From a bacterium (GTDB lineage: Bacteria; UBA8248), in assembly GCA_965261085.1 (NCBI GenBank), contig OZ253442.1:3136001-3200000 (forward strand): 64,000 bases of DNA, written 5' to 3'. Positions 1 through 64,000 of this stretch are shown in pieces. Both the position numbers and the translations under genes were made by a program. Numbering within the stretch: the first letter of the stretch is position 1; each line of letters opens with the position of its first letter. Below the pieces are notes generated by a model. That model worked only from the letters and a program-made list of their open reading frames with translations. It was not told the origin of the DNA and searched no databases.

Positions 1-127
1 CTTTGGGCTCGACGAAGAAGACCCCATCTTTCATCTCTTTCTTCTCGGCCCCTTGCGCATATCCCGCAAACGCCAGAACCGCCGCGAATCCTAATGCGAA
101 CAACCCGAAGAACACCCGTCTGCTCAT
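1..127 (-). CDS. 5' part of a secreted protein, probably DUF4399 family (runs off the window edge)
   Basis: ATG at 127 after an AAGGAG RBS; reads MSRRVFFGLFALGFAAVLAFAGYAQGAEKKEMKDGVFFVEPK (signal peptide plus a VFFVEPK motif typical of DUF4399 N-termini). Not in the ORF track. Confidence 0.6.
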   Translation of the reverse strand, partial: MSRRVFFGLFALGFAAVLAFAGYAQGAEKKEMKDGVFFVEPK

Positions 128-364
128 TTCGAACTCCTTTCCGGCTCCCGCTAGAAGAGCCTTGAAAAATACGCGAAGGGCGATACGCCCGGAAGTGATT
201 CGAGAAATCCGCATCAGTATATCGCAAAGAGAGTCCGAGTCCATGAAATACTCGCATCGCTCCTCCCTTGAGAGTCAAATCCGACCGGGGCGGGAGGGGG
301 TTTGCGATTTTTGTCGGAATGATGGCAGAGGGCTCCCCGATCTTCGCGAGAGGAATTGCTTGTT

Positions 365-451
365 GTAGGGGTCGCATATATGCGACCCGGCTTTTTCGCC
401 TTCCGTCCTTGGGCCGCATATATGTGTGGCGGACATATATGTCCGACCTAC
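365..451. repeat. REP-like inverted doublet (GTAG-type REPIN)
   Basis: GTAG followed by the perfect palindrome GGGTCGCATATATGCGACCC (369-388); oppositely oriented CGGACATATATGTCCG...CTAC ends at 451; a third degenerate CGCATATATGTG lies between them. Confidence 0.55.
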
Positions 452-471
452 AAGTCAATACCGATCGAGGA

Positions 472-662
472 GGGGTTGTTGAAAAAGACCCCTTTTTAGA
501 GAGTAGAGGGGACACCCCTTTCGACTGGTAAAAGCAACCCCCCTGCCCCCCTTGTCAGGGGGGTAAAGGCGATGCCCCCCGACGAGGGGGTGGAAGAAAA
601 GCCCCCCTGACAAGGGGGGACAGGGGGGTTACTCCCTTGACAAAGGCTTTTTCAACAGCCCC
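472..662. mobile_element. MITE (non-autonomous element) with 18-bp terminal inverted repeats and 5-bp target-site duplication
   Basis: Left end GGGGTTGTTGAAAAAGAC (472-489) vs right end reverse-complement GGGGCTGTTGAAAAAGCC (645-662); GAGGA directly flanks both ends (467-471, 663-667); internal inverted repeat 536-563/601-630. Confidence 0.7.
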
Positions 663-735
663 GAGGAATGAGGAATTGACCCTCAAGGGGGGCGTGATTA
701 GAACCGTGTATCCTCCAATTTTCCCGGAGCGGCCA

Positions 736-1500
736 TCACTCGCGCGCGCCGCGCGTTTTCAGTACCCGTATCACTTCTTCGAAGGGCGCCTTGTTTCCCT
801 GGTTCGCTTGCACCTGAAAGCGGGCTGCTCCCAGGGGCGTCTGCCCGCGCTCGTCTTTCGCGTTCACGTCCGCACCCGCATCGAGCAGGGTCTGCGCGGC
901 GGCCGCCCCTCCACCGAAAGCCGCCAAGTGAAGCGGGGTCCTTCCGTGCTCATCGTCCTTTTCCCCTATCTTCGCACCGCCCTTGAGCAGCACCTTGACT
1001 GCCGCTACTTGTCCGTTTCCCGCCGCGATGTGGAGCGGCGTCATCCCAAGCCTGTCTTTCGCGTTCACCTCCGCCCCGCCCGAGAGCAGAGCCTCCATGC
1101 TCGCCGCGCGTCCTTTTATCGCGGCCCCGTGAAGAGCGGTCGATTCCTGGTTGTCCCTCCCGTTGGGCTCGGCCCCGCCGCGCAACAAAGCCTCGACCGC
1201 CGCCTTGTGTCCCTGAAACGCCGCCCAATCGAGCGGGGCCTTTCCTATCTTGTCTCTCAAATTCGCGTCCGCACCGCCGGCGACGAGCGTCTCGATGCCC
1301 GCTGCGCGCCCCTTGATGGCCGCAAGGTGAAGCGGGGTCATCCCCACGTGGTTGCGCGCGTTCGCGTCCGCCCCGCCTGAAAGCAGGGTTTTAATCTGGG
1401 CCACCTCGCCCTTGAACGCCGCCCCGTGAAGCGGAGCCGCCAGCGCGGGGGAGGCCCACAGGCAAATCGCAAGAGCCACAAAAATCAATCGGCGGAGCAT
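736..1500 (-). CDS. Secreted ankyrin-repeat protein
   Basis: N-terminal signal peptide (..ASPALA); six full and one partial TPLHxAA..G ankyrin repeats with GADxN linkers. Confidence 0.92.
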   Translation of the reverse strand: MLRRLIFVALAICLWASPALAAPLHGAAFKGEVAQIKTLLSGGADANARNHVGMTPLHLAAIKGRAAGIETLVAGGADANLRDKIGKAPLDWAAFQGHKAAVEALLRGGAEPNGRDNQESTALHGAAIKGRAASMEALLSGGAEVNAKDRLGMTPLHIAAGNGQVAAVKVLLKGGAKIGEKDDEHGRTPLHLAAFGGGAAAAQTLLDAGADVNAKDERGQTPLGAARFQVQANQGNKAPFEEVIRVLKTRGARE

Positions 1501-1531
1501 AATATACCCTCCGTATCCAGGGGGCCGTCCA

Positions 1532-1906
1532 TCACACCGGAATGTACGCCCCGGTGAACTCCATCAAATCATCCCGCCGGGGGCTGAAAATCTGAAGGTC
1601 CTGGGAGCCGTCTTCCAGGGCCTTGAGCCAGTGCTCTACGTTTGATTTGCACACCACCACCTCGCCCGCGCCCACCTCGCGCTCCTCCTCACCCTCGACG
1701 CGGAACAAAAAGCGCCCGCGCTGGATGAAGGACATCTGCTCGTGGGGATGTTTGTGGGCGGCGACCTCCGAGCCTTCCGAGAAGGTCCACAGCGCGAGCG
1801 TCTGGTTCTCGCCCACTATCATCTGGAGTTCGATGACGCTCTCGGGCGGAATGTTCTCGTGGATGATGCGCATCCGGGGAATATCGTTCCATCGCTGAAA
1901 GATCAT
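1532..1906 (-). CDS. Cupin domain protein
   Basis: HKHPHEQ and SNVEH cupin metal-binding motifs; GGAGGGAG RBS. Confidence 0.85.
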   Translation of the reverse strand: MIFQRWNDIPRMRIIHENIPPESVIELQMIVGENQTLALWTFSEGSEVAAHKHPHEQMSFIQRGRFLFRVEGEEEREVGAGEVVVCKSNVEHWLKALEDGSQDLQIFSPRRDDLMEFTGAYIPV

Positions 1907-1994
1907 GGCTCCCTCCTTTTGGTTGAAAGAACGCGAGGACTCTCGGCAGGATGTTTTTACTTTGGCTCGGCGTCAAGCGAATACCACTCCTACC

Positions 1995-2444
1995 TCACGT
2001 CTGTGCGCGCGTCCACGGGTCGATGACGGGGACGCCGGTGTTGCGGAACTCTCTCCGGTTGCGCGTGATGAGAGTAAGCCCTCGGGAAAGGGCCATTCCG
2101 GCGAGCATGGCGTCCGGTAGATGGTCGTCGAGAGGTTCGCCCCGCCTGCGTTTTTTCTCCATCACGCGGGCGCACGCCCGAGCGTCGGCGAGAGTCCAAT
2201 TGAGCACGCGCTCCTCGAACAAATCTTCGAGAATGCCCTGAAACCGCTCGGCAAGCTCCTCACGCCTTCGGCTCGGCTGAAGACGCCCGACTCCGTCGAG
2301 TATCTCCCAGACGGTAATGGAGGCGAGAGCGATTCCCTCTCCGGCAATTGCGTCGATACAGACCACGACCTTCGGCTCCGGGTTCGGGCGCATCATTTCA
2401 GAGACGACATTGGTGTCGAGCAGATAGGTAAGAGGCTCGTTCAC
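1995..2444 (-). CDS. vapC: Type II toxin, PIN domain (VapC/FitB family)
   Basis: YLLDTNVVSE...PDAMLAGMA...LITRN PIN motifs; overlaps the upstream antitoxin. Confidence 0.92.
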   Translation of the reverse strand: MNEPLTYLLDTNVVSEMMRPNPEPKVVVCIDAIAGEGIALASITVWEILDGVGRLQPSRRREELAERFQGILEDLFEERVLNWTLADARACARVMEKKRRRGEPLDDHLPDAMLAGMALSRGLTLITRNRREFRNTGVPVIDPWTRAQT

Positions 2445-2698
2445 GCCTCCTCCCCATCACCCAGGTCGAGCGGGCGGTAGCCATAGCGGACGGGTGGCGG
2501 CAGTTCCACCCCGTGCTCCGGCCCGAAAAACCGCTTGAATACCTCCGAGGGTTTTGCGCGGCTTTCAGTCTTTTCGCGTCTTTCGTGGATGAGACGGCGA
2601 ACGAACTCCTCCATCGAGACCCCGAGCCGCCGCGCTTCTCTTTTGATCCAGGCCTTGTCCCCTTCATCCATATTCCGAACGGTAATAGCTGTGCTCAT
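2441..2698 (-). CDS. FitA-like ribbon-helix-helix antitoxin
   Basis: MSTAITVRNMDE...ARRLGVSMEEFVRRLI matches the FitA pattern; ATG at 2698 with AAGGAG RBS; coupled to vapC. Confidence 0.85.
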   Translation of the reverse strand: MSTAITVRNMDEGDKAWIKREARRLGVSMEEFVRRLIHERREKTESRAKPSEVFKRFFGPEHGVELPPPVRYGYRPLDLGDGEEA

Positions 2699-2747
2699 CG
2701 AATGGTCTCCTTCTCCCGTATTCAAGCACAATATCAACCGAACGAAA

Positions 2748-2768
2748 TGCTAGCATATTTTGCTATCA
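2748..2768. promoter_or_regulatory. Putative antitoxin operator (FitA-type half sites)
   Basis: TGCTAGCA-TATTT-TGCTATCA just upstream of the antitoxin; TGCTATCA is the half-site known for Neisseria FitAB. Confidence 0.55.
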
Positions 2769-2794
2769 CAGGCAAAAGCGCATTTTCCCTACCC

Positions 2795-4000
2795 CTACCC
2801 CACACCCTCGCCCGCCATGAAGCGCGAGATTTCCTCCTCCGGCCAGCCGAGCCATTCACCGAGCACTTCGGCGGTGTGCTCACCCAGCAGGGGCGGCGGC
2901 TTCACCTCGGCCTGAGCACCACTCATGATCCACGGCGCGCCCACCACGCGAATCTCACCCGATACGGGGTGTTCGACTTCTTTGATGAGGCCCCGGTGCG
3001 CGATTTGGGGGTCTGAGAGCGCGCGCGTGTAGTCGTTCACCGGGGAGAAGCCCACGCGCTCGGCTTCTAAGCGCTGCTCCCATTCGGCCATCGTGCGCGA
3101 GGCGAAAATCTTGGACACCCGCTCGTTGATGGCGTCCCGGTTCGCCACGCGCGCCCGCGCGGTGGAAAAGCGCGGGTCCTCCAACCAGTCCTCCACCCCC
3201 AGCGCGCGGCAAAAGCCCGGCCAGAAGCCGTCGTGCTGCACGATGACGGTCACGTACTCCCCATCGCTCGTTTTATAGGTGTTCGCGGGCACGCGCATGG
3301 GGTTCTGGTTCCCGTGCCGACTGGGCGCGACGCCCGCCTGGAGCGTCTCGCCCATGCGCGGCCCAAGAGCCGCCACCATGGCGTCCTGAATGCTCACGTC
3401 GATGTAGCGCCCCGCGCCCTCGCGCCGCACCGCATGAAGCGCGCTCACGATGGCGTAGGCGGAGAACATGCCCGCCAGCACGTCGGCGAGCGGTGCGCCT
3501 ATCTGGGTGGGGTCCTCCATGCCCGTCACGCTCATGACGCCCGAGACGGCCTGTAGAATCGGGTCGATCCCCACGCGGTCGCGGTAGGGGCCGCTTTGGC
3601 CGAAGCCCGAGAGCGAGCAATAGACGATTTTGTGGTTCATCGCGCGCGCATCCTCCCAGCCGAGGCCGAGTTCGGCCAGCTTGCCGGGCGCCATGTTCTC
3701 GATGAGCGCGTCCGCCTCCCCCGCCAGGGCGCGCACGGCGTCCCTGCCCGCGCTCGTCTTCATGTTGATGGCGACGCTTTTTTTCGAGCGGTTGTTCGCA
3801 TAGAAATAATCCTCGTGTTCCTCGCGATCCTTGTAGCGGGTGATGCGGCGCGTGTCGTCCCCGAAACCGGGGCGTTCTATCTTCACCACCTCGGCCCCCA
3901 TGTCGGCCAGCATGGTGGCGCAGAAAGGACCCGCGATGACCTGGGTGAAATCCAGCACCCGGAACCCGCTCAGGGGTGCTGCTGCTTCTGGTTCGGACAT
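2795..4000 (-). CDS. Family III CoA-transferase (CaiB/BaiF)
   Basis: LSGFRVLDF..IAGPF..LADMGAEVVKIERPG, NRSKKS, PLADVLAG and C-terminal PPLLGEHT motifs. Confidence 0.93.
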   Translation of the reverse strand: MSEPEAAAPLSGFRVLDFTQVIAGPFCATMLADMGAEVVKIERPGFGDDTRRITRYKDREEHEDYFYANNRSKKSVAINMKTSAGRDAVRALAGEADALIENMAPGKLAELGLGWEDARAMNHKIVYCSLSGFGQSGPYRDRVGIDPILQAVSGVMSVTGMEDPTQIGAPLADVLAGMFSAYAIVSALHAVRREGAGRYIDVSIQDAMVAALGPRMGETLQAGVAPSRHGNQNPMRVPANTYKTSDGEYVTVIVQHDGFWPGFCRALGVEDWLEDPRFSTARARVANRDAINERVSKIFASRTMAEWEQRLEAERVGFSPVNDYTRALSDPQIAHRGLIKEVEHPVSGEIRVVGAPWIMSGAQAEVKPPPLLGEHTAEVLGEWLGWPEEEISRFMAGEGVG

Positions 4001-4063
4001 CTCTCCCTCAACGTATGAAACCGGCGCGACGTAAGGCGGAAGACCTCATCGCCCCGGCTTATT
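3984..4063. repeat. 80-bp exact direct repeat, copy 1 (copy 2 at 5009-5088)
   Basis: GCTTCTGGTTCGGACAT...GCCCCGGCTTATT is identical at both positions; covers the CoA-transferase start codon and upstream region. Confidence 0.9.
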
Positions 4064-4433
4064 CATAGATAGATGAATATGAAAACTATATTGTTATGCT
4101 CGCGATGCGCGCCCTAGCGCGCATGGTGCCCGGGGCCGGTACATCGAACCATTGAATTCATTGACGCCTGACCATTTTTTAGTATCTTTTACCCTTTATT
4201 TACCCGCGATATAGTTAGACAAAAGTGTCAAGTTCGATTCCACACTATAAAGGGCCGATCTCCGCCGCGCCAGCCGCCGCCCGTTTTCAACCAAAAGAAA
4301 AACCCCCTTTGACACGATCACACGAGGGGTTTTTTGCCGCTCAAAATGGATGGATTTTTGAGCATCAATCGCGTATAGTTCTCGACGGAATAAGGTGTTT
4401 GCGTTTGCTCACCGCCCGTTTTTGAGGTGACCA

Positions 4434-4892
4434 ATGAACAGCATGGAAGTTTTTGGAAGAGTTGCGGCCAGCCCTGCCATGGAAGATTTTGGAAGAGTTG
4501 CGGCCAGCCCTGCCATGAAAGTTTTTGGAAGAGTTGCGGCCAGCCCTGCCATGAAAGTTTTTGGAAGAATTGCGGCCAGCCCTACCATGGAAGTTTTTGG
4601 AAGAGTTGCGGCCAGCCCTACCATGGAAGTTTTTGGAAGAGTTGCGAGACATACAGAAGTTTTCAGAAAGATGGCGAGAGATGCGAAAGCGCACAACGAA
4701 GCTATCAGCAAGATGGCGAGAGATGCGAAAGTTCGCAGAGTTACGTTTGCATCTAGTCCGCCTACCAGAAGGGCGGCGGTTGTATACCAAGGCCTTGACG
4801 AAAAAGCGTTACATACAAAATTAGCCCAAGAAGAGAGAAAATTTGGTGCGGATTATCCAGATGCACGCTCTCAAACGGGTTTTCTTCAATAA
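4434..4892 (+). CDS. Hypothetical protein with 12-aa tandem repeats (MEVFGRVAASPA/T)
   Basis: GAGGTG RBS before ATG 4434; repeats are in frame; only credible ORF inside the element. Confidence 0.55.
   Translation: MNSMEVFGRVAASPAMEDFGRVAASPAMKVFGRVAASPAMKVFGRIAASPTMEVFGRVAASPTMEVFGRVARHTEVFRKMARDAKAHNEAISKMARDAKVRRVTFASSPPTRRAAVVYQGLDEKALHTKLAQEERKFGADYPDARSQTGFLQ
4443..4646 (+). repeat. 36-bp tandem repeat, about 5.7 copies (plus a 42-bp-period repeat at 4668-4731)
   Basis: ATGGAAGTTTTTGGAAGAGTTGCGGCCAGCCCTRCC units start at 4443, 4479, 4515, 4551, 4587 and 4623 with no spacers. Confidence 0.95.
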
Positions 4893-5008
4893 TCTCCACA
4901 TTCCCTTTTCAAAAAATGTCTAATGAGTGCGAACGAGCGAAGCGTGAGACCCAGCAAGCAAAGAAAAACCCCTACATGACACGATCAAGTGGGGGTTTTG
5001 CTTTTTCC

Positions 5009-5088
5009 GCTTCTGGTTCGGACATCTCTCCCTCAACGTATGAAACCGGCGCGACGTAAGGCGGAAGACCTCATCGCCCCGGCTTATT
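5009..5088. repeat. 80-bp exact direct repeat, copy 2
   Basis: Identical to 3984-4063. Confidence 0.9.
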
Positions 5089-5137
5089 GGACAACTGATA
5101 AACGAAGGCTACATCCTGGAAGTGCGCCTAGCGCGCA

Positions 5138-5223
5138 TGGTGCCCGGGGCCGGACTCGAACCGGCACGGCCTCTCGGCCAAGGGATTTTAAGTCCCTAGT
5201 GTCTACCATTCCACCACCCGGGC
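5138..5223 (-). tRNA. tRNA-Leu (anticodon TAA)
   Basis: GCCCGGGTGGTGGAATGGTAGACAC-TAGGGACTTAAAATCCCT-long variable arm-GGTTCGAGTCC-CCCGGGCACCA; 86 nt with encoded CCA. Confidence 0.97.
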
Positions 5224-5339
5224 AGGTGTGGGGAGAATACCCCACCAAGCGGCGTTTCCGCCACTTTGATACTTCTCGAGAGGGGGGGGGAAACTCCCAA
5301 AGGAAGCGGGAGGGCCCGCGCCCATATTCCGCAAGAGAG

Positions 5340-5383
5340 AAAAAGGCCGCGAGCGTGAGAATCAAGCCCCGCGCGCCGCGGCC
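5340..5383 (-). terminator. Possible intrinsic terminator downstream of the LVIVD gene
   Basis: GGCCGCG/CGCGGCC stem followed by a T-tract on the minus strand; loop is long. Confidence 0.35.
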
Positions 5384-5484
5384 CTAATAATTGGGAGAGA
5401 TTGATTCCTAACCCGTGTATCTCACCTCATGAAGTCCCGGAACTATCACCAGCAGGAACGCCGCCGAGCAGACAAGTATGAATG

Positions 5485-6759
5485 CTAGCCCGTGTACTCC
5501 ATGATGTGGAGACCCAGCCCCCAGCGGTCGGCCATGTAGATGAGGCCCGTATCCTTGTCCACCTGCACGTCGTTGCTCTGCGGGCAGCAGCGCTCCTTCG
5601 TGCCTGCGGGGATGTAGTAGCCCACCTCCTTCGGGCTGAAGGGGTTCGACCAGTCCACCACCCGAAGGCCTGCGTTGAACCAGCAGATGTACATGAGGTC
5701 GTCTTTCGTCATGTCGAGCCAAATGTTGTGCGCGCCGTGGCGCGAGCCCGTCTTGTTCCATTTATCATCCAGGGGCCTCATCTCGATCGGGTCGATCTCA
5801 TAGGGCATGAACGTGCTCACCGGCAGGGGCTCGTGCATGTTCCTCAAGTCGTAGAAGGTCACGAACGCCGGGGGATCGTCGCAGTTCACCGTGGTGGTCT
5901 CCTGCGTCACGATGCCGAAATCAGACCCCTCCGGCACCAGGAAGCTGTGGTAGCAGCCCGCCCAGCCGTGCGTCTCGTGCGGATTGTGGCGCCACATGAG
6001 TTCGGGTTTGGTCGGGTCGGTCAAATCGAACAGCGCGACGCCTGCGTCCCAATAGCCCGCCGTGACGTAGTTCCCCCAGGGATTCCCCTCGTGAATCCAC
6101 GCGCCGTCGCCCACGATCTCGGGGTCCCAGGAGGGCGCTTCCCCGTCTTTCTGGCCCGGAATCGTGCCCATGCCGATAAATTCGGGCGCCCAGGGGTCCT
6201 TCATGTCGTGGACGAGGAGCACCTTGCCCGCGTAGCCGTCCTTGAAGCCCGAGCTGTACATGAGCTGGCGCTTGCGGTCATAAATCGGACGGTGGATGCC
6301 GAATCCGTCCACTTCCACGTAGTTCACGAATTTGGGGTGGAACGGATCGCGATTGTCAAAAATGCGCAACCCGCCGATGGCGTCCGGGTACTGGGCGCGC
6401 AGGGAGGGTCTGAGCTCCGAGTTCGTGATCAGCACCTCGTCGTTGATGCGGAGCACCTTGTGCGTGCGCGCCGCGGGGCTGTCGACGATCTGGTTGATGA
6501 TCTTGGGATTCGCCGGGTCCTTGACGTCGAGAATCGTCATGCCGTCGTGGCCGTTCACGCCCGAGGCCGCGACGTAGCAGATGCCGCCGCCCACCTGAAT
6601 CTGGAACGCGTCGCCCCAGCCGTTCAAATCCGAATGGGCGACGAGGCGGACGTTGTGCGCCTCTTCCTTCCAGGGTTCGGTGAGCACGTGGTCAACGCCC
6701 GTGTAGGCGTCGTTGCCGCCGCCGCGAATGGGGTTTGGGTGATACGAGGGTCTGGGCAT
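5485..6759 (-). CDS. LVIVD-repeat (beta-propeller) protein
   Basis: Repeated GMTILDVKDPANP / GLRIFD / GVALFDLTDPTKP / GLRVVDWSNP motifs; ends GLHIMEYTG. Confidence 0.85.
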   Translation of the reverse strand: MPRPSYHPNPIRGGGNDAYTGVDHVLTEPWKEEAHNVRLVAHSDLNGWGDAFQIQVGGGICYVAASGVNGHDGMTILDVKDPANPKIINQIVDSPAARTHKVLRINDEVLITNSELRPSLRAQYPDAIGGLRIFDNRDPFHPKFVNYVEVDGFGIHRPIYDRKRQLMYSSGFKDGYAGKVLLVHDMKDPWAPEFIGMGTIPGQKDGEAPSWDPEIVGDGAWIHEGNPWGNYVTAGYWDAGVALFDLTDPTKPELMWRHNPHETHGWAGCYHSFLVPEGSDFGIVTQETTTVNCDDPPAFVTFYDLRNMHEPLPVSTFMPYEIDPIEMRPLDDKWNKTGSRHGAHNIWLDMTKDDLMYICWFNAGLRVVDWSNPFSPKEVGYYIPAGTKERCCPQSNDVQVDKDTGLIYMADRWGLGLHIMEYTG

Positions 6760-6874
6760 GTTTCCTCCATCTAGGAATGAATGAGGTCGAACGAAGTGAA
6801 CTGTTCAGATTCGCCGGGCATTCTATGGGAACAATGCTGGATTGGAAAAGCGCCTGATGGGATTTTTTTCGGAA

Positions 6875-7996
6875 TTACTCTTCTCTGAACAGGCGGATGA
6901 AATCCTCGAAAGGAGCGGGCGGCGACTTGCCCACTTCCATGTTCTCGACGACGTGGGCCATCTGGCGCATCCCCACCAGGGCGACGGCCACGCCGGGCGC
7001 GCTGCGGGTGAACTGGATCGCGCGCTGCCCGTCGGTGGAAAACCCCGGAAACACCTCCCCTATCACGGGGGGAAGCCCATCAGCCGCCTGTCCCTGGAGT
7101 ATCGAGCCGCTCGTCATGACGGTGACGCCGTTTTTGGCCGCGGCGGCCAGAAAGCACGTCGTCTCACCGTCCAGGGCCTGATTCGGCTTGGAGAAGGCCT
7201 CCGGCATGCCCAGGTTCAGCGGCAGTTGAACCACCCTGAAGTGGTGATCCTCCCCGCCGGCGGCCCGCGCCGCACCCAGAACCTCTTCCAGCGATAGATA
7301 CTCTCCCTCGCCCGGCTCCATGCGGTATCCGTTCCATGTGGCCGTGCCGTAACTCCTGATCTTCCCCTCGGCCACGGCGCCCTCGAGCGACTCGAAGGCG
7401 TCGCGCAGGCGGCTTAGGAAAACCTCGCGCGACACTTCCTGGAGCTGCGTCTCGGGGTTGTGCACATAGTAGACGTCGATGGTCTCGACCCCCAGGTTCT
7501 CGAGGCTCGCGTCGAGTTCATGCCTGATATACGCGGGCGTCATGCAGTGGCAGTTCGCGACGATGTCTTTAGGCTCACAAACCCCGGGCTCGAAATAGGT
7601 TTTCCTCATGTAGTCGGTGAAATCCGCCTGGCCTTGCGGCGGATGGGTATCGAAGGGAATGAACCCTCCCTTGGTGCATATGGCCAGCGCCTCCCTGCCC
7701 ACCTCGCCCCCGGCGAACAAATCGTCCAGAGCCGCGCGGATGTTCCTCTCGCTGCGCTGGAAGCGGTAGTTCACCGCCGTGTCGATGACGTTGCACCCGC
7801 CCCGGACGGCGGCGGCCACGGATTCGCGATAGGCCGCGTCTGTCGCCTCGTCCGCTTCCCCGAGATAGGTGCCGATACCGATGGAGGAGAGCCAAAGCCC
7901 CCCCAGTTGCCTGAAATGCTCAGGGTGTAAGACGGACGAGTGGGCTTGCGCGTAGCTTTTTGTACCCTCGGTCGTGGCGAAACCTGCGTGGGCCAA
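6875..7996 (-). CDS. Aldo/keto reductase family protein
   Basis: SSIGIGT, IDTAVNY, CTKGG, SLENLGVETIDVYYVHNP and AIQF...ALVGM..AHVVEN motifs. Confidence 0.9.
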   Translation of the reverse strand: MAHAGFATTEGTKSYAQAHSSVLHPEHFRQLGGLWLSSIGIGTYLGEADEATDAAYRESVAAAVRGGCNVIDTAVNYRFQRSERNIRAALDDLFAGGEVGREALAICTKGGFIPFDTHPPQGQADFTDYMRKTYFEPGVCEPKDIVANCHCMTPAYIRHELDASLENLGVETIDVYYVHNPETQLQEVSREVFLSRLRDAFESLEGAVAEGKIRSYGTATWNGYRMEPGEGEYLSLEEVLGAARAAGGEDHHFRVVQLPLNLGMPEAFSKPNQALDGETTCFLAAAAKNGVTVMTSGSILQGQAADGLPPVIGEVFPGFSTDGQRAIQFTRSAPGVAVALVGMRQMAHVVENMEVGKSPPAPFEDFIRLFREE

Positions 7997-8182
7997 TTTT
8001 ATACTCTCTCCGTGATTGCGCCTTCACTCGGCGGAACCACCCGGCTCGCGCATCTGGAGTGCGGCGCAAGTGTTTTCTTCCGGCGATTCGGGTGTGAGAC
8101 GGGGCCATCCTACACATATTTGCGCCGAAAGGCGATGCGTCGGCTCAAAATACTCCCGAGCGGGCCGCGAAAAATTGCCGTC

Positions 8183-8212
8183 TTGACATGGCATCGCCGT
8201 ATCATCAATAAT
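8183..8212 (+). promoter_or_regulatory. Possible sigma70 promoter for coxSLM
   Basis: TTGACA (8183-8188), 18 nt, AATAAT (8207-8212). Confidence 0.35.
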
Positions 8213-8321
8213 GTTCTCACTGGATAATTTGATGGAGGAACATCATTCTTCGGTGATGGAAGAGACTCCCCGTTGAGGGGACGCGCTTCGAACATTTATC
8301 TTAAGTGGGGGCCCGAAGACC

Positions 8322-8786
8322 TTGGAAATCAATATCAGCATCAACGGCGAGAGCCGGACGTTCGACGTGGAACCCAGAACTCTTCTGGTTTACCTGTTGC
8401 GCGATGACGCCGGCCTTACGGGTACGCACGTCGCGTGTGAAACCTCGATATGCGGCGCCTGCACCATCCTGATCGACGACAAGGCGGTGAAAAGCTGCAC
8501 GGTGCTGGCCGCGCAGGCGGATGGTTGCGCCGTCACGACCATCGAAGGACTCGCCAATGGCGAGCAGCTTCATCCTTTGCAAGAACAATTCTGGGAGAAA
8601 CACGGCCTTCAGTGCGGCTACTGCACGCCGGGCATGATCCTGACGGCGAACCAACTCATTGCGGACAACCCCGATCCGACGGACGAGGAAATCAGGCACG
8701 GCATAGAAGGCAACCTTTGCCGCTGCACGGGTTATCAAAACATCGTCGACGCCATTTCCGCGGCGGCGGCTCAGATGAGGGAATAA
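8322..8786 (+). CDS. coxS: [2Fe-2S] small subunit of CO dehydrogenase-like molybdoenzyme
   Basis: CETSICGACT..C, QCGYCTPG and GNLCRCTGY motifs. Confidence 0.93.
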   Translation: MEINISINGESRTFDVEPRTLLVYLLRDDAGLTGTHVACETSICGACTILIDDKAVKSCTVLAAQADGCAVTTIEGLANGEQLHPLQEQFWEKHGLQCGYCTPGMILTANQLIADNPDPTDEEIRHGIEGNLCRCTGYQNIVDAISAAAAQMRE

Positions 8787-8789
8787 GAG

Positions 8790-11117
8790 ATGGCCCAAGC
8801 ACCCAAATTCATCGGCGCGCCCATCAAAAGACGTGACGATCCGCGTCTCATTCAGGGCCTCGCCCACTACGTGGACGATTTCAACCCACACGGCACCCTG
8901 CACATGGCGCTCGTGAGAAGCCCGTACGGCAAAGCCGCCATACGCTCGGTCGATATTTCCAGGGCGAAGGCGGCGGAAGGCGTGGTCGCCGTCTACACCC
9001 ACGAGGAGACGAAGGGCATCGGCCCCGTCCCCGTGGGCGGCCTCGTGCCCGACGCCAAGGTGCCGAACCAGCCGATACTGGCCGATAAACAGGCGCTCTT
9101 CGCCGGTGAACCCGTCGTTGCGGTTGTCGCAAAGACGCGCTACGGCGCGCGAGACGCGGCGGAGTTGGTCGAGATCGACTACGAGCCGCTCGACGCCGTG
9201 GTGGACTTAGAGGCCGCTCTGGAGCCCGGCTCACCCAAGGTGCACGAAGCCTATGAGAGCAACGAGGCGTTCATATGGGGAATCGCCGGCGGCGACGTGG
9301 AAGCCGGTTTCAACGAAGCCGACGTCATCGTCAAGGAGAGGATCACGAACGCCCGCGTCGCCCCGCTGGCGCTGGAGCCGCGCGGCGTTCTGGCGCACTA
9401 CCTCCCCGGCGAGGACAAGATGACGCTGTGGACCTCCACCCAGGTGCCGCACAAGGTGCGCACGCTCGTGGCGATCCAGATCGGGATGCCGGAGAACCGC
9501 ATGCGCGTCATCGCCCCCGAAGTGGGCGGCGGCTTCGGCAGCAAGCTCAACATCTACCGCGAAGAGGCGCTCGCGGCTTTCGTCTCGCGCGAACTCGGCC
9601 TGCCGATCAAGTGGGTGGAAAGCCGTTCCGAGAACTTCATGGCCACCATCCACGGGCGCGGCCAGGTGGGCGACGTGGAGATGGGCCTCAAGAACGACGG
9701 CACCATCACCGCGTTCCGCTACAACGTGCTGGCCGATTGCGGGGCCTACTATCAGTTGCTCACCATAGCCATCTTTACGCTGACGGGCCTCATGCTCCCC
9801 GGCCCCTACAAGATCGCGAACATCGAGATGAACGCCACCGGCGTGTTCACCAACAAGGTGGCGACAGACGCCTACCGGGGCGCGGGCCGTCCCGAGGCGA
9901 CCTACATTCTCGAACGCATGATGGACATCGCGGCGATAAAACTGGGAATGGACCCCGTGGAGATCAGGCGCAAGAATTTCCCGGATAAATCCGAGTTCCC
10001 CTTCAGCACGTCCGCAGGTCTGCTCTACGACAGCGGGGATTACCATCAGGCGCTCGACCTCGCGCTCGAAGCGGCGGACTACCCCGCCATGCGCGCGCAG
10101 CAGGAAGAGGCCAGAAAAGACGGCAGGTATCTGGGTATCGGCTTTTCCACCTACGTCGAGATTTGCGGCATGGGACCCTCCGCCGCGCTGGGCGGCCAGG
10201 GTTGGGAGAGCGCGCGCGTGCGCGTGGAACCCACGGGCAAGGCCACCGTATTCTCGGGCGCATCGCCCCACGGCCAGGGCCAGCAGACCTCTTTCGCCCA
10301 AATCGTGGCGGACGGCCTGGGCATCGGCGTGGACGACGTGACCGTCATCCACGGAGATACCGACGTGGTGCCCTACGGCGTGGGCACCTTCGGCAGCCGG
10401 GGCACCGTGGTGGGCGGCTCGGCGGTCGTCTACGCGCGCGACAAGGTGCGGGCGAAGATGACCAAGTTCGCGGCGATGGAATTCGAGGCCGCCGAGGACG
10501 ACATCGAATTCGAGGACGGCAAGGTATTCGTCAGGAGCGCGCCCGAGAAATCGACCGGCTTCGCCGAGATCGCGATGATGGCCTACAGCGCCATCAAACT
10601 GCCTGAAGACACCGATCCGGGCCTCGAGGAAACCCACTTCTTCGAGCCGAGCAACTTCACCTTCCCCTTCGGGACGCACATCGTCCTGGCCGAGGTCGAT
10701 CCGGATACGGGTGAGGTGGAAATTCTCCGCTACGTGGCGGTGGACGACGTGGGCAACATGATCAACCCGCTGCTCGTACACGGACAGATCCACGGCGGCA
10801 TCGCCCAGGGGCTGGGACAGGCACTGGAAGAAGAGATGATTTACGGCGAGGGCGGACAGCCGCTCAACGCGTCTTTCATGCACTACGCCCTTCCCAAGGC
10901 GAACAGGCTGCCACGCTTCGAGCTTCTGCACACCACCACGCCGACGGACGTGAACCCCCTCGGCGCGAAAGGCGTGGGCGAGGCCGGCACCATCGGCTCG
11001 ACACCCGCCGTGGTGAACGCCGTGCTCGACGCGCTTTCGCCATTCGGCATCACGCACATCGACATGCCGCTGCGCCCCGAGAGGCTGTGGCGCGCCATCG
11101 CCGAGAAGAGGGCTTAA
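8790..11117 (+). CDS. coxL: Molybdopterin large subunit, form II CoxL / xanthine dehydrogenase family
   Basis: VGGGFGSK, AYRGAGRPEA (form II signature), HGQG, GTFGSRG and AKGVGEAG motifs. Confidence 0.9.
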   Translation: MAQAPKFIGAPIKRRDDPRLIQGLAHYVDDFNPHGTLHMALVRSPYGKAAIRSVDISRAKAAEGVVAVYTHEETKGIGPVPVGGLVPDAKVPNQPILADKQALFAGEPVVAVVAKTRYGARDAAELVEIDYEPLDAVVDLEAALEPGSPKVHEAYESNEAFIWGIAGGDVEAGFNEADVIVKERITNARVAPLALEPRGVLAHYLPGEDKMTLWTSTQVPHKVRTLVAIQIGMPENRMRVIAPEVGGGFGSKLNIYREEALAAFVSRELGLPIKWVESRSENFMATIHGRGQVGDVEMGLKNDGTITAFRYNVLADCGAYYQLLTIAIFTLTGLMLPGPYKIANIEMNATGVFTNKVATDAYRGAGRPEATYILERMMDIAAIKLGMDPVEIRRKNFPDKSEFPFSTSAGLLYDSGDYHQALDLALEAADYPAMRAQQEEARKDGRYLGIGFSTYVEICGMGPSAALGGQGWESARVRVEPTGKATVFSGASPHGQGQQTSFAQIVADGLGIGVDDVTVIHGDTDVVPYGVGTFGSRGTVVGGSAVVYARDKVRAKMTKFAAMEFEAAEDDIEFEDGKVFVRSAPEKSTGFAEIAMMAYSAIKLPEDTDPGLEETHFFEPSNFTFPFGTHIVLAEVDPDTGEVEILRYVAVDDVGNMINPLLVHGQIHGGIAQGLGQALEEEMIYGEGGQPLNASFMHYALPKANRLPRFELLHTTTPTDVNPLGAKGVGEAGTIGSTPAVVNAVLDALSPFGITHIDMPLRPERLWRAIAEKRA

Positions 11118-11119
11118 GA

Positions 11120-11992
11120 ATGATTCCAGCTTCTTTCGACTACGTTCGACCCAAGGCGCTTGAAGACGCTCTCGCGCAACTCAGGGAGCATGGAGAAGAC
11201 GCGCGAGTCCTCGCCGGAGGACACAGCCTTCTGCCCGTGATGAAGGCGAGGCTCGCCGACCCGGGCGTCCTCATCGACATCGCCCACATCGAGGGCCTCT
11301 CGGGCATCACCGAGTCCGAGGGCGGAGTTCGCATCGGCGCGATGACGACCCACGCCGAAATCGAGAATTCATCTCTGGTGCAGGAAAAATGCCGGGCCCT
11401 CGCAGAGGCGGCGGGCTCCATCGGCGACGTGCAGGTCAGAAACCGGGGCACGCTGGGCGGCTCTCTCGCCCATGCGGACCCCGCCGCCGACTATCCGGCG
11501 GCCGTGCTGGCGGCGGGAGCGGAAGTCACCGTCGCGGGCGCGGACGGCGAGCGCGTTATCGGAATCGACGATTTCTTCACCGGAACGTATGAGACGGCCC
11601 TCGCCCCCGCCGAGATTCTCACCTCCGTTCGCATACCGGCTCCATCCGGACGCAGCGGCGGCGCGTATCTCAAGGCGGCGCAACAGGCCAGCGGCTTCGC
11701 GGTGTGCGGCGTGGCCGTCCAGCTCGCGCTGGACGCAAACGGCGCGGTCGCCTCCATCCGCGTGGGCGTGACGGGCGTGGCCGCGCCCGCCTACCGGGCC
11801 ACAAACGTCGAGGATGCTCTCATCGGCGGCGCGCCGAGCGCTGAGTCGATTCGCAAGGCGGCTGCGGGAGCGGGAGAGGGCGTCGATGCGCTCGATGATT
11901 TCTACGCCGGGGCGGATTTCAGGCGCCATCTGGCCGGCGTCTACGCCGCGCGCGCCATCGGCAAGGCCTGGATCCGCGCCTCCGGCAACTAA
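11120..11992 (+). CDS. coxM: FAD-binding medium subunit
   Basis: MIPASFDYVRP, LAGGHSLLP and QVRNRGTLGGSLAHADPAAD motifs; ATG at 11120. Confidence 0.92.
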   Translation: MIPASFDYVRPKALEDALAQLREHGEDARVLAGGHSLLPVMKARLADPGVLIDIAHIEGLSGITESEGGVRIGAMTTHAEIENSSLVQEKCRALAEAAGSIGDVQVRNRGTLGGSLAHADPAADYPAAVLAAGAEVTVAGADGERVIGIDDFFTGTYETALAPAEILTSVRIPAPSGRSGGAYLKAAQQASGFAVCGVAVQLALDANGAVASIRVGVTGVAAPAYRATNVEDALIGGAPSAESIRKAAAGAGEGVDALDDFYAGADFRRHLAGVYAARAIGKAWIRASGN

Positions 11993-12090
11993 CGCTTACG
12001 CTTCGGGCGTGCAGCTTCCCCGGCAAAACGTGTTTTCCCCTCATCGCCCGTATACCTTGCGGGCGATTTTCACGTCCGCAGCGGTTTCAA

Positions 12091-12915
12091 ATGAATAACG
12101 CCCCGCTTCTTCCCTCCATCCCCTGGCTCGCGCATGAGAACGCGCGTTTTATCGACCATCTTCGCGCGATGGCGCAAGCCGATTGGCTCAAGCCCACCTT
12201 CTGCCTCGAGTGGAACGCGGCCCAAATCATCGGCCACATGACGGGAGGGGCCATCTCCTATGTCGAGCGTATCCGGGCGGCGCGCAGAGGAGAGGTCATC
12301 CTCTCTCTGGGAGCCGAGACGCCGGCGGAATTCCAGGCGGCGCGCGGTGAGATTATGCGCAAATCCATCGCCATGTCTTCCGCAGAGCGCATCGACTGGA
12401 TAGAACAAAGCCAGAGCGCGCTCCAGGCTGAAATCGAACGCTTGGAACCCGGCGATCTCGACCGAAAACTCTGGCACAGAAAGGGCGACACGCGGGTGCG
12501 GACTTTTCCCGATCAAAGGCTCTACGAGGTGGCGCTACACTCCTGGGATTTGGAGAACGACCCCGCATCACCGCTTGAGACCGATTCACTGGGCATGCTT
12601 GTGAAAATCCTCGAAACGAGGCTTTCATTATACGTCAACCGCGCCGCGCCTACTGGAATTACGGGTGTGTTCCGCTTCGAGACGACGGCGCCCGAGGCGG
12701 TATGGGAAATGGCGATAGCAGGTAGTAAGGCATCGCCCACGGAGGGCCTCTCCGATTCGCCCGACGCCGCTCTCTCCGCATCTGCGAGCGACATGGTGCT
12801 CCTGTGCGCGGGCCGGGCGGAGCGCGCGCTGAAAATCGTAGAAAACTCCCTGCGCATCGAAGGAGACACGCAAAAAGCGACAAAACTCATGGACGTCCTC
12901 TTTCAGCCCTTTTGA
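12091..12915 (+). CDS. Maleylpyruvate isomerase family (MDMPI/DinB fold) protein with SCP2-like C-terminus
   Basis: DW.KPT.C.EW....IIGH and EVALHSWDL motifs. Confidence 0.75.
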   Translation: MNNAPLLPSIPWLAHENARFIDHLRAMAQADWLKPTFCLEWNAAQIIGHMTGGAISYVERIRAARRGEVILSLGAETPAEFQAARGEIMRKSIAMSSAERIDWIEQSQSALQAEIERLEPGDLDRKLWHRKGDTRVRTFPDQRLYEVALHSWDLENDPASPLETDSLGMLVKILETRLSLYVNRAAPTGITGVFRFETTAPEAVWEMAIAGSKASPTEGLSDSPDAALSASASDMVLLCAGRAERALKIVENSLRIEGDTQKATKLMDVLFQPF

Positions 12916-12942
12916 ACGCGGCACGGGAACAGGGGAAAAATC

Positions 12943-13455
12943 ATGCGGCTCGTCATTGATGGATACAACCTCATTCCCGCCATCGCCGAACTCAGGCGCG
13001 TTCTTCATCAGGATTTGGAAGCCGGTCGCGAGGGCCTCATCGAGATGCTCCAGAGCTACCGCAGGAATTCTCAGGGAAATCCCCAGATTACCGTCGTATT
13101 CGACGGAAAATCCCACCATGACCGAGGGGGGAGAAGCCCGGGCGGTGTGGAGGTATTGTTCTCCAGACACGAAATCGCCGACGCGCTTATCCTGCGCCTC
13201 TTGAAAGACAAATACAGGGGGGCGGTTCTCGTCACCTCGGACAGGGCGCTCGGCGAGGCGGCGGCGCCCTTCGCGTCTGCGGTCGTGCGGACGGGCGAGT
13301 TTAGGGACCGTCTCCATCAGGCGGCCTTCATGGAAGATGACGCGCCGGAAGATGATCCCTCCAGAACGCCCAGGCGAGACACCCGGAAAAAAGGAAACCC
13401 CAGGCGCGCCCCCAAAAAAGAGCGCAAAAGAAGCCGGCAACTCAAGAATCTTTGA
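12943..13455 (+). CDS. NYN-domain (YacP-like) RNase
   Basis: LVIDGYNLI, VVFDG, ADALI and VTSDR motifs; basic tail KKGNPRR..K.ER. Confidence 0.85.
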   Translation: MRLVIDGYNLIPAIAELRRVLHQDLEAGREGLIEMLQSYRRNSQGNPQITVVFDGKSHHDRGGRSPGGVEVLFSRHEIADALILRLLKDKYRGAVLVTSDRALGEAAAPFASAVVRTGEFRDRLHQAAFMEDDAPEDDPSRTPRRDTRKKGNPRRAPKKERKRSRQLKNL

Positions 13456-13714
13456 GGTGACGTTCATCCGAGGCGGGCGCTAGTTACTCCGCGCGGTAAT
13501 TTTCATCTCTTCCGCCGAAAACCCATCGCCCTATCCCGCACAAGCAACTCTCCGCAGCCCCGCGCGAGAATCGCATGGCCCCTACCCTCATGTGAATGTC
13601 TTTGGAATGCAATACCTCTCAACACCTCGGAATGCCGAATTCACCGCTCAGCTTTTCAACCGCCCGCGCATCTCCCCGAAATGCAGGATGATGGAGAGCG
13701 TCGCCAATATGAAA

Positions 13715-14617
13715 CTATTCGGAGCGCAGTCTGGGGTCGAGCGTGTCGCGCACGGCGTCGCCGAAGAGGTTGAAGGCGAAGACGGAGGCGGTGATGGCGA
13801 GACCGGGAAAAACGGGAATCCAGGGCGCGCTTTCGGCGTATTCCTCAGCCCCTCCCTGGAGCATCAGCCCCCAGGCGGCGGTGGGTTCCTGCACTCCGAG
13901 ACCTAAGTAGGAGAGTGAGGCTTCGAGCAGTATCGCCTGGCCCAGGAAAGAAGTGAGCATGATGAGATAGGGCGCCATGACGTTGGGAATCATGTGCCGG
14001 AAGATGATGCGCGCGTGCGCGAAGCCGAGCGCCCGGGCGGCGTCCACGTAGGGAATCTCGCGGATGGAGAGCGCGCTTGAGCGCACCACGCGGGCGCATC
14101 TGGGGATCAAGGGAATCGTGATGGCGAAAATCACGTTCTGCGTTCCGGTGCCGAAGATGGAAACCACCGAGAGCGCCATGATGATGAGCGGAAACGAGAT
14201 GAAGATATCCATGAAGCGCTGGAATATGAGGTCGAAGCGCCCGCCGAAATACGCGCTGCCCACGCCGAGGACGAGGCCGGCGGTGGAGCCCATTATGGCG
14301 GCCGAAAAGCCGATGAACAGCGCCGTTCTGGCGCCGAAGACAATGCGCGTGAAAATATCGCGCCCGAACTGATCCGTCCCGAACCAATGCGCGACGCTCG
14401 GGGCGACGTGCATGCTGTCGAAGGAATTCTGCACCGGGTCGTAGAAGGTGATGATGTCCGCGAAACCGGCCAGCAGGATCATCGCGATGACGGCGCACGC
14501 ACTCACCGCGCCCAGGGGCTTCTTCCTCGCGGTGTCCTTGAGCTTGCTCAACAGCGAGCGCTCGGGGACGGCGGCGAAATCCATCTCGGAGACGGCAAGG
14601 TCGGTGGGGGACGCCAT
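13715..14617 (-). CDS. Peptide ABC transporter permease (DppC/OppC)
   Basis: HWFGTDQFGRDIF, YVDAARALG, EASLSYLGLG motifs; ATG 14617 with GGAGG RBS. Confidence 0.93.
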   Translation of the reverse strand: MASPTDLAVSEMDFAAVPERSLLSKLKDTARKKPLGAVSACAVIAMILLAGFADIITFYDPVQNSFDSMHVAPSVAHWFGTDQFGRDIFTRIVFGARTALFIGFSAAIMGSTAGLVLGVGSAYFGGRFDLIFQRFMDIFISFPLIIMALSVVSIFGTGTQNVIFAITIPLIPRCARVVRSSALSIREIPYVDAARALGFAHARIIFRHMIPNVMAPYLIMLTSFLGQAILLEASLSYLGLGVQEPTAAWGLMLQGGAEEYAESAPWIPVFPGLAITASVFAFNLFGDAVRDTLDPRLRSE

Positions 14618-14628
14618 CACGTAACCTC

Positions 14629-15600
14629 CTAGCTGTAGCGTATGCGCGGGTCGAGCCACGCATAGAGGATGTCGATGAACAGATTCGTAAAGATGAAGAC
14701 GACGGCCACGAGCATGACCAGGGCCTGCGTCATGGTGTAGTCGTGGTTACTCACCGATTCGACTAAAAGTTTCCCCAGGCCGTTTAGGTTGAACACCAGT
14801 TCGGTCACCACCAGCCCGCCCATCAGGAAGGCGAACTCCAGGCCGATGACGGTCACCACGGGCAGAAGCGAATTCTTGAGCGCATGGCGGTTGATGATGA
14901 GCTTTTCCAGCAGACCCTTGGCGCGTGCGGTGCGCACGTAATCCTCACGCAAGACCTCCAGCAGGGCCGAGCGCGTCATGCGCGTGGCGACGGCGGAGTA
15001 TCTATATCCCGTCGCGACGGCCGGCCATATCAACTGCGATATGTTGGCCACCGGATCCTCCCATATCGGGGTATAGTGAATCGGCGGCATCCAGGGGTCC
15101 CCGAAGACTTTCTGCGTCATGATCAAAAGACCGAGAATAATCAGAATGCCCAGCCAGAACGAGGGCATGGCGATCCCTGCGATGCTGATCGAGCGCACGA
15201 CGTAGTCGATCCAGGTGTCCTGCTTGATGGCGGAAATCGTTCCCAGCGGAATGGAGATGAGGATGCCCGTGAGCGTCGCCATGATGGCGACCTGCAAGGA
15301 GAGTTCGAACCTAAGGCCGATTTCGTGCAGAATCGGCTTGCCCGTCCACATGGATTGGCCCAAATCGAACGTGAAGAATCCCGTGATGAAATCGATGAAC
15401 TGCACGTAGATGGGCGCGTCTATCCCCAGGTTCTCCTGGCACGTCGCTATCGCTTCCTTGTCCACGTACATGCCCGAGCCGGCCATGCGGAGTTCGCACA
15501 CGTCACCGGGTATCAGGCGGAGCATGAAGAACACCAGCACCGCCGCTCCCAGGAGCGTCGGGAACATCAGCAAAATTCTCTTGAGCGTGTATTTGTACAC
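14629..15600 (-). CDS. Peptide ABC transporter permease (DppB/OppB)
   Basis: PGD, DLGQS, EDYVRTARAKGL, HALKN, DPRIRY motifs. Confidence 0.93.
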   Translation of the reverse strand: MYKYTLKRILLMFPTLLGAAVLVFFMLRLIPGDVCELRMAGSGMYVDKEAIATCQENLGIDAPIYVQFIDFITGFFTFDLGQSMWTGKPILHEIGLRFELSLQVAIMATLTGILISIPLGTISAIKQDTWIDYVVRSISIAGIAMPSFWLGILIILGLLIMTQKVFGDPWMPPIHYTPIWEDPVANISQLIWPAVATGYRYSAVATRMTRSALLEVLREDYVRTARAKGLLEKLIINRHALKNSLLPVVTVIGLEFAFLMGGLVVTELVFNLNGLGKLLVESVSNHDYTMTQALVMLVAVVFIFTNLFIDILYAWLDPRIRYS

Positions 15601-15831
15601 TTTGTGCGTCCTTGCGATTCACGCCATGCGAGCGTATCGCACGCCTCGGGAGGAGTTCGCCGACTCATCCATCATTGATGCGCCCTTGCGTTTCACTTCT
15701 TGCGTGACTCTCATCACCTCACATGCGGCGATGGGGCGCTTTCACGTTCGCTCACAGGCCCCCATGCCGCTTTTTGGGGCCGCCCTCCCCCGCCCACCCG
15801 GGCGTCCGGGCGGCGAGGGAGACGATGCGGC

Positions 15832-17454
15832 CTATTTGTCGAGCCAGACGTTATCCAGATGCTGGTTCAGGTAGTGGCTCGGCGCTATCTTCCAACCCTT
15901 CACGTAGCTTCGGTGGGGGTTGATCTTGTACCACCAGAGCGTCACGAACTGGTGCGCCATCTCATCGAGGGCGCGCTTTTCATACTTGCGCATGATTTCG
16001 CGCTGCTTCTTCACGTCGGGTTCGCGGTTCATCTCGTCGAACCATTTGTCGAGCTGGCGATCCTGGTATTGCGCGTACTGGTTGCCCGCCCTGTCGTCGG
16101 AGATGAACTTCGAGATGTCGACCAGCGGATTGATGACCGACTGGCAGTTGAAGTCGATGGATACGTCGAAGTTCTTCTTCTTTCTCAGCGTGGCGTAGAA
16201 AGGCCCGGAAGGCTGCACCCACTGCTTGACCTTGAGGCCGATCTTCCGCCACTGGTCGATGACCCAGGTGCCCACGACCTTGTAGGGCTGGTCCACTCCC
16301 CGGTTGTGCAGGGTGAACTCGAAGCCGCTCGGATAGCCGGCTTCCTTGAGGAGTCTCTTGGCCTCGGCGCGGGATTTATTGATGTCCGACCAGTAGCCCG
16401 CGATCTTCGTTAATTCCTCTTTCGTGGCCGCCAGGGGATGTTTGGGAAAAACCACGCCGCCGACGGTCTTCACGATGGCGATGCGCGAGAGGTATTTGGA
16501 TCCGCCCCAGCGGTCGATCGCCAGCGTAAGCGCCCGGCGCACGCGCGCATCGTCAAAAGGCTTGCGCTTGTGGTTGGGCGTCACCATGAGATTGCAGTTC
16601 CAGTCGCTTTCCTGGACGGTGAGCTTGTCGCCCAGCGCTTTCTTGAGATCGTCACGCGCCTTGGGCGGAAATCCGCGGAATTCGATGGCCGCGCGGTCGC
16701 CGCGAATGGCCTGGAGGCGAATGGCCATCTTGGGCGCGGAAATCGCCCGGTAGCCGTCGAGATAGGGTTTTCCCTTGTGGTGGTATTTGGCGTAGCGCTT
16801 GCCCTCGACGAACGCGCCCGGCTGGTGCTGCACGAACGTGAAGGCGCCCGTGCCGTTCACGTTCTTCTGGTGCCATCTGTAGCCGTGCTTGTCGAGGTCG
16901 GCCTTCGAGTAGATGAAGTTATAAGGCAGCGCAAGCGCCGGAACGAAGGAGCCCGTCGGGTATTTCAGCTTGTAGACCAGCGTCTCGGGGTCCGGTGCGC
17001 TGACGGATTTCACCATGCTGAAAAACGCCTTGCGGTTGCTCTCGATGCCTTTCGGCGGGCTGATGATCTTGTCATACGTCGCCTTCACGTCCGCAGAGGT
17101 GAGTTTCTGGCCGTTGTGGAACGAGATGTCCTTGCGGATTTTGAAGGTGTACTTCGTATGCCCTTCTGTCGGCTTCGGCACTCCGCCCTCGCACACGTCG
17201 CAGACGAAATCCGTCGGTGAAGAGGGATTGTCCGGATTCACGCGAATCAGCAGGCTGTAGAAGGGACGAAGCGGGTGAATCATCCCGAAGGTGGATTCGA
17301 TGTGGCCATCGTATGAGGGAATCTTACTGCCGACGACGAATTTGAGAATGCCGCCTTTCTTGGGAGCCGCCTCGGCGGGTGGAGCAAAACTCCACAGCGC
17401 CAGGGCGAACAGCGCCGCTACGATGACGAAAGTTCTGAGACGAGTCTTAAGCAT
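15832..17454 (-). CDS. ABC substrate-binding protein, family 5
   Basis: Signal peptide; PKKGGIL, FHNGQKLTSADV, GTGAF and KPFDDARVRRAL motifs. Confidence 0.93.
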   Translation of the reverse strand: MLKTRLRTFVIVAALFALALWSFAPPAEAAPKKGGILKFVVGSKIPSYDGHIESTFGMIHPLRPFYSLLIRVNPDNPSSPTDFVCDVCEGGVPKPTEGHTKYTFKIRKDISFHNGQKLTSADVKATYDKIISPPKGIESNRKAFFSMVKSVSAPDPETLVYKLKYPTGSFVPALALPYNFIYSKADLDKHGYRWHQKNVNGTGAFTFVQHQPGAFVEGKRYAKYHHKGKPYLDGYRAISAPKMAIRLQAIRGDRAAIEFRGFPPKARDDLKKALGDKLTVQESDWNCNLMVTPNHKRKPFDDARVRRALTLAIDRWGGSKYLSRIAIVKTVGGVVFPKHPLAATKEELTKIAGYWSDINKSRAEAKRLLKEAGYPSGFEFTLHNRGVDQPYKVVGTWVIDQWRKIGLKVKQWVQPSGPFYATLRKKKNFDVSIDFNCQSVINPLVDISKFISDDRAGNQYAQYQDRQLDKWFDEMNREPDVKKQREIMRKYEKRALDEMAHQFVTLWWYKINPHRSYVKGWKIAPSHYLNQHLDNVWLDK

Positions 17455-17541
17455 ATGGATATCTCCTTTTGAATACTCGGATGAAATTCATACATCCCAA
17501 ATTAAGTCGTGAAACGAGTAAAACTACATAGCCAAAAAATT

Positions 17542-18576
17542 TCAGACTTCCATACAGGCCACCCAATGGCTCGGTTTCAACTCCCGCGAAACAGGCGCCT
17601 CTTTGGAGCAGTTCTCCACCGCGATAGGACACCGGGGGTGGAACACACAGCCCGATGGCGGGTTTATCGGGCTGGGCACCTCTCCCGCGACGAAGCTGAT
17701 ATCGCGTTTCTGCTCGACCTCCGGGTCCGGCACCGGAACGGCCGAAAGCAACGCCCGCGTATAGGGGTGCATCGGATTATCGTACAATTCGTCGCAATCC
17801 GCCAATTCCACGATCCGGCCCAGATACATGACCGCCACCCGGTGGCAAAGGTGGCGCACCACGCTCAGATCATGCGCGATGAACAGGTACGTCAGATTAT
17901 ATTCATCTCTCAAGTCTTCGAGCAAATTGATGATTTGCGCCTGGATCGACACGTCGAGCGCCGAGACGGGTTCATCGCAGATGATGAAATCGGGCTTCAG
18001 GCTCAAGGCCCGTGCGATTCCCACGCGCTGGCGCTGCCCGCCGCTCATCTCGTGTGGATATCTATCCGCCATCCTGGGATTCAGCCCGCAGACGCTGAGC
18101 AACTCGCTGACTCTATTCTTTCTCTTTCGGGCGTCCGGTTCGATTCCGTGGACGTACATGGGCTCGTCTATTATTGCGCCGATCTTCATGCGCGGATTCA
18201 AAGAACTGTACGGGTCCTGGAAGATTACCTGGATTTTTTGCCTGTATTCGCGCAATTCCACCTGACCGAGCTTCGTCAAATCCACGCCGTCAAAAACAAT
18301 TTCACCCTCCGTGGGCCGTTCGAGCTGGAGGATGCACCTTCCCGTCGTCGTCTTCCCGCAGCCGCTTTCGCCCACGAGACCCAGCGTCTCGCCGCGCCTG
18401 ATGTGCAAATCCACGCCATCCACGGCCTTCACCAAGCCGACGAGTTTATTGAAAACCACGCCCTCGGTGATGGGAAAATGCATCTTGAGGCCCTTGACGT
18501 CGAGGAGAACGTCGCCAAGCCCACCATTTCGGGTGAGTTGGGCATCACTTTCCATAGTGGACCCCGCATGGTTCAT
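17542..18576 (-). CDS. Peptide ABC ATPase (DppF/OppF)
   Basis: [20 protein letters not shown] and GCVFHPRC motifs. Confidence 0.94.
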
Positions 18577-18579
18577 TGT

Positions 18580-19569
18580 TCATTCTCTCCCTGCGTGGAG
18601 ATTGTGCTTTTCCCAACAGGCGGCCAGATGACCGTTCCCAATCGTCTCTAGCGGCGGTATCTCGCTCGCGCATCTATCCACGGCGAACTTGCACCGGGGC
18701 AGAAAAGCGCAGCCCGCGCCCAGGCGCGTCAGGTCGGGCGGCTGTCCGTCGATGGGGTCCAGGCGCTTTTGCCTGGGCTGATCGAGCCTCGGCACGGAAC
18801 TCAGCAGCCCCAGGGTGTATGGATGCCTGGGCTCACGGTAGATGTCCGCCGCGAGACCACGCTCGATAATCCTTCCGGCGTACATGACGTTCACGCGATC
18901 CGCATACCGGGCCACCACGCCGAGGTTGTGCGTGATGATGATGAGCGCCACACCGAGGCGTTTGGTGAGGTTTTTCATCAACTCCAGAATCTGGGCCTGG
19001 ATGGTGACGTCGAGCGCCGTTGTCGGCTCATCCGCGATGATGAGCTTCGGCTCGCAGCAAAGCGCCATCGCGATCATCACCCTTTGCCGCATCCCGCCGC
19101 TCAGGTGATGGGGGTATTGCCGAATGCGCCGCTCGGGCTCGGATATGCCCACGAGGCGGAGATATTCGACCGCTTTTTTCTCCGCGTCGGCCCTGTCCAT
19201 GCCGAGGTGATGCTCCATCGTCTCGGTGAGCTGCAGCCCGATGGTCAAAACGGGGTTGAGGGAAGTCATCGGCTCCTGAAAGATCATGCCGATCTGGCGG
19301 CCCCGGATGTTTCTGATCTGCAAATCGTCGAGTTTGATCAGATCATCTCCCAGAAAGCGTATCACTCCCCCGACGATGCGGCCGGGCGGGTTCGGGATGA
19401 GGCCGAGAACGGAGAGCGCGCTCACGGACTTCCCGCAGCCCGATTCGCCGACAATCGCCACCGTCTCGCCTTCCTGAACGTCATAAGAGATGCCGTTGAC
19501 GGCCTTGACGACGCCGGAGGAGGTGAAAAAATGCGTTCTCAAGTCTTCGATTTCAAGAAGCGCGCTCAT
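18580..19569 (-). CDS. Peptide ABC ATPase (DppD/OppD)
   Basis: [16 protein letters not shown] and DEPTTALD motifs. Confidence 0.94.
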   Translation of the reverse strand: MSALLEIEDLRTHFFTSSGVVKAVNGISYDVQEGETVAIVGESGCGKSVSALSVLGLIPNPPGRIVGGVIRFLGDDLIKLDDLQIRNIRGRQIGMIFQEPMTSLNPVLTIGLQLTETMEHHLGMDRADAEKKAVEYLRLVGISEPERRIRQYPHHLSGGMRQRVMIAMALCCEPKLIIADEPTTALDVTIQAQILELMKNLTKRLGVALIIITHNLGVVARYADRVNVMYAGRIIERGLAADIYREPRHPYTLGLLSSVPRLDQPRQKRLDPIDGQPPDLTRLGAGCAFLPRCKFAVDRCASEIPPLETIGNGHLAACWEKHNLHAGRE

Positions 19570-19742
19570 CCACACTCGATCTTTTGAAACCAGGAAGAAG
19601 CAAAGACAAAAAATATCATTGGTGCTTTGTCAATCCAAGATATGGAAAACACTAAATCTTGTTATAGGTAAAGTCAATCGGTGATTTTCGCGGCATGGGC
19701 GAGGGCCTTTTTCAGGCGTCAAATGGTGGGCGAAGCGCGGCG

Positions 19743-21872
19743 TCAGGCGGAGTTTCGGGTGATGACGAGCGCATCCGCCACGAGGCATCCCCTGCCCGCT
19801 TCGCGCAGAAAAACGGGGTTCAAATCCACTTCTTCAATCTGCGCGCGGTGGGCGAAAGCGAGGTCTCCCAGGCGGCGGATCGCCTCGGCGAACGCTTTTG
19901 TGTCGAGCGGCCCGCGCCCACGGTGGCTCTCGAATATCTTCTTGCTCTTCAGTTCATCCATCATCTCGTAGGCGTCATCGAGCACAAGAGGCGCTGCCCG
20001 CGCGCTCACGTCGTCGAGAAGCTCCACATCCACCCCGCCCAGGCCAATCGTCACCATCGGGCCGAACTGCGGGTCCCTCTTCACGCCGAGCAAAAACTCG
20101 ACGCCATCCCCAACCTGCTCCTGAAGGAGATAACCCTCCAGATCACACCTTTTGCGCAAACTCGAGATTTCAGAGAGGGCGGCTTCGAGCGACGCCTCAT
20201 CGCCCAGGCCCGTTTTCACCAGCCCCCATTCCGTCTTGTGATGAATTTTCGAGGACACCCCCTTCAAAACGAGCGGAAAGCGCAAATCACGCGCCGCCCG
20301 GCGCACCTCTTCTTCTGTGCGGCAATACCGGTGGGCCACCACGGGCAAACCGAAATCCCGCATGAGCGCCAGACATTGCGCTTCATTCAGTGAGCCGGCG
20401 CTCGACAGGGTTTCCGCTACCGAGGGGGATGGCGCTTCATTAACGGGCGGCGGCGCGCTATTTTTTCTTCTCTTCAAAACTTCTGCATACCGCACCAGGG
20501 CCGCCGCCGCGCGCGCGCAGCCCGAGATGGACTGAAATGAGGCTATCCCCTTTCCCGCCAGTAGCCTGTGCGCATCCTCCGCATGGGGATTGAAATATGC
20601 CAGCATGGGAACGTCGGGGCTCGTCCGCTTCAAGCGTACGATGGGCTCCACTCCCATCTCGGGCTTGAACTGCGCGCTCGAACCCACGATGGGAATCACC
20701 GCGTCGAAGGGGCCGCTCTCGAGAAAATTTTCGAGAAAATCCGAATAAAGGTGAATGTCCGCGATGGTGGTATCGAGCGGATTCTCTATCCGCCCAAACG
20801 CGGGGTGTTTTTCCTTTATCCTGGCGCTGAGGGCGTCATCCACCTCGGCGACTTCCAGGCCGAGGGCGCCGCACTTATCGGCCATCAAGGCGCCCGCCCC
20901 GCCCGTCGTCGTCACGATGCCCACTCTCTTTCCCTTTGGTCTTGCCGAGACGCAAAACATGTGGGCGACCTCGAAAAGCGCTTCGAGGTCATCCACCCGC
21001 GTGACGCCCCACCCCCGGAACAGCGCCTCATAGGCCCTGTCCTCACCCACCATGGCCCCCGTATGGCTCAAGGCCGCGCGCTCCCCCTCGCGCGCCTCGC
21101 CCACCTTCAGCACGACCACGGGCTTCTCCCGGCGCAGCGCTTTTTCGAGAACCTTTTTGAACTTCTCTCCGTCGCGCACCCCTTCGAGATAGACCGCGAT
21201 GGCGTGGGTGTGGGAATCGTCGATGAGATAATCGAGATAATCCGAGACTTCCAGATCCATCTCGTTGCCGCAGGAGATCAGGTAGCTGAACCCGATGCCG
21301 CGCTGTGTGGCGCGCGAGAGCAGTGCGCCGCCGATGCTCCCGCTCTGGCAGACGACCCCAATGCGCCCCGGCAGCATCTCCTCCACGTCGAGCGCGATTA
21401 AGCCCGCGAGGTGAAAATTGTGATGGAAATTGTGAACGCCCGACGTATTCGGCCCGCAAACGCGGATGCCGGTATTTCGGGCGATGCGCTGAATGTCAGC
21501 TTCCAGGCTCGCGCCCGCCTCGTCCGCCTCGGAAAAACCGCCGGTATAGATGATGGCCGCGCCTACTCCCGCCTCGGCGCATTCGGCCAGAACGCCCGCC
21601 ACTCGCTCTCTTCCCACGGTGATGAATGCGACATCCGGCGCTTCGGGAAGCGCGTCGAGACTCGACCGGCAAGGCAGGCCGGCCACTTCCTCGTATTTGG
21701 GATTTATGGGGTATACCCGACCCGCAAAGCCGTGGCGCAGTAGATTCTTCACCAGGCGGCCGTTGAACTGCTCAAGGTTCGCCGACGCCCCGACGACGGC
21801 TATCGAGGCGGGCGAGAGAAGATTTTCAAGGCCTTCAGTTACGTTGCGTCGCATAATCAGGCGATTTCCCAA
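19743..21872 (-). CDS. Acetate/acyl-CoA ligase (ADP-forming) family, fused alpha-beta
   Basis: SIAVVGAS CoA-binding motif, GPN, CQSG, phospho-His SHTGA, C-terminal ATP-grasp (HKTE.G.V, DPQFGP, DLNPV); start uncertain (21872 or 21854). Confidence 0.9.
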   Translation of the reverse strand: MGNRLIMRRNVTEGLENLLSPASIAVVGASANLEQFNGRLVKNLLRHGFAGRVYPINPKYEEVAGLPCRSSLDALPEAPDVAFITVGRERVAGVLAECAEAGVGAAIIYTGGFSEADEAGASLEADIQRIARNTGIRVCGPNTSGVHNFHHNFHLAGLIALDVEEMLPGRIGVVCQSGSIGGALLSRATQRGIGFSYLISCGNEMDLEVSDYLDYLIDDSHTHAIAVYLEGVRDGEKFKKVLEKALRREKPVVVLKVGEAREGERAALSHTGAMVGEDRAYEALFRGWGVTRVDDLEALFEVAHMFCVSARPKGKRVGIVTTTGGAGALMADKCGALGLEVAEVDDALSARIKEKHPAFGRIENPLDTTIADIHLYSDFLENFLESGPFDAVIPIVGSSAQFKPEMGVEPIVRLKRTSPDVPMLAYFNPHAEDAHRLLAGKGIASFQSISGCARAAAALVRYAEVLKRRKNSAPPPVNEAPSPSVAETLSSAGSLNEAQCLALMRDFGLPVVAHRYCRTEEEVRRAARDLRFPLVLKGVSSKIHHKTEWGLVKTGLGDEASLEAALSEISSLRKRCDLEGYLLQEQVGDGVEFLLGVKRDPQFGPMVTIGLGGVDVELLDDVSARAAPLVLDDAYEMMDELKSKKIFESHRGRGPLDTKAFAEAIRRLGDLAFAHRAQIEEVDLNPVFLREAGRGCLVADALVITRNSA

Positions 21873-21892
21873 AAATTCATGGCGGGTAAAAA

Positions 21893-23044
21893 TTACGCTC
21901 TGGGCGGGCGCTGGCTGAAGGGGCGCTCATAGATCAGGGAAGCCAGGCGGTTTCTCAACATCTCGGTGGAACCTCCCGCGATGGACCACCCGCGAATCTT
22001 GCGGTAGAGGAACTCGAGCGGCATCTCGGTCGAAAAACCATAGCCGCCATGAAGCTGAATCGCGTCGTCCGCCACCTGGCGCGCCATCTCGTTGCAGTAG
22101 AGCTTCGCGCTCGTCGTCTCGATTGCCGAGGGCAGGCCCGCGCGCGCGTTCGAGAGCGCCCGGTAAAGGAGCAGGCGCGCCGCCTCGAGCTTGACCCGCA
22201 TGTCCGCGACCATCCACTGCACTCCCTGAAACTCACACAGGGGGCGCCCGAATTGCCGCCTCTCGCTGGTATGCGCGACCGTCATATCGTAAGCCGCCTG
22301 CGCCAGAGCGAGGCAGCGCGTGGCGTTCCCTAACCTCTCCACGTTGAACACGGGCATAAGCACCTGAAAACCCTCCGCATCCACAAGCACGTTCTCCTTA
22401 GGCGCGCGCGCGTTCTCGAAGTGAAGCGCGCAGTGCGCCTCCCCGCTCATGTAGTGTTCGGTCTTTCCTTTCGTGAAGCCGGGCGTTCCCGTCTCCACCA
22501 CGACGGCGCCGCAATCCCGCGTCCTGGGGCCGAAGCGGACGTAGACGACGAACAAATCAGCGTGCGGGGCGTTGGAACTGAAGCACTTCTGGCCGTTCAC
22601 GACGACGCTATCGCCGTCATACTCCGCCGTGGTCTGTAAATCCGTGGCCGCCGAACCGGCGTCGGGCTCCGTCATGCTGATGGAGATTATCTTCTCCCCC
22701 CGGCATATCGGGGGCAAAAACCGCTCTTTCTGCTCGGCGGAACCCAATTCGTCTATCACGCGGATGGGGCCCATGTTCCCCATCTGCACCACGTCGCCGC
22801 TGTGGGGGCACACTTGGGAGACCGCCTCCATCACCAGGCAGGCCTCGAAAATCGAGTGGCCCCCTCCGTGGGGTTCGGTTACCGTCATACCCATCATGCC
22901 GTGCTCGGCCAGCACCTGCATCGAACGCCGGGGGTATTCTCCCGTTCGCGCATAGGAGAAGGCATCGGGCGCGAATTCCCTTAAAGCCAGTTCCCGCGCC
23001 GTCTGCTGGAGCAGGCGGTCTGATTCTTCAAGTTGAAAATCCAC
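21893..23044 (-). CDS. Acyl-CoA dehydrogenase family protein
   Basis: MTEPDAGS, VNGQKCF, RRQFGRPL..FQGV and AIQLHGGYG motifs; GTG at 23044 with AAGGAGG RBS. Confidence 0.92.
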   Translation of the reverse strand: MDFQLEESDRLLQQTARELALREFAPDAFSYARTGEYPRRSMQVLAEHGMMGMTVTEPHGGGHSIFEACLVMEAVSQVCPHSGDVVQMGNMGPIRVIDELGSAEQKERFLPPICRGEKIISISMTEPDAGSAATDLQTTAEYDGDSVVVNGQKCFSSNAPHADLFVVYVRFGPRTRDCGAVVVETGTPGFTKGKTEHYMSGEAHCALHFENARAPKENVLVDAEGFQVLMPVFNVERLGNATRCLALAQAAYDMTVAHTSERRQFGRPLCEFQGVQWMVADMRVKLEAARLLLYRALSNARAGLPSAIETTSAKLYCNEMARQVADDAIQLHGGYGFSTEMPLEFLYRKIRGWSIAGGSTEMLRNRLASLIYERPFSQRPPRA

Positions 23045-23283
23045 GAAACCTCCTTCAAAACCATTGGAGCGATGACACCGCAAATACCCAAGAGCGCGCC
23101 GCCTGCCCTGCTGATCACTCCAGGCGGACATGCGCGACATCCCAAGTTTTACAACACCTTCGGTTTCGAGGCGAGACGCCGCGCATCGATGAAACTAAGC
23201 CATGCGGCGAGCACGGAGGCGCTTTGGCCTCCCGCCGAATTATTCTACAATCACAGAATCCACTATCCGCTCCGGAGACTGCG

Positions 23284-24012
23284 ATGAACACCGCCCATGA
23301 AACCCCGTTTCGCGTCGGCCTTCTGGTTCCCTCGTCGAACGCAACGATGGAGCGCGATTTTCACAAGAACCTGCCGGAGGGAGTCTTCACCGCCACTTCC
23401 CGCATGTTCCTCGATGAGACGACGAAGCAGGCCGAAATCCGCATGATCGAAGAATCCCTGCCCGAGGCGAACCGGATGCTTAGGACCGTTCATCCCCATT
23501 TTTGCGTCTTCGGCTGCACGTCGGGCGGCGCACTCTTCGGACAGGCGCATGACCAGAAGATTAAAGCGCAAATCGAAGAGCAAACCGGCGCGGAGACGGC
23601 CACCATTCTTTCTGCGCTCTCGCGTGAATTCGCCGAGATGGGGGCCAGGAAACTGGTGGTGCTCACGCCCTACGTCGATGAGTTGAACGCGTCCATACGC
23701 GCCTCTCTCGAAGAAGACGGCATGGAGGTTCTCTCGATAGACGGCATGGGGATAACGGACAACATCGAGATCGGCAACACGCGGGCGGATAAAATCCTAA
23801 AGTTCGCGGACGAGAGGCTCTCCCCTCAGAACTTGAAAAAAGCGGATTGTCTTTTCATCTCCTGCACGAACCTCCCCGCCGTCGACGCCCTGCCCGAGAT
23901 TCATGCCCGCTATCCCGACCTCCCCCTGATGACGAGCAACCTGGCCGCTCTCCTGGCGGTGCGTAGAAAATTTGAGGGGGGAATGACGCGGGAGAGCGCC
24001 CGCCCGGGATGA
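23284..24012 (+). CDS. Maleate cis-trans isomerase / Asp-Glu racemase family protein
   Basis: GLLVPSSNATME, GCTSGG, TPY, SCTNL and TSN motifs; both catalytic cysteines present. Confidence 0.87.
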   Translation: MNTAHETPFRVGLLVPSSNATMERDFHKNLPEGVFTATSRMFLDETTKQAEIRMIEESLPEANRMLRTVHPHFCVFGCTSGGALFGQAHDQKIKAQIEEQTGAETATILSALSREFAEMGARKLVVLTPYVDELNASIRASLEEDGMEVLSIDGMGITDNIEIGNTRADKILKFADERLSPQNLKKADCLFISCTNLPAVDALPEIHARYPDLPLMTSNLAALLAVRRKFEGGMTRESARPG

Positions 24013-24144
24013 CTCCGCTCTCTTCCTCTGACGTAAAAATCGGTGTAGGATTGGCATCCGCTATATTGACATGGCAGCATCCAGCATCGAGGGCGCCTCG
24101 GGGCGCGCCTTGAGCAGGATGCGTATGAACCTCACCAGAATGGA

Positions 24145-25533
24145 GTGAATTTAATCTTGGAAGCGCGCGTACTCTCCCCTTGCGGCGTCATCGGCTCCGG
24201 TTTTCCCCAAAGCTCTTTCGAGCGTGGCTTGTCCATGAAGCCGCACATCATCGCCTGCGACGGGGGATCGACGGACAACGGGCCGGCTTTTCTCGGTGCG
24301 GGCAAACCGAACTTCTCCCGCTCGGCGACCAAGCGCGACCTGAAGCTCATGCTCAAAGGGCGAGAAAGCCTGGGAGTTCCCATGATAGTCGGTTCATGCG
24401 GAACGGCGGGCGGTGACGCAGGGCTCGAGTGGATGCGCGATATTTGTCTGGAAATCGCCCGCGAGGAGGGCCTGAGTTTCAATCTCGCACTGGTCCGGGG
24501 TGAGCAGGAAAAGGCGTATCTCAAGAAAAGATACAAGGAAGGCCGCATCCAGGCGCTCGACCCCGCACCCCCGCTCGATGAAGAGATAATCGAAAAAAGC
24601 GCGCACATCGTGGGCATGATGGGCGATGAACCCATCGCCCGGGCGCTCGATCAGGGAGCGGACGTGGTGTTGACGGGCAGGGCTTCTGACACCTCGGTCT
24701 TCGCCTGCCATCCCGTGCGGATGGGTGCGGACCGTGGCCTTTCCTGGCATGCGGCGAAGATACTCGAATGCGGCGCTGCCTGCGCCGTGCACCGCGCGCG
24801 GCCGGATGGTTGTTTCGCCTGGATTCGGGACGATCATTTCGTGGTCGAGCCCTTGAACCCGCAGATGTACTGCACCCCGCAGAGCGTGGCCTCCCACACC
24901 CTGTATGAAAACACGGACCCTTACCGCATCACCGAACCCGCTGGCGTCCTCGACACGAGCCGCTCGGCTTATTCGGCGGAAAACGAGCGCTCCGTTCGCG
25001 TAGTGGGTTCCGAGTTCCATACGGCGGAGCGGTATTCCATCAAGCTCGAAGGAGCCGAACTCGTCGGCTACCAGTCGGTGATCATCGGCGGCGTGCGCGA
25101 CCCCATGATCCTCAAGCAACTCGACTCCTGGCTCGACGGCATCAGAGAGGGCTTCGATACGCGCGTTCAGGAAATCTTCCCCGACCGGGAAACGCCGCCC
25201 GCTTATCAACTCACCATCCGCGTATTCGGGCGCGACGCCGTGATGGGGAAGCTCGAACCCCAGGCGGACCGGATTCCGCACGAGGTGGGCGTTCTCTTCG
25301 AGGTGACGGCGGAGGATCAGGTATCCGCCAATACGATGGCGGCCACCCTGGCCCATTTCGCGCTCCACTACCCCATTCCCGAGTGGGGCGGCCTCATATC
25401 GACCCTGGCGTTTCCCTTCACGCCGGCGGAGCTTGAAAAAGGCCCTGTCTATCGCTTCAACCTGAACCACATTGTCTACCCGGACGACCCCTACGAGATG
25501 TTCCCGGCCGAGATGATGGAGGTGGCGAACTGA
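24145..25533 (+). CDS. AtuA/DUF1446 family protein
   Basis: DGGSTDNGP, GSCGTAG, GRASD, WHAAKILECG and HTLYEN motifs. Confidence 0.85.
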   Translation: MNLILEARVLSPCGVIGSGFPQSSFERGLSMKPHIIACDGGSTDNGPAFLGAGKPNFSRSATKRDLKLMLKGRESLGVPMIVGSCGTAGGDAGLEWMRDICLEIAREEGLSFNLALVRGEQEKAYLKKRYKEGRIQALDPAPPLDEEIIEKSAHIVGMMGDEPIARALDQGADVVLTGRASDTSVFACHPVRMGADRGLSWHAAKILECGAACAVHRARPDGCFAWIRDDHFVVEPLNPQMYCTPQSVASHTLYENTDPYRITEPAGVLDTSRSAYSAENERSVRVVGSEFHTAERYSIKLEGAELVGYQSVIIGGVRDPMILKQLDSWLDGIREGFDTRVQEIFPDRETPPAYQLTIRVFGRDAVMGKLEPQADRIPHEVGVLFEVTAEDQVSANTMAATLAHFALHYPIPEWGGLISTLAFPFTPAELEKGPVYRFNLNHIVYPDDPYEMFPAEMMEVAN

Positions 25534-25847
25534 TGGCCACGCTCGGTGAACTCGCCAAACTCATTCGCTCGAAAAACGCAGGGCCGTTCAACCTCACGTT
25601 CGACGTCATGTTCGATGAGGAAGACACCTATCGGCATGTGGTGGATTCGAATGTCCTCACCAAGGAGGTGTTTTGCCGCCTCTACAATCTGACCGAGGAG
25701 AAGGTGCTGCTCGTCCACCACGACGCCGCGCGCGCGATTAAAATATCCATTCCCCGCCCCGTGTTCTCCTGCGATCTGGAAGACGCCGACTGCTACGGCG
25801 GCCAGCAGTTCGGCCCCCTTGTCGGCCTCGAAGTCCCGGACCCATAA
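25533..25847 (+). CDS. DUF4387 family protein
   Basis: IRSKNAGPFNLTFD and D.YGGQQ motifs; TGATG coupling to the AtuA-like gene. Confidence 0.87.
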   Translation: MATLGELAKLIRSKNAGPFNLTFDVMFDEEDTYRHVVDSNVLTKEVFCRLYNLTEEKVLLVHHDAARAIKISIPRPVFSCDLEDADCYGGQQFGPLVGLEVPDP

Positions 25848-25871
25848 GAAAGACTGCGCGGAGATAAGAAG

Positions 25872-26480
25872 ATGGCGATTCAGACGACCGCGGATGAGAT
25901 TCGAGCGCTCTTCCCGGAGGTGAACCAAATCGAAGACGCCGATTTACGCGAGGGCGTCATCGACATCTGGCTGGACTTGGCCCGGGAGACCGCCTGGGAG
26001 CGTTTCGGGGACATCCCCAAAAACCTGAAAGAAGAAAAACACATGACGCTCATCGGCCACGTTCAGGGCGTCACCCAAATGGCGCTCGCCATGGCCGATA
26101 TCGCCGAAAGACTCCACGGGATCCAGGTCGACCGCGACCTGCTCATCGCCTCCTGCATCCTGCACGACATCTCGAAACCGCTCGAGTCCACGCCCAACCC
26201 CGGCGGCCCCCCCACGGGCAGCAGCGTGCCGCCAGGGAAAATCACCGAATTCGGCGAGAAAATCCAGCACGCCGTCTACGGGGCGCACAAAATCTGGGCC
26301 AAGGGCCTGCCCAAGGCCACGGAACTGGCGCACCTGGTCATCACCCATACGCGCACGAGCAATACGCGCTCGAACAGCTACGAGGCCGCGCTGCTTTTCT
26401 ACGCCGACTGGGCGGATTCGGACGCAGGCATCGTCCTGGGCGGAGACGCGCCCTTCTCCGCGAAATGGGTGGAGAAGTAG
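25872..26480 (+). CDS. HD-domain protein
   Basis: H..GV, ILHDISK, QHAVYG, H and AD motifs of the HD superfamily. Confidence 0.8.
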   Translation: MAIQTTADEIRALFPEVNQIEDADLREGVIDIWLDLARETAWERFGDIPKNLKEEKHMTLIGHVQGVTQMALAMADIAERLHGIQVDRDLLIASCILHDISKPLESTPNPGGPPTGSSVPPGKITEFGEKIQHAVYGAHKIWAKGLPKATELAHLVITHTRTSNTRSNSYEAALLFYADWADSDAGIVLGGDAPFSAKWVEK

Positions 26481-26497
26481 GGACGATGTACATAATA

Positions 26498-26570
26498 AAG
26501 AGTAATACTCTTACCACAACTTAATGTCAGCAAGTTATTCTTCGGGACTGAGGATTATTACCCCAATAAT
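26498..26570. promoter_or_regulatory. Two palindromes upstream of the low-GC repeat gene
   Basis: AAGAGTA-A-TACTCTT (26498-26512) and ATTATT-ACCCC-AATAAT (26554-26570). Confidence 0.3.
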
Positions 26571-26603
26571 CATCACTTTGGCAGCAGAAAAGGCAAGTAA
26601 TTC

Positions 26604-27896
26604 ATGAACCGATCCACGCAGAACTTACTCATTAGCAGTACCTGCATTATTTTAATGACTCTACTGCTTTTCAATTCTTCTATTGCACAGTCTTTACCGG
26701 AAAACGCATCCAAGAACGCATTCGGGGGAGGTTGGCGATGCAATAGGGGGTATTACAAAGCCGGCCAGAAATGCCTGAGGATCCAAATCCCCGAAAACGC
26801 CAGCCTCGACTTGATCGGCAACAATTGGAAATGCAACAGAGGGTATTACATAGCCGGTCAGAAATGCCTGAGAATCCAAATCCCCGAAAACGCCAGCCTC
26901 GACTTGATCGGCAACAATTGGAAATGCAACAGAGGGTATTACATAGCCGGTCAGAAATGCCTGAGGATCCAAATCCCCGAAAACGCCAGCCTCGACTTGA
27001 TCGGCAACAATTGGAAATGCAACAGAGGGTATTACATAGCCGGTCAGAAATGCCTGAGAATCCAAATCCCCGAAAACGCCAGCCTCGACTTGATCGGCAA
27101 CAATTGGAAATGCAACAGAGGGTATTACAAGGCTGGTCATAAATGCCTGAAAATCCAAATCCCTGAAAGCGCCAGCCTCGACTTCATCGGTAACAATTGG
27201 CAATGCAACCGAGGGTATTACAAGGCTGGTCATAAATGCCTGAAAATCCAAATCCCTGAAAGCGCCAGCCTCGACTTCATCGGTAACAATTGGCAATGTA
27301 ACCGAGGGTATTACAAAGCCGGTCGTAAATGCCTAAGAATCCAAATCCCTAAAAACGCCAGCCTCGACTTCATCGGTAATAATTGGGAATGTAACCGAGG
27401 GTATAAGAAATCAAATGACTCATGCGCACCAATGTCGAAAAAAGAAATCCAGCAACAAAACAAAAGACTAGAGCAAATTATGAGGAAAATATATCGTCGC
27501 AAAGTTCAAGGAATTGATTGCAGCACGGAATTTAAAACAAACGCTGAAGTTTGCATAAAGAGAACCCACCGGGAATTGGATTGCAATAAAAGCTATGATG
27601 GAAATCATTTCACGGACTGTGATTTGCTAGTAAGTTACGATATTCAAACTGACTATCGAGGAGGCACTTACATTGATGCTGATGTTAAGTGTGAAGTTGA
27701 AATAGAGTACAAGGGAAAGCAAAGATACTCTTCACAATCAGACTCAAATTCTGAATCCAAATCTCATAGTTTATATGCACACAATAGCGAGAGCGAAACG
27801 GTGGAATTCAATTTTTCGTTTAGTTATTACGAAAAAATCACCAGCGTAAAAATAAGCTCTGCGAGTTGCGAAATAGATAGTCTAAATCTGCAATAA
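26604..27896 (+). CDS. Secreted Cys-rich repeat protein (EGF-like W-x-C-NRGY...C units) with a unique C-terminal domain
   Basis: Signal peptide; eight WxCNRGY...C units in a 31-aa period; visibly lower GC than its flanks. Confidence 0.8.
   Translation: MNRSTQNLLISSTCIILMTLLLFNSSIAQSLPENASKNAFGGGWRCNRGYYKAGQKCLRIQIPENASLDLIGNNWKCNRGYYIAGQKCLRIQIPENASLDLIGNNWKCNRGYYIAGQKCLRIQIPENASLDLIGNNWKCNRGYYIAGQKCLRIQIPENASLDLIGNNWKCNRGYYKAGHKCLKIQIPESASLDFIGNNWQCNRGYYKAGHKCLKIQIPESASLDFIGNNWQCNRGYYKAGRKCLRIQIPKNASLDFIGNNWECNRGYKKSNDSCAPMSKKEIQQQNKRLEQIMRKIYRRKVQGIDCSTEFKTNAEVCIKRTHRELDCNKSYDGNHFTDCDLLVSYDIQTDYRGGTYIDADVKCEVEIEYKGKQRYSSQSDSNSESKSHSLYAHNSESETVEFNFSFSYYEKITSVKISSASCEIDSLNLQ
26694..27425 (+). 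repeat. 93-bp intragenic tandem repeat (7 clear units plus a degenerate first unit)
   Basis: ATCCAAATCCC.GAAA.CGCCAGCCTCGAC recurs at 26781, 26874, 26967, 27060, 27153, 27246 and 27339. Confidence 0.95.
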
Positions 27897-27932
27897 GAAA
27901 TGTGGATATAACGCGATATTTGTCACTTCCAT

Positions 27933-28835
27933 TCACTTCCCCCAGGCAATCGCAAACGCGCCCACCACGGAGAGGACGCCGCCTACCACGATGCGCAGGG
28001 TGATGCTCTCCTGTTTCTTCAGGAACAGCCACGAGAAAATGATGACCCACAAGACGGAGAGGCGGTTGATGGGTATCACCTGCACCACCTCTCCCTCCCT
28101 GAACGCCGTCCAGAAGCAGAGGGCGGCTATTATATTCGCGACGACCCCGCAGGCAATCGTTACCAGTCCCCTGGGGCTCCAGCCTTTCATCCCGCTTTCT
28201 TCCTTCGTGAACGGCATGGCCAGAAGAAGCAGGGACATCGCCGTGAAGGTGGAAATCGCGATTCCCAGAGATTCCGAGGGCATGACGAGGATGGCGTATT
28301 TTCTGAAAACAAACGTCAAGGAAAACAAGAAGGAAGCGATGACCGGCACGAGAAAATAAACCAGCGCCACGTCCTTCTCACCCGATTCTCTTTTGGAGGA
28401 CTCTCTCTTATAGACGAGAAGAACGGCCCCGATCATGATGGCGAAAGTGCCGACGGCCACGCCCGCCGAGAAGCGCTCACCCAATATGAACACGCCCACG
28501 AGCGCCGACCACACCAGGATCGACTGCACCATAATCTGCGTCCGCGCCAGACCGAGCAGGCGCATCGACCCGAAAATCATGTAACGCCCGACCGAACTCC
28601 CGAAAAGGCCGATGAGCATGTACCACATGACGCCTTCCATCCGCCATGAAACGCTCTCGCCCCAGGCGAGGTAGAGCATGATCGCCAGTATCGCGGTGAG
28701 GGCGTTCATCACAATGGCCGCAATCCCCGGTCCGATATGGATCAGCGCCTTTCGATAGAATACTTGGGAGACGGCGACGAAAAACGCCGCGATGAACGAC
28801 AGGAGGTTCGGATCTAAGGATTTGAGCAAAATCAC
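27933..28835 (-). CDS. DMT/EamA family transporter
   Basis: About ten hydrophobic helices in two repeats; FILGER and FLKKQE motifs. Confidence 0.85.
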   Translation of the reverse strand: MILLKSLDPNLLSFIAAFFVAVSQVFYRKALIHIGPGIAAIVMNALTAILAIMLYLAWGESVSWRMEGVMWYMLIGLFGSSVGRYMIFGSMRLLGLARTQIMVQSILVWSALVGVFILGERFSAGVAVGTFAIMIGAVLLVYKRESSKRESGEKDVALVYFLVPVIASFLFSLTFVFRKYAILVMPSESLGIAISTFTAMSLLLLAMPFTKEESGMKGWSPRGLVTIACGVVANIIAALCFWTAFREGEVVQVIPINRLSVLWVIIFSWLFLKKQESITLRIVVGGVLSVVGAFAIAWGK

Positions 28836-28994
28836 CCCATAAAAGGACGGTGCGAGCGGCGCTACGCAATCCGGCAGCCGGGGAAGCGAGTATCACACCC
28901 ACACTCCCCCTCGCGCTGATCCCGAAAACCAGAGAATTACCCGGGATTTGCTTCCGACTGATACTGGCGCAGGCGCACGAAAACGCATCCGGCG

Positions 28995-29029
28995 AAAAAA
29001 GCCTGGTGGTTGGGGAACGTCACCCAGGC
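28995..29029 (-). terminator. Possible intrinsic terminator after the acyl-CoA synthetase
   Basis: GCCTGG/CCAGGC stem followed by T6 on the minus strand. Confidence 0.35.
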
Positions 29030-29059
29030 GGCTGTGCGCTCAAAAATTCTCGACGCCGC

Positions 29060-30955
29060 CTAGTCGAAGGGATAGCCCAGCCCGGCGAGCGCCTCGGTGA
29101 TCTCGGGCAGAATGGCCGGATCGTCGATGGTGGCAGGCATCTTGTATTCCTCGCCATCTGCGATGTTCGACATCGTTCCCCGCAGAATCTTGCCCGAGCG
29201 CGTCTTGGGCAGGCGCGTCACCACCGTCGCCTGGCGGAACGAGGCCACCGCGCCGATTTGACTGCGAACGAGCTGCACCACCTCGGTGACGATATCTTCG
29301 TCTTGTTTATCGACGCCCGCCTTGAGCACAAGGAAACCGAGCGGGAGCTGGCCCTTGAGCTGGTCCTTCACGCCGATGACGGCGCACTCGGCCACGTCGG
29401 GGTGAGCCGACAGAACCTCTTCCATCGCGCCCGTGGAGAGCCTGTGGCCCGCCACGTTGATGATGTCGTCCGTCCTCGACATCACGTAGACGTAGCCCTC
29501 CTCATCCATGTATCCGGCGTCACCCGTCTTGTAGAAACCCGGGTACTCGCTCAGATAGGAGTCGATGAAGCGATCATCAGCGTTCCAGAGAGTGGGCAGG
29601 CACCCGGGCGGCAAGGGGAGCCTGACGCACAGCGCGCCCATCTCGCCCGCGCCCAGTTCGCGGCCCTCTCCGTCGAGAACCTTGAAATCATAGCCGGGCA
29701 CCGCCTTCGAGGGGGAGCCGTACTTGACGGGCATATGCTCGATGCCCATGGGGTTCGCCAGCATCGGCCAGCCGGTCTCCGTCTGCCAGTAGTGGTCGAT
29801 GACGGGAATCTGCAGGTGCTCCTCGGCCCACTGAATCGTATCCGGGTCGGAGCGTTCCCCGGCCAGGAAAAGAATGCGGAAACGACTGAGGTCGTAATTC
29901 TTCATGAGTTCGGCGTCCGGATCGTCTCGCTTGATTGCGCGGAACGCCGTGGGCGCAGTGAAGAAAACCTCTACCCCGTGCTCGGAGATGATGCGCCAGA
30001 AAACGCCCGCATCGGGCGTGCCGACGGGCTTGCCCTCGAAGAGGATGGTGGTGCAGCCATGAATCAGCGGCGCATAGGTGATGTAGGAATGACCCACTAC
30101 CCAGCCGACGTCGGACGCCGCCCAGAACACATCTCCCGGCGACACGTCGTACACGTTTCGCATCGACCACTTGAGCGCCACCAGGTGGCCGCCGTTGTCC
30201 CGCACCACGCCCTTGGGCTCGCCGGTCGTGCCCGAGGTATAGAGGATATACAGGGGGTCCGTGGCGGCGAGGGGAACGCAGTCCGCAGGCGTTGCGTCTT
30301 TGAGAGAATCGTTCCACTCGATGTCGCGGCCCTCGATGAGTTCCGCCTCGACCTGGGAGCGCTGAAAGATGATGCATTTATCGGGTTTTACGCTGGAGAT
30401 GTTGATCGCCTCATCGAGCAGGGGCTTATAGGCGATGACGCCCGAGGGTTCGACCCCGCACGAGGCGGAAATCATGAGCTTTGGTTTTGCGTCCTCGATT
30501 CGCGTGGCCAACTCATTCGGCGCGAAGCCGCCGAAAACGACCGAGTGCACCGCGCCGATGCGCGCGCAGGCCAGCATGGCGATTGACGCCTCGGGCACCA
30601 TCGGCATGTAAATGATGACGCGGTCGCCCTTCTCCACCCCCTGGGCCTTGAGAGCGCCCGCGAAATGCGCGACTCTTTGCAACAATTCCCCATAAGTTAT
30701 CTTCTGAGTGGGTTCGCCCGTGATGGGGGTGTCGTATATCAGAGCGAGTTGATCCGCCCGTCCTTCCTCGACGTGCCGATCGACCGCGTTGTAGCAGGTG
30801 TTGACCTCGCCTCCCGTAAACCAGCGGTAAAAAGGCGGGTTCGAGTCGTCAAACACCTTGTCCCATTTCTTGTACCAGTGGATATCCTCCGCCGCCTCCG
30901 CCCAGAAGGCTTCCCCATCCGAGAGGGAGCGACCGTAAACTTCCGCATAGCCCAT
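29060..30955 (-). CDS. prpE: Propionyl-CoA synthetase (acetate/propionate-CoA ligase)
   Basis: YILYTSGTTGEPKG, WAASDVGWVVGHSY, DHYWQTETG, NVAGHRLS and LPKTRSGKILR motifs. Confidence 0.9.
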   Translation of the reverse strand: MGYAEVYGRSLSDGEAFWAEAAEDIHWYKKWDKVFDDSNPPFYRWFTGGEVNTCYNAVDRHVEEGRADQLALIYDTPITGEPTQKITYGELLQRVAHFAGALKAQGVEKGDRVIIYMPMVPEASIAMLACARIGAVHSVVFGGFAPNELATRIEDAKPKLMISASCGVEPSGVIAYKPLLDEAINISSVKPDKCIIFQRSQVEAELIEGRDIEWNDSLKDATPADCVPLAATDPLYILYTSGTTGEPKGVVRDNGGHLVALKWSMRNVYDVSPGDVFWAASDVGWVVGHSYITYAPLIHGCTTILFEGKPVGTPDAGVFWRIISEHGVEVFFTAPTAFRAIKRDDPDAELMKNYDLSRFRILFLAGERSDPDTIQWAEEHLQIPVIDHYWQTETGWPMLANPMGIEHMPVKYGSPSKAVPGYDFKVLDGEGRELGAGEMGALCVRLPLPPGCLPTLWNADDRFIDSYLSEYPGFYKTGDAGYMDEEGYVYVMSRTDDIINVAGHRLSTGAMEEVLSAHPDVAECAVIGVKDQLKGQLPLGFLVLKAGVDKQDEDIVTEVVQLVRSQIGAVASFRQATVVTRLPKTRSGKILRGTMSNIADGEEYKMPATIDDPAILPEITEALAGLGYPFD

Positions 30956-31192
30956 CTTTTTTCCTCCAAGCAGAAAACTTGTATTTTTTAGTTGTAGTGA
31001 AAAAACGCATCATATCAAATTCCGCTTCCCTTTGCGCGGCTCACCGGGATGGTTCACGCTTGCCACCGACTCATGGTCGCCATCCTGACGAACACTCTCA
31101 CCTCCCCACCCGCCCTATGCGAATGATTCGCGCTTGTCCGCGCTCTGGGCCGGTGCTAGGCTCGGTTCTCTCCATCTGAGACAGGATGCGCC

Positions 31193-32452
31193 ATGGGCAT
31201 GACCCTGACAGAGAAAATCATGGCCAGAGCCTCGGGACGGGACGACCTGCGCGCAGGCGACATCGTATATCCAGAAGCCGATCTGGCGACGATTCACGAT
31301 CTCTACGTGGTAGAAGCCGACCGTCAACTCTTAGAGCTCGGTGTGGAGCGTCCCTGGGACCCGGAGCGCGTGTTCGTTTGCTTCGACCACGACACGATTC
31401 CCCAGACCATCGCCATCGCGAATCGCGCCCGGCGGATAAGAGAAATCGTCAAACGCTGGGGCGTAAAGCATTTCTTCGATACGGGCCGCGGCCAGGGCCA
31501 TGTTTTCCCGATGGAAATCGGCATCGTAAAACCCGGCGAATGCGTCCTGGCCTATGACATTCACGTCACGAACTACGGCGCCATGGGTTGTCTCGGCCTG
31601 GCGCTCGTCTTCGAGTTCCCCGCCGTGCTCGCCACGGGCAGCCATTGGCTCAAGGCGCCTGAGACGATTCAAATCGATTTGAGCGGAAAACTCCCGGCGG
31701 GCGTCGGCATCCGGGACGCCGCCGCGCGCATCATTCACGACATCGGCCCCGACGCCGCCGATTACCGCGTCTTCGAGTACACCGGAGAGGCTCTCGCCCA
31801 TCTCGGGGTCGACGCGCGGGTGAAGCTCTGCAACCTGCCGATAGAGATCGGGGCGAAAAGCGCCATCGTGCCCGCCGATGAAGTCGTGGCGCAGTGGATG
31901 CGCGAGAGGAACATCGACGGTTTTGAAGCGACCCGAAGCGACCCCGACGCCGCATTCGCCGAAACTTATGAGTTCAACCTCTCCGAGATGGAGCCCATCG
32001 TAGCGCTTCCGCCGAGGCCCGAGAACGTGGCCCCGCTAACAGAGGCCTTGGGCGTGCCGATCCACGCGGCGTATCTGGGCTCATGCGCTGCGGATCAATA
32101 TGAGGACATGGCGGAGGCCGCCGGGATTCTGCGCGGGAAGAAACTCGCCCCGGGTGTAAGGATGATCGTGACGCCCGGCAGCCAGGAGGTGCTCGCCCGC
32201 TGCGTCGAGGATGGCCTGATGGACATTTTCTGTGAGGCGGGCGCCATGGTGGGTCCGCCCGGGTGCGGCCCCTGCGCCATCGGCAAGGGAGGCCCCCTGG
32301 CGGACGGGGAGACCTGCATCGCCACGGTGACGCGAAACGACGTGGGGCGGATGGGGAGCCGTAAGGCGCAAATCTACCTCGCCAGCGCGGCCACGGTGGC
32401 CGCTTCCGCCGTGAGGGGCGAGATCGCAGACCCCAGAGAGTTCCTGACTTGA
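31193..32452 (+). CDS. Aconitase family large subunit (LeuC/HacA-like, divergent)
   Basis: MGMTLTEKI, DH, GSC and GCGPC 4Fe-4S ligands, YLASAATVAASA; substrate motifs altered. Confidence 0.85.
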   Translation: MGMTLTEKIMARASGRDDLRAGDIVYPEADLATIHDLYVVEADRQLLELGVERPWDPERVFVCFDHDTIPQTIAIANRARRIREIVKRWGVKHFFDTGRGQGHVFPMEIGIVKPGECVLAYDIHVTNYGAMGCLGLALVFEFPAVLATGSHWLKAPETIQIDLSGKLPAGVGIRDAAARIIHDIGPDAADYRVFEYTGEALAHLGVDARVKLCNLPIEIGAKSAIVPADEVVAQWMRERNIDGFEATRSDPDAAFAETYEFNLSEMEPIVALPPRPENVAPLTEALGVPIHAAYLGSCAADQYEDMAEAAGILRGKKLAPGVRMIVTPGSQEVLARCVEDGLMDIFCEAGAMVGPPGCGPCAIGKGGPLADGETCIATVTRNDVGRMGSRKAQIYLASAATVAASAVRGEIADPREFLT

Positions 32453-32462
32453 GGAGGACGCC

Positions 32463-32987
32463 TTGAACTGGACGATGCAGGGGCGTTGCTGGAAATTCGG
32501 GGATAATCTCTCGCTCGATGACGACATCCTCGAATTCGCAAAGGTCTTCGTGCAGGGTGTGCGCGTATCGGACCCCGAATACTTGAAGCAGCACGTCTTC
32601 ACGAACCTGATTCCCGATTTCCCGGACCGGGCGAAACCGGGCGACATCGTGGTCGCTGGGAAACGATTCGGCCAGGGCAATCCACACATATACGGCCTCC
32701 TCGGAATGGCGGGCCTGGGGGTCGGCCTCATCGCGGAGAGCGTTCCCCATTTCACCTACCGGATGATTGTGGCGGCGGGACTGCCGGCGCTTCCTTTCTT
32801 CGCCGACATCGGAGCGCACGTGGAAGATGGGGACGAGTTGCGCGTAGATTTCCAGATCGGAGAAGTGGAGAATCTGAGTCGCGACGTTCAATGTAAGTCT
32901 GAGCCATTGCCAAACGCGCTGAGGGATATCATCGAAACCGGAGGTTTTCTGCCCGCCCTGAAAAAACGACTGGAAACACTTCCATAA
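32463..32987 (+). CDS. Aconitase family small subunit (LeuD/HacB-like, divergent)
   Basis: GRCWKFGDNL, GDIVVAG..FG.G, AES and II..GG motifs. Confidence 0.85.
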   Translation: MNWTMQGRCWKFGDNLSLDDDILEFAKVFVQGVRVSDPEYLKQHVFTNLIPDFPDRAKPGDIVVAGKRFGQGNPHIYGLLGMAGLGVGLIAESVPHFTYRMIVAAGLPALPFFADIGAHVEDGDELRVDFQIGEVENLSRDVQCKSEPLPNALRDIIETGGFLPALKKRLETLP

Positions 32988-33119
32988 TACGACGACCAGA
33001 AGAGCCGCCTCGTGTCCCCACCCAAAATATTTCTTGTCGAATGGTCCTCACCCATGAAATTTTATCTCCCAACAAAAATTTTTTTTTTATAATTTCTCAC
33101 ATGACGTTTCGCTTTGTGC

Positions 33120-33240
33120 GTGATTTTCCTATCGTGGGGGTGGGCGAATGGCGTCATCAGAAACAGGACTCGAACGGCGAGGCTTCATCGCCACCCTCTG
33201 CATGGTGGACGGTCTGCTCGTCAGCTACGGCACGGTTTAA
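33120..33240 (+). pseudogene. Possible relic of an RbsC-type sugar ABC permease
   Basis: WGWANGVIRNRTR, a 1-nt frameshift, then GFIATLCM, resembling the G..NG......FIATL motif; very short. Confidence 0.3.
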
Positions 33241-34451
33241 GATTTTTTCGAAGTAGAATAACGCTTGAGTTCTTCGGCAACTTCGGGGTAGGTGAACCAC
33301 TCGGGGATTTCCTCCCCGTTTTCCATCATTTCACGGAGCCGCGTGCCGGATATGCTGAGGGTTCGGGTGCTTTCGGGAATCCGGTCCACCGGCAGGTAGC
33401 GCTTTTCATCGGGGGTGTAGATCATCTCCTGGAACGGGACCATTTCGATTCCGCATTCCGCCTGGTGGATTTTCAGCAAATCCTGAGCGGCGTATGGGTC
33501 GTAGAAAGCCTCGCCCCGGCCGTCGACGCCGGGGCCGGCGTGATCCCTGCCTACGATAAAATGGGTGCAGCCGTAGTTTTTTCGGATAAGCGCGTGCCAA
33601 AGCGCCTCTCTAGGACCGGCCATCCGCATCGCCAAGGGCAAAAGCGCCAGCATGACGGAACCCGGAGGATAATACCTGAGAACATGTTCGTAGCAGCGCA
33701 CCCGGCACGTATGGTCGATGTCTCCCGGCTTCGTCACCCCCACCACCGGGTGCAGGAGTATTTTTGCTCTATTCTCGGAAGCGGCGCGCAACGTCAATTC
33801 CACATGGGCCCTGTGCAGCGGGTTGCGCGTCTGAAAGGCGACAATCCTTTTCCAGCCCATTTCTTGGAATTTCCCTCGCAATTCTCCCGGTGTATGGTGA
33901 TAATCCGGAAAATCAAGATACCGGGGGAGCCGGATTCCGCGCAAACGGCCGCCGAGATACAAAGGGCCCGTTTCCTGAAAAAGATATCGAACCCCCGGAT
34001 GCGCCTGATCGAGAGTGCCGAAGACGTTTTTCGCTTCCCGTTCAAGGTCGGCCCGCCAGACGTCTTCCACGTCCAGAACGGCGAGCAATCTTCCATGGGG
34101 GTCCCGCAGGGCGAGCCGGGCGCGCTTCTCGAACCTGTTTCCCATGTTTTCGGATACATCGAGCACGATGGGAATGGGCCACAACGCCCCGTTTTCAAGC
34201 CGCATGGTTTCCAGAACGCAGTCGTAGTCCTTTCGATTTGCATATCCTCGCAGCGGCGCGAATGCGCCGTTCAGCAACAGTTCGAGATCGCATACCTGGC
34301 GGGTGTTGAGGGAAATTTGAGGCAAATCTACGGCCTCGTTTTCGAGAACCGCTTTTTCTTCCTCGGGGAGGAGGAGATTGGGCTGAAACGGGTGTTCGTT
34401 CTCTGGAGACAAACCGGATGCTCCTGTCAGGATAAGCGAATTCGAGGACAC
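33237..34451 (-). CDS. sat: Sulfate adenylyltransferase (ATP sulfurylase)
   Basis: CDLELLLNGAF, VAFQTRNPLHRAH, MRMAGPREA, THFIVGRDHAG and ISGT motifs. Confidence 0.95.
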   Translation of the reverse strand: MSSNSLILTGASGLSPENEHPFQPNLLLPEEEKAVLENEAVDLPQISLNTRQVCDLELLLNGAFAPLRGYANRKDYDCVLETMRLENGALWPIPIVLDVSENMGNRFEKRARLALRDPHGRLLAVLDVEDVWRADLEREAKNVFGTLDQAHPGVRYLFQETGPLYLGGRLRGIRLPRYLDFPDYHHTPGELRGKFQEMGWKRIVAFQTRNPLHRAHVELTLRAASENRAKILLHPVVGVTKPGDIDHTCRVRCYEHVLRYYPPGSVMLALLPLAMRMAGPREALWHALIRKNYGCTHFIVGRDHAGPGVDGRGEAFYDPYAAQDLLKIHQAECGIEMVPFQEMIYTPDEKRYLPVDRIPESTRTLSISGTRLREMMENGEEIPEWFTYPEVAEELKRYSTSKKS

Positions 34452-34484
34452 AGTTTAGCGACTGCCCGAATGCGGGCGCTTTCT

Positions 34485-35498
34485 CTAATGGAAACCCCAG
34501 AGAAGAGAATTCCTGTCGCTTTGCGCCCATACGCCCCGTTCGAGTCTGTCTTTTCTTCTTCCGTCATGCCAGCGTTTGTACTCGATGGACTGGATGTTGG
34601 TGATGGTGTCGTTCTCGAGCAGTTGACGCTTCTCGCGTAAGGAAAGATTATCCGGCGCCCCTTCGAGCGTATAGTCGAATTCGCGCAATGTCTCGCCGAT
34701 CAAACTTTCGATGACCCCGACGTCCGCCTTTGGCAGGCGATGCTTGTACATCTCGACAAAATCGGTCGTGATGGGGCGGGCCGTTTTGGCGTGTATCGGG
34801 GTTTCGGCCCATTGCTTCGTCGATGCGGTTTCCTGGTGGGCGAGCATGGCGGGCGAGAAATCCTCACCCAGAAATTCACACAGTTTCTCCAGAACGGGTA
34901 CCGGCTCGGCGCAGAGTTCCTCATACCTGACGACGAAGTAGGATTCGGGGTCCAGCTTTTTCGCCGAATCGCTCACGCTCCGAACAAAATCACGCCACAC
35001 CCCGGCGGCTGCGTAGAGGTTATTCGGCCAGAGGGCGGAATCCGCGATGTCGATGGCGACGTCCCGCCCGTCCCGGATGATGTGGACGAACTGTGCGCCG
35101 GGATACATGGATTTGAGGTCTTCCATATAAAAACAAACGCGCGGCGTTTTTTCTCCCCACCGCTCTTTTCCGTGGGATTTCGCATACAGCCGATGAAGGG
35201 CGGCGTACATCTCCGCAAAGGTGGGCTCTTTCATTTCATCGCTTACTTCCGCCGCGCTCGGCGAAATGGGCCATGCGCGGATCGTCGGAGTAGCCAGGGA
35301 GTCTTCGATCATCTCGGTGAGATTGGTTTCGTTCGATAAATCACCGTAGCTGTAAAGATAGGGATAGATGAAATGCGTGAGCCATGCGGGCGGGGGCACC
35401 GCCAGCCGTGGATGGGCGTCCAGTATCAACCGGAGAAGCGTGGAGCCCGAACGGGGTGAACTGGCGATGAATACGGGACGTTCCTGGATCTCAGTCAT
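34485..35498 (-). CDS. Sulfotransferase (PAPS-dependent family)
   Basis: 5'-PSB SPRSGSTLL, WGEKTP, 3'-PB IIRDGRDVA and VRYEEL motifs. Confidence 0.9.
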   Translation of the reverse strand: MTEIQERPVFIASSPRSGSTLLRLILDAHPRLAVPPPAWLTHFIYPYLYSYGDLSNETNLTEMIEDSLATPTIRAWPISPSAAEVSDEMKEPTFAEMYAALHRLYAKSHGKERWGEKTPRVCFYMEDLKSMYPGAQFVHIIRDGRDVAIDIADSALWPNNLYAAAGVWRDFVRSVSDSAKKLDPESYFVVRYEELCAEPVPVLEKLCEFLGEDFSPAMLAHQETASTKQWAETPIHAKTARPITTDFVEMYKHRLPKADVGVIESLIGETLREFDYTLEGAPDNLSLREKRQLLENDTITNIQSIEYKRWHDGRRKDRLERGVWAQSDRNSLLWGFH

Positions 35499-35580
35499 GA
35501 GAAGTTTCCTCTTGATGCGGACCCGGCGCCTTGGCGGCTGTTTCCGGGACGTGGTTTGAGCGGATGGATTCCTTCATCAT

Positions 35581-36459
35581 TCATGCGGAAAAACGCATCG
35601 CCTCCCAGGGGGTTAGGCTGGGGTTTCCCCGCGTGAAGTGCATGGTTTTATCGATCAGGTCGAAGATGACCGCCGTGAACGTCGAACATGGTTGGGCGCT
35701 GTTCGTTCGCGCTCCCGGCGCGCGGAGATTCAGCGCGCAAATCGAACCCAGACCCCCGTCCCCGCTGGGTCCTTTCCAGGAGAGAGTGTTTTTGAGGGCA
35801 TCGAGCGCCTCGTCCTTGCTCATTCCCTGCGGAACGGACTCGTGGAGCCTGTCCAGGGTGTTCTGCATGTATTCGCACCGCGTCTCCCGATCCTCGCGCA
35901 CGTGCTCGGGCAACCGGGCTTGCTCATTCAGCAGGATGAGGCGACCGTTATTCCCGCGCGCCGCGTAGCCTTCCGGGTAGACGTGCGATTCGATTCTGTC
36001 CTCGCAGTGTTCGAGCACGGCGACCTTGCCCGTCGCGTCGGCAAGGAGGAAGTTTCCGCCCCGCTGTCCGGTGCCTTTTCCCGTGTGTCTGGGAAGAACG
36101 TCGTGCAGGTAGGGAAGCGTCTCTTCGACGGTTCCGTAGATTTCCAGGAGGCCCGCGGCGATGGCGCTCCGGCGGTCGACGTCCAGCGGGAAGTCCTTGT
36201 GCTCTTTTACGGGTTCGTCTTTTTCATCGAAAGGCCCCCGGTAGTCCAGAAAAGAGCGTATGACGGCCAGTCCTTTTTCGTTCATACCGGAGTTCACGCC
36301 GGGCCGCGAGGCCGTGTTGAAGCCCATGAAATCGTGGCCGCATCCTCCCGTAATGCAGCCATGCCAATGGCTGACAGGCATGTAGTCCGAGGTTTTCAGC
36401 GCAAAGGCTACGGGATTTCCCCTCGAGTCGGACGTCGCAACAGCGCCTATCGTGCACAT
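35581..36459 (-). CDS. Ntn-hydrolase (C45 / choloylglycine hydrolase-like)
   Basis: N-terminal M-C-T nucleophile, GMNEKGLAV, NFLLAD and C-terminal GNP motifs. Confidence 0.75.
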   Translation of the reverse strand: MCTIGAVATSDSRGNPVAFALKTSDYMPVSHWHGCITGGCGHDFMGFNTASRPGVNSGMNEKGLAVIRSFLDYRGPFDEKDEPVKEHKDFPLDVDRRSAIAAGLLEIYGTVEETLPYLHDVLPRHTGKGTGQRGGNFLLADATGKVAVLEHCEDRIESHVYPEGYAARGNNGRLILLNEQARLPEHVREDRETRCEYMQNTLDRLHESVPQGMSKDEALDALKNTLSWKGPSGDGGLGSICALNLRAPGARTNSAQPCSTFTAVIFDLIDKTMHFTRGNPSLTPWEAMRFSA

Positions 36460-36543
36460 TTTATTCTCCTCACTGGATTCGTGAATCCTGGAATTCTGGG
36501 GAGTGGAAAGGAACGCCGGTCGATTCCCCGGCCCAACTCCCCT

Positions 36544-38739
36544 TTATTCCAGATTCACCCAAACGGGACTGCTCCAGGCTTTTTCCTGGTTCACCTGAAC
36601 CACCCGTACCCAATACGTGTTCAGCCCGGAAGGCGCATCGTTGTCGATATACTCGAAACGTGCCTCCCAGGGGCCATCCATCGCCGGAGTTTTGCCGACT
36701 TCTATTCGCTGGCCGAGTCTTCCGGCGTCCACCAAAGCAGGTTTTTCGAGAAAATCCCGGATTCTCCCCTGAAGCTCCGCGTGTTTCGTCTGGATTTGCA
36801 TCTCGCCGTCTTCGCCGCCGAATTCGAGATTGAACCCCCTGGAATCTCCCGCGGTGTAGAGACTCCACGAGATGCCGGATTCCGTGCTTTCGAGAAAGCG
36901 ATCGCGGTTTTGAACGAACGCGACGGGTTCGGACGCGAGGATTCGCGCTTCGCTTAAGGACAGCCGCCCGTCCCACAGGGTGGACCGGCCGCGTCCGCGC
37001 ACACGCGCTCCTGAGAACAGGACGCGAAGCCAGTTGCCCGGCCGATTCGCGGCGATTTGCTCGGAATGGATGCGCGTCATTCCGCGAAACAACTCGATAC
37101 GCTCGAGCGGGGCCGTGCCCACCGCCTCGACCGAGATTCGGGGAGCTCCTGTCGCATCGATTTCCTCCCCCATCCACCGATCGTTCACCATGAAACGCAG
37201 GTAAATCCGCTCACCGCTCGTGGCGTAACAGCGGCGCGCCTTGATGTCGGCCCAAATGGATTCCCGCGTCAGTTCCTTGGCGTAGAGCGCCGTCAGGCCG
37301 TTACGGGAGGCGAAATGGCTGATGTCCTCACTCGGATAACAGGCGCCGGGCTGCCCGTAGTGATCATCACTGCCGCCGGCGAAGCCCACCTTCATGTTTC
37401 GCTCTATGGATTCCTCCAGCATCCACTCGAACATGCCGTGTTTCGAGTGAATCTCGATGACGGGCTCGAGTTCCGGGTCGTGAAATTCCAGGTTGGCCGG
37501 CCGGCCGCCCACATGGGGCAGGCTGAGCGCTTGCGCGCCCCGAAGCTGCGCATGGAGCTTCGTAATGTGATCCCGATCGGTGTCGACGTCGGAGAGGTCG
37601 GTTTGCAGCCAATGGGAACAGCGGTGAATCGCGGCGTCCTCATCGAAGAAAAATATGGCGTGATCCCCGCCCATCGGGGTGGTGCCCGACCACTCATAGC
37701 CGAGGAACGGGACGAAGCGGCCCGGCTCATGGAAGGCGCGGGTCTGCTCTTTCAACTCTTCCATGTCCTGGTTCGTCACCTCGAAGCAGTTTCCCTGGTG
37801 GGTGGTGAACTCGAGCGCGCCCGCATCCCGGGCGAATCGGTAGAATTCCTCGAAACTGTTGACGCCCACCGTGCCTGCGGTCTGGCCCCCGTGAAAGTCT
37901 CCCCAATGGAGGCGGGGGCCTTCTATCCGCTCGCGCACCACGACCGGGTTGCTGAGCGCTTCGCGTCCCGCCCCGTCCCGGACGCGCACGCGGGCCACGC
38001 CCTCGTCTTCAAAAGAAACTTCCTCTGTTCTCAGCAGCGCAATCCCGTCTCCATCGAAGCGCAAACTCTCGGGAAGACCCAGATTCGCGCCCACGGCTTC
38101 AAGCGAAATTTCCTCCGAGCAGCCTTCCGCGATGTTGCCGTGCCTGTCTTCCGCCTTGACCAGCAGCCACCCTTTTTCACCGACGGCGGCTTCTGAAGTC
38201 ATGATCGCGACGAGGCGGCGCGCTTCTCCTCCCTTGATCTTAAGCGTCGGCGAATGAGGCAGGGGCTGAAAGTTTCCCGCACCGAAAGGATCGACGAACA
38301 TCTTGAATTCGAAATTGCTCTCGCAGAAGGTCTGCGCTTTGAGTCCGGGCCCGCCCTGGCTGGTATCGCCCAGAGTGATCTCGATAGAGTCTCCCTCCCA
38401 GATACACCCATCCAGAACGTCGATGGTCAGGGCCTGGCGCCAGTGGCGGATGTATCCGCGTCTTTCGAATCTGGGCGAGAGCACCGCTTCGGATTCGGAA
38501 TGGAGTTTAACAGTAGTGTAGTTCTCCCCTTTGGGGTCGCCAAATTGCGGCGCGCCCCAGTTGCTGACCTGCCTGAAGGCGATCTTGATGGAGCCTCGCT
38601 CGTCAATCCCCCAGCGGCCCACCTTGTAGCGGATTCGCCATGTCCCAAGTTCCCCGGCCACCGCATCGGCGGCGGGCTCGACTTCCGCGAAACCCAATTC
38701 ATCCGTCCAGGTCTGTATCGTCCAATCCGGGAGACGCAC
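36544..38739 (-). CDS. DUF3604 family PHP-like metallohydrolase
   Basis: WGDFH, GYEWS...GDH, PH, EIHS.HG, GF.GGSDDH.G.PG, YATSG and AWSSPVWV motifs. Confidence 0.85.
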   Translation of the reverse strand: MRLPDWTIQTWTDELGFAEVEPAADAVAGELGTWRIRYKVGRWGIDERGSIKIAFRQVSNWGAPQFGDPKGENYTTVKLHSESEAVLSPRFERRGYIRHWRQALTIDVLDGCIWEGDSIEITLGDTSQGGPGLKAQTFCESNFEFKMFVDPFGAGNFQPLPHSPTLKIKGGEARRLVAIMTSEAAVGEKGWLLVKAEDRHGNIAEGCSEEISLEAVGANLGLPESLRFDGDGIALLRTEEVSFEDEGVARVRVRDGAGREALSNPVVVRERIEGPRLHWGDFHGGQTAGTVGVNSFEEFYRFARDAGALEFTTHQGNCFEVTNQDMEELKEQTRAFHEPGRFVPFLGYEWSGTTPMGGDHAIFFFDEDAAIHRCSHWLQTDLSDVDTDRDHITKLHAQLRGAQALSLPHVGGRPANLEFHDPELEPVIEIHSKHGMFEWMLEESIERNMKVGFAGGSDDHYGQPGACYPSEDISHFASRNGLTALYAKELTRESIWADIKARRCYATSGERIYLRFMVNDRWMGEEIDATGAPRISVEAVGTAPLERIELFRGMTRIHSEQIAANRPGNWLRVLFSGARVRGRGRSTLWDGRLSLSEARILASEPVAFVQNRDRFLESTESGISWSLYTAGDSRGFNLEFGGEDGEMQIQTKHAELQGRIRDFLEKPALVDAGRLGQRIEVGKTPAMDGPWEARFEYIDNDAPSGLNTYWVRVVQVNQEKAWSSPVWVNLE

Positions 38740-38896
38740 GTTCTCCTGCCTTTCCGACGCAGTCCTGCGTCAATTCCTGAGAATGCCCGATTCAGCGCTC
38801 GGCGCCGAATTGGTTTTCATTCACGCGGCCCGCACTTTACATAAACGAGACCGCTTCCTGATGTCTGAAAAAGTTTTCTCTCCCCAAAATGATTTT

Positions 38897-39901
38897 TTAC
38901 TTCGCCATGGCCGCTTTGGGAAGTTTGATGCCCTTTTCCTTGTAATAGCGAATTGCGCCCGGATGTACGGGGATGTTCGCCTTCTCCATGTTGGAAATTT
39001 TCAGCGCCTCCCAGGATTTGTGGGCGAGCGCCAGATCCTTCTTGTTCGCGAAAGTCGCCTTCACCACCTCGTAGACAAGATCGTTCGGCACGTGCATGCC
39101 CACCCCGAGCCAGTTCGTTTGCCCGATGGTCTTGACGGGCTTTGGGTTGCCCTTGTACATGCCGCCGACGATCGCGGTTTTCACGTAAAACGGATATTTC
39201 GCCAGCATCATGTCCGCCCATTTACCGTGCCCGAGCCCGAATACGCGGAAAGGCAGCTGGGAGGTGATGGAGGCGACGGCGGGATGAGGCGGCGCGCCAA
39301 TCGTGGCGGCGACGTCCAGGATGCCGTCCTGCATCATCCGGTTCGCCTGGCCGTGGCCCACGTTCGTCACCTGGCTGGGTTTGAGGCCGGTCACCTTCAT
39401 GAGGTTGCGGCCGAAGCGGTCCACGCCGCTTCCCGGGCGGCTGATGTTGAGGCGCTTACCGGCGATATCCTCGGCTTTCATGACGGGGCTTTTTACCGGG
39501 GTCCAGAACTGCACGCCGGAACTGTCCACCGGCGACATGATGCGCAGTTTATTGTACCGCACCCCCTTGGCGAACCCTCTGCCGAAATAGGCGGCGTCCG
39601 AGATGCTCGAACTCGTGCCGAAGCCGAAGTCCTGTCTTCCCTGGCTGATGAGCCTGGCGTTCACCGTTGCGCCGGCGGTCGACTCCACCGAGGAATGGAG
39701 CTTGAGAGCCTTGTTGAGCACGCTGGACCAGCCCAACGCCTGGAACTGGATGGTTCCCTGAAGAGGCCCGCCGCCGATGGTGATACGCTTGGGCCAGTCT
39801 TTTCTGGCGCCCTCGGCGGGAGCGGAATACAGGACTCCGAGAGCGAACACGGCGATAATCGCAAAAACTATGGGTTTAATCTGCTTGCCGGGGAAATTCA
39901 T
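38897..39901 (-). CDS. TAXI family TRAP substrate-binding protein
   Basis: Signal peptide; GG..G, STAGATVN, PGSG and IPVHPGAIRYYKEKG motifs; ATG 39901 with AGGAG RBS. Confidence 0.9.
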   Translation of the reverse strand: MNFPGKQIKPIVFAIIAVFALGVLYSAPAEGARKDWPKRITIGGGPLQGTIQFQALGWSSVLNKALKLHSSVESTAGATVNARLISQGRQDFGFGTSSSISDAAYFGRGFAKGVRYNKLRIMSPVDSSGVQFWTPVKSPVMKAEDIAGKRLNISRPGSGVDRFGRNLMKVTGLKPSQVTNVGHGQANRMMQDGILDVAATIGAPPHPAVASITSQLPFRVFGLGHGKWADMMLAKYPFYVKTAIVGGMYKGNPKPVKTIGQTNWLGVGMHVPNDLVYEVVKATFANKKDLALAHKSWEALKISNMEKANIPVHPGAIRYYKEKGIKLPKAAMAK

Positions 39902-39958
39902 GGTCTTTCTCCTCTGGATGGTATGTGCAGGTTGCAAGGTTGAGTGGAGCATCCACGT

Positions 39959-41881
39959 TTATGGACTCTCCTCAAGTGCGTCCTCTTTTTGTCTTCCGTT
40001 ACGAATTGTTCGGAACCAGGCGAGGAGCTCGTCTCCCACGCCCAAGCCCAGCACGATGAGACCCAGCAAATCCGTCAGGCCGCCAGAGAGGATCAGCAAC
40101 AGGGCCGCCGCTCCCAGCACGCCTCTCCGCCATAGGGGAAGCCCACGATCAATGACGCACCGCGCCAGGGCGTAGACGCCGAAAAGCGCCGTGGCCACCG
40201 CTACGCCGATTCCTCCCCAGGAGCCTTGCATCAGGAGAGAATCCCCGTAGACGAACATAAACGGGACGATATAGGCGGCGATTCCGAGCCGCACCGCCAT
40301 GAAGCCGACCTGCATGGGATGGGCCCCGGCGAGCGCGCCAGCGGCGAAGGCGGAAGCCGCGACGGGCGGGGTCATCGTGGCGAGTACGGCGTAGTAGAAA
40401 ATAAACATGTGGGCGCTTAAGAGCGGGACCCCCAGCTTCACGAGAGCAGGGCCGGCGGCCGCCGCGGCGACGAGGTAGGCGGCGACGGTGGGCACGCCCA
40501 TGCCCAAGACGATGGAGACCAGCATGACGGCGAGGAGGCCCAAAAATTTACTCTCCCCCACGTAGGAGAGCAATAAATCCGTGACTTTGAGTCCCAGCCC
40601 CGTGAGAGACAAAACACCCACGACCACGCCCGCCAACGCGCTGGGAGTCGCGACGTGAATGACGCCTTCCATCGTCCGGTAGAGCGCCTCGGCCATTCTT
40701 TTCGCCCCCATGCGCGTTTCTTGCCTGAACCAACTGGCGACTACCGCCGCCCCGATGGCGTAAAAGGCCGACTTCATCGGCGAGACCCGCACGTAGACCA
40801 GAAAGTAGATGAGGACGAATATGGGCAGAAGCAAGTGGCCGTTCTGGCGCAAGACGTCCCACAAGCGGGGGAGTTCGCTTTTGGGCAGGCCGCTTAGCCC
40901 TAGATTCTTGGCTTCGACGCCGATCATGAAATAGACCGCCACGTAGAACAGAATGGCCGGTATGAGGCCCGCCGCGGCGATTTTGAGATAGGGAATACCT
41001 GTCACCTCGGCCATCACGAACGCCGTGACTCCCATGACGGGAGGCATGAGCTGCCCGCCGGTGGAAGCGACGGTTTCGACGGCGCCCGCGAAGGCGGGTC
41101 GATAGCCGATGTTCTTCATCAGGGGAATGGTGAAGGTGCCGGTCGTCACCACGTTCGTCACCGAACTGCCGGACATGGTGCCGAAGAGGCTGCTGGCGAA
41201 AACCGCCACCTTGGCCGGCCCGCCTCTCGCGCCCCCGGCGATGGCCAAAGACGTATCGATGAAGAGCCGGCCCGCGCCTGAGCTCTGAAGGGCGGCGCCG
41301 AAGAGGATGAAAAGGATGATGAAGGTTGACGAGGCCGCCAGTGGGGGCCCGAAAATTCCTTCCAGGCTGTAGAGATACGTGACGACACGCTGGAATGAAT
41401 AGCCCCTGTGCCCCCAAAGACCGGGGAGATAGTCGCCCCATAGCGCATAGGCCAGGCAGACGAGGGCGAGGATCGGGAGCACGAACCCCTGCAAGCGGCG
41501 TCCCATCTCCAGGATGATGAGGAACGTGATGGTAGCGAACAGAACGTCGTAACCATTCGGATCGACGCCGACCCGGTAGAGCATGTTGTCGAAGTCGACG
41601 ATGAGGTAGATAGTCGTCGTAACGAGGAGAAAAGCGAGGGAGTAATCGAGGAGGTTGGGGCCTTCGCTTTTCTTGTCGGCTCTCCAGGGGATGAGCGCGA
41701 AAACGAGGATTCCGGATGACGTCAGGTGAAAAGATCGCAATATCCAGGGCTGAATCGGCTGGACCATGAGAACGTAGAGGTGATAAGCGGTGCTCAGCGC
41801 CCCGAAGGCGAATATGATCTTCGCCAGAATACCGGAGAGGTTCCTGTGCTGGGACCCTATTCCCTCGGCTCTATCCTGCAT
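39959..41881 (-). CDS. TRAP transporter fused permease (4TM/12TM)
   Basis: GGPAKVAV, SGSSV.NVVTTG, STGGQLMPPVMG, LGMGVPT and TPPVA motifs. Confidence 0.92.
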   Translation of the reverse strand: MQDRAEGIGSQHRNLSGILAKIIFAFGALSTAYHLYVLMVQPIQPWILRSFHLTSSGILVFALIPWRADKKSEGPNLLDYSLAFLLVTTTIYLIVDFDNMLYRVGVDPNGYDVLFATITFLIILEMGRRLQGFVLPILALVCLAYALWGDYLPGLWGHRGYSFQRVVTYLYSLEGIFGPPLAASSTFIILFILFGAALQSSGAGRLFIDTSLAIAGGARGGPAKVAVFASSLFGTMSGSSVTNVVTTGTFTIPLMKNIGYRPAFAGAVETVASTGGQLMPPVMGVTAFVMAEVTGIPYLKIAAAGLIPAILFYVAVYFMIGVEAKNLGLSGLPKSELPRLWDVLRQNGHLLLPIFVLIYFLVYVRVSPMKSAFYAIGAAVVASWFRQETRMGAKRMAEALYRTMEGVIHVATPSALAGVVVGVLSLTGLGLKVTDLLLSYVGESKFLGLLAVMLVSIVLGMGVPTVAAYLVAAAAAGPALVKLGVPLLSAHMFIFYYAVLATMTPPVAASAFAAGALAGAHPMQVGFMAVRLGIAAYIVPFMFVYGDSLLMQGSWGGIGVAVATALFGVYALARCVIDRGLPLWRRGVLGAAALLLILSGGLTDLLGLIVLGLGVGDELLAWFRTIRNGRQKEDALEESP

Positions 41882-42151
41882 CGGCTTCGCCTTTGTGCGG
41901 TCTGTGTTTCATGCGAAAAGGAATCTCCAAAAATCCTTTCCGGCACCATGGAATTTTCAATAGCGTCGTTTTTGGCAATCCCTCAAAAAAATTTTATGAG
42001 CGCTCGTCCTCGACGCGATTCGGGAGACATCGTTTCGGCCCCGGGTTTTCGCACGCGAAACGCAGAGGCGCCACGAAACCCTCGTCATCGGGAATCCGGC
42101 TTTCCTGAAACCCGGGAAGGACGCCTCGCTCTGAATAAGATGTTATGTAAG

Positions 42152-42161
42152 TGGTATACAA
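42152..42161. promoter_or_regulatory. Possible GntR/FadR-type operator upstream of the TRAP-to-sat operon
   Basis: TGGTATACAA, a near-palindrome of the TNGTATACNA type, in an AT-rich intergenic tract. Confidence 0.35.
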
Positions 42162-42221
42162 ACAATCATTTTCCGGGTCAAGCCCGCGTCATTTCGCTCA
42201 ATTTCGAAGGGACAGCCCGTG

Positions 42222-43748
42222 CTATTCTTCTCCCAGGGCGAACTCCTCTTCAGGCTGGCTTTTGTTCTTCCTGAAAAGAGCGGAAATTATCGGATATGCA
42301 AGGACGAGGGCGGTCAAAACGATAAGGGCGATGCTGATCGGCCGGGTCCATAGAATCGACCAGTCATCCTGCGACAGGCGAAGCGAAACCCTGAGGTTGA
42401 ACTCGACTTTTGGACCCAGGATGAGCCCGAGGATCAGGGGGGCGATGGGAAACTTCAGCCGCTCCAGGGCATAGCCGAACAAGCCGAACGCCAGCATCAG
42501 GTATACATTGAAGATGCTGTTCTCGAACGAATAGATCCCCACCACCGTCAGCGCGATGATGAGCGGCATCAATTGAACCTGCGCCAGCCGCAAGATGTTG
42601 GCGAACAGCTTCGTCGCGATGATGCCCCCGAACACGAACAAAGAAGCGGAGGTGAACAGCATCGCCCACATGTAGCCATATACCACGTCCGGCGCTTCCT
42701 TGAACAAGCGCGGGCCGGGTTCGAGTCCGTGGATCAAAAGGCCCGCTAGTATCAGGGCGGCCAGCCCGCTGCCGGGAACCCCCAGCGTGAGCGCCGGGAT
42801 CATGGCGGCCGCGTTGTCGGCGTTGTTGGCGCATTCGGCCACGGCGACACCAACGGGGTTTCCCTTGCCGAAGCTCTCGGGATCTTTCGATGAGCGTTTG
42901 GTTTCGTTATATGCGATGAAGGCGCCGACGACGCCCCCGACGCCGGGTAGAATCCCGATGATGATCCCGATGACGTTCGCGCGGATCCACGCGGGGAAAA
43001 TCTGCGCCCACGGCCAGTTCGACATGTCCGACTTGCCCTTGAACTCCAGGTCTTTCGATTTGACGCCGGTCATGATGGCGCGCTCGGCCATCTGAAACGC
43101 CGGCGGCAGCGCGTACACCCCGACCATGATGACGATGAGTTGCAGTCCGGCCGAGAGTTCCAGGGTGTCGAAAGTGAAGCGCTCATACCCGGTCACGTGG
43201 TCGAGCCCCACCATTCCCAGGACCAGCCCGATGCAAGACGCCATGAGGCCCTTGATGGGGTCCGAGCCCAACAGTACGGCGATGCTGGAAAGACCGAACA
43301 AGCTGATCCAGAAAATTTCGGGGGGGCCGAAGGCAAGGGCGAATTCGGCAAGCGGCGGGGAGAGTATCATTAGGGATACGGCGCTGACCATGCCTCCCAC
43401 CGCCGAGGAGACGCAGGCGATCTTGAGAGCACGCTCCGCGAGACCCTGCTGGGCCATCGGGTAGCCGTCGAACGTGGTGGCGATGGCGCCCGGCGTGCCC
43501 GGAATGCGCAATAAGACGGCGGGGATGGCGCCGCCGTATGAGCCGCCGTTGTGGATGCCGGCCATCATCCCCAGCGCCATGAGCGGGGACATGCCGAAGG
43601 TGAGGGGGATGAGAAGGGCGATGCCCATCGTCGCGGTCAGGCCCGGAATGGCGCCGAAGATGATGCCGCCAATCACCCCCACGACCATGGCGAGAATGTT
43701 CTGCCACTCGAGGATGACCCATAGGGAATTGTAGAAAGGCTCGATCAA
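42222..43748 (-). CDS. tctA: Tripartite tricarboxylate transporter large permease
   Basis: GAIPGL, YGGAIPAVLLRIPGTP, DGYPMAQQG, E.ANNA and LTLGVPG motifs. Confidence 0.93.
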   Translation of the reverse strand: MIEPFYNSLWVILEWQNILAMVVGVIGGIIFGAIPGLTATMGIALLIPLTFGMSPLMALGMMAGIHNGGSYGGAIPAVLLRIPGTPGAIATTFDGYPMAQQGLAERALKIACVSSAVGGMVSAVSLMILSPPLAEFALAFGPPEIFWISLFGLSSIAVLLGSDPIKGLMASCIGLVLGMVGLDHVTGYERFTFDTLELSAGLQLIVIMVGVYALPPAFQMAERAIMTGVKSKDLEFKGKSDMSNWPWAQIFPAWIRANVIGIIIGILPGVGGVVGAFIAYNETKRSSKDPESFGKGNPVGVAVAECANNADNAAAMIPALTLGVPGSGLAALILAGLLIHGLEPGPRLFKEAPDVVYGYMWAMLFTSASLFVFGGIIATKLFANILRLAQVQLMPLIIALTVVGIYSFENSIFNVYLMLAFGLFGYALERLKFPIAPLILGLILGPKVEFNLRVSLRLSQDDWSILWTRPISIALIVLTALVLAYPIISALFRKNKSQPEEEFALGEE

Positions 43749-43816
43749 GGTTTCATTCCTGTAGCTCGGCGTATGGGATCAAGTCGGCGTCCGGGCACGA
43801 TGTTTCTCGTTCCTCT

Positions 43817-44257
43817 TTAGTGGCGCAGGAAAAATTCCTGCGTGAGCGGGCGGTCGAAAAGCTGGTCGAAAACCACGAAGATGAACAGAAGATAACAAAC
43901 CGTGGTCGCCGCAATGACGAACCTGTTCCGGTAGCCCAGCGCCCAGGCTGCGGCGGGAATGAAAATCAACGAGGCGCTGTAGTAGCCGAGATACTGCACG
44001 CCGACGATGAAGCCCAGAGCCATGAAGGCGATCAGAACGAACCGTTTGTGGTGAATGAAGAACGGCTCGAAGGCTTTGATGCGCTCGGATTTGAGCCAGG
44101 ACTTCACGAACATGAGCACGGATAGGATGACCATCAACCCGATGACTATCCGCGGGTAGAAGGCCGCTTCCTCGGGGAAACTCCCGGCGTGGAAATAGAG
44201 GAAAGTCGTCACGACGAAGAAGATGACCGAGGCGACTCTGTCATGGTTTTCGAACAC
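43817..44257 (-). CDS. tctB: Tripartite tricarboxylate transporter small permease
   Basis: Four TM segments, FYP motif, C-terminal VF..LF..PL; located upstream of tctA; start uncertain. Confidence 0.8.
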   Translation of the reverse strand: MFENHDRVASVIFFVVTTFLYFHAGSFPEEAAFYPRIVIGLMVILSVLMFVKSWLKSERIKAFEPFFIHHKRFVLIAFMALGFIVGVQYLGYYSASLIFIPAAAWALGYRNRFVIAATTVCYLLFIFVVFDQLFDRPLTQEFFLRH

Positions 44258-44327
44258 GTGCGCTTCCCCCGCAAGCGTAGCCAGGGACAACCCGTCTGAG
44301 GCCGTATTTCACAGCGCCGCGTCTCTT

Positions 44328-45110
44328 TTAAGGCGCGGCGTCGACCTCCGCCAGGAACCCGAGCGTGTGCCGGCAGAACGCCTCGGGTCTTTCAATCGGG
44401 ATCAGGTGCCCGCAGTCGGGAACCTTGATCAGGCGCGAGCCGGGAATTCCTTCGTTCATGATTTTCGCATGGCCCATCACGTTGGTAATGTCCGTCTCGC
44501 CATTGAGAATCAGCGTCGGGGCTTTGATACCGGGGAGTTCCTCCTCGATGTCGAACGTCCCGAGCGCGGTGACCGTCAACTCGCGCATTTTTTGCGGTGA
44601 CTGGAGCGCGATTTCATACGCTTCTGCGATGTCCGCCTCATCGCTGCTCGGGCGAAACCAGTGGTGGATGAGACGCTCCGCGACGGCGGGCCACCCGTCT
44701 CGCTCCAACTCGGCCAGCGTTTCGGGGACGTTGCGCCCCGTCCGGTCGGGCATGGTCCCCACGAGCACCAGCCCGTCCACCCGCTCGGGGTAATCCAGAG
44801 CGAAGCACTGGGCGATCATCCCGCCCAGGGACAGGCCGCAGACGTGGGCCTTCTCGACGCCTAAGGCGTCCATCAAGCGCGCCAGTTCCCCGGCGAATCC
44901 GCTCGGTGAGAAATCGCCGGTTTCGGTTTTCTCCGATTCGCCGAATCCCTGACGATCATGGGCGATCACGCGGTAGCGTTTTTTGAATTCGGGCGTGATT
45001 TTGCGCCACACGCGGCCCGAACCCGCATTTCCGTGAAGAAAAAATACGGGTTTTCCCTCGCCTTCGTCGACGTAATGCAGATCGACTCCGGACACGTTGA
45101 TATGCGGCAT
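44328..45110 (-). CDS. Alpha/beta hydrolase (enol-lactonase-like)
   Basis: FLHG, D.QGFGES, nucleophile elbow GLSLGG, GETD and GH motifs. Confidence 0.9.
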   Translation of the reverse strand: MPHINVSGVDLHYVDEGEGKPVFFLHGNAGSGRVWRKITPEFKKRYRVIAHDRQGFGESEKTETGDFSPSGFAGELARLMDALGVEKAHVCGLSLGGMIAQCFALDYPERVDGLVLVGTMPDRTGRNVPETLAELERDGWPAVAERLIHHWFRPSSDEADIAEAYEIALQSPQKMRELTVTALGTFDIEEELPGIKAPTLILNGETDITNVMGHAKIMNEGIPGSRLIKVPDCGHLIPIERPEAFCRHTLGFLAEVDAAP

Positions 45111-45202
45111 ACGCTCCACCTGGCCCGAGGCGCAATAACACGTCGCGCCCTCGGGTTGCCTGTGATTCTATATAGTTGCCCGTCGAATCCCCTGGTGATG
45201 TT

Positions 45203-46180
45203 CTATTTCTTTTTCTTCTTCATCCAGGGATTCGTCTTCCAGAGCATCTCGTGGGCCATGTGAGAGTTGTTGGCGACTTTCGCCATCTCCTGCCCGCTCG
45301 TGTATTCCACCGCAACTTTTTGCTTATTCGCGACTTTCAGGAATCCCGGGTCTTCAATCGCCTTTTTGAAGGCGGCGCGCAGTTTCGCCAGTATGGGGGC
45401 CGGCACCCCTTTGGGAGCGGCCACGGGACGATAGACGAAGTTGGTGATGTCCACGCCTTGCTCCTTGAACGTCGGGATCCAGGAACCGAGCGACACTCGC
45501 TTGGGCGCCGCCTGGGCGATGATGCGCACCTTGTCCTTGAATTTCGCGATGGCCGAGAGCGATATCGCCAGGACCGGAACGTGGCCGCCCAGCAAGGCGT
45601 TGCGCGCGGGGCCGCCGCCGCCGAAGGGCACCTTGTTCAGTTTCAGTCCCGTCTTGACCATGAACTTGCTGGTCCCGATGCTGTGGACGCTGCTGAGCGC
45701 CGCCACGCCTATCGAGATTTTACCGGGATTCTTCTTGGCGTCGGCCATCAGGTCCGCCAGGGTTTTGTACTTGCTCGTATTGAGCACGGCGAACGTCGTA
45801 GGCCCCCTGTTGACGTTGCCCAGAAAGTCGAAGTCCTTGATGGTGTATTTCACCTTCCCCATGATGGGGCCGACGATGGCCTGCGGGAAGTTCGTCATAC
45901 CGATGGTGTAGCCGTCGGGCTTGGCGTTCGCTATCGCGTTGAACCCGATGTTGCCGCCCGCGCCCGGCTTGTTGATGATGGCGATTTTTGCACCTTTGCC
46001 CAGATGTTTCTCCAGGAAGGGAACGAAAGCGCGGGACGTCCTGTCGGAACCTCCCCCGACCCTGTAGGCGACGATGTAGTTGATGGCGCGTTCGGGATAA
46101 GCCGCCGTCGCCGGGGCGGAATGAAACCCCGTCAATACCAAAACACCACAGATGATGAAGCATTTCATAATCTTGGACAT
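45203..46180 (-). CDS. tctC: TTT substrate-binding protein (TctC/Bug)
   Basis: YPERAI.YIV...GGGSD, NKPGAGG, KPDGYT, VPFGGG and PTFKEQG motifs. Confidence 0.92.
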   Translation of the reverse strand: MSKIMKCFIICGVLVLTGFHSAPATAAYPERAINYIVAYRVGGGSDRTSRAFVPFLEKHLGKGAKIAIINKPGAGGNIGFNAIANAKPDGYTIGMTNFPQAIVGPIMGKVKYTIKDFDFLGNVNRGPTTFAVLNTSKYKTLADLMADAKKNPGKISIGVAALSSVHSIGTSKFMVKTGLKLNKVPFGGGGPARNALLGGHVPVLAISLSAIAKFKDKVRIIAQAAPKRVSLGSWIPTFKEQGVDITNFVYRPVAAPKGVPAPILAKLRAAFKKAIEDPGFLKVANKQKVAVEYTSGQEMAKVANNSHMAHEMLWKTNPWMKKKKK

Positions 46181-46434
46181 CAGGCTTCCTCCATGAGCAG
46201 ATTTTTCCCAGATTTCGTTTCAATTCCGTGAACTTGGCTCCTTTTTCTTGGTGGTTTTGCGCGCCGCGAGAGATGTTCCGCGAGCGAAAGGAAATATGAG
46301 CAAGCCGATTTTCCTCAAACGGCGCATGGCTCAAATACTATATGGATGGGCCTCATCATAGAGAATCCACGAAGGCGGCACAAGCGCGCCTCACCCGGCC
46401 GGGAAATCCCGATGCGCCGTGAATCGCCTCATCA

Positions 46435-47448
46435 TCAGCAAAGCGAGCGCAACAGGGATTTTCTGTCTTCGAGCTTCCAGACGCCTTCTCCGAGTCGCTC
46501 CCGCCGCCTTTCGGCATGCCATTTGCGGTAGGCGATCACTCGGGTGGCGGAAATCATCTCGCTCTCCATCAACTGGGCCGCTAGCTTGGCAGGGATGGGC
46601 TTTGCGCTTTCGCCTACCGGGTAGCCGAACTCGACGAGCAACTCCCCCATGACTTCCTCGAGCGCGGAAACATCACCTGCGGGGAGGCGCTTTTTGTACA
46701 TCTCGCAGTATTCCGTGGAAATAGGCCGCCCGCTCTTCACATGGTTGGGAAGTGAACTCCAGTTTTTGGAGGAATCCGTCTCATGATGGCTGAGCATTTG
46801 TCCGTCGAAGTCCTCGTTCAGAAATCCGCATAGTTTTTTAAGCGCATTCTCCGGGTCGGCGCACAAATCCTCGTACCGGATGACGTAGTAATCCGATTCG
46901 CTCAGACGTTTCCCCGATGCGTGCGCCGCGCCCGCAAAATCCTTCCAGACATGGGCGCCCGAATATACGTTCTCGGGCAGCATCTCGGGTGAGGCGGCGA
47001 TGTCGATCGCCATGTCGCGTCCATCGCGCACGATGTGCACGAATTGCGCATCCTCGAAATCTTGTTTGATCTCCTCCATCCAGAATGAATTCCGGGGAGA
47101 TTTTTCGCCCCACCGCTCCTTGCCCGTGCTCTCGGCGTAGTGGCGGTGCAAAGCGTCGTAAAGCCCGCGAAAGGTCGGCTCCCGAGAGGCGGAAACGAGG
47201 TCCTGAGGCGTGAAGTCGAGCTTCATGTTTTTGATAAAGGGGCTTTCGAAGAAGTCCTCGGCGAGCGCCGTGAGGTTCTCGGGGCTTGTGAGGTCGCCAT
47301 AGCTGTAAAGATAGGGATACACCATTTCATACAGCCAGGCGGGGGATGGCACGGCCAGGCGCGGGTGGGCGTCCAGGATGAGCCGAAACAGGGTCGAGCC
47401 CGACCGTGGGGCGCTGACGATGAATACGGGTTTTGAGAAATCCGGCAT
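46435..47448 (-). CDS. Sulfotransferase, paralog of 34485..35498
   Basis: APRSGSTLF, WGEKSP, VRDGRD and RYEDL motifs. Confidence 0.9.
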   Translation of the reverse strand: MPDFSKPVFIVSAPRSGSTLFRLILDAHPRLAVPSPAWLYEMVYPYLYSYGDLTSPENLTALAEDFFESPFIKNMKLDFTPQDLVSASREPTFRGLYDALHRHYAESTGKERWGEKSPRNSFWMEEIKQDFEDAQFVHIVRDGRDMAIDIAASPEMLPENVYSGAHVWKDFAGAAHASGKRLSESDYYVIRYEDLCADPENALKKLCGFLNEDFDGQMLSHHETDSSKNWSSLPNHVKSGRPISTEYCEMYKKRLPAGDVSALEEVMGELLVEFGYPVGESAKPIPAKLAAQLMESEMISATRVIAYRKWHAERRRERLGEGVWKLEDRKSLLRSLC

Positions 47449-47688
47449 GTTTCCTCCTTCGTGGATTCTTAATCCCTTTTCGGGCGGGTGCTCACGACGT
47501 CCCCTTGCCCCGATATGAACAGAGTGTGTCTCATATACTCACGCGAGTGAGGTTCATAATCAAGCGGTGGTGAGGGAGAATCAGGTCATGCCTCCAATCG
47601 GTTCCCATCCTTGCAACCGCAGGGTTGATGCGATTTACTGCGAATCATGACCCCGCAGCAAAACTAACGAGCGCAAAAGGAGTTCAAG

Positions 47689-48501
47689 ATGGCAAGATTC
47701 GCCTTCGATTTCGTTCCTCTCCCCGAAGAGCGCAGCATGGAAAAACCCAGAACCAGCGGGATCACCATGATGATCGACAAGGGGGAGACCATCGAGTATC
47801 TCCAGGGCCTGCTTCGGATGAGCGGTTCGTTCATCGACCTGGGCAAAATAGCGGTGGGTACTTCACGCCTTTATCTCGAGGATTATTATCGAGAGAAGCT
47901 CGATCTGTTCAAAAGCCACGATATCAAACCCTTCATCGGTGGGCAGTTTCTGGAATTCATTTTCGCCACGCAGGGCTGGGGCGGGGTTCAGCCCTATTTC
48001 GAGGCGGCGGCGGAATACGGGGTCGAGGCGATAGAGATTTCCGACAATTGCGTTTCCTTATCCGACAATGAGAGAGAGCGAATGGTTCGCTCGGCCGTAG
48101 ACGCGGGCCTTGATGTGCACGGCGAGGTGGGCTCCAAGACCGGCAAGCAGGACATAGCGGAGTTAATCTCCCAGGCCGGCATCTGTCTGGAGGCGGGAGC
48201 CTCGGTAGTGCTTTTCGAGGCGGCCGAACTCATGCCGGGTGGAGAGATCGATAGGGATCTGATCGATGCTATTCGCAACCGGATGGACGCGCGGAAGGTC
48301 ATTTTCGAGCTGCCCGGCTGGTGGATCGAAGGCACGACGAACAACGTCATCTATGAACTCCAGAAATTCCTGATCACAGAATTCGGCCCTGACGTCAACA
48401 TCGGGAACGTGCCTCCCTGGATGACGTTCAATCTCGAGGCCTTGCGCTGCGGCCTCAGCTCGGCCGGCCCGACGGAGCGGAGCTTCGAATCCGCCGGATG
48501 A
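47689..48501 (+). CDS. comA: Phosphosulfolactate synthase (ComA family)
   Basis: KPRTSGITMMIDKG, K...GTS, EISD, EVGSK, IFE, FGPDVNIGNV and LEALRCGL motifs. Confidence 0.87.
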   Translation: MARFAFDFVPLPEERSMEKPRTSGITMMIDKGETIEYLQGLLRMSGSFIDLGKIAVGTSRLYLEDYYREKLDLFKSHDIKPFIGGQFLEFIFATQGWGGVQPYFEAAAEYGVEAIEISDNCVSLSDNERERMVRSAVDAGLDVHGEVGSKTGKQDIAELISQAGICLEAGASVVLFEAAELMPGGEIDRDLIDAIRNRMDARKVIFELPGWWIEGTTNNVIYELQKFLITEFGPDVNIGNVPPWMTFNLEALRCGLSSAGPTERSFESAG

Positions 48502-48542
48502 GGAAATTTTTCTCTGGAACGAGAGCCTGCGCGTATGAAAAG

Positions 48543-48660
48543 CTATTTCTCGATAAGGAATCCGAGAGCGGTTTCACGAGATAGCTGAACTGCGATCCGG
48601 ATATGGACCTCGACGGGCATCTCCGGCGTGAGCGAAAGCTCGTTTGAGAGAGCGGTCAGC
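48543..48660 (-). pseudogene. Possible relic of the 3' end of an HlyD-family membrane fusion gene
   Basis: LSLTPEMPVEVHIR...TALGFLIEK* resembles the HlyD C-terminal L.PGMPVEV.I...RT.L.YL motif; no N-terminal part. Confidence 0.35.
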
Positions 48661-48679
48661 GGTCTCTTTCCCGCCGGGA

Positions 48680-49756
48680 TCAGCCTCCCACCCGCGCCCC
48701 GGTGTCGCCGTCGAACAGATGGGCGTTGTCCATGTCGAAGAACACCCGGATGCCCTCTCCCACCTGAGCGCGAAAATGGCCCTCTTCTTTCACGGTGAGG
48801 ACCTCTCCACCCAAATCGAGGGCGACGAAGGTGTCCGAGCCCAGGGGCTCGACGAGCTCCACCCGGCCCTCGCCGGAGACGAGGCGCGCGCCCCCGTCCT
48901 GAAAACCCAGATGCTCGGGGCGGAAGCCGAGAGTGTAGGCGTCTTCCTCGCGGCACCCTTCCGGCAGGGGGAAGCGCAGGGCGCCCGCATCCAGTTCGAG
49001 CCGTCCCTCCGCCCGGCGGACGCAGCCCTCGATGAAGTTCATGGCCGGGCTACCGAGGAACCCCGCCACGAAGCGGTTGACGGGGCGGTCGTAGAGCTCG
49101 ATGGGGGGGCCCACCTGGAGTATCTTCCCCTCGTCCATCACGACGATGCGGTCGCCCATCGTCATCGCCTCGGTCTGGTCGTGGGTGACGTAGATGGAAG
49201 TGGTGCCCAGGCGGCGCTGAAGTTTGCGGATCTCGGCCCGGGCGGTGACGCGGAGCTTGGCGTCGAGGTTGCTCAGGGGTTCGTCGAAGAGGAAGGCGAC
49301 CGGGTCGCGCACGATGGCCCGGCAGACCGCCACGCGCTGCCGCTGGCCGCCGGAGAGCTGGCGGGGCTTGCGGTGGAGGAGGTCTTCGAGCCCCATGAGG
49401 GCGGCGGCCTCCTTGACGCGGCGGTCGATGTCGCCCTGGGAAATCCGCCGGACGCGCAGGCCAAAGGCCATGTTTTCATAGACCGTCATGTGGGGGTAAA
49501 GGGCGTAGTTCTGGAACACCATGGCCATGTTGCGATCCTTGGCGGGAATCTCGTTCACGCGCTCGCCCGACACGCGGATCTCGCCGTCGGTGGGAAACTC
49601 CAGCCCGGCCACCATGCGCAGCGTCGTCGTCTTCCCGCAGCCCGAAGGCCCCACCAGAACGAGGAACTCCCCCTCGGCCACTTCGAGGTCGATCCCGTCC
49701 ACGGCGCGCACGCTGCCGAAGTGCTTGCTCAGGTTCTCGATGCTGACGGTGCTCAA
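48680..49756 (-). CDS. Sugar-type (CUT1) ABC ATPase, MalK/UgpC-like
   Basis: GPSGCGKT, VFQNYALYPHM, LSGGQRQR and DEPLSNLD motifs; TOBE tail. Confidence 0.94.
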   Translation of the reverse strand: MSTVSIENLSKHFGSVRAVDGIDLEVAEGEFLVLVGPSGCGKTTTLRMVAGLEFPTDGEIRVSGERVNEIPAKDRNMAMVFQNYALYPHMTVYENMAFGLRVRRISQGDIDRRVKEAAALMGLEDLLHRKPRQLSGGQRQRVAVCRAIVRDPVAFLFDEPLSNLDAKLRVTARAEIRKLQRRLGTTSIYVTHDQTEAMTMGDRIVVMDEGKILQVGPPIELYDRPVNRFVAGFLGSPAMNFIEGCVRRAEGRLELDAGALRFPLPEGCREEDAYTLGFRPEHLGFQDGGARLVSGEGRVELVEPLGSDTFVALDLGGEVLTVKEEGHFRAQVGEGIRVFFDMDNAHLFDGDTGARVGG

Positions 49757-49767
49757 GTCGACTCCTC

Positions 49768-50616
49768 CTACTTCACCGCTCCGGCCGTGAGGGCGCGGAT
49801 GAGATAGCGCTGCATGAAAAAGCCCACGAGCAGGGCAGGCAGCATGATCAGCGTCGCCAGGGTGGACATGTCCTGCCAGAAGACCTGCATCTCGCCCATG
49901 GTCTCCGCCAGCCGGACGGGGATGGTCCGCGCGTGCACGTTCGTCAGCATGAACGCGAACATGAACTCGTTCCAGGCCAGCAGGAAGACGAAGATGGAGG
50001 TCGCGGCGATACCCGAGGACGCGAGGGGAAAGGTCACCCGCGCCAGGGTGCGCAGCGCGCCGCAGCCGTCCAGGGCGGCGGCTTCTTCGAGTTCTTTCGG
50101 AATGCCGTCAAAAAACGCCTTCATCAGCCAGGTGGCGAAGGGGATGTTGAGGGCGGTGTAGATGAGGATCAGGATGAACCGCGTATCGAGTATCTCGAGG
50201 TAGCGGAACAGCAGATAGAGCGGGACCACCGCGGTGACGGGCGGCAGGAGGCGCGTGGCCAGCATGAAGAATAGCAGGTAGTTCGACGCCCGGAAGCGGT
50301 AGCGCGAGAACGCGTAGGCCGCCAGGGAGGAGACCAGCAGGGTGATAAAGGTCGTGACCACCGCGATCAAGGTGCTGTTCCAGATGAACCGGAGGGCGGA
50401 TTCGTTTCCGACCCCGAGGAACTTCCAGTATGAGGAGAAATCCGGGATCACGAAGACCTGGGGCGGAATGCTGAAGATGGCGGTCTCGTTCTTCACCGAG
50501 GTGAGCATGATCCAGACGATCGGAAACAGGCTGAACGCGAGGAGGACCATCATCGCCCCGCGCGCCGCCGGGAAGGAGGGGATCCCCGGCCCGATCTGTT
50601 GTTCGCCCCGCGCCAT
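49768..50616 (-). CDS. Carbohydrate ABC permease (MalG-like)
   Basis: IPKELEEAAALDG EAA loop; AWNEF motif. Confidence 0.92.
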   Translation of the reverse strand: MARGEQQIGPGIPSFPAARGAMMVLLAFSLFPIVWIMLTSVKNETAIFSIPPQVFVIPDFSSYWKFLGVGNESALRFIWNSTLIAVVTTFITLLVSSLAAYAFSRYRFRASNYLLFFMLATRLLPPVTAVVPLYLLFRYLEILDTRFILILIYTALNIPFATWLMKAFFDGIPKELEEAAALDGCGALRTLARVTFPLASSGIAATSIFVFLLAWNEFMFAFMLTNVHARTIPVRLAETMGEMQVFWQDMSTLATLIMLPALLVGFFMQRYLIRALTAGAVK

Positions 50617-50619
50617 CGC

Positions 50620-51549
50620 CTAGCCGTCCCTGTCCTGAATGAGCCGCAGGTAGGCGAACGCGATCCCCGCGCCGAGCACGAGGAGGACGACCGAGGTGGC
50701 CGCCGCGTTGCCCACGTCGAAATAGCGAAAATAAGTGCGCTGAATGAGCAGGCCGTAGGGCATGGTGGACGTCCCGGGGCCTCCCTCGGTGAGAATGTAG
50801 GGAATGTCGAACACCCGCAGCTTGAAAATGGTCTGAAACAGCAGCGCCACCACCAGCGGGGGAAGTATGAGCGGAAATGTGATCCGCCGGAACACCTGTA
50901 TGCGGTTCGCGCCGTCCACGTGGGCGGCCTCGAATACATCGTTGGGCAGGGCGGTAATGCCCGCCAGGAGGATCATGGTGACGAAGGGCGTCGAGCGCCA
51001 GACCTCGCATATCACGATGGCCCAGAAGGCGGGCCCGGTCTCGGCGAGCCAGTTCACCTTGGCGATCCCCACGAGGGTGATGAGGAAGTTCACGATGCCG
51101 ATATCGCGGTCCCACATGAGCCGCCAGCCGAGACCCACCGCGATGGGAGCGACCATATAGGGGGTGAGGAGAAAAGAAGTCATGAGCCGCCGGCCGCGCA
51201 CCAGGCCGTAGAGCAGAAGAGCGCTCGCCACCCCCAGGATGAACTCCAGAGCGATGGTGGCCACGGTGAAGCCCAGGCTGAAGCGGGTCACCTGCCAGAA
51301 GTCGGGGTCGACCGTGAGCAGGCGGACGTAGTTCGAAAGGCCGACGAAGCTCGAGAGATGGGGCGTGGTGAGGCGCCATTTCCACATGGAGAGATAGATG
51401 TTGTAGATGGAGGGATAGACCAGTATTCCGCCGAGGATGACGAAGGCGGGCGCCATGAGCAGATAAGGCGCCATCGCCTGCTTTCGCGCGGGGGTGAGCC
51501 ACGCCCGGCCTCTCCTCCGCGCCGTTTCCTGAACGGCTCCTGTATTCAC
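50620..51549 (-). CDS. Carbohydrate ABC permease (MalF-like)
   Basis: FVGLSNY, WRSTPF, EAAHVDGA and GGPG motifs. Confidence 0.92.
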   Translation of the reverse strand: MNTGAVQETARRRGRAWLTPARKQAMAPYLLMAPAFVILGGILVYPSIYNIYLSMWKWRLTTPHLSSFVGLSNYVRLLTVDPDFWQVTRFSLGFTVATIALEFILGVASALLLYGLVRGRRLMTSFLLTPYMVAPIAVGLGWRLMWDRDIGIVNFLITLVGIAKVNWLAETGPAFWAIVICEVWRSTPFVTMILLAGITALPNDVFEAAHVDGANRIQVFRRITFPLILPPLVVALLFQTIFKLRVFDIPYILTEGGPGTSTMPYGLLIQRTYFRYFDVGNAAATSVVLLVLGAGIAFAYLRLIQDRDG

Positions 51550-51605
51550 GACCCTCTCCGTCCCTCCGCCTGCGGCCGCTTCCTGCGGATGAAGAACCAG
51601 GCCCT

Positions 51606-51639
51606 CCCCCGGGAGGATGAATCGACCTCCTCCCGGGGG
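51606..51639. other. Intercistronic 12-bp stem-loop after the binding-protein gene
   Basis: CCCCCGGGAGGA-N10-TCCTCCCGGGGG; typical position for an mRNA-stabilising hairpin. Confidence 0.5.
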
Positions 51640-51675
51640 GTGCGCCTCCGCGTCCGTCTTCCGGCCACGGGCGTT

Positions 51676-52947
51676 TTACTTCAGAACCGCACTGATTTGC
51701 TTGCAGGCGTCCTGCATGGCCTGCTTGGCGCTCTTCTTCTTCTGCAGGAAGTTGATGACTTCCTGCGAGGTGGCGTCGCTGATCTCCGACGCGCGTGGAT
51801 GCTGGGCGGCGCCGCTTCCCCTGCTGAGGGCGGTCAGCCACGCCTTCGCCACCGGAAACCTCTTTAGATAGTCCGCGTTGGTGTAGACCGAACTGCGGAT
51901 GGGGCCGTTCGCCCATTGAAGGGCGCCCCGGAGTTGGTTCTTCTTGTTGCTGAGCGCCATGATGAGCTCCCAGGCCGCCGCTTTATTTTTGCTCTTCTTA
52001 TCCATGATGAGGTACCAGCCGCCGTTCAGGGTGGCGCCGCGGTTCTTCCCGTCCATCGAGGGGACGAGGAACCAGCCCAGCTTGTCGGCCGTCTTGGACT
52101 TCTTGGGGTTGGTCATCAGGCCCCAGTAGGGGGAGAAGTACACCCCCATGGCCGCGCGGCCCTGCATCATGGCTGTGCGGTATTCGTCCCGCCCCCAGGC
52201 CAGCATGTCGGGAGGGGACCAGCCGCTCTGGAAGGGTTTACCGAAGATTTCGAGCATCTTGATCGAATCGGCGCGGTCGAGCAGGCAGGTCTTGTTGTCG
52301 GCGGAGAGCACGCCGTGGCCCGTGCTGTGGAGATAGCGCAGGAAATCCTGCTCCACGTGGACGCCGGGCTTTCCGCGTTGGACGACGCCGTAGACCTTGC
52401 CGGGCTGGTTCAGCTTCTCGGCCGCGGCGAGAAACTCGTCCCAGGTTTTGGGAATCGAGACTTTGGCCGCCGCGAAGAGGTCCTTGCGGTAGTAGACGAT
52501 TCCCGTTCCCGTCCGGTAGGGAACTCCGTAGGAGGGCCCATTAGGTTTGGGAAAGCGGGTGGTCGCCGAGAGGGCGGGGATGATGTCCCCAAAGGCGTAT
52601 TCCGCCGGAGCGCTCTTGATGTATGTGTCCAGCGGTTCGAGAAAGCCGATGGTTTCGGGGTTGACCCACGCGTCCACCCAGGACACCACGTCGAACTGCC
52701 CGCCCCCGGCCGCGAAGGAAAGCACCGCTTTGTCCTTGATCTTCCCGTAGGGGGTGGTCACCACGGTCACCTTGATGCCCATTTCCTTCTCGAGGTCGGC
52801 CACGACGCCCTTCGGCCCGCCCGCCGCCTTGAACAGGGTCGGGTGGATGAGGAGGGTGACCTTCTTGGCCGCCGCGGCGGGCAGCGCGAGCCCCGCTACG
52901 AGGGCGGCCACGGCAACAAGGCACAGCCAGCGTCTGGAACGTTTCAT
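51676..52947 (-). CDS. ABC substrate-binding protein, family 1
   Basis: Signal peptide, YYRKDLF, PKTWDEF and GGW motifs; ATG 52947 with GGAGG RBS. Confidence 0.9.
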   Translation of the reverse strand: MKRSRRWLCLVAVAALVAGLALPAAAAKKVTLLIHPTLFKAAGGPKGVVADLEKEMGIKVTVVTTPYGKIKDKAVLSFAAGGGQFDVVSWVDAWVNPETIGFLEPLDTYIKSAPAEYAFGDIIPALSATTRFPKPNGPSYGVPYRTGTGIVYYRKDLFAAAKVSIPKTWDEFLAAAEKLNQPGKVYGVVQRGKPGVHVEQDFLRYLHSTGHGVLSADNKTCLLDRADSIKMLEIFGKPFQSGWSPPDMLAWGRDEYRTAMMQGRAAMGVYFSPYWGLMTNPKKSKTADKLGWFLVPSMDGKNRGATLNGGWYLIMDKKSKNKAAAWELIMALSNKKNQLRGALQWANGPIRSSVYTNADYLKRFPVAKAWLTALSRGSGAAQHPRASEISDATSQEVINFLQKKKSAKQAMQDACKQISAVLK

Positions 52948-52999
52948 CGTTTTTCCTCCCTTTTCTGGGTAATCGGATGATGCGAATTCCAAGGAGCGG

Positions 53000-54385
53000 T
53001 CATACCACCGCTCCATCCTGGCGAAGCTTATCCCGCAGGGGCTCGACCGGCAGTTCGCGCGGGGTCGTCCTGCGCTCCACGCACATGGCCGCCGCCGTAC
53101 CCGCCGCCTGGCCGATGGTCATGATGTGGGCCTGGTTGCGCACGGAGCCGTTCGCGAAGCGGTCGCTCGAGACGGGCCGGCCCGCCACGAGGCAGTTCTC
53201 TATCTTCTGGGGGAGCATGACGCCGTAGGGAATGCCGTAGGACTCGCCGTCCCTGATGTGCTTGTGCTCGATCACGCCGGAGGGCTGGTGGACGTCCAGG
53301 CAATAGGCCCCCTGGCCGATGTCGCGCGGCCCCTTGCGCGCCTCGACGCAATCCTCGGTGGTGAGGGTCTCCTCACCCACGATGCGGCGCGTCTCGCGCA
53401 CCCCGATGGCCGAGGCCGAATCCATGACGTAGCACTCCTCGAAGCCGGGCGCGTATTTGCGGTAGAAATCGCGCACCTTGAATATCTGCTCGCGGCCCTC
53501 GATGGCGACCTGGTTCAGATCGTCGTTGTCGATCCCGCTGTAGCCCAGCATGCTCGTCGAGTTGATGGTGACCACGCCGGGAATGTTGGTGATGGAGAAC
53601 ACCACCCGCTGTCTGTTCGGGTGAAACTCCCCGCGCGACTGGGCGAGCTTGACCGACTCGTAATAGCCGGTGACGAGGGGGTAGTCCTTATGGGTGCGAA
53701 GCCCTGCGGCGATTTCCTCGCGGCTCTTCCCGATATAGGGGTCCTCTCCGAGCATGAAATTACGCGGGTTGGCCTTGACGTGCTGGATATGCCGGTCCAG
53801 GTCCACGTTCCCCATGCGGGAGAAGAGGCTGATGGACATCATCTGGCCCTCTTCGTTCCCGAGGTGGAAGGGCGCGCCCGCCTGCGCGGCGATGTCCGCG
53901 TCCCCGCTCGCGTCGATGACGATTTGCGCGCGGATATCACTCTCCCCGCTCTTGTTCACGATGCGCGCGCCGGCCACCCTGTCGCCATCCATGACGGGTC
54001 CGATGGTGTAGGTGTTCAGCACCAGGTCCACCCCTGCGTCCAGGCAGAGCTTCTGGTTCACGAGCTTGAGCACTTCGCCGTCCTGGGGCGTTACGGAGTA
54101 GGAGTTGCCATAAGCGTTGTGGAGGTGGCCCTCCGGAAAGGCGCCGCCCAGCCGGATGAGCTCGTCCACGATCTCCTGGGGGATGCCGTTGCAGATTTGC
54201 TCCCCCTTCATGTTGTGGAAGGTGAGGAAGTTGCCGAGAAGGCCCGCTGTCGCGTTGCCTCCCAGGAAGGCGTAGCGATCCGTGAGGACGGTGCGCGCTC
54301 CATGGCGCGCCGCGGCGATCGCGGCGCACACACCGGCCATGCCTGCTCCCACGACGAGGACGTCGACGTTGCTCCTATCGGCCAT
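53000..54385 (-). CDS. FAD-dependent oxidoreductase (FAD_oxidored family)
   Basis: DVLVVGAGMAG, LGGNAT.G, IDASGDAD, GVRETRRI.G, VAGRPVS and GQAAG motifs; ATG 54385. Confidence 0.9.
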   Translation of the reverse strand: MADRSNVDVLVVGAGMAGVCAAIAAARHGARTVLTDRYAFLGGNATAGLLGNFLTFHNMKGEQICNGIPQEIVDELIRLGGAFPEGHLHNAYGNSYSVTPQDGEVLKLVNQKLCLDAGVDLVLNTYTIGPVMDGDRVAGARIVNKSGESDIRAQIVIDASGDADIAAQAGAPFHLGNEEGQMMSISLFSRMGNVDLDRHIQHVKANPRNFMLGEDPYIGKSREEIAAGLRTHKDYPLVTGYYESVKLAQSRGEFHPNRQRVVFSITNIPGVVTINSTSMLGYSGIDNDDLNQVAIEGREQIFKVRDFYRKYAPGFEECYVMDSASAIGVRETRRIVGEETLTTEDCVEARKGPRDIGQGAYCLDVHQPSGVIEHKHIRDGESYGIPYGVMLPQKIENCLVAGRPVSSDRFANGSVRNQAHIMTIGQAAGTAAAMCVERRTTPRELPVEPLRDKLRQDGAVV

Positions 54386-54470
54386 CGGTGTCTCCTTTTC
54401 TCTCCGAGTAAACCTCCGCCGGGAGGCGTTGTCAGTCTTTCGCGCGGGGTCTCCCCCCGCCGTATCCCGC

Positions 54471-55505
54471 CTAGTCCCGTATCGGCTTCGTGACCGCCCG
54501 GGTCTCGCCGTAGGTGGGGAAGAAAAGCGTGTGGCTCCCTGGCCCCCCCGCCACAGCGAGGAGAATGTTTTCCGGCCCATCCACCACCGGAACGGCCTCG
54601 GGTCCCGAGTCCGCAAAAAGCTGCGGACGCCTGCCCCGCACGCGCTCGGCGATCTCGGGTGAAAAACTCGAGAGCGGCACCCACGCTTGTTCGAAGAGCG
54701 CGCGCTGCACGTCCTCGCGGCCCATGCCGCCCGAGGCGAGGAGACCTAGGTGCTGGGGGCTGATGACGAGGAGCACCTCGCCGCCGCCCTGGGCGTTGTT
54801 CGAGCCGGGGTAGGCCATCGTGCCGGCTATCATGCGGAGCACGCTTTCTGCGCTGCCGCTCGCGTAATCGTTCACGTTCACCGGGGCGTCCGCACCCACC
54901 ACCGTCACCGCGCTTTGTTCCGCGCGAAAGCCCCGCGTCGTATGGAGCGGCTCCCAGCCGCAGGCCGCCTCGGTGAAACACGCGGAGAACTTACCCCCGT
55001 GGCCGAAAGTGGCCATGTCGGTCTCGCCGGGCACCGCCATCCCCAGCCGCACGGCGGCCAGGCGGACGGCGCGGCCGATGGTGGCGTTCGCCCTAAAGCC
55101 CGGCCCCAGGCATCCGCTCCCCGAATGCATCCCGAGCCGCTCGGCAATCGGCCCGTGGACGATCACCAAAGGGGAGGCGAGTTCGGTAGTCGCCTGGACG
55201 GCCAGGAAATTGAACTCAGGTTCCATAACGGCTTCGAGCGCCGCCAGAACCACCGGGAAGTACGCCGGCTTGCACCCCGCGATAACCGCGCAGAGGGCCG
55301 CATCTCCAACCGTCACCTCTTCCATGCCGGGCGCCATGATCCCCAGAACGTGGCCGGAACCCTCCTGCACGGCGGCGAGCATGGCGTCGACCGCTCTGCG
55401 CGTGGGGGGGATAAGGGGAAGTCCGTCGCCCGGCCCTGCCTCCATCGCGGCTTCGAGGGCGGCTTCCGCACCTGGCGGCAGTTCACTCAGCAGCGCCTCG
55501 GGCAT
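54471..55505 (-). CDS. Uncharacterised protein, paralog of the selenoprotein C-terminal domain
   Basis: DGLPLIPPT, AGCKP, GPGFRANATIGRA, WEPLH..RGF and AGGPG.H motifs. Confidence 0.8.
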   Translation of the reverse strand: MPEALLSELPPGAEAALEAAMEAGPGDGLPLIPPTRRAVDAMLAAVQEGSGHVLGIMAPGMEEVTVGDAALCAVIAGCKPAYFPVVLAALEAVMEPEFNFLAVQATTELASPLVIVHGPIAERLGMHSGSGCLGPGFRANATIGRAVRLAAVRLGMAVPGETDMATFGHGGKFSACFTEAACGWEPLHTTRGFRAEQSAVTVVGADAPVNVNDYASGSAESVLRMIAGTMAYPGSNNAQGGGEVLLVISPQHLGLLASGGMGREDVQRALFEQAWVPLSSFSPEIAERVRGRRPQLFADSGPEAVPVVDGPENILLAVAGGPGSHTLFFPTYGETRAVTKPIRD

Positions 55506-55508
55506 GGT

Positions 55509-57116
55509 CTAGTCGATCTTCCGCGTGATGGATCGGTGGTTCAGCGCGCCCGGAGCAAGGAGGGAGTTCGGCCCCGCGCCGCCGTGCACCAAGATGGTGA
55601 TGTCGTCCTTGTCCTCGACGAAGGGCATCGTCGCGCCCTCCACCGTGTTCACTCCGTAGAGCATCTGCTTCCAGTCGCTCCAGCGCTCCCGTGATTCGGG
55701 GGGATAGGCCTGGACCGGAACCCGGTAGACCTCATAGAGGAAATCGCGCACGAGCTTCTTGTCGAACCCGGCCTCGGCGACCTTGTTCGCATGGGTGGGG
55801 CCGAAGATGAGCATGATCTCGCAGCGGCCGAACTGCGGCCGGGTGCCCGAGCAGGCGGCGACGGTCCCGAAGGTGCCCAGGATGCCTTGCGCGGTGAGCG
55901 CGCTGTGGTCGTCCACCATGTGGAGCGGTTCGGCGGTGAACACCGTCACCACGCTGTCCGTCTCGGAAAAACCCTTCTCCACGTGGAGCGGTTCCCAGGG
56001 GCTCTGCTCGACGTTCTCGGTGATGGCGTCGAAATACTTGGCGAAATGACCCTGGCATGTCGCGCCCCGGCTTTCCAGGTCGCCGATGCAGTTGAACATG
56101 ATGAGCTTGACCGCGCGGCCGATGGAGGCGTTCACCCCCCAGCCCTGCGCGCTCAAATCGCGCCCGTCGCTCATCCCGATCTCCCGGGCGATGGGGCCGC
56201 TCACCACGACGATGGGAAACAGGGTATGCGCCGTGGTGATGACGTGGTTGACGTGGTACTCCTCGGCCGCCATGGCCTGCACCGCCGTCACGAGGATGGG
56301 CATGGCTCCAGGCTTACAGCCCGCCATAATGGCGTTGGCCGCGATGCGCTCGACGGTGATGTCCGCGAGCCTCGGCATGAGGCGGGTGATGACCTCATCC
56401 CCCTTGCGGCCCGAGGCCGCCACGAACCTCTCCACCATTTCCAGGGTGGGGGGGATGATGGGCAGTCCGTCCGTCGCCCCCAGATCCAAGAGCGTTTGGT
56501 TAGCGCCGGCGGGGTCTCCGTCGATCGTGAGGACCCGCTCGATGGGGTCCTCCTCGGTCTCGGCGGCTCCTCCGTTCGCGGTGTTCATCCACTCGGCGGC
56601 CACCGAATCCACGCCGTTTTGCGCGATGCGCATCAGGGCGTCTCCGCCCTGGTGGGCCACGGAGTCATCCACGAGAAGTAGGCGGAGGTGGGGGGATTTG
56701 TAGGCGCGGGCGAAGCTGCGCGCCGCCGTCTCGAACCCGTTGCCCACCACCACGACGGTGGGGACGCCGCGTTTTTCCAGCTCGGCCGAGTCGTGGACAC
56801 TCCACGACGTGCAGCCCCCTCAGACCCCGAAGCCGGTCACCGCCACGTCGCAGTTCGAGGCGATCTCGTCCAGCGTTTCCTGCCCGGCGCCCTGGGCGGC
56901 CCAGCCCTTCTTGCGCACCAAGAGCTTCGCGTCGTGGCGCTGCGCGAAGGCTTCGCCGACGAAGTTCAGAAAATCACCCGCGTGGGGCATGCTGTTGTCG
57001 AGGAGGGCGATGCGGAGCCCGTCCAGGCCCGTCACCGTAGCGTCTGCGCGGGGGCCGTCATCCTGGGCCACGGCGGCGACGGGATTGATGATTTCGATTC
57101 GACTGTTTGCATCCAT
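55509..57116 (-). CDS. UGSC-type selenoprotein (Sec99, U-G-G-C) fused to a DGLP..PPT domain; 535 aa via TGA readthrough
   Basis: ATG 57116 with GGAGGGAG RBS; in-frame TGA at 56820-56822 continues GGCTSWSVHDSAELEKRGVPTVVV in frame into ORF 55509..56753; SECIS-like hairpin follows. Confidence 0.88.
56790..56808 (-). promoter_or_regulatory. Bacterial SECIS-like hairpin
   Basis: GUCGUGGA-GUG-UCCACGAC, a perfect 8-bp stem with a G-containing loop, starts 11 nt 3' of the UGA. Confidence 0.75.
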
Positions 57117-57191
57117 ACCCGAACTCCCTCCGAATATGCGGGGAACACGCACTCCGCTCCCTAGGGGACAGCCAGTGGTCTTCAATTTTTT

Positions 57192-57232
57192 TCAGATAAG
57201 GCACTTTATAGCAAAATCTGATCGCATGTCAA
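57192..57232 (-). promoter_or_regulatory. Sigma70 promoter of the selenoprotein operon with an overlapping inverted repeat
   Basis: Minus strand TTGACA-16 nt-TATAAA with extended TG; TCAGAT-N18-ATCTGA brackets the -10 box. Confidence 0.55.
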
Positions 57233-57368
57233 TTCTTCCGGGGGTGCGTCCGATGACTGCAGCCCGCTTTCCCCAGCCGAAAATTTTCATTCGGCACGAA
57301 ACGATATCAAGGCCAGGTCAAGGAGCCAGTATTGGAGGGCGCAGCACGTCACTATAGATAAACTTTCC

Positions 57369-58499
57369 TTAAAGCAAACTGACCACCCGCTCTAGTTCTT
57401 CTTCGGTATTATAAAAATGCGGCGCAAAACGAAGAGCACTGTCGCGAGCGCTGGCGATGATTCTCTTCTCACGCAGAAGCTCCACCACCTTCCTGGGATT
57501 GGACGACTCGATGCTCACAATGGCGGCGCGCTCCTCCCAGGAACGAGGAGTCAGAATCTTCTCCCCCCGCCTCTCCAGTAACTCCATCAAATAAGTCGTC
57601 AACTGCCGTACACGCTCCTCGATGTGCTCAAGTCCCACCCCTGCAAGGAACTCGGCCGAGCGGCCAAGGACCCACAGACCCAGATAATTGGGATTTCCGA
57701 TCTCGAACCGGTGGGCATCCGGGGCCAGTCCGACTTCCATCCGGTCGAGCACTTCGCGAACCATGCTGGCGCGGGCATAGAAAGGAGGCTTCATCTCGGG
57801 AATCAAGTCTTCGCGGCAATAGAGAAAACCCGTGCCAGGCAGACCGAGCAATCCCTTGTGCCCGCCACAGACCACGATATCCGCCCCGAGGGCCGGCAAT
57901 GATGCCGAGAGGATCCCGATTCCCTGAATCGCATCCGTCATCAAAAGAATCCCGCGCTCGCGGCAGGCCGCGCTCAGGGCAGGCAGGTCTATTCGGCAAC
58001 CGGTCCCGAAAATCACGTAGGAAACCGCTACGACGCGCGTTCTCTCATCCATCAGTTCGATGAACGCCTCCGGCGGGAAGCGGCCGTCCCGATTTCGCAC
58101 CCATCGCAATTCGACGCCTCTTTCCTCGAGGCGCTTCCAGGCATACACCTGGTTCGGGTGGTCCATTTCCGTCTGGACGACGTTATCTCCCGCCTTGAGA
58201 TCCAGGGCCTGTACAGCGATGTTCAAACCCTCTGAAGTATTTTTGATGAACGCGATTGTCCGGGGCGAGACGCCCAGGAGCGAAGCCAGCGAAGAACGAA
58301 TCTCTTCCACACGGAGTTTGGAAAAAGCCCCACGAACGCCGAGTTCATTCAACTCTCGCAGGAATTCCGGAATGGCGTCCTGAGCGCACTGGGGAAGGGG
58401 CGCTTTGTTGGCGAGGTCCAGATAGGTCCAATGCTGCGTGACCGGAAATTCATTCCGGAGGGCCGTGAAATCCGGAGCAATCGCCTGTTTTTCGATCAT
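57369..58499 (-). CDS. Class V PLP-dependent enzyme (cysteine desulfurase-like fold, catalytic Cys absent)
   Basis: YLD.A, NTSEGL, DAIQ, GHKGLLG (PLP Lys), RFEIG and HFYN motifs; ATG 58499. Confidence 0.87.
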   Translation of the reverse strand: MIEKQAIAPDFTALRNEFPVTQHWTYLDLANKAPLPQCAQDAIPEFLRELNELGVRGAFSKLRVEEIRSSLASLLGVSPRTIAFIKNTSEGLNIAVQALDLKAGDNVVQTEMDHPNQVYAWKRLEERGVELRWVRNRDGRFPPEAFIELMDERTRVVAVSYVIFGTGCRIDLPALSAACRERGILLMTDAIQGIGILSASLPALGADIVVCGGHKGLLGLPGTGFLYCREDLIPEMKPPFYARASMVREVLDRMEVGLAPDAHRFEIGNPNYLGLWVLGRSAEFLAGVGLEHIEERVRQLTTYLMELLERRGEKILTPRSWEERAAIVSIESSNPRKVVELLREKRIIASARDSALRFAPHFYNTEEELERVVSLL

Positions 58500-58631
58500 C
58501 AGTCTTTCTCCTGTCACAAAAGTCCGGAAACCCATTTTCGCCTGCTCATTATGGATCGCGCTACGATGGGTAATTACGTTCTCAAGAATTCAGGCAACAT
58601 GCAAACACATCATCAGGCGCCGGGCGCCCGC

Positions 58632-59933
58632 TTACGCCACGCCGCACCACTCGAGTATCAAGTGGAGCAACCCGTCGACAGAAAGCTGCAACTCGTCGAT
58701 ATAGGTAAATTCGTCGGGGATGTGACCCCGCGGGCAATTTCCTCCAAACATGATGGTGGGCGTGTCGCCGTAGAGAATCGGGAATCGCATATCCGTTGTC
58801 CCGTTCAGGGCCTGAAGCTGGGAAGGACGGCCCGTGACCCGTTCGGCTACGGACAAAGCCGTTCGGACAAACGGGTGCTCAGAATCGGTGAGGCAAGATT
58901 GCGCGCGTCTCTCCGTCCATTCCAAACGGGGCGGATGCTCACGAAGCCACGAGTCGGCCTCGGCGGCTCGGGTGAGGTGGTCTTCCACCAGTTTTTTCAC
59001 CTCCTCGATGCTTTCTTTAGGCGCCACCCCCGCCACGCCCTCCAGTACGCATTCGGCCGGGAGTTGCCCGATGGACACACCAGCACGCACCATGGTCACC
59101 ACAAGGTTCACCGTGCGAGGTTCGAGTCCGCTTATCTCAAAACGTTTTTCCACCAGGGGTTCGCGAACCGTGGCTCCTCTATGCGCGTCCAGCTCTCTGA
59201 GCGCGGCGTGGATATTCTCGGCTTTCTCGATGGCGTTCACGAAAAGATGCGCCGAACCTTTGTGACCGGCCTGGCCCGGCACGGTGATCCGGAAACTCAC
59301 ATCGCCGCCCGAACCGATATCCACGCCGCCGAATCCTCCCGGTTTCATATGGGTGTAGACGGCTCCATCCGCCTTAAGGCCGCGAAAAACGCACGCCAGC
59401 ATCCCCCCTCCGCCTCCTTCTTCTTCTTCGACGGTGGAGAGGAGAGTCAGATCCCCCTTGAGACGCACTCCGGCGCCTTGTAAGGCCCGGGCGCACGCAA
59501 TCATGACGGCCAACCCCGACTTGGCGTCTCCTGAACCCCGTCCATAGAGGCGATTGTCCTCCACCTCGCCCCCGAATGGATCTCGCGTCCAGGCAGTTCG
59601 CGGCCCAGGGGGAACCGTGTCGGCGTGACAAAACAGGAGGAGCGACCTGCCGCCTCCCGCTCCCCGCATGCGGCCGAGCACGTTCGGCCGGCCGGCATAC
59701 CCCTTCTCCAGCGAGAAGCGGGGGGCCGAAAACGCCGGATGCTCTCTCAACTCTTCCAGGTTCGCCTCGAACGCCTCCATCTCGAGACCGGTATCGGCAA
59801 ATCGTTTTTGCACCAGGGCCTGAACCGCCCCCTCCTCTCCCGTGGGGCTGGGAATTCGAACAAGTTCCTGAAGAAGAGCAACCACGTCGATTTGCCGAGC
59901 TTGGGAAATCACCTTTTCGAGAGCATCGTTCAT
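58632..59933 (-). CDS. M20 family ArgE/DapE-like deacylase
   Basis: HADTVP, LYGRGSGDAKSG, VEEE, TTD and H.PDE motifs; ATG 59933 with GGAGG RBS. Confidence 0.9.
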   Translation of the reverse strand: MNDALEKVISQARQIDVVALLQELVRIPSPTGEEGAVQALVQKRFADTGLEMEAFEANLEELREHPAFSAPRFSLEKGYAGRPNVLGRMRGAGGGRSLLLFCHADTVPPGPRTAWTRDPFGGEVEDNRLYGRGSGDAKSGLAVMIACARALQGAGVRLKGDLTLLSTVEEEEGGGGGMLACVFRGLKADGAVYTHMKPGGFGGVDIGSGGDVSFRITVPGQAGHKGSAHLFVNAIEKAENIHAALRELDAHRGATVREPLVEKRFEISGLEPRTVNLVVTMVRAGVSIGQLPAECVLEGVAGVAPKESIEEVKKLVEDHLTRAAEADSWLREHPPRLEWTERRAQSCLTDSEHPFVRTALSVAERVTGRPSQLQALNGTTDMRFPILYGDTPTIMFGGNCPRGHIPDEFTYIDELQLSVDGLLHLILEWCGVA

Positions 59934-60057
59934 TAAAAATCCTCCGGGAAAATCTTCTGCTTTTTTTGGATGGTACGTATTGTGCTTCCGTTTCGCCATC
60001 AAGCGTGCGAACCCAAGATCACCGGGCCTAATTTAGTGGAAAAGAAAGGCCCATTGA

Positions 60058-61083
60058 CTAAATGAGTGAACCGGCCGTGACGCCGACGCTCCCCGCAAAA
60101 TGACAGGCCACCGTGTGGCCGGGTTGGAACTCTCTCAGCACTGGCTTCTCTTCCACGCAACGCTGCTCGCTGTACGGACAACGGGTATGGAAACGGCATC
60201 CGGTCGGCGGGTCAAGGGCGGAAGGAACCTCTCCCTTGAGGATGATGCGCCGCCGCTGCCTGGCCTTCACCGGATCCGCCACCGGAGTGGCCGATAGCAG
60301 CGCCTGCGTATAAGGGTGTAATGGGGTGGTGAAGAGAGACTCAACCGCCGCAAGCTCCACGATCTCACCGAGGTACATGACCCCCACCCTGTCACAGACC
60401 GAGCGCACAACCCCCAGGTCGTGCGTGATGAAGAGGTAGGAGAGATCATGTTGCGCCTGAAGAGCTTTCATGAGGTTCAGGATCTGGGCGCGGATGGAGA
60501 TGTCGAGTGAGGAGACAGGCTCATCGGCGATCACCAGCCGGGGCTTCAGCGTGAGAGCCCGCGCGATGCCGATACGCTGACGCTGGCCGCCGCTGAGCTG
60601 GTGAGGATAGCGGTCCATGAAGATTTCGCCCGGCTCCATGCCCACCTGGTTCAGGAGATCAACGACGGTCTCATCAATCTCCCCTTTATTCACCACGTCA
60701 TGATTGAGGAAAGGCTGGCGCAGGATTGCCCGCACGGTGCGCCTGGGATTCAAGGATTCGAAGGGATCCTGAAAAATCATCTGCACTTCTCGATTGTACT
60801 GCTTGAGAGCGGGTCCTCTCAATTCCGCGACCTCTTGTTCGTCGAAGAGGATGCTTCCATCGTCGGGCTTTTCCAATTTCGCCAGCAAGCGGGCCGTCGT
60901 CGTTTTCCCGCAGCCGCTTTCACCCACCAGGGCGAACGATTCACCGGCTTTGACCGAGAAACTGATGTCGTCCACGGCGTGCACGTGGCGAGGAGGCCGG
61001 AACCATCCCCCTTCGACGGGAAAATGTTTCGTCAGCCTGCGCACTTGCAAGAGTGAATGATTCATGGAGGCGGGATCACTCAT
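60058..61083 (-). CDS. Peptide ABC ATPase (OppF)
   Basis: [16 protein letters not shown] and GCRFHTRC motifs. Confidence 0.93.
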   Translation of the reverse strand: MSDPASMNHSLLQVRRLTKHFPVEGGWFRPPRHVHAVDDISFSVKAGESFALVGESGCGKTTTARLLAKLEKPDDGSILFDEQEVAELRGPALKQYNREVQMIFQDPFESLNPRRTVRAILRQPFLNHDVVNKGEIDETVVDLLNQVGMEPGEIFMDRYPHQLSGGQRQRIGIARALTLKPRLVIADEPVSSLDISIRAQILNLMKALQAQHDLSYLFITHDLGVVRSVCDRVGVMYLGEIVELAAVESLFTTPLHPYTQALLSATPVADPVKARQRRRIILKGEVPSALDPPTGCRFHTRCPYSEQRCVEEKPVLREFQPGHTVACHFAGSVGVTAGSLI

Positions 61084-62059
61084 AAAGCCAGCAAGCCACC
61101 ATCCGCCCCTTCCCCAAACTCAAGGAAGGCGGCGACTCTTCGCGGCAGATGTCTTTAACGTGGGGACAGCGCGGATGGAAGCGGCAACCCGACGGCATGT
61201 CTGTCGGGTTTGGCACCTGCCCTTCAATGGTTTCAAAAACCTCAACGCGCTTGTCGGGGCTGAGCGTCGAACGCAAGAGACCCACCGTATAGGGATGTTT
61301 CGGTTCGGCGAACAGGGTAAAGGTGTCGGCGTGCTCTACAATCTGGCCCGCATACATGATGTAGATTCGGTCGCAATGCTCCGCCACCAGGCCGATATCG
61401 TGGGTGATCAGGAACAGGGCGTTCTGGAGTTCCTCGCGAAGTTGGGCGAGCAGGTCCATGATTTGCGCCTGAATGGTTACATCCAGCGCCGTGGTGGGCT
61501 CATCGGCGATGAGCAGGGACGGGCGGCACGAAATGGCCATGGCGATGAGCACCCGTTGGCGCATGCCGCCGCTCAGCTGATGGGGGTAGCTATCGTAGAC
61601 CCTTTGGGGGGAAGGGATGCCGACATGATCGAATGCATCGAGCACCTGTGAGCGAGCTTCGCGTTTCGTGACCTCCTGGTGCTCCAACACCACCTCCGCC
61701 ACTTGGGCCCCGGCCCGCATGACGGGGTTCAAATAAGTCATGGGATCCTGAAAGACCATGGCGACCTCCTTTCCGCGGAGGTTGCGCATACTCGCCGCAT
61801 CCAGCGTCAGAAGATCCACGTCGTTCAACAGCACTTCGCCTGAGAGGATGCGGGCCACGACCGGCTGGAGCCGGATGATGCTGAGAGCCGTCATGGATTT
61901 CCCCGACCCCGACTCTCCAACCAGCGCAACCGCCTCCTTGCGGTTCACTTCCAGCGACACGCCGTCAACGGCTTTGATCACGCCGGCAGGGACATCGAGG
62001 TAGGTCCTCAGATCGGAGACCCGCAGGAGGCCATTTCGATTTTCCGCCTTCTTGTTCAT
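61076..62059 (-). CDS. Peptide ABC ATPase (OppD)
   Basis: [16 protein letters not shown] and DEPTTALD motifs; ATG 62059 overlaps the upstream stop (ATGA). Confidence 0.93.
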
Positions 62060-62955
62060 AGTCCGGTCCGATGAATTTCGGAAGAGCGAGGATTGAGCAC
62101 GTCGTTTAAGCCGTCTCCCAGCAGATTGAGCGTCAAGACCGAAAGAAAGATGCCCAAACCAGGATACACGGCCATCCACCACGCTTGTCGCAGAAAAGGC
62201 TGAGCTTCGTAAAGCATCCGCCCCCAGGTCACCAGGCTGGGGTCTCCCAGACCCAGATAGCTCAAACCCGCTTCCAGCAGCATCGCCTGCGCCGTTAAAA
62301 GAGAGGCATTTACGACTACAACCCCCATGGCGTTCGGCAGAATCTCACGAAAGATAATGGTCGAGCGCCTCGTCCCGATCACATGCGCGGCATCCACGAA
62401 TTGCCGTGTGCGCAGGGTCAGAAATTCCGAGCGAACGATGCGGGCCGTCACCGGCCACGTTAAAATGGAGATGGCGAAGATGATGATCCAGATGCTCGCC
62501 CCGAAGAAGGCGACGATGATCAGGGCAAGGAAGAAGCGCGGAATCACCATGAAAGTCTCGGTGAGCCTCATCAGAATGTCGTCGACCCACCCGCCCAGGT
62601 AACCGGAGATTGTGCCCACGAGAAGGCCTACGACCGTCGTGGCAAAGGCCGCCGAGAAACCGACGAAGATCGAGACCCGCCCGCCCCACAGGATTCGGCT
62701 TAAGACGTCGCGGCCGAGATTGTCGACGCCCATGAGGTTGCGGTAACTATGCCCGCCCAGCCGCGAACCCGAACCCAGGGCGTAAGGATCATAGGGCGCC
62801 AGGACGGGCGCGAATAAAACCAGTAAAACCAGCAACAACAACACGGACGCTGCGATGGGCACCGCGCGATTCTGGCTGAATGCTCCCCAGATGGCCCTCC
62901 ACTGCGGCCCTCTTTTCGAGCTTCGGTGAGCGATTGGCTTTGTTGTTGTCGTCAC
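62056..62955 (-). CDS. Peptide ABC permease (OppC)
   Basis: MGVDNLGRDV, FVDAA and EAGLSYLGLG motifs. Confidence 0.92.
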   Translation of the reverse strand: MTTTTKPIAHRSSKRGPQWRAIWGAFSQNRAVPIAASVLLLLVLLVLFAPVLAPYDPYALGSGSRLGGHSYRNLMGVDNLGRDVLSRILWGGRVSIFVGFSAAFATTVVGLLVGTISGYLGGWVDDILMRLTETFMVIPRFFLALIIVAFFGASIWIIIFAISILTWPVTARIVRSEFLTLRTRQFVDAAHVIGTRRSTIIFREILPNAMGVVVVNASLLTAQAMLLEAGLSYLGLGDPSLVTWGRMLYEAQPFLRQAWWMAVYPGLGIFLSVLTLNLLGDGLNDVLNPRSSEIHRTGL

Positions 62956-62967
62956 GGTTCCAGATTC

Positions 62968-63951
62968 CTATCCATAAGCCACACGCGGGTCAATCATGGC
63001 GTAGAGAATGTCCGTGATGAGGTTTGCAAGCACTATCATCATCGAGACGACGAGGAAGATTCCCAGAATCATCGGATAGTCCCGCGCGGTAATCGATTCG
63101 AAAATCAGCCTGCCCATGCCCGGCCACCCGAACACGGTCTCGGTGAACACCGAGCCCGCCATGACGTATGCGAAATTGATGCCGATCACGGTAACCACCG
63201 GGAGCAGCGCATTGCGCAGGGCATGCCGGTAGAGCACGCGGCGTTCGTTCAACCCCTTGGATTTCGCGGTCAGGATGAAGTCCTGCGCAAGTGTTTCCTG
63301 CATCTTGCCCCGTGTGATTCGGAATACGAGGGTCATATGATAAGTGGCGTAGGTAATGGCGGGAAGGATCAAGTGCTTCAAGACGTCAAGAACCGCAGGC
63401 CAGCCGGGCTCCACCCCGCGCATCGAATACATGCCCTGGCTCGGCAGCCAGTCCAGGTAAAGAGCGAAGAAAAGTATGAGAAGTTGACCCAGCCAGAAAA
63501 TGGGCATCGAATAGCCGGCGAGCGAAGCCAGGGTCGCCAGGTGGTCACCCACCGAATAGGAGTAACGCGATGCAATAACGCCCAGTATGACTCCCATGAC
63601 GCTGGCTATGGAGAAGGCCGTCGCCATGAGGAGCATGGTGGCCGGCAGGCGATCCAGAATAACGCCGAGTACGGGGGAGTTGTGCCAGGTGGAATAGCCC
63701 AAATCCAGATGAAGAAGCTTCCACAAATAAATTCCCATCTGGACGTGAAGAGGCTTGTCCAGGCCGAACTCAATGCGCAGTTCCTCGTATGCCTCCGGGG
63801 TGGCTTCGGTGACGCTGGCCAGGTAAATGGCCGGATCTCCCGGAGCGAGATGGATGATGGTGAAGTTGATGATGACGACCCAGAAGACAAGAGGGACAGC
63901 TTGAAGGATACGCCTTACGGTGTAACGCAGAAGCGGATGTCCACCTGCCAT
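62968..63951 (-). CDS. Peptide ABC permease (OppB)
   Basis: APGDP, DLGYS, TAKSKGL, HALRNA and DPRV motifs. Confidence 0.92.
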   Translation of the reverse strand: MAGGHPLLRYTVRRILQAVPLVFWVVIINFTIIHLAPGDPAIYLASVTEATPEAYEELRIEFGLDKPLHVQMGIYLWKLLHLDLGYSTWHNSPVLGVILDRLPATMLLMATAFSIASVMGVILGVIASRYSYSVGDHLATLASLAGYSMPIFWLGQLLILFFALYLDWLPSQGMYSMRGVEPGWPAVLDVLKHLILPAITYATYHMTLVFRITRGKMQETLAQDFILTAKSKGLNERRVLYRHALRNALLPVVTVIGINFAYVMAGSVFTETVFGWPGMGRLIFESITARDYPMILGIFLVVSMMIVLANLITDILYAMIDPRVAYG

Positions 63952-64000
63952 GGATTGCCCCTCAGTGAGACGTCAAGAGACCTATAGGGCCCCGCCCGGA

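Follow-up and report, generated by a model that had tools for sequence, protein, structure and literature searches.

A predicted UGSC-domain fusion selenoprotein and its possible role as a thiol/selenol-dependent reductase

Two open reading frames on the reverse strand of the window (the whole 64,000-nucleotide stretch of DNA that was analysed) lie in one frame on either side of a TGA codon. Do they form a single selenoprotein gene, and what might its product do? Both ORFs, 56820..57185 (-) and 55509..56753 (-), are present as first described. The earlier note had read them as one gene through UGA, encoding a UGSC-type product of about 535 residues with a good ribosome-binding site at ATG 57116. 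The gene and its signals are as follows.

55509..57116 (-): coding sequence of the predicted fusion selenoprotein (UGSC plus partner), 535 residues plus TAG; orthologues align from residue 1-2 to 535
56820..56822 (-): predicted Sec codon TGA (U99), motif U-G-G-C; same codon in 19/19 loci read
56811..56813 (-): Cys102 codon, likely resolving Cys of UxxC, from direct reading and homologue alignment
57124..57131 (-): Shine-Dalgarno-like GGAGGGAG, 7 nt ahead of ATG 57116, from direct reading
57203..57232 (-): sigma-70-like promoter (TTGACA, 18 nt, TAAAGT), 10/12 consensus matches
56790..56808 (-): SECIS-like hairpin, arms GUCGUGGA / UCCACGAC, loop GUG, beginning 11 nt after the UGA

Direct reading of the frame from ATG 57116 gave 535 codons to the TAG at 55509-55511, with the TGA at codon 99 as the sole internal stop, in the context ...VAVTGFGV-U-GGCTSWSVHDSAELEKRGVPTVVVVG. 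Full-length matches to the protein numbered 20 (59-100% identity over residues 1-535), from 19 genomes including the source genome, G000. Each has exactly one in-frame TGA, and it occupies the identical codon in all 19 loci for which DNA was read. One Pfam model, PF24696, crosses the TGA. Because one model spans the codon and the single TGA is conserved in the full-length matches, the arrangement is beyond chance and points to a single gene. RNA-library contigs from three studies bridge the TGA, which is unchanged at that site. Cys at residue 99 of homologues, a check named in the earlier note, was found in 35/45 full-length homologues, the other 10/45 having another residue there. Among the 36 rows with Cys99 (query included) the motif is CxxC in 28, CxxS in 7 and CxxV in 1.

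Could TGA-99 be a true stop, leaving two genes or a pseudogene with a 98-residue peptide and a 414-residue protein? Public gene calls treat the closest homologues in this way, as 27/27 of the closest database proteins (P0003-P0029) are miscalled with a start after the TGA, and the ORFs are separate under table 11. This reading is nevertheless very improbable. A single Pfam domain crosses the codon, the frame and its TGA are conserved down to 59% identity, and homologues have Cys in place of Sec at residue 99. No ribosome-binding site precedes the second ORF, in contrast to the GGAGGGAG upstream of ATG 57116, and its product would begin in the middle of a modelled alpha/beta domain. A SECIS-like hairpin with compensatory change and the Sec machinery of the genome also argue against a stop. 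Judged from sequence, 55509..57116 (-) is one selenoprotein gene in which UGA-99 is predicted to be decoded as selenocysteine, and the earlier claim of a Sec-decoded product of about 535 residues is upheld.

The stem of the hairpin has 8 pairs. It is invariant in 10/12 sequences, and in the other 2/12 a U-A pair is replaced by C-G, compensated on both sides. All UGSC paralogues in the genome (8/8) have a hairpin at the equivalent place, in which G-C/A-U and GG-CC/GC-GC exchanges are seen. Its single-sequence fold z-score is only -1.19, and an Rfam search of the hairpin matched no family. Decoding of UGA-99 as Sec would be aided by this hairpin 11 nt downstream. The promoter lies in the 252-nt gap upstream of the fusion gene and is a consensus match only, with 2 sites in the region against 1.2 expected. 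The earlier note had also proposed searching the genome for selA, selB, selC and selD, and all four were found. The tRNA-Sec gene (selC) scored 75.9 bits, with the ARAGORN call SeC(tca), and selA (579 bits), selB (384 bits) and selD (336 bits) were each above the respective cut-off.

The N-terminal part of the protein belongs to a family known from aquatic metagenomes, and its assignment was examined with Pfam and NCBIfam models.

56589..57095 (-): UGSC domain, residues 8-176, PF24696 match; five-strand flavodoxin-like alpha/beta model

PF24696 matched with 129.8 bits against a cut-off of 25, with residues 8-176 on profile positions 1-170 of 172, in agreement with the UGSC type first proposed. 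The NCBIfam equivalog NF041046, a model for stand-alone proteins, gave 97.5 bits, below its cut-off of 125. By these scores the protein is classed as a UGSC-domain fusion and not as an NF041046 equivalog. The gene shares the U-G-x-C motif, Sec/Cys alternation and a SECIS-like hairpin with the UGSC family (PF24696; NF041046; the 'UGSC-containing protein' of Zhang and Gladyshev). A typical member is a stand-alone protein of ~170-200 residues, whereas here UGSC is a domain of a 535-residue fusion. The family motif is UGSC but the fusion gene has UGGC; the 7 paralogues in the genome have UGSC in six cases and UGSS in one. In the relevant passages of the literature, UGSC is an abundant aquatic selenoprotein whose function is not known (PMC2398784, PMC1976440, PMC9312934, PMC13188914). 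Reviews, where they mention it, place it among the commonest selenoproteins of aquatic metagenomes, without an assigned function.

An AF2 model of the UGSC domain (pLDDT 89.6) has five parallel beta-alpha units, with U99 between strand 91-97 and helix 100-115. The best structural matches were flavodoxin, WrbA, CheY-like and B12-binding-like domains. No thioredoxin-fold entry was among the best 50 matches listed in either fold search. The model suggests that the fold may be flavodoxin-like rather than thioredoxin-like, which may correct the record, as passages in the literature term it 'likely Trx-like'. A PDB sequence search with the family profile found nothing useful (best E 0.1). With the N-domain alone the best PDB match was coproporphyrinogen oxidase at E 0.05, which was judged to be chance. 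Beyond UGSC, the only Pfam matches in the N-domain at E<=10 were CGGC and YAcAr, both sub-threshold.

In the selenoproteins GrdB and PrdB, Sec is the catalytic nucleophile that attacks a substrate carbon. A likeness of the Sec region to these proteins had been pointed out in the earlier note. GrdB, GrdF, GrdH and PrdB (glycine/sarcosine/betaine and D-proline reductase; PF07355) have a strand-U-x-x-C-helix-strand module with the same spacing as UGSC, and in both groups the Sec/Cys redox pair sits at a strand-to-helix junction. In the PF07355 genes of this genome and its relatives the pattern is U, C at +3, E at +13/+15, G at +18, [IV] at +19, P/A at +20 and T at +21, identical in spacing to UGSC. 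Comparison of the UGSC profile with the GrdB/PrdB Sec module by hhalign gave a probability of 96.4% and E 1.2e-9 over 72 columns with the Sec columns aligned, for GrdB/PrdB sequences chosen by motif pattern and with Sec entered as Cys in both alignments. The controls stayed at E 0.35 and 0.43, and comparison with full-length GrdB gave a probability of 94%. On this profile evidence, the UGSC domain is remotely homologous to the module that bears Sec in GrdB/PrdB.

The likeness does not extend to the whole protein. PF07355 had no match to the fusion protein at E<=10 in Pfam, and the N-terminal region of GrdB is missing from it. GrdB and PrdB work with a pyruvoyl proprotein (GrdE/PrdA, PF09338), whereas the fusion gene has no such pairing. 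The genome carries 5 PF07355 selenoproteins and two PF09338 pyruvoyl proprotein genes, both beside genuine GrdB-like genes and none at the fusion locus. A PrdA/GrdE-like pyruvoyl subunit was considered for the partner domain and dropped, because the probability was 0.1% against GrdE and 1.2% against the N-terminal part of GrdB. Thus the proposed likeness held for the spacing of the Sec region and the profile match, and failed for the PF07355 family match and for the partner, which is unrelated to GrdE/PrdA.

The partner domain makes up the rest of the protein.

55512..56504 (-): partner domain, residues ~205-535, roughly 335 residues, outside any Pfam or NCBIfam family
56316..56318 (-): Cys267 codon, single near-invariant Cys of the partner domain; Cys in 267/274 aligned rows

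No Pfam family matched it at E<=10. Its near-invariant features are DGLPxxPPT, NAxMAGC, R334, E367, PWxPLH and GGxG. Cys267 is the sole Cys among positions conserved at >=85% and lies in the model in a loop ahead of helix 70-83 (domain numbering). The best Foldseek match was a class I fumarate hydratase (E 1e-4, probability 0.9, TM 0.25-0.28, rmsd ~17 A). VIA-align against 48,161 chains gave a best Z of 6.6, for residues ~195-327 only; in a second look Z was at most 6.0 and fumarate hydratase was not above Z 6. In class I (Fe-S) fumarate hydratase and serine dehydratase three conserved Cys ligate a 4Fe-4S cluster. The partner domain, with Cys267 as its one conserved Cys, does not show this set of ligands. 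Matches in the ESM Atlas were confined to unnamed clusters, among them one with the automatic name 'thiol-disulfide oxidoreductase family'. Since neither Foldseek nor VIA-align produced a convincing solved relative, the chemistry of the partner domain is without an anchor.

Fusions elsewhere offer a hint of function. In 5 proteins the partner domain is joined to an AhpC/Redoxin domain, which has CxxC in four of them and CxxT in the other, and in 1 protein it is joined to a thioredoxin-reductase-like Pyr_redox_2 domain. Because it is joined to CxxC peroxiredoxin-like or thioredoxin-reductase-like domains in these proteins, the combination of partner and UGSC suggests a thiol/selenol-driven reductase.

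Genes downstream of the fusion gene run on the same strand.

54471..55505 (-): stand-alone partner-domain paralogue, 344 aa; 32% identity, E 6e-49
53000..54470 (-): FAD-dependent oxidoreductase (PF12831) by family match, start codon uncertain
49768..53016 (-): CUT1-type ABC uptake genes by family matches; also in loci L037, L040, L045 and L046
51676-53016 (-): SBP_bac_1 binding protein, part of the CUT1-type uptake genes
50620-51549 and 49768-50616 (-): two ABC permeases, part of the CUT1-type uptake genes

The ATG of the paralogue is 3 nt after the stop of the fusion gene, and the paralogue follows the fusion gene in 5/7 orthologue loci compared. Loci L037, L038, L040, L045 and L046 share the gene order fusion, paralogue, FAD oxidoreductase. 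An upstream aminotransferase-V gene was rejected as a member of the conserved unit, being absent from the compared orthologue loci and different in GC3. G000 as a whole contains 8 UGSC genes, with TGA at the Sec site in 8/8, and 15 copies of the partner domain. Six further UGSC genes directly adjoin a partner-domain gene and the seventh is near four tandem copies. Other genera have independent in-frame UGSC-partner fusions, and such fusions are also seen among 32 full-length library proteins; in most genomes the two modules are separate neighbouring genes. A second Sec at Cys267 was considered for homologues with two TGA codons and rejected, as the second TGA of L042 is the stop of a separate UGSC gene.

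We consider it moderately probable that this Sec gene encodes a thiol/selenol-dependent reductase made of UGSC and its partner, in which Cys267 is resolved by U99/C102. The partner domain would most likely be the substrate-handling catalytic part. Turnover would leave Cys267 oxidised or covalently loaded; U99/C102 would resolve it, turning into a selenenylsulfide that a thioredoxin-type system would then reduce again. Because the fusion gene heads an operon that also encodes a paralogue, a FAD oxidoreductase and an ABC importer, a small organic molecule taken up by the cell is the probable substrate. The same logic, a single-Cys catalytic domain with a dedicated dithiol or selenol-thiol donor fused or adjacent, is followed by thiol-dependent reductases that carry a thioredoxin-fold reductant of their own, such as Msr-thioredoxin fusions. 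The likeness is one of architecture only, as no relation in sequence or fold was found. Two observations bear against the proposed reductase. The genome contexts of the paralogues are heterogeneous. Moreover, of 46 full-length fusions 10 lack Cys/Sec-99 but have Cys267, and 3 have Cys/Sec-99 but lack Cys267; joint loss of the two residues, sought as a sign of coupling, was seen in none of the 46. Since residue 99 and Cys267 are lost singly, the family as a whole cannot depend on a 99-267 relay.

Since UGSC is homologous to the Sec module of GrdB/PrdB and identical to it in motif spacing, a Stickland-type alternative arises, in line with the selenol attack on carbon suggested in the earlier note; it appears possible but doubtful. 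In this scheme U99 would be the nucleophile that attacks a carbon of the substrate on the partner domain, giving reductive C-N/C-S cleavage, and C102 would resolve the selenoether to Se-S; the many paralogous UGSC/partner pairs would be substrate-specific 'protein B' analogues. The 8 UGSC and 15 partner copies do lie beside differing uptake systems and catabolic genes, as substrate-specific modules would, and the 5 PF07355 selenoproteins are in the same genome. Against this, the partner is unrelated to the pyruvoyl subunits GrdE/PrdA (0.1%) and to the N-terminal part of GrdB (1.2%), and 10/46 fusions have neither Cys nor Sec at residue 99. Other members replace UGSC with ordinary CxxC thioredoxin-fold domains, which indicates a generic disulfide relay; the CxxC and thioredoxin-reductase-like fusions would fit a plain redox relay at least as well as selenol attack on carbon. 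It is rather unlikely that UGSC and its partner form a second, cofactor-poor branch of Stickland-type selenoreductases, a sibling of GrdB/PrdB in which the pyruvoyl subunit has been exchanged for an unrelated Cys-bearing substrate domain. If such a branch did exist, it would mean reductive C-N, C-S or C-O cleavage of imported small molecules in aerobic aquatic and symbiotic bacteria, and the 8 UGSC and 15 partner copies would serve as a set of reductases with differing substrates.

That residue 99 is lost while Cys267 is kept in 10/46 fusions would also fit a partner that is no reductase but a Cys-dependent enzyme of organic- or amino-acid catabolism, such as an isomerase or hydro-lyase, with UGSC keeping the Cys reduced, sensing redox or serving a structural role. 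Paralogues lie by genes for CoA-transferase III, enoyl-CoA hydratase, acyl-CoA dehydrogenase and an HpcH-type lyase, and the fold searches hint weakly at class I fumarate hydratase and, with Z 4.4-4.9, at CyuA and MmgE/PrpD-type enzymes. These hints are beneath the level that the tools call reliable, however, and the repeated independent fusion or adjacency to UGSC, CxxC peroxiredoxin-like and thioredoxin-reductase-like modules would be hard to reconcile with a non-redox enzyme. Sec is costly, and it is conserved in 8/8 paralogues. We regard such an enzyme as improbable.

The kind of protein described here is already known, as the UGSC family and a UGSC fusion are in print. A 'UGSC/Unknown_1 fusion' was printed in 2008 (Figure S1A of PMC2398784, PLoS Genet). 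In the main-text description it joins a UGSC selenoprotein to a conserved domain with a conserved Cys that is also found alone in aquatic organisms. The fusion gene probably shares this architecture, Unknown_1 being known here by that description. The UGSC/Unknown_1 passages of that paper give no partner function, link to GrdB/PrdB or operon context.

For annotation, 27/27 of the nearest database entries lack the part up to the Sec codon, and the fusion scores under the NCBIfam UGSC cut-off. The record of the family may need correction in that the modelled UGSC fold is flavodoxin-like and the domain appears remotely homologous to the Sec module in glycine and proline reductases. The gene represents a natural single-chain combination of UGSC and its usual partner; its compact operon also encodes a flavoenzyme and an importer that depends on a binding protein, and the genome holds seven more UGSC genes besides the fusion.

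Under translation table 11 the locus falls into ORFs 56820..57185 and 55509..56753 (-), the two that the earlier note had named and taken for one gene of the UGSC selenoprotein type. The frame from ATG 57116 has a single internal stop, TGA 56822-56820 (codon 99), and GGAGGGAG was read in the sequence 7 nt before this ATG. The second ORF starts at a GTG within a VVVVG run and has no such signal. The following features are used below.

55509..57116 (-): fusion gene, frame read directly, 535 codons, ATG 57116 to TAG 55509-55511
57232-57203 (-): sigma-70-like TTGACA-18-TAAAGT, a consensus match only, in the 252-nt gap upstream of the fusion gene
54471-55505: stand-alone paralogue of the C-terminal partner domain, 32% identity, E 6e-49

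A single Pfam model, UGSC (PF24696), spans the TGA (residues 8-176; score 129.8 bits, cut-off 25), bearing out the UGSC assignment. The NCBIfam equivalog NF041046 matches the N-terminal half at 97.5, below its cut-off of 125, which might be expected for a fused member of the UGGC type. Orthologues were sought in 61 genomes, the window's own (G000) and 60 relatives. Each of 20 full-length matches in 19 genomes, G000 included (59–100% identity over residues 1-535), contains exactly one in-frame TGA, and the codon position is identical in 19/19 loci whose DNA was read. One frame, one Pfam model across the TGA and conservation of the TGA thus make the two ORFs one gene read through UGA. The earlier note had proposed looking for Cys or Sec at residue 99 of homologues; among library homologues having a residue there, 35/45 have Cys and 10/45 another residue, leaving out 66 further aligned rows that start after or stop before this position. 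The 36 Cys-99 rows, query counted, comprise 28 CxxC, 7 CxxS and one doubtful CxxV. RNA-library contigs from three studies bridge the TGA unchanged, with DNA carry-over in the libraries possible. All 27 of the closest database proteins begin past the TGA, the fusion gene having been missed by public gene calls.

The decoding machinery, also proposed for checking, was found in G000: tRNA-Sec (75.9 bits; SeC with anticodon tca by ARAGORN) and selA, selB and selD, all over their cut-offs. The selD gene (L019, G000:C1 3459-4421) has a single TGA in frame, which probably makes selenophosphate synthetase itself a selenoprotein in G000. A tRNA-like element at window 5142-5223 (-), rated at 44.2 bits by the tRNA-Sec model and so short of the cut-off of 47, is probably an ordinary long-arm tRNA. 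An 8-bp hairpin lies 11 nt 3' of the UGA (GUCGUGGA, loop GUG, UCCACGAC). It is invariant in 10 of 12 orthologues; the other two exchange U-A for C-G on both sides, at the cost of two amino-acid changes. A hairpin can form at the same place in 8/8 UGSC paralogues of G000, with additional paired exchanges. The fold in the fusion gene alone is unexceptional (z = -1.19), and no Rfam model matches it. The gene is almost certainly a Sec-decoded fusion.

In the AF2 model (pLDDT 89.6) the UGSC domain is built of five parallel beta-alpha units, and U99 follows strand 91-97 and precedes helix 100-115. Structurally it resembles flavodoxin, WrbA, CheY-like and B12-binding-like domains (Foldseek matches at E about 2e-4, TM 0.45–0.5; VIA-align Z 10–12), whose fold is a very common one.

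The earlier note also pointed to a likeness to the Sec region of GrdB/PrdB, the Sec subunits of glycine and proline reductases, and this likeness held. In all five G000 genes matching the GrdB/PrdB family PF07355, a TGA stands in frame just beyond the Pfam match (example ...LLTSS-U-GTCTRCGSAVAKEMDREGIPSAL), as it does in classical GrdB-type genes of relatives. These genes (L047-L051) lie at G000:C1 2149655-2150692, 1206087-1207121, 813395-813787, 320133-320534 and 505350-505658; two are full-length and adjoin GrdE-like PF09338 genes, and three are short PrdB-like forms for which a PF09338 neighbour was not found. The fusion gene shares with them an identical spacing of U, C+3, T+4, E+13, acidic +15, G+18, [IV]+19 and P+20. 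Profiles of 51 UGSC sequences and 34 GrdB/PrdB Sec regions, the latter chosen by motif pattern and Sec written as Cys in both, aligned at 96.4% probability (E 1.2e-9, 72 columns) with Sec columns matched. The same target reversed gave E 0.35 and the partner domain E 0.43 as controls. Against full-length GrdB the UGSC profile matched columns 330-408 of 438 (94%). Because spacing and controlled profile match agree, the resemblance is real, and the Sec modules are probably homologous. A solved GrdB/PrdB structure was not found in the PDB copy. The GrdE-like proteins of G000 (L081/L082) show a weak likeness to the UGSC profile in a C-terminal segment, residues about 330-378 (hhalign probability 24%, E 8e-4), with a similar strand-GGG-helix-strand layout lacking Sec or Cys. 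The fusion protein itself falls outside the GrdB/PrdB family, since it has no PF07355 match, its partner domain is related neither to the pyruvoyl subunits GrdE/PrdA (0.1%) nor to the N-terminal region of GrdB (1.2%), and the two PF09338 genes adjoin true GrdB-like genes instead.

For the partner domain (residues about 205-535), no Pfam or NCBIfam family was found even at E<=10. With the whole fusion protein as query, a search at E<=0.001 gave 4383 representative clusters, and the domain was present in 270/270 proteins examined (query included); by sequence the family of this domain is very large. Its conserved motifs and residues are DGLPxxPPT, NAxMAGC, R334, E367, PWxPLH and GGxG. Cys267, its sole conserved Cys, occurs in 267/274 rows. 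The model is confident (pLDDT 91.4), and neither Foldseek nor VIA-align gave a convincing solved relative: the best Foldseek match, class I fumarate hydratase, has E 1e-4 but TM 0.25–0.28, and VIA-align reached at most Z 6.6, for a sub-domain only.

The two halves are linked across genes. In G000 the partner domain occurs 15 times, and each of the eight UGSC genes has a TGA at its Sec site. Besides the window gene, the only in-frame fusion of G000, four UGSC genes immediately precede a separate partner gene, two immediately follow one, and another has four tandem partner copies nearby. These sites, all outside the window (G000:C1 654385-661525, 840449-841913, 1260510-1262067, 1515375-1516963, 2112052-2113747, 3201842-3203415 and 4159272-4160862), include the four tandem genes and six adjacent pairs in either order. 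Library proteins include 32 full-length fusions, and other genera have independent fusions that contain Sec. In further members the partner domain is joined to another redox module in place of UGSC, to AhpC/Redoxin in five proteins (four CxxC, one CxxT) and to a thioredoxin-reductase-like Pyr_redox_2 domain in one.

Three kinds of redox module on one single-Cys domain read as the signature of a cysteine re-reduced at each turnover. We therefore favour, as rather probable overall, a chain in which the partner domain of the Sec-decoded fusion would handle substrate via Cys267, U99/C102 would resolve Cys267 and end as a selenenylsulfide, and a thioredoxin-type system would recycle it. Among 46 fusions, 10 lack residue 99 but keep Cys267, three show the reverse and none lacks both; such separate losses argue against an obligatory relay. 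In the earlier note the selenol may instead attack carbon in a substrate, which is the chemistry of GrdB/PrdB. Homology of the Sec module favours this idea, but the interchange of UGSC with ordinary CxxC domains and the lack of a pyruvoyl partner argue against it, and we regard it as unlikely.

The fusion gene is first in a unit conserved among orthologues: fusion, stand-alone paralogue, PF12831 FAD oxidoreductase, SBP_bac_1 binding protein and two CUT1-type permeases. The first three genes are kept in orthologous loci L037, L038, L040, L045 and L046, followed in four of them by the uptake genes; in L038 (G033:C152 3641-6492) the oxidoreductase is doubled in tandem. The paralogue follows the fusion in 5/7 orthologue loci compared, and tandem two-partner-domain proteins of about 710 residues exist, suggesting that the domain may work in pairs. 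GC3 is 0.66–0.75 in the upstream genes (57369-62182; aminotransferase-V, M20, Dpp-type ABC) versus 0.80–0.92 in the UGSC operon (49768-57185). These upstream genes go with a second UGSC/partner module starting just past the window end. To this module (L091, window 58632-63951 and beyond) belong an M20 deacylase, an SBP_bac_5 gene of 594 aa and Dpp/Opp-type ABC genes. It also has a creatinase/M24-like peptidase gene, with a separate UGSC(Sec) gene after it and a partner-domain gene next, just past 64000. Other paralogues lie in varied catabolic sets: CoA-transferase III, enoyl-CoA hydratase, acyl-CoA dehydrogenases and HpcH-type lyase; luciferase-like monooxygenases; M24, S15 and M17 peptidases; and ABC and TRAP importers. 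Such diversity is compatible with substrate-specific modules, without pointing to a substrate.

The literature lists UGSC among selenoprotein families with no assigned function, and a 2008 paper (PMC2398784) described a "UGSC/Unknown_1 fusion" that has a conserved Cys; Unknown_1 is likely our partner domain. Titles and abstracts retrieved did not tie UGSC to GrdB/PrdB or a flavodoxin-like fold, which is not proof of absence. The fusion is a real selenoprotein gene, correctly spotted in the earlier note and not near-unique, and it offers a useful handle on the old question of UGSC function.
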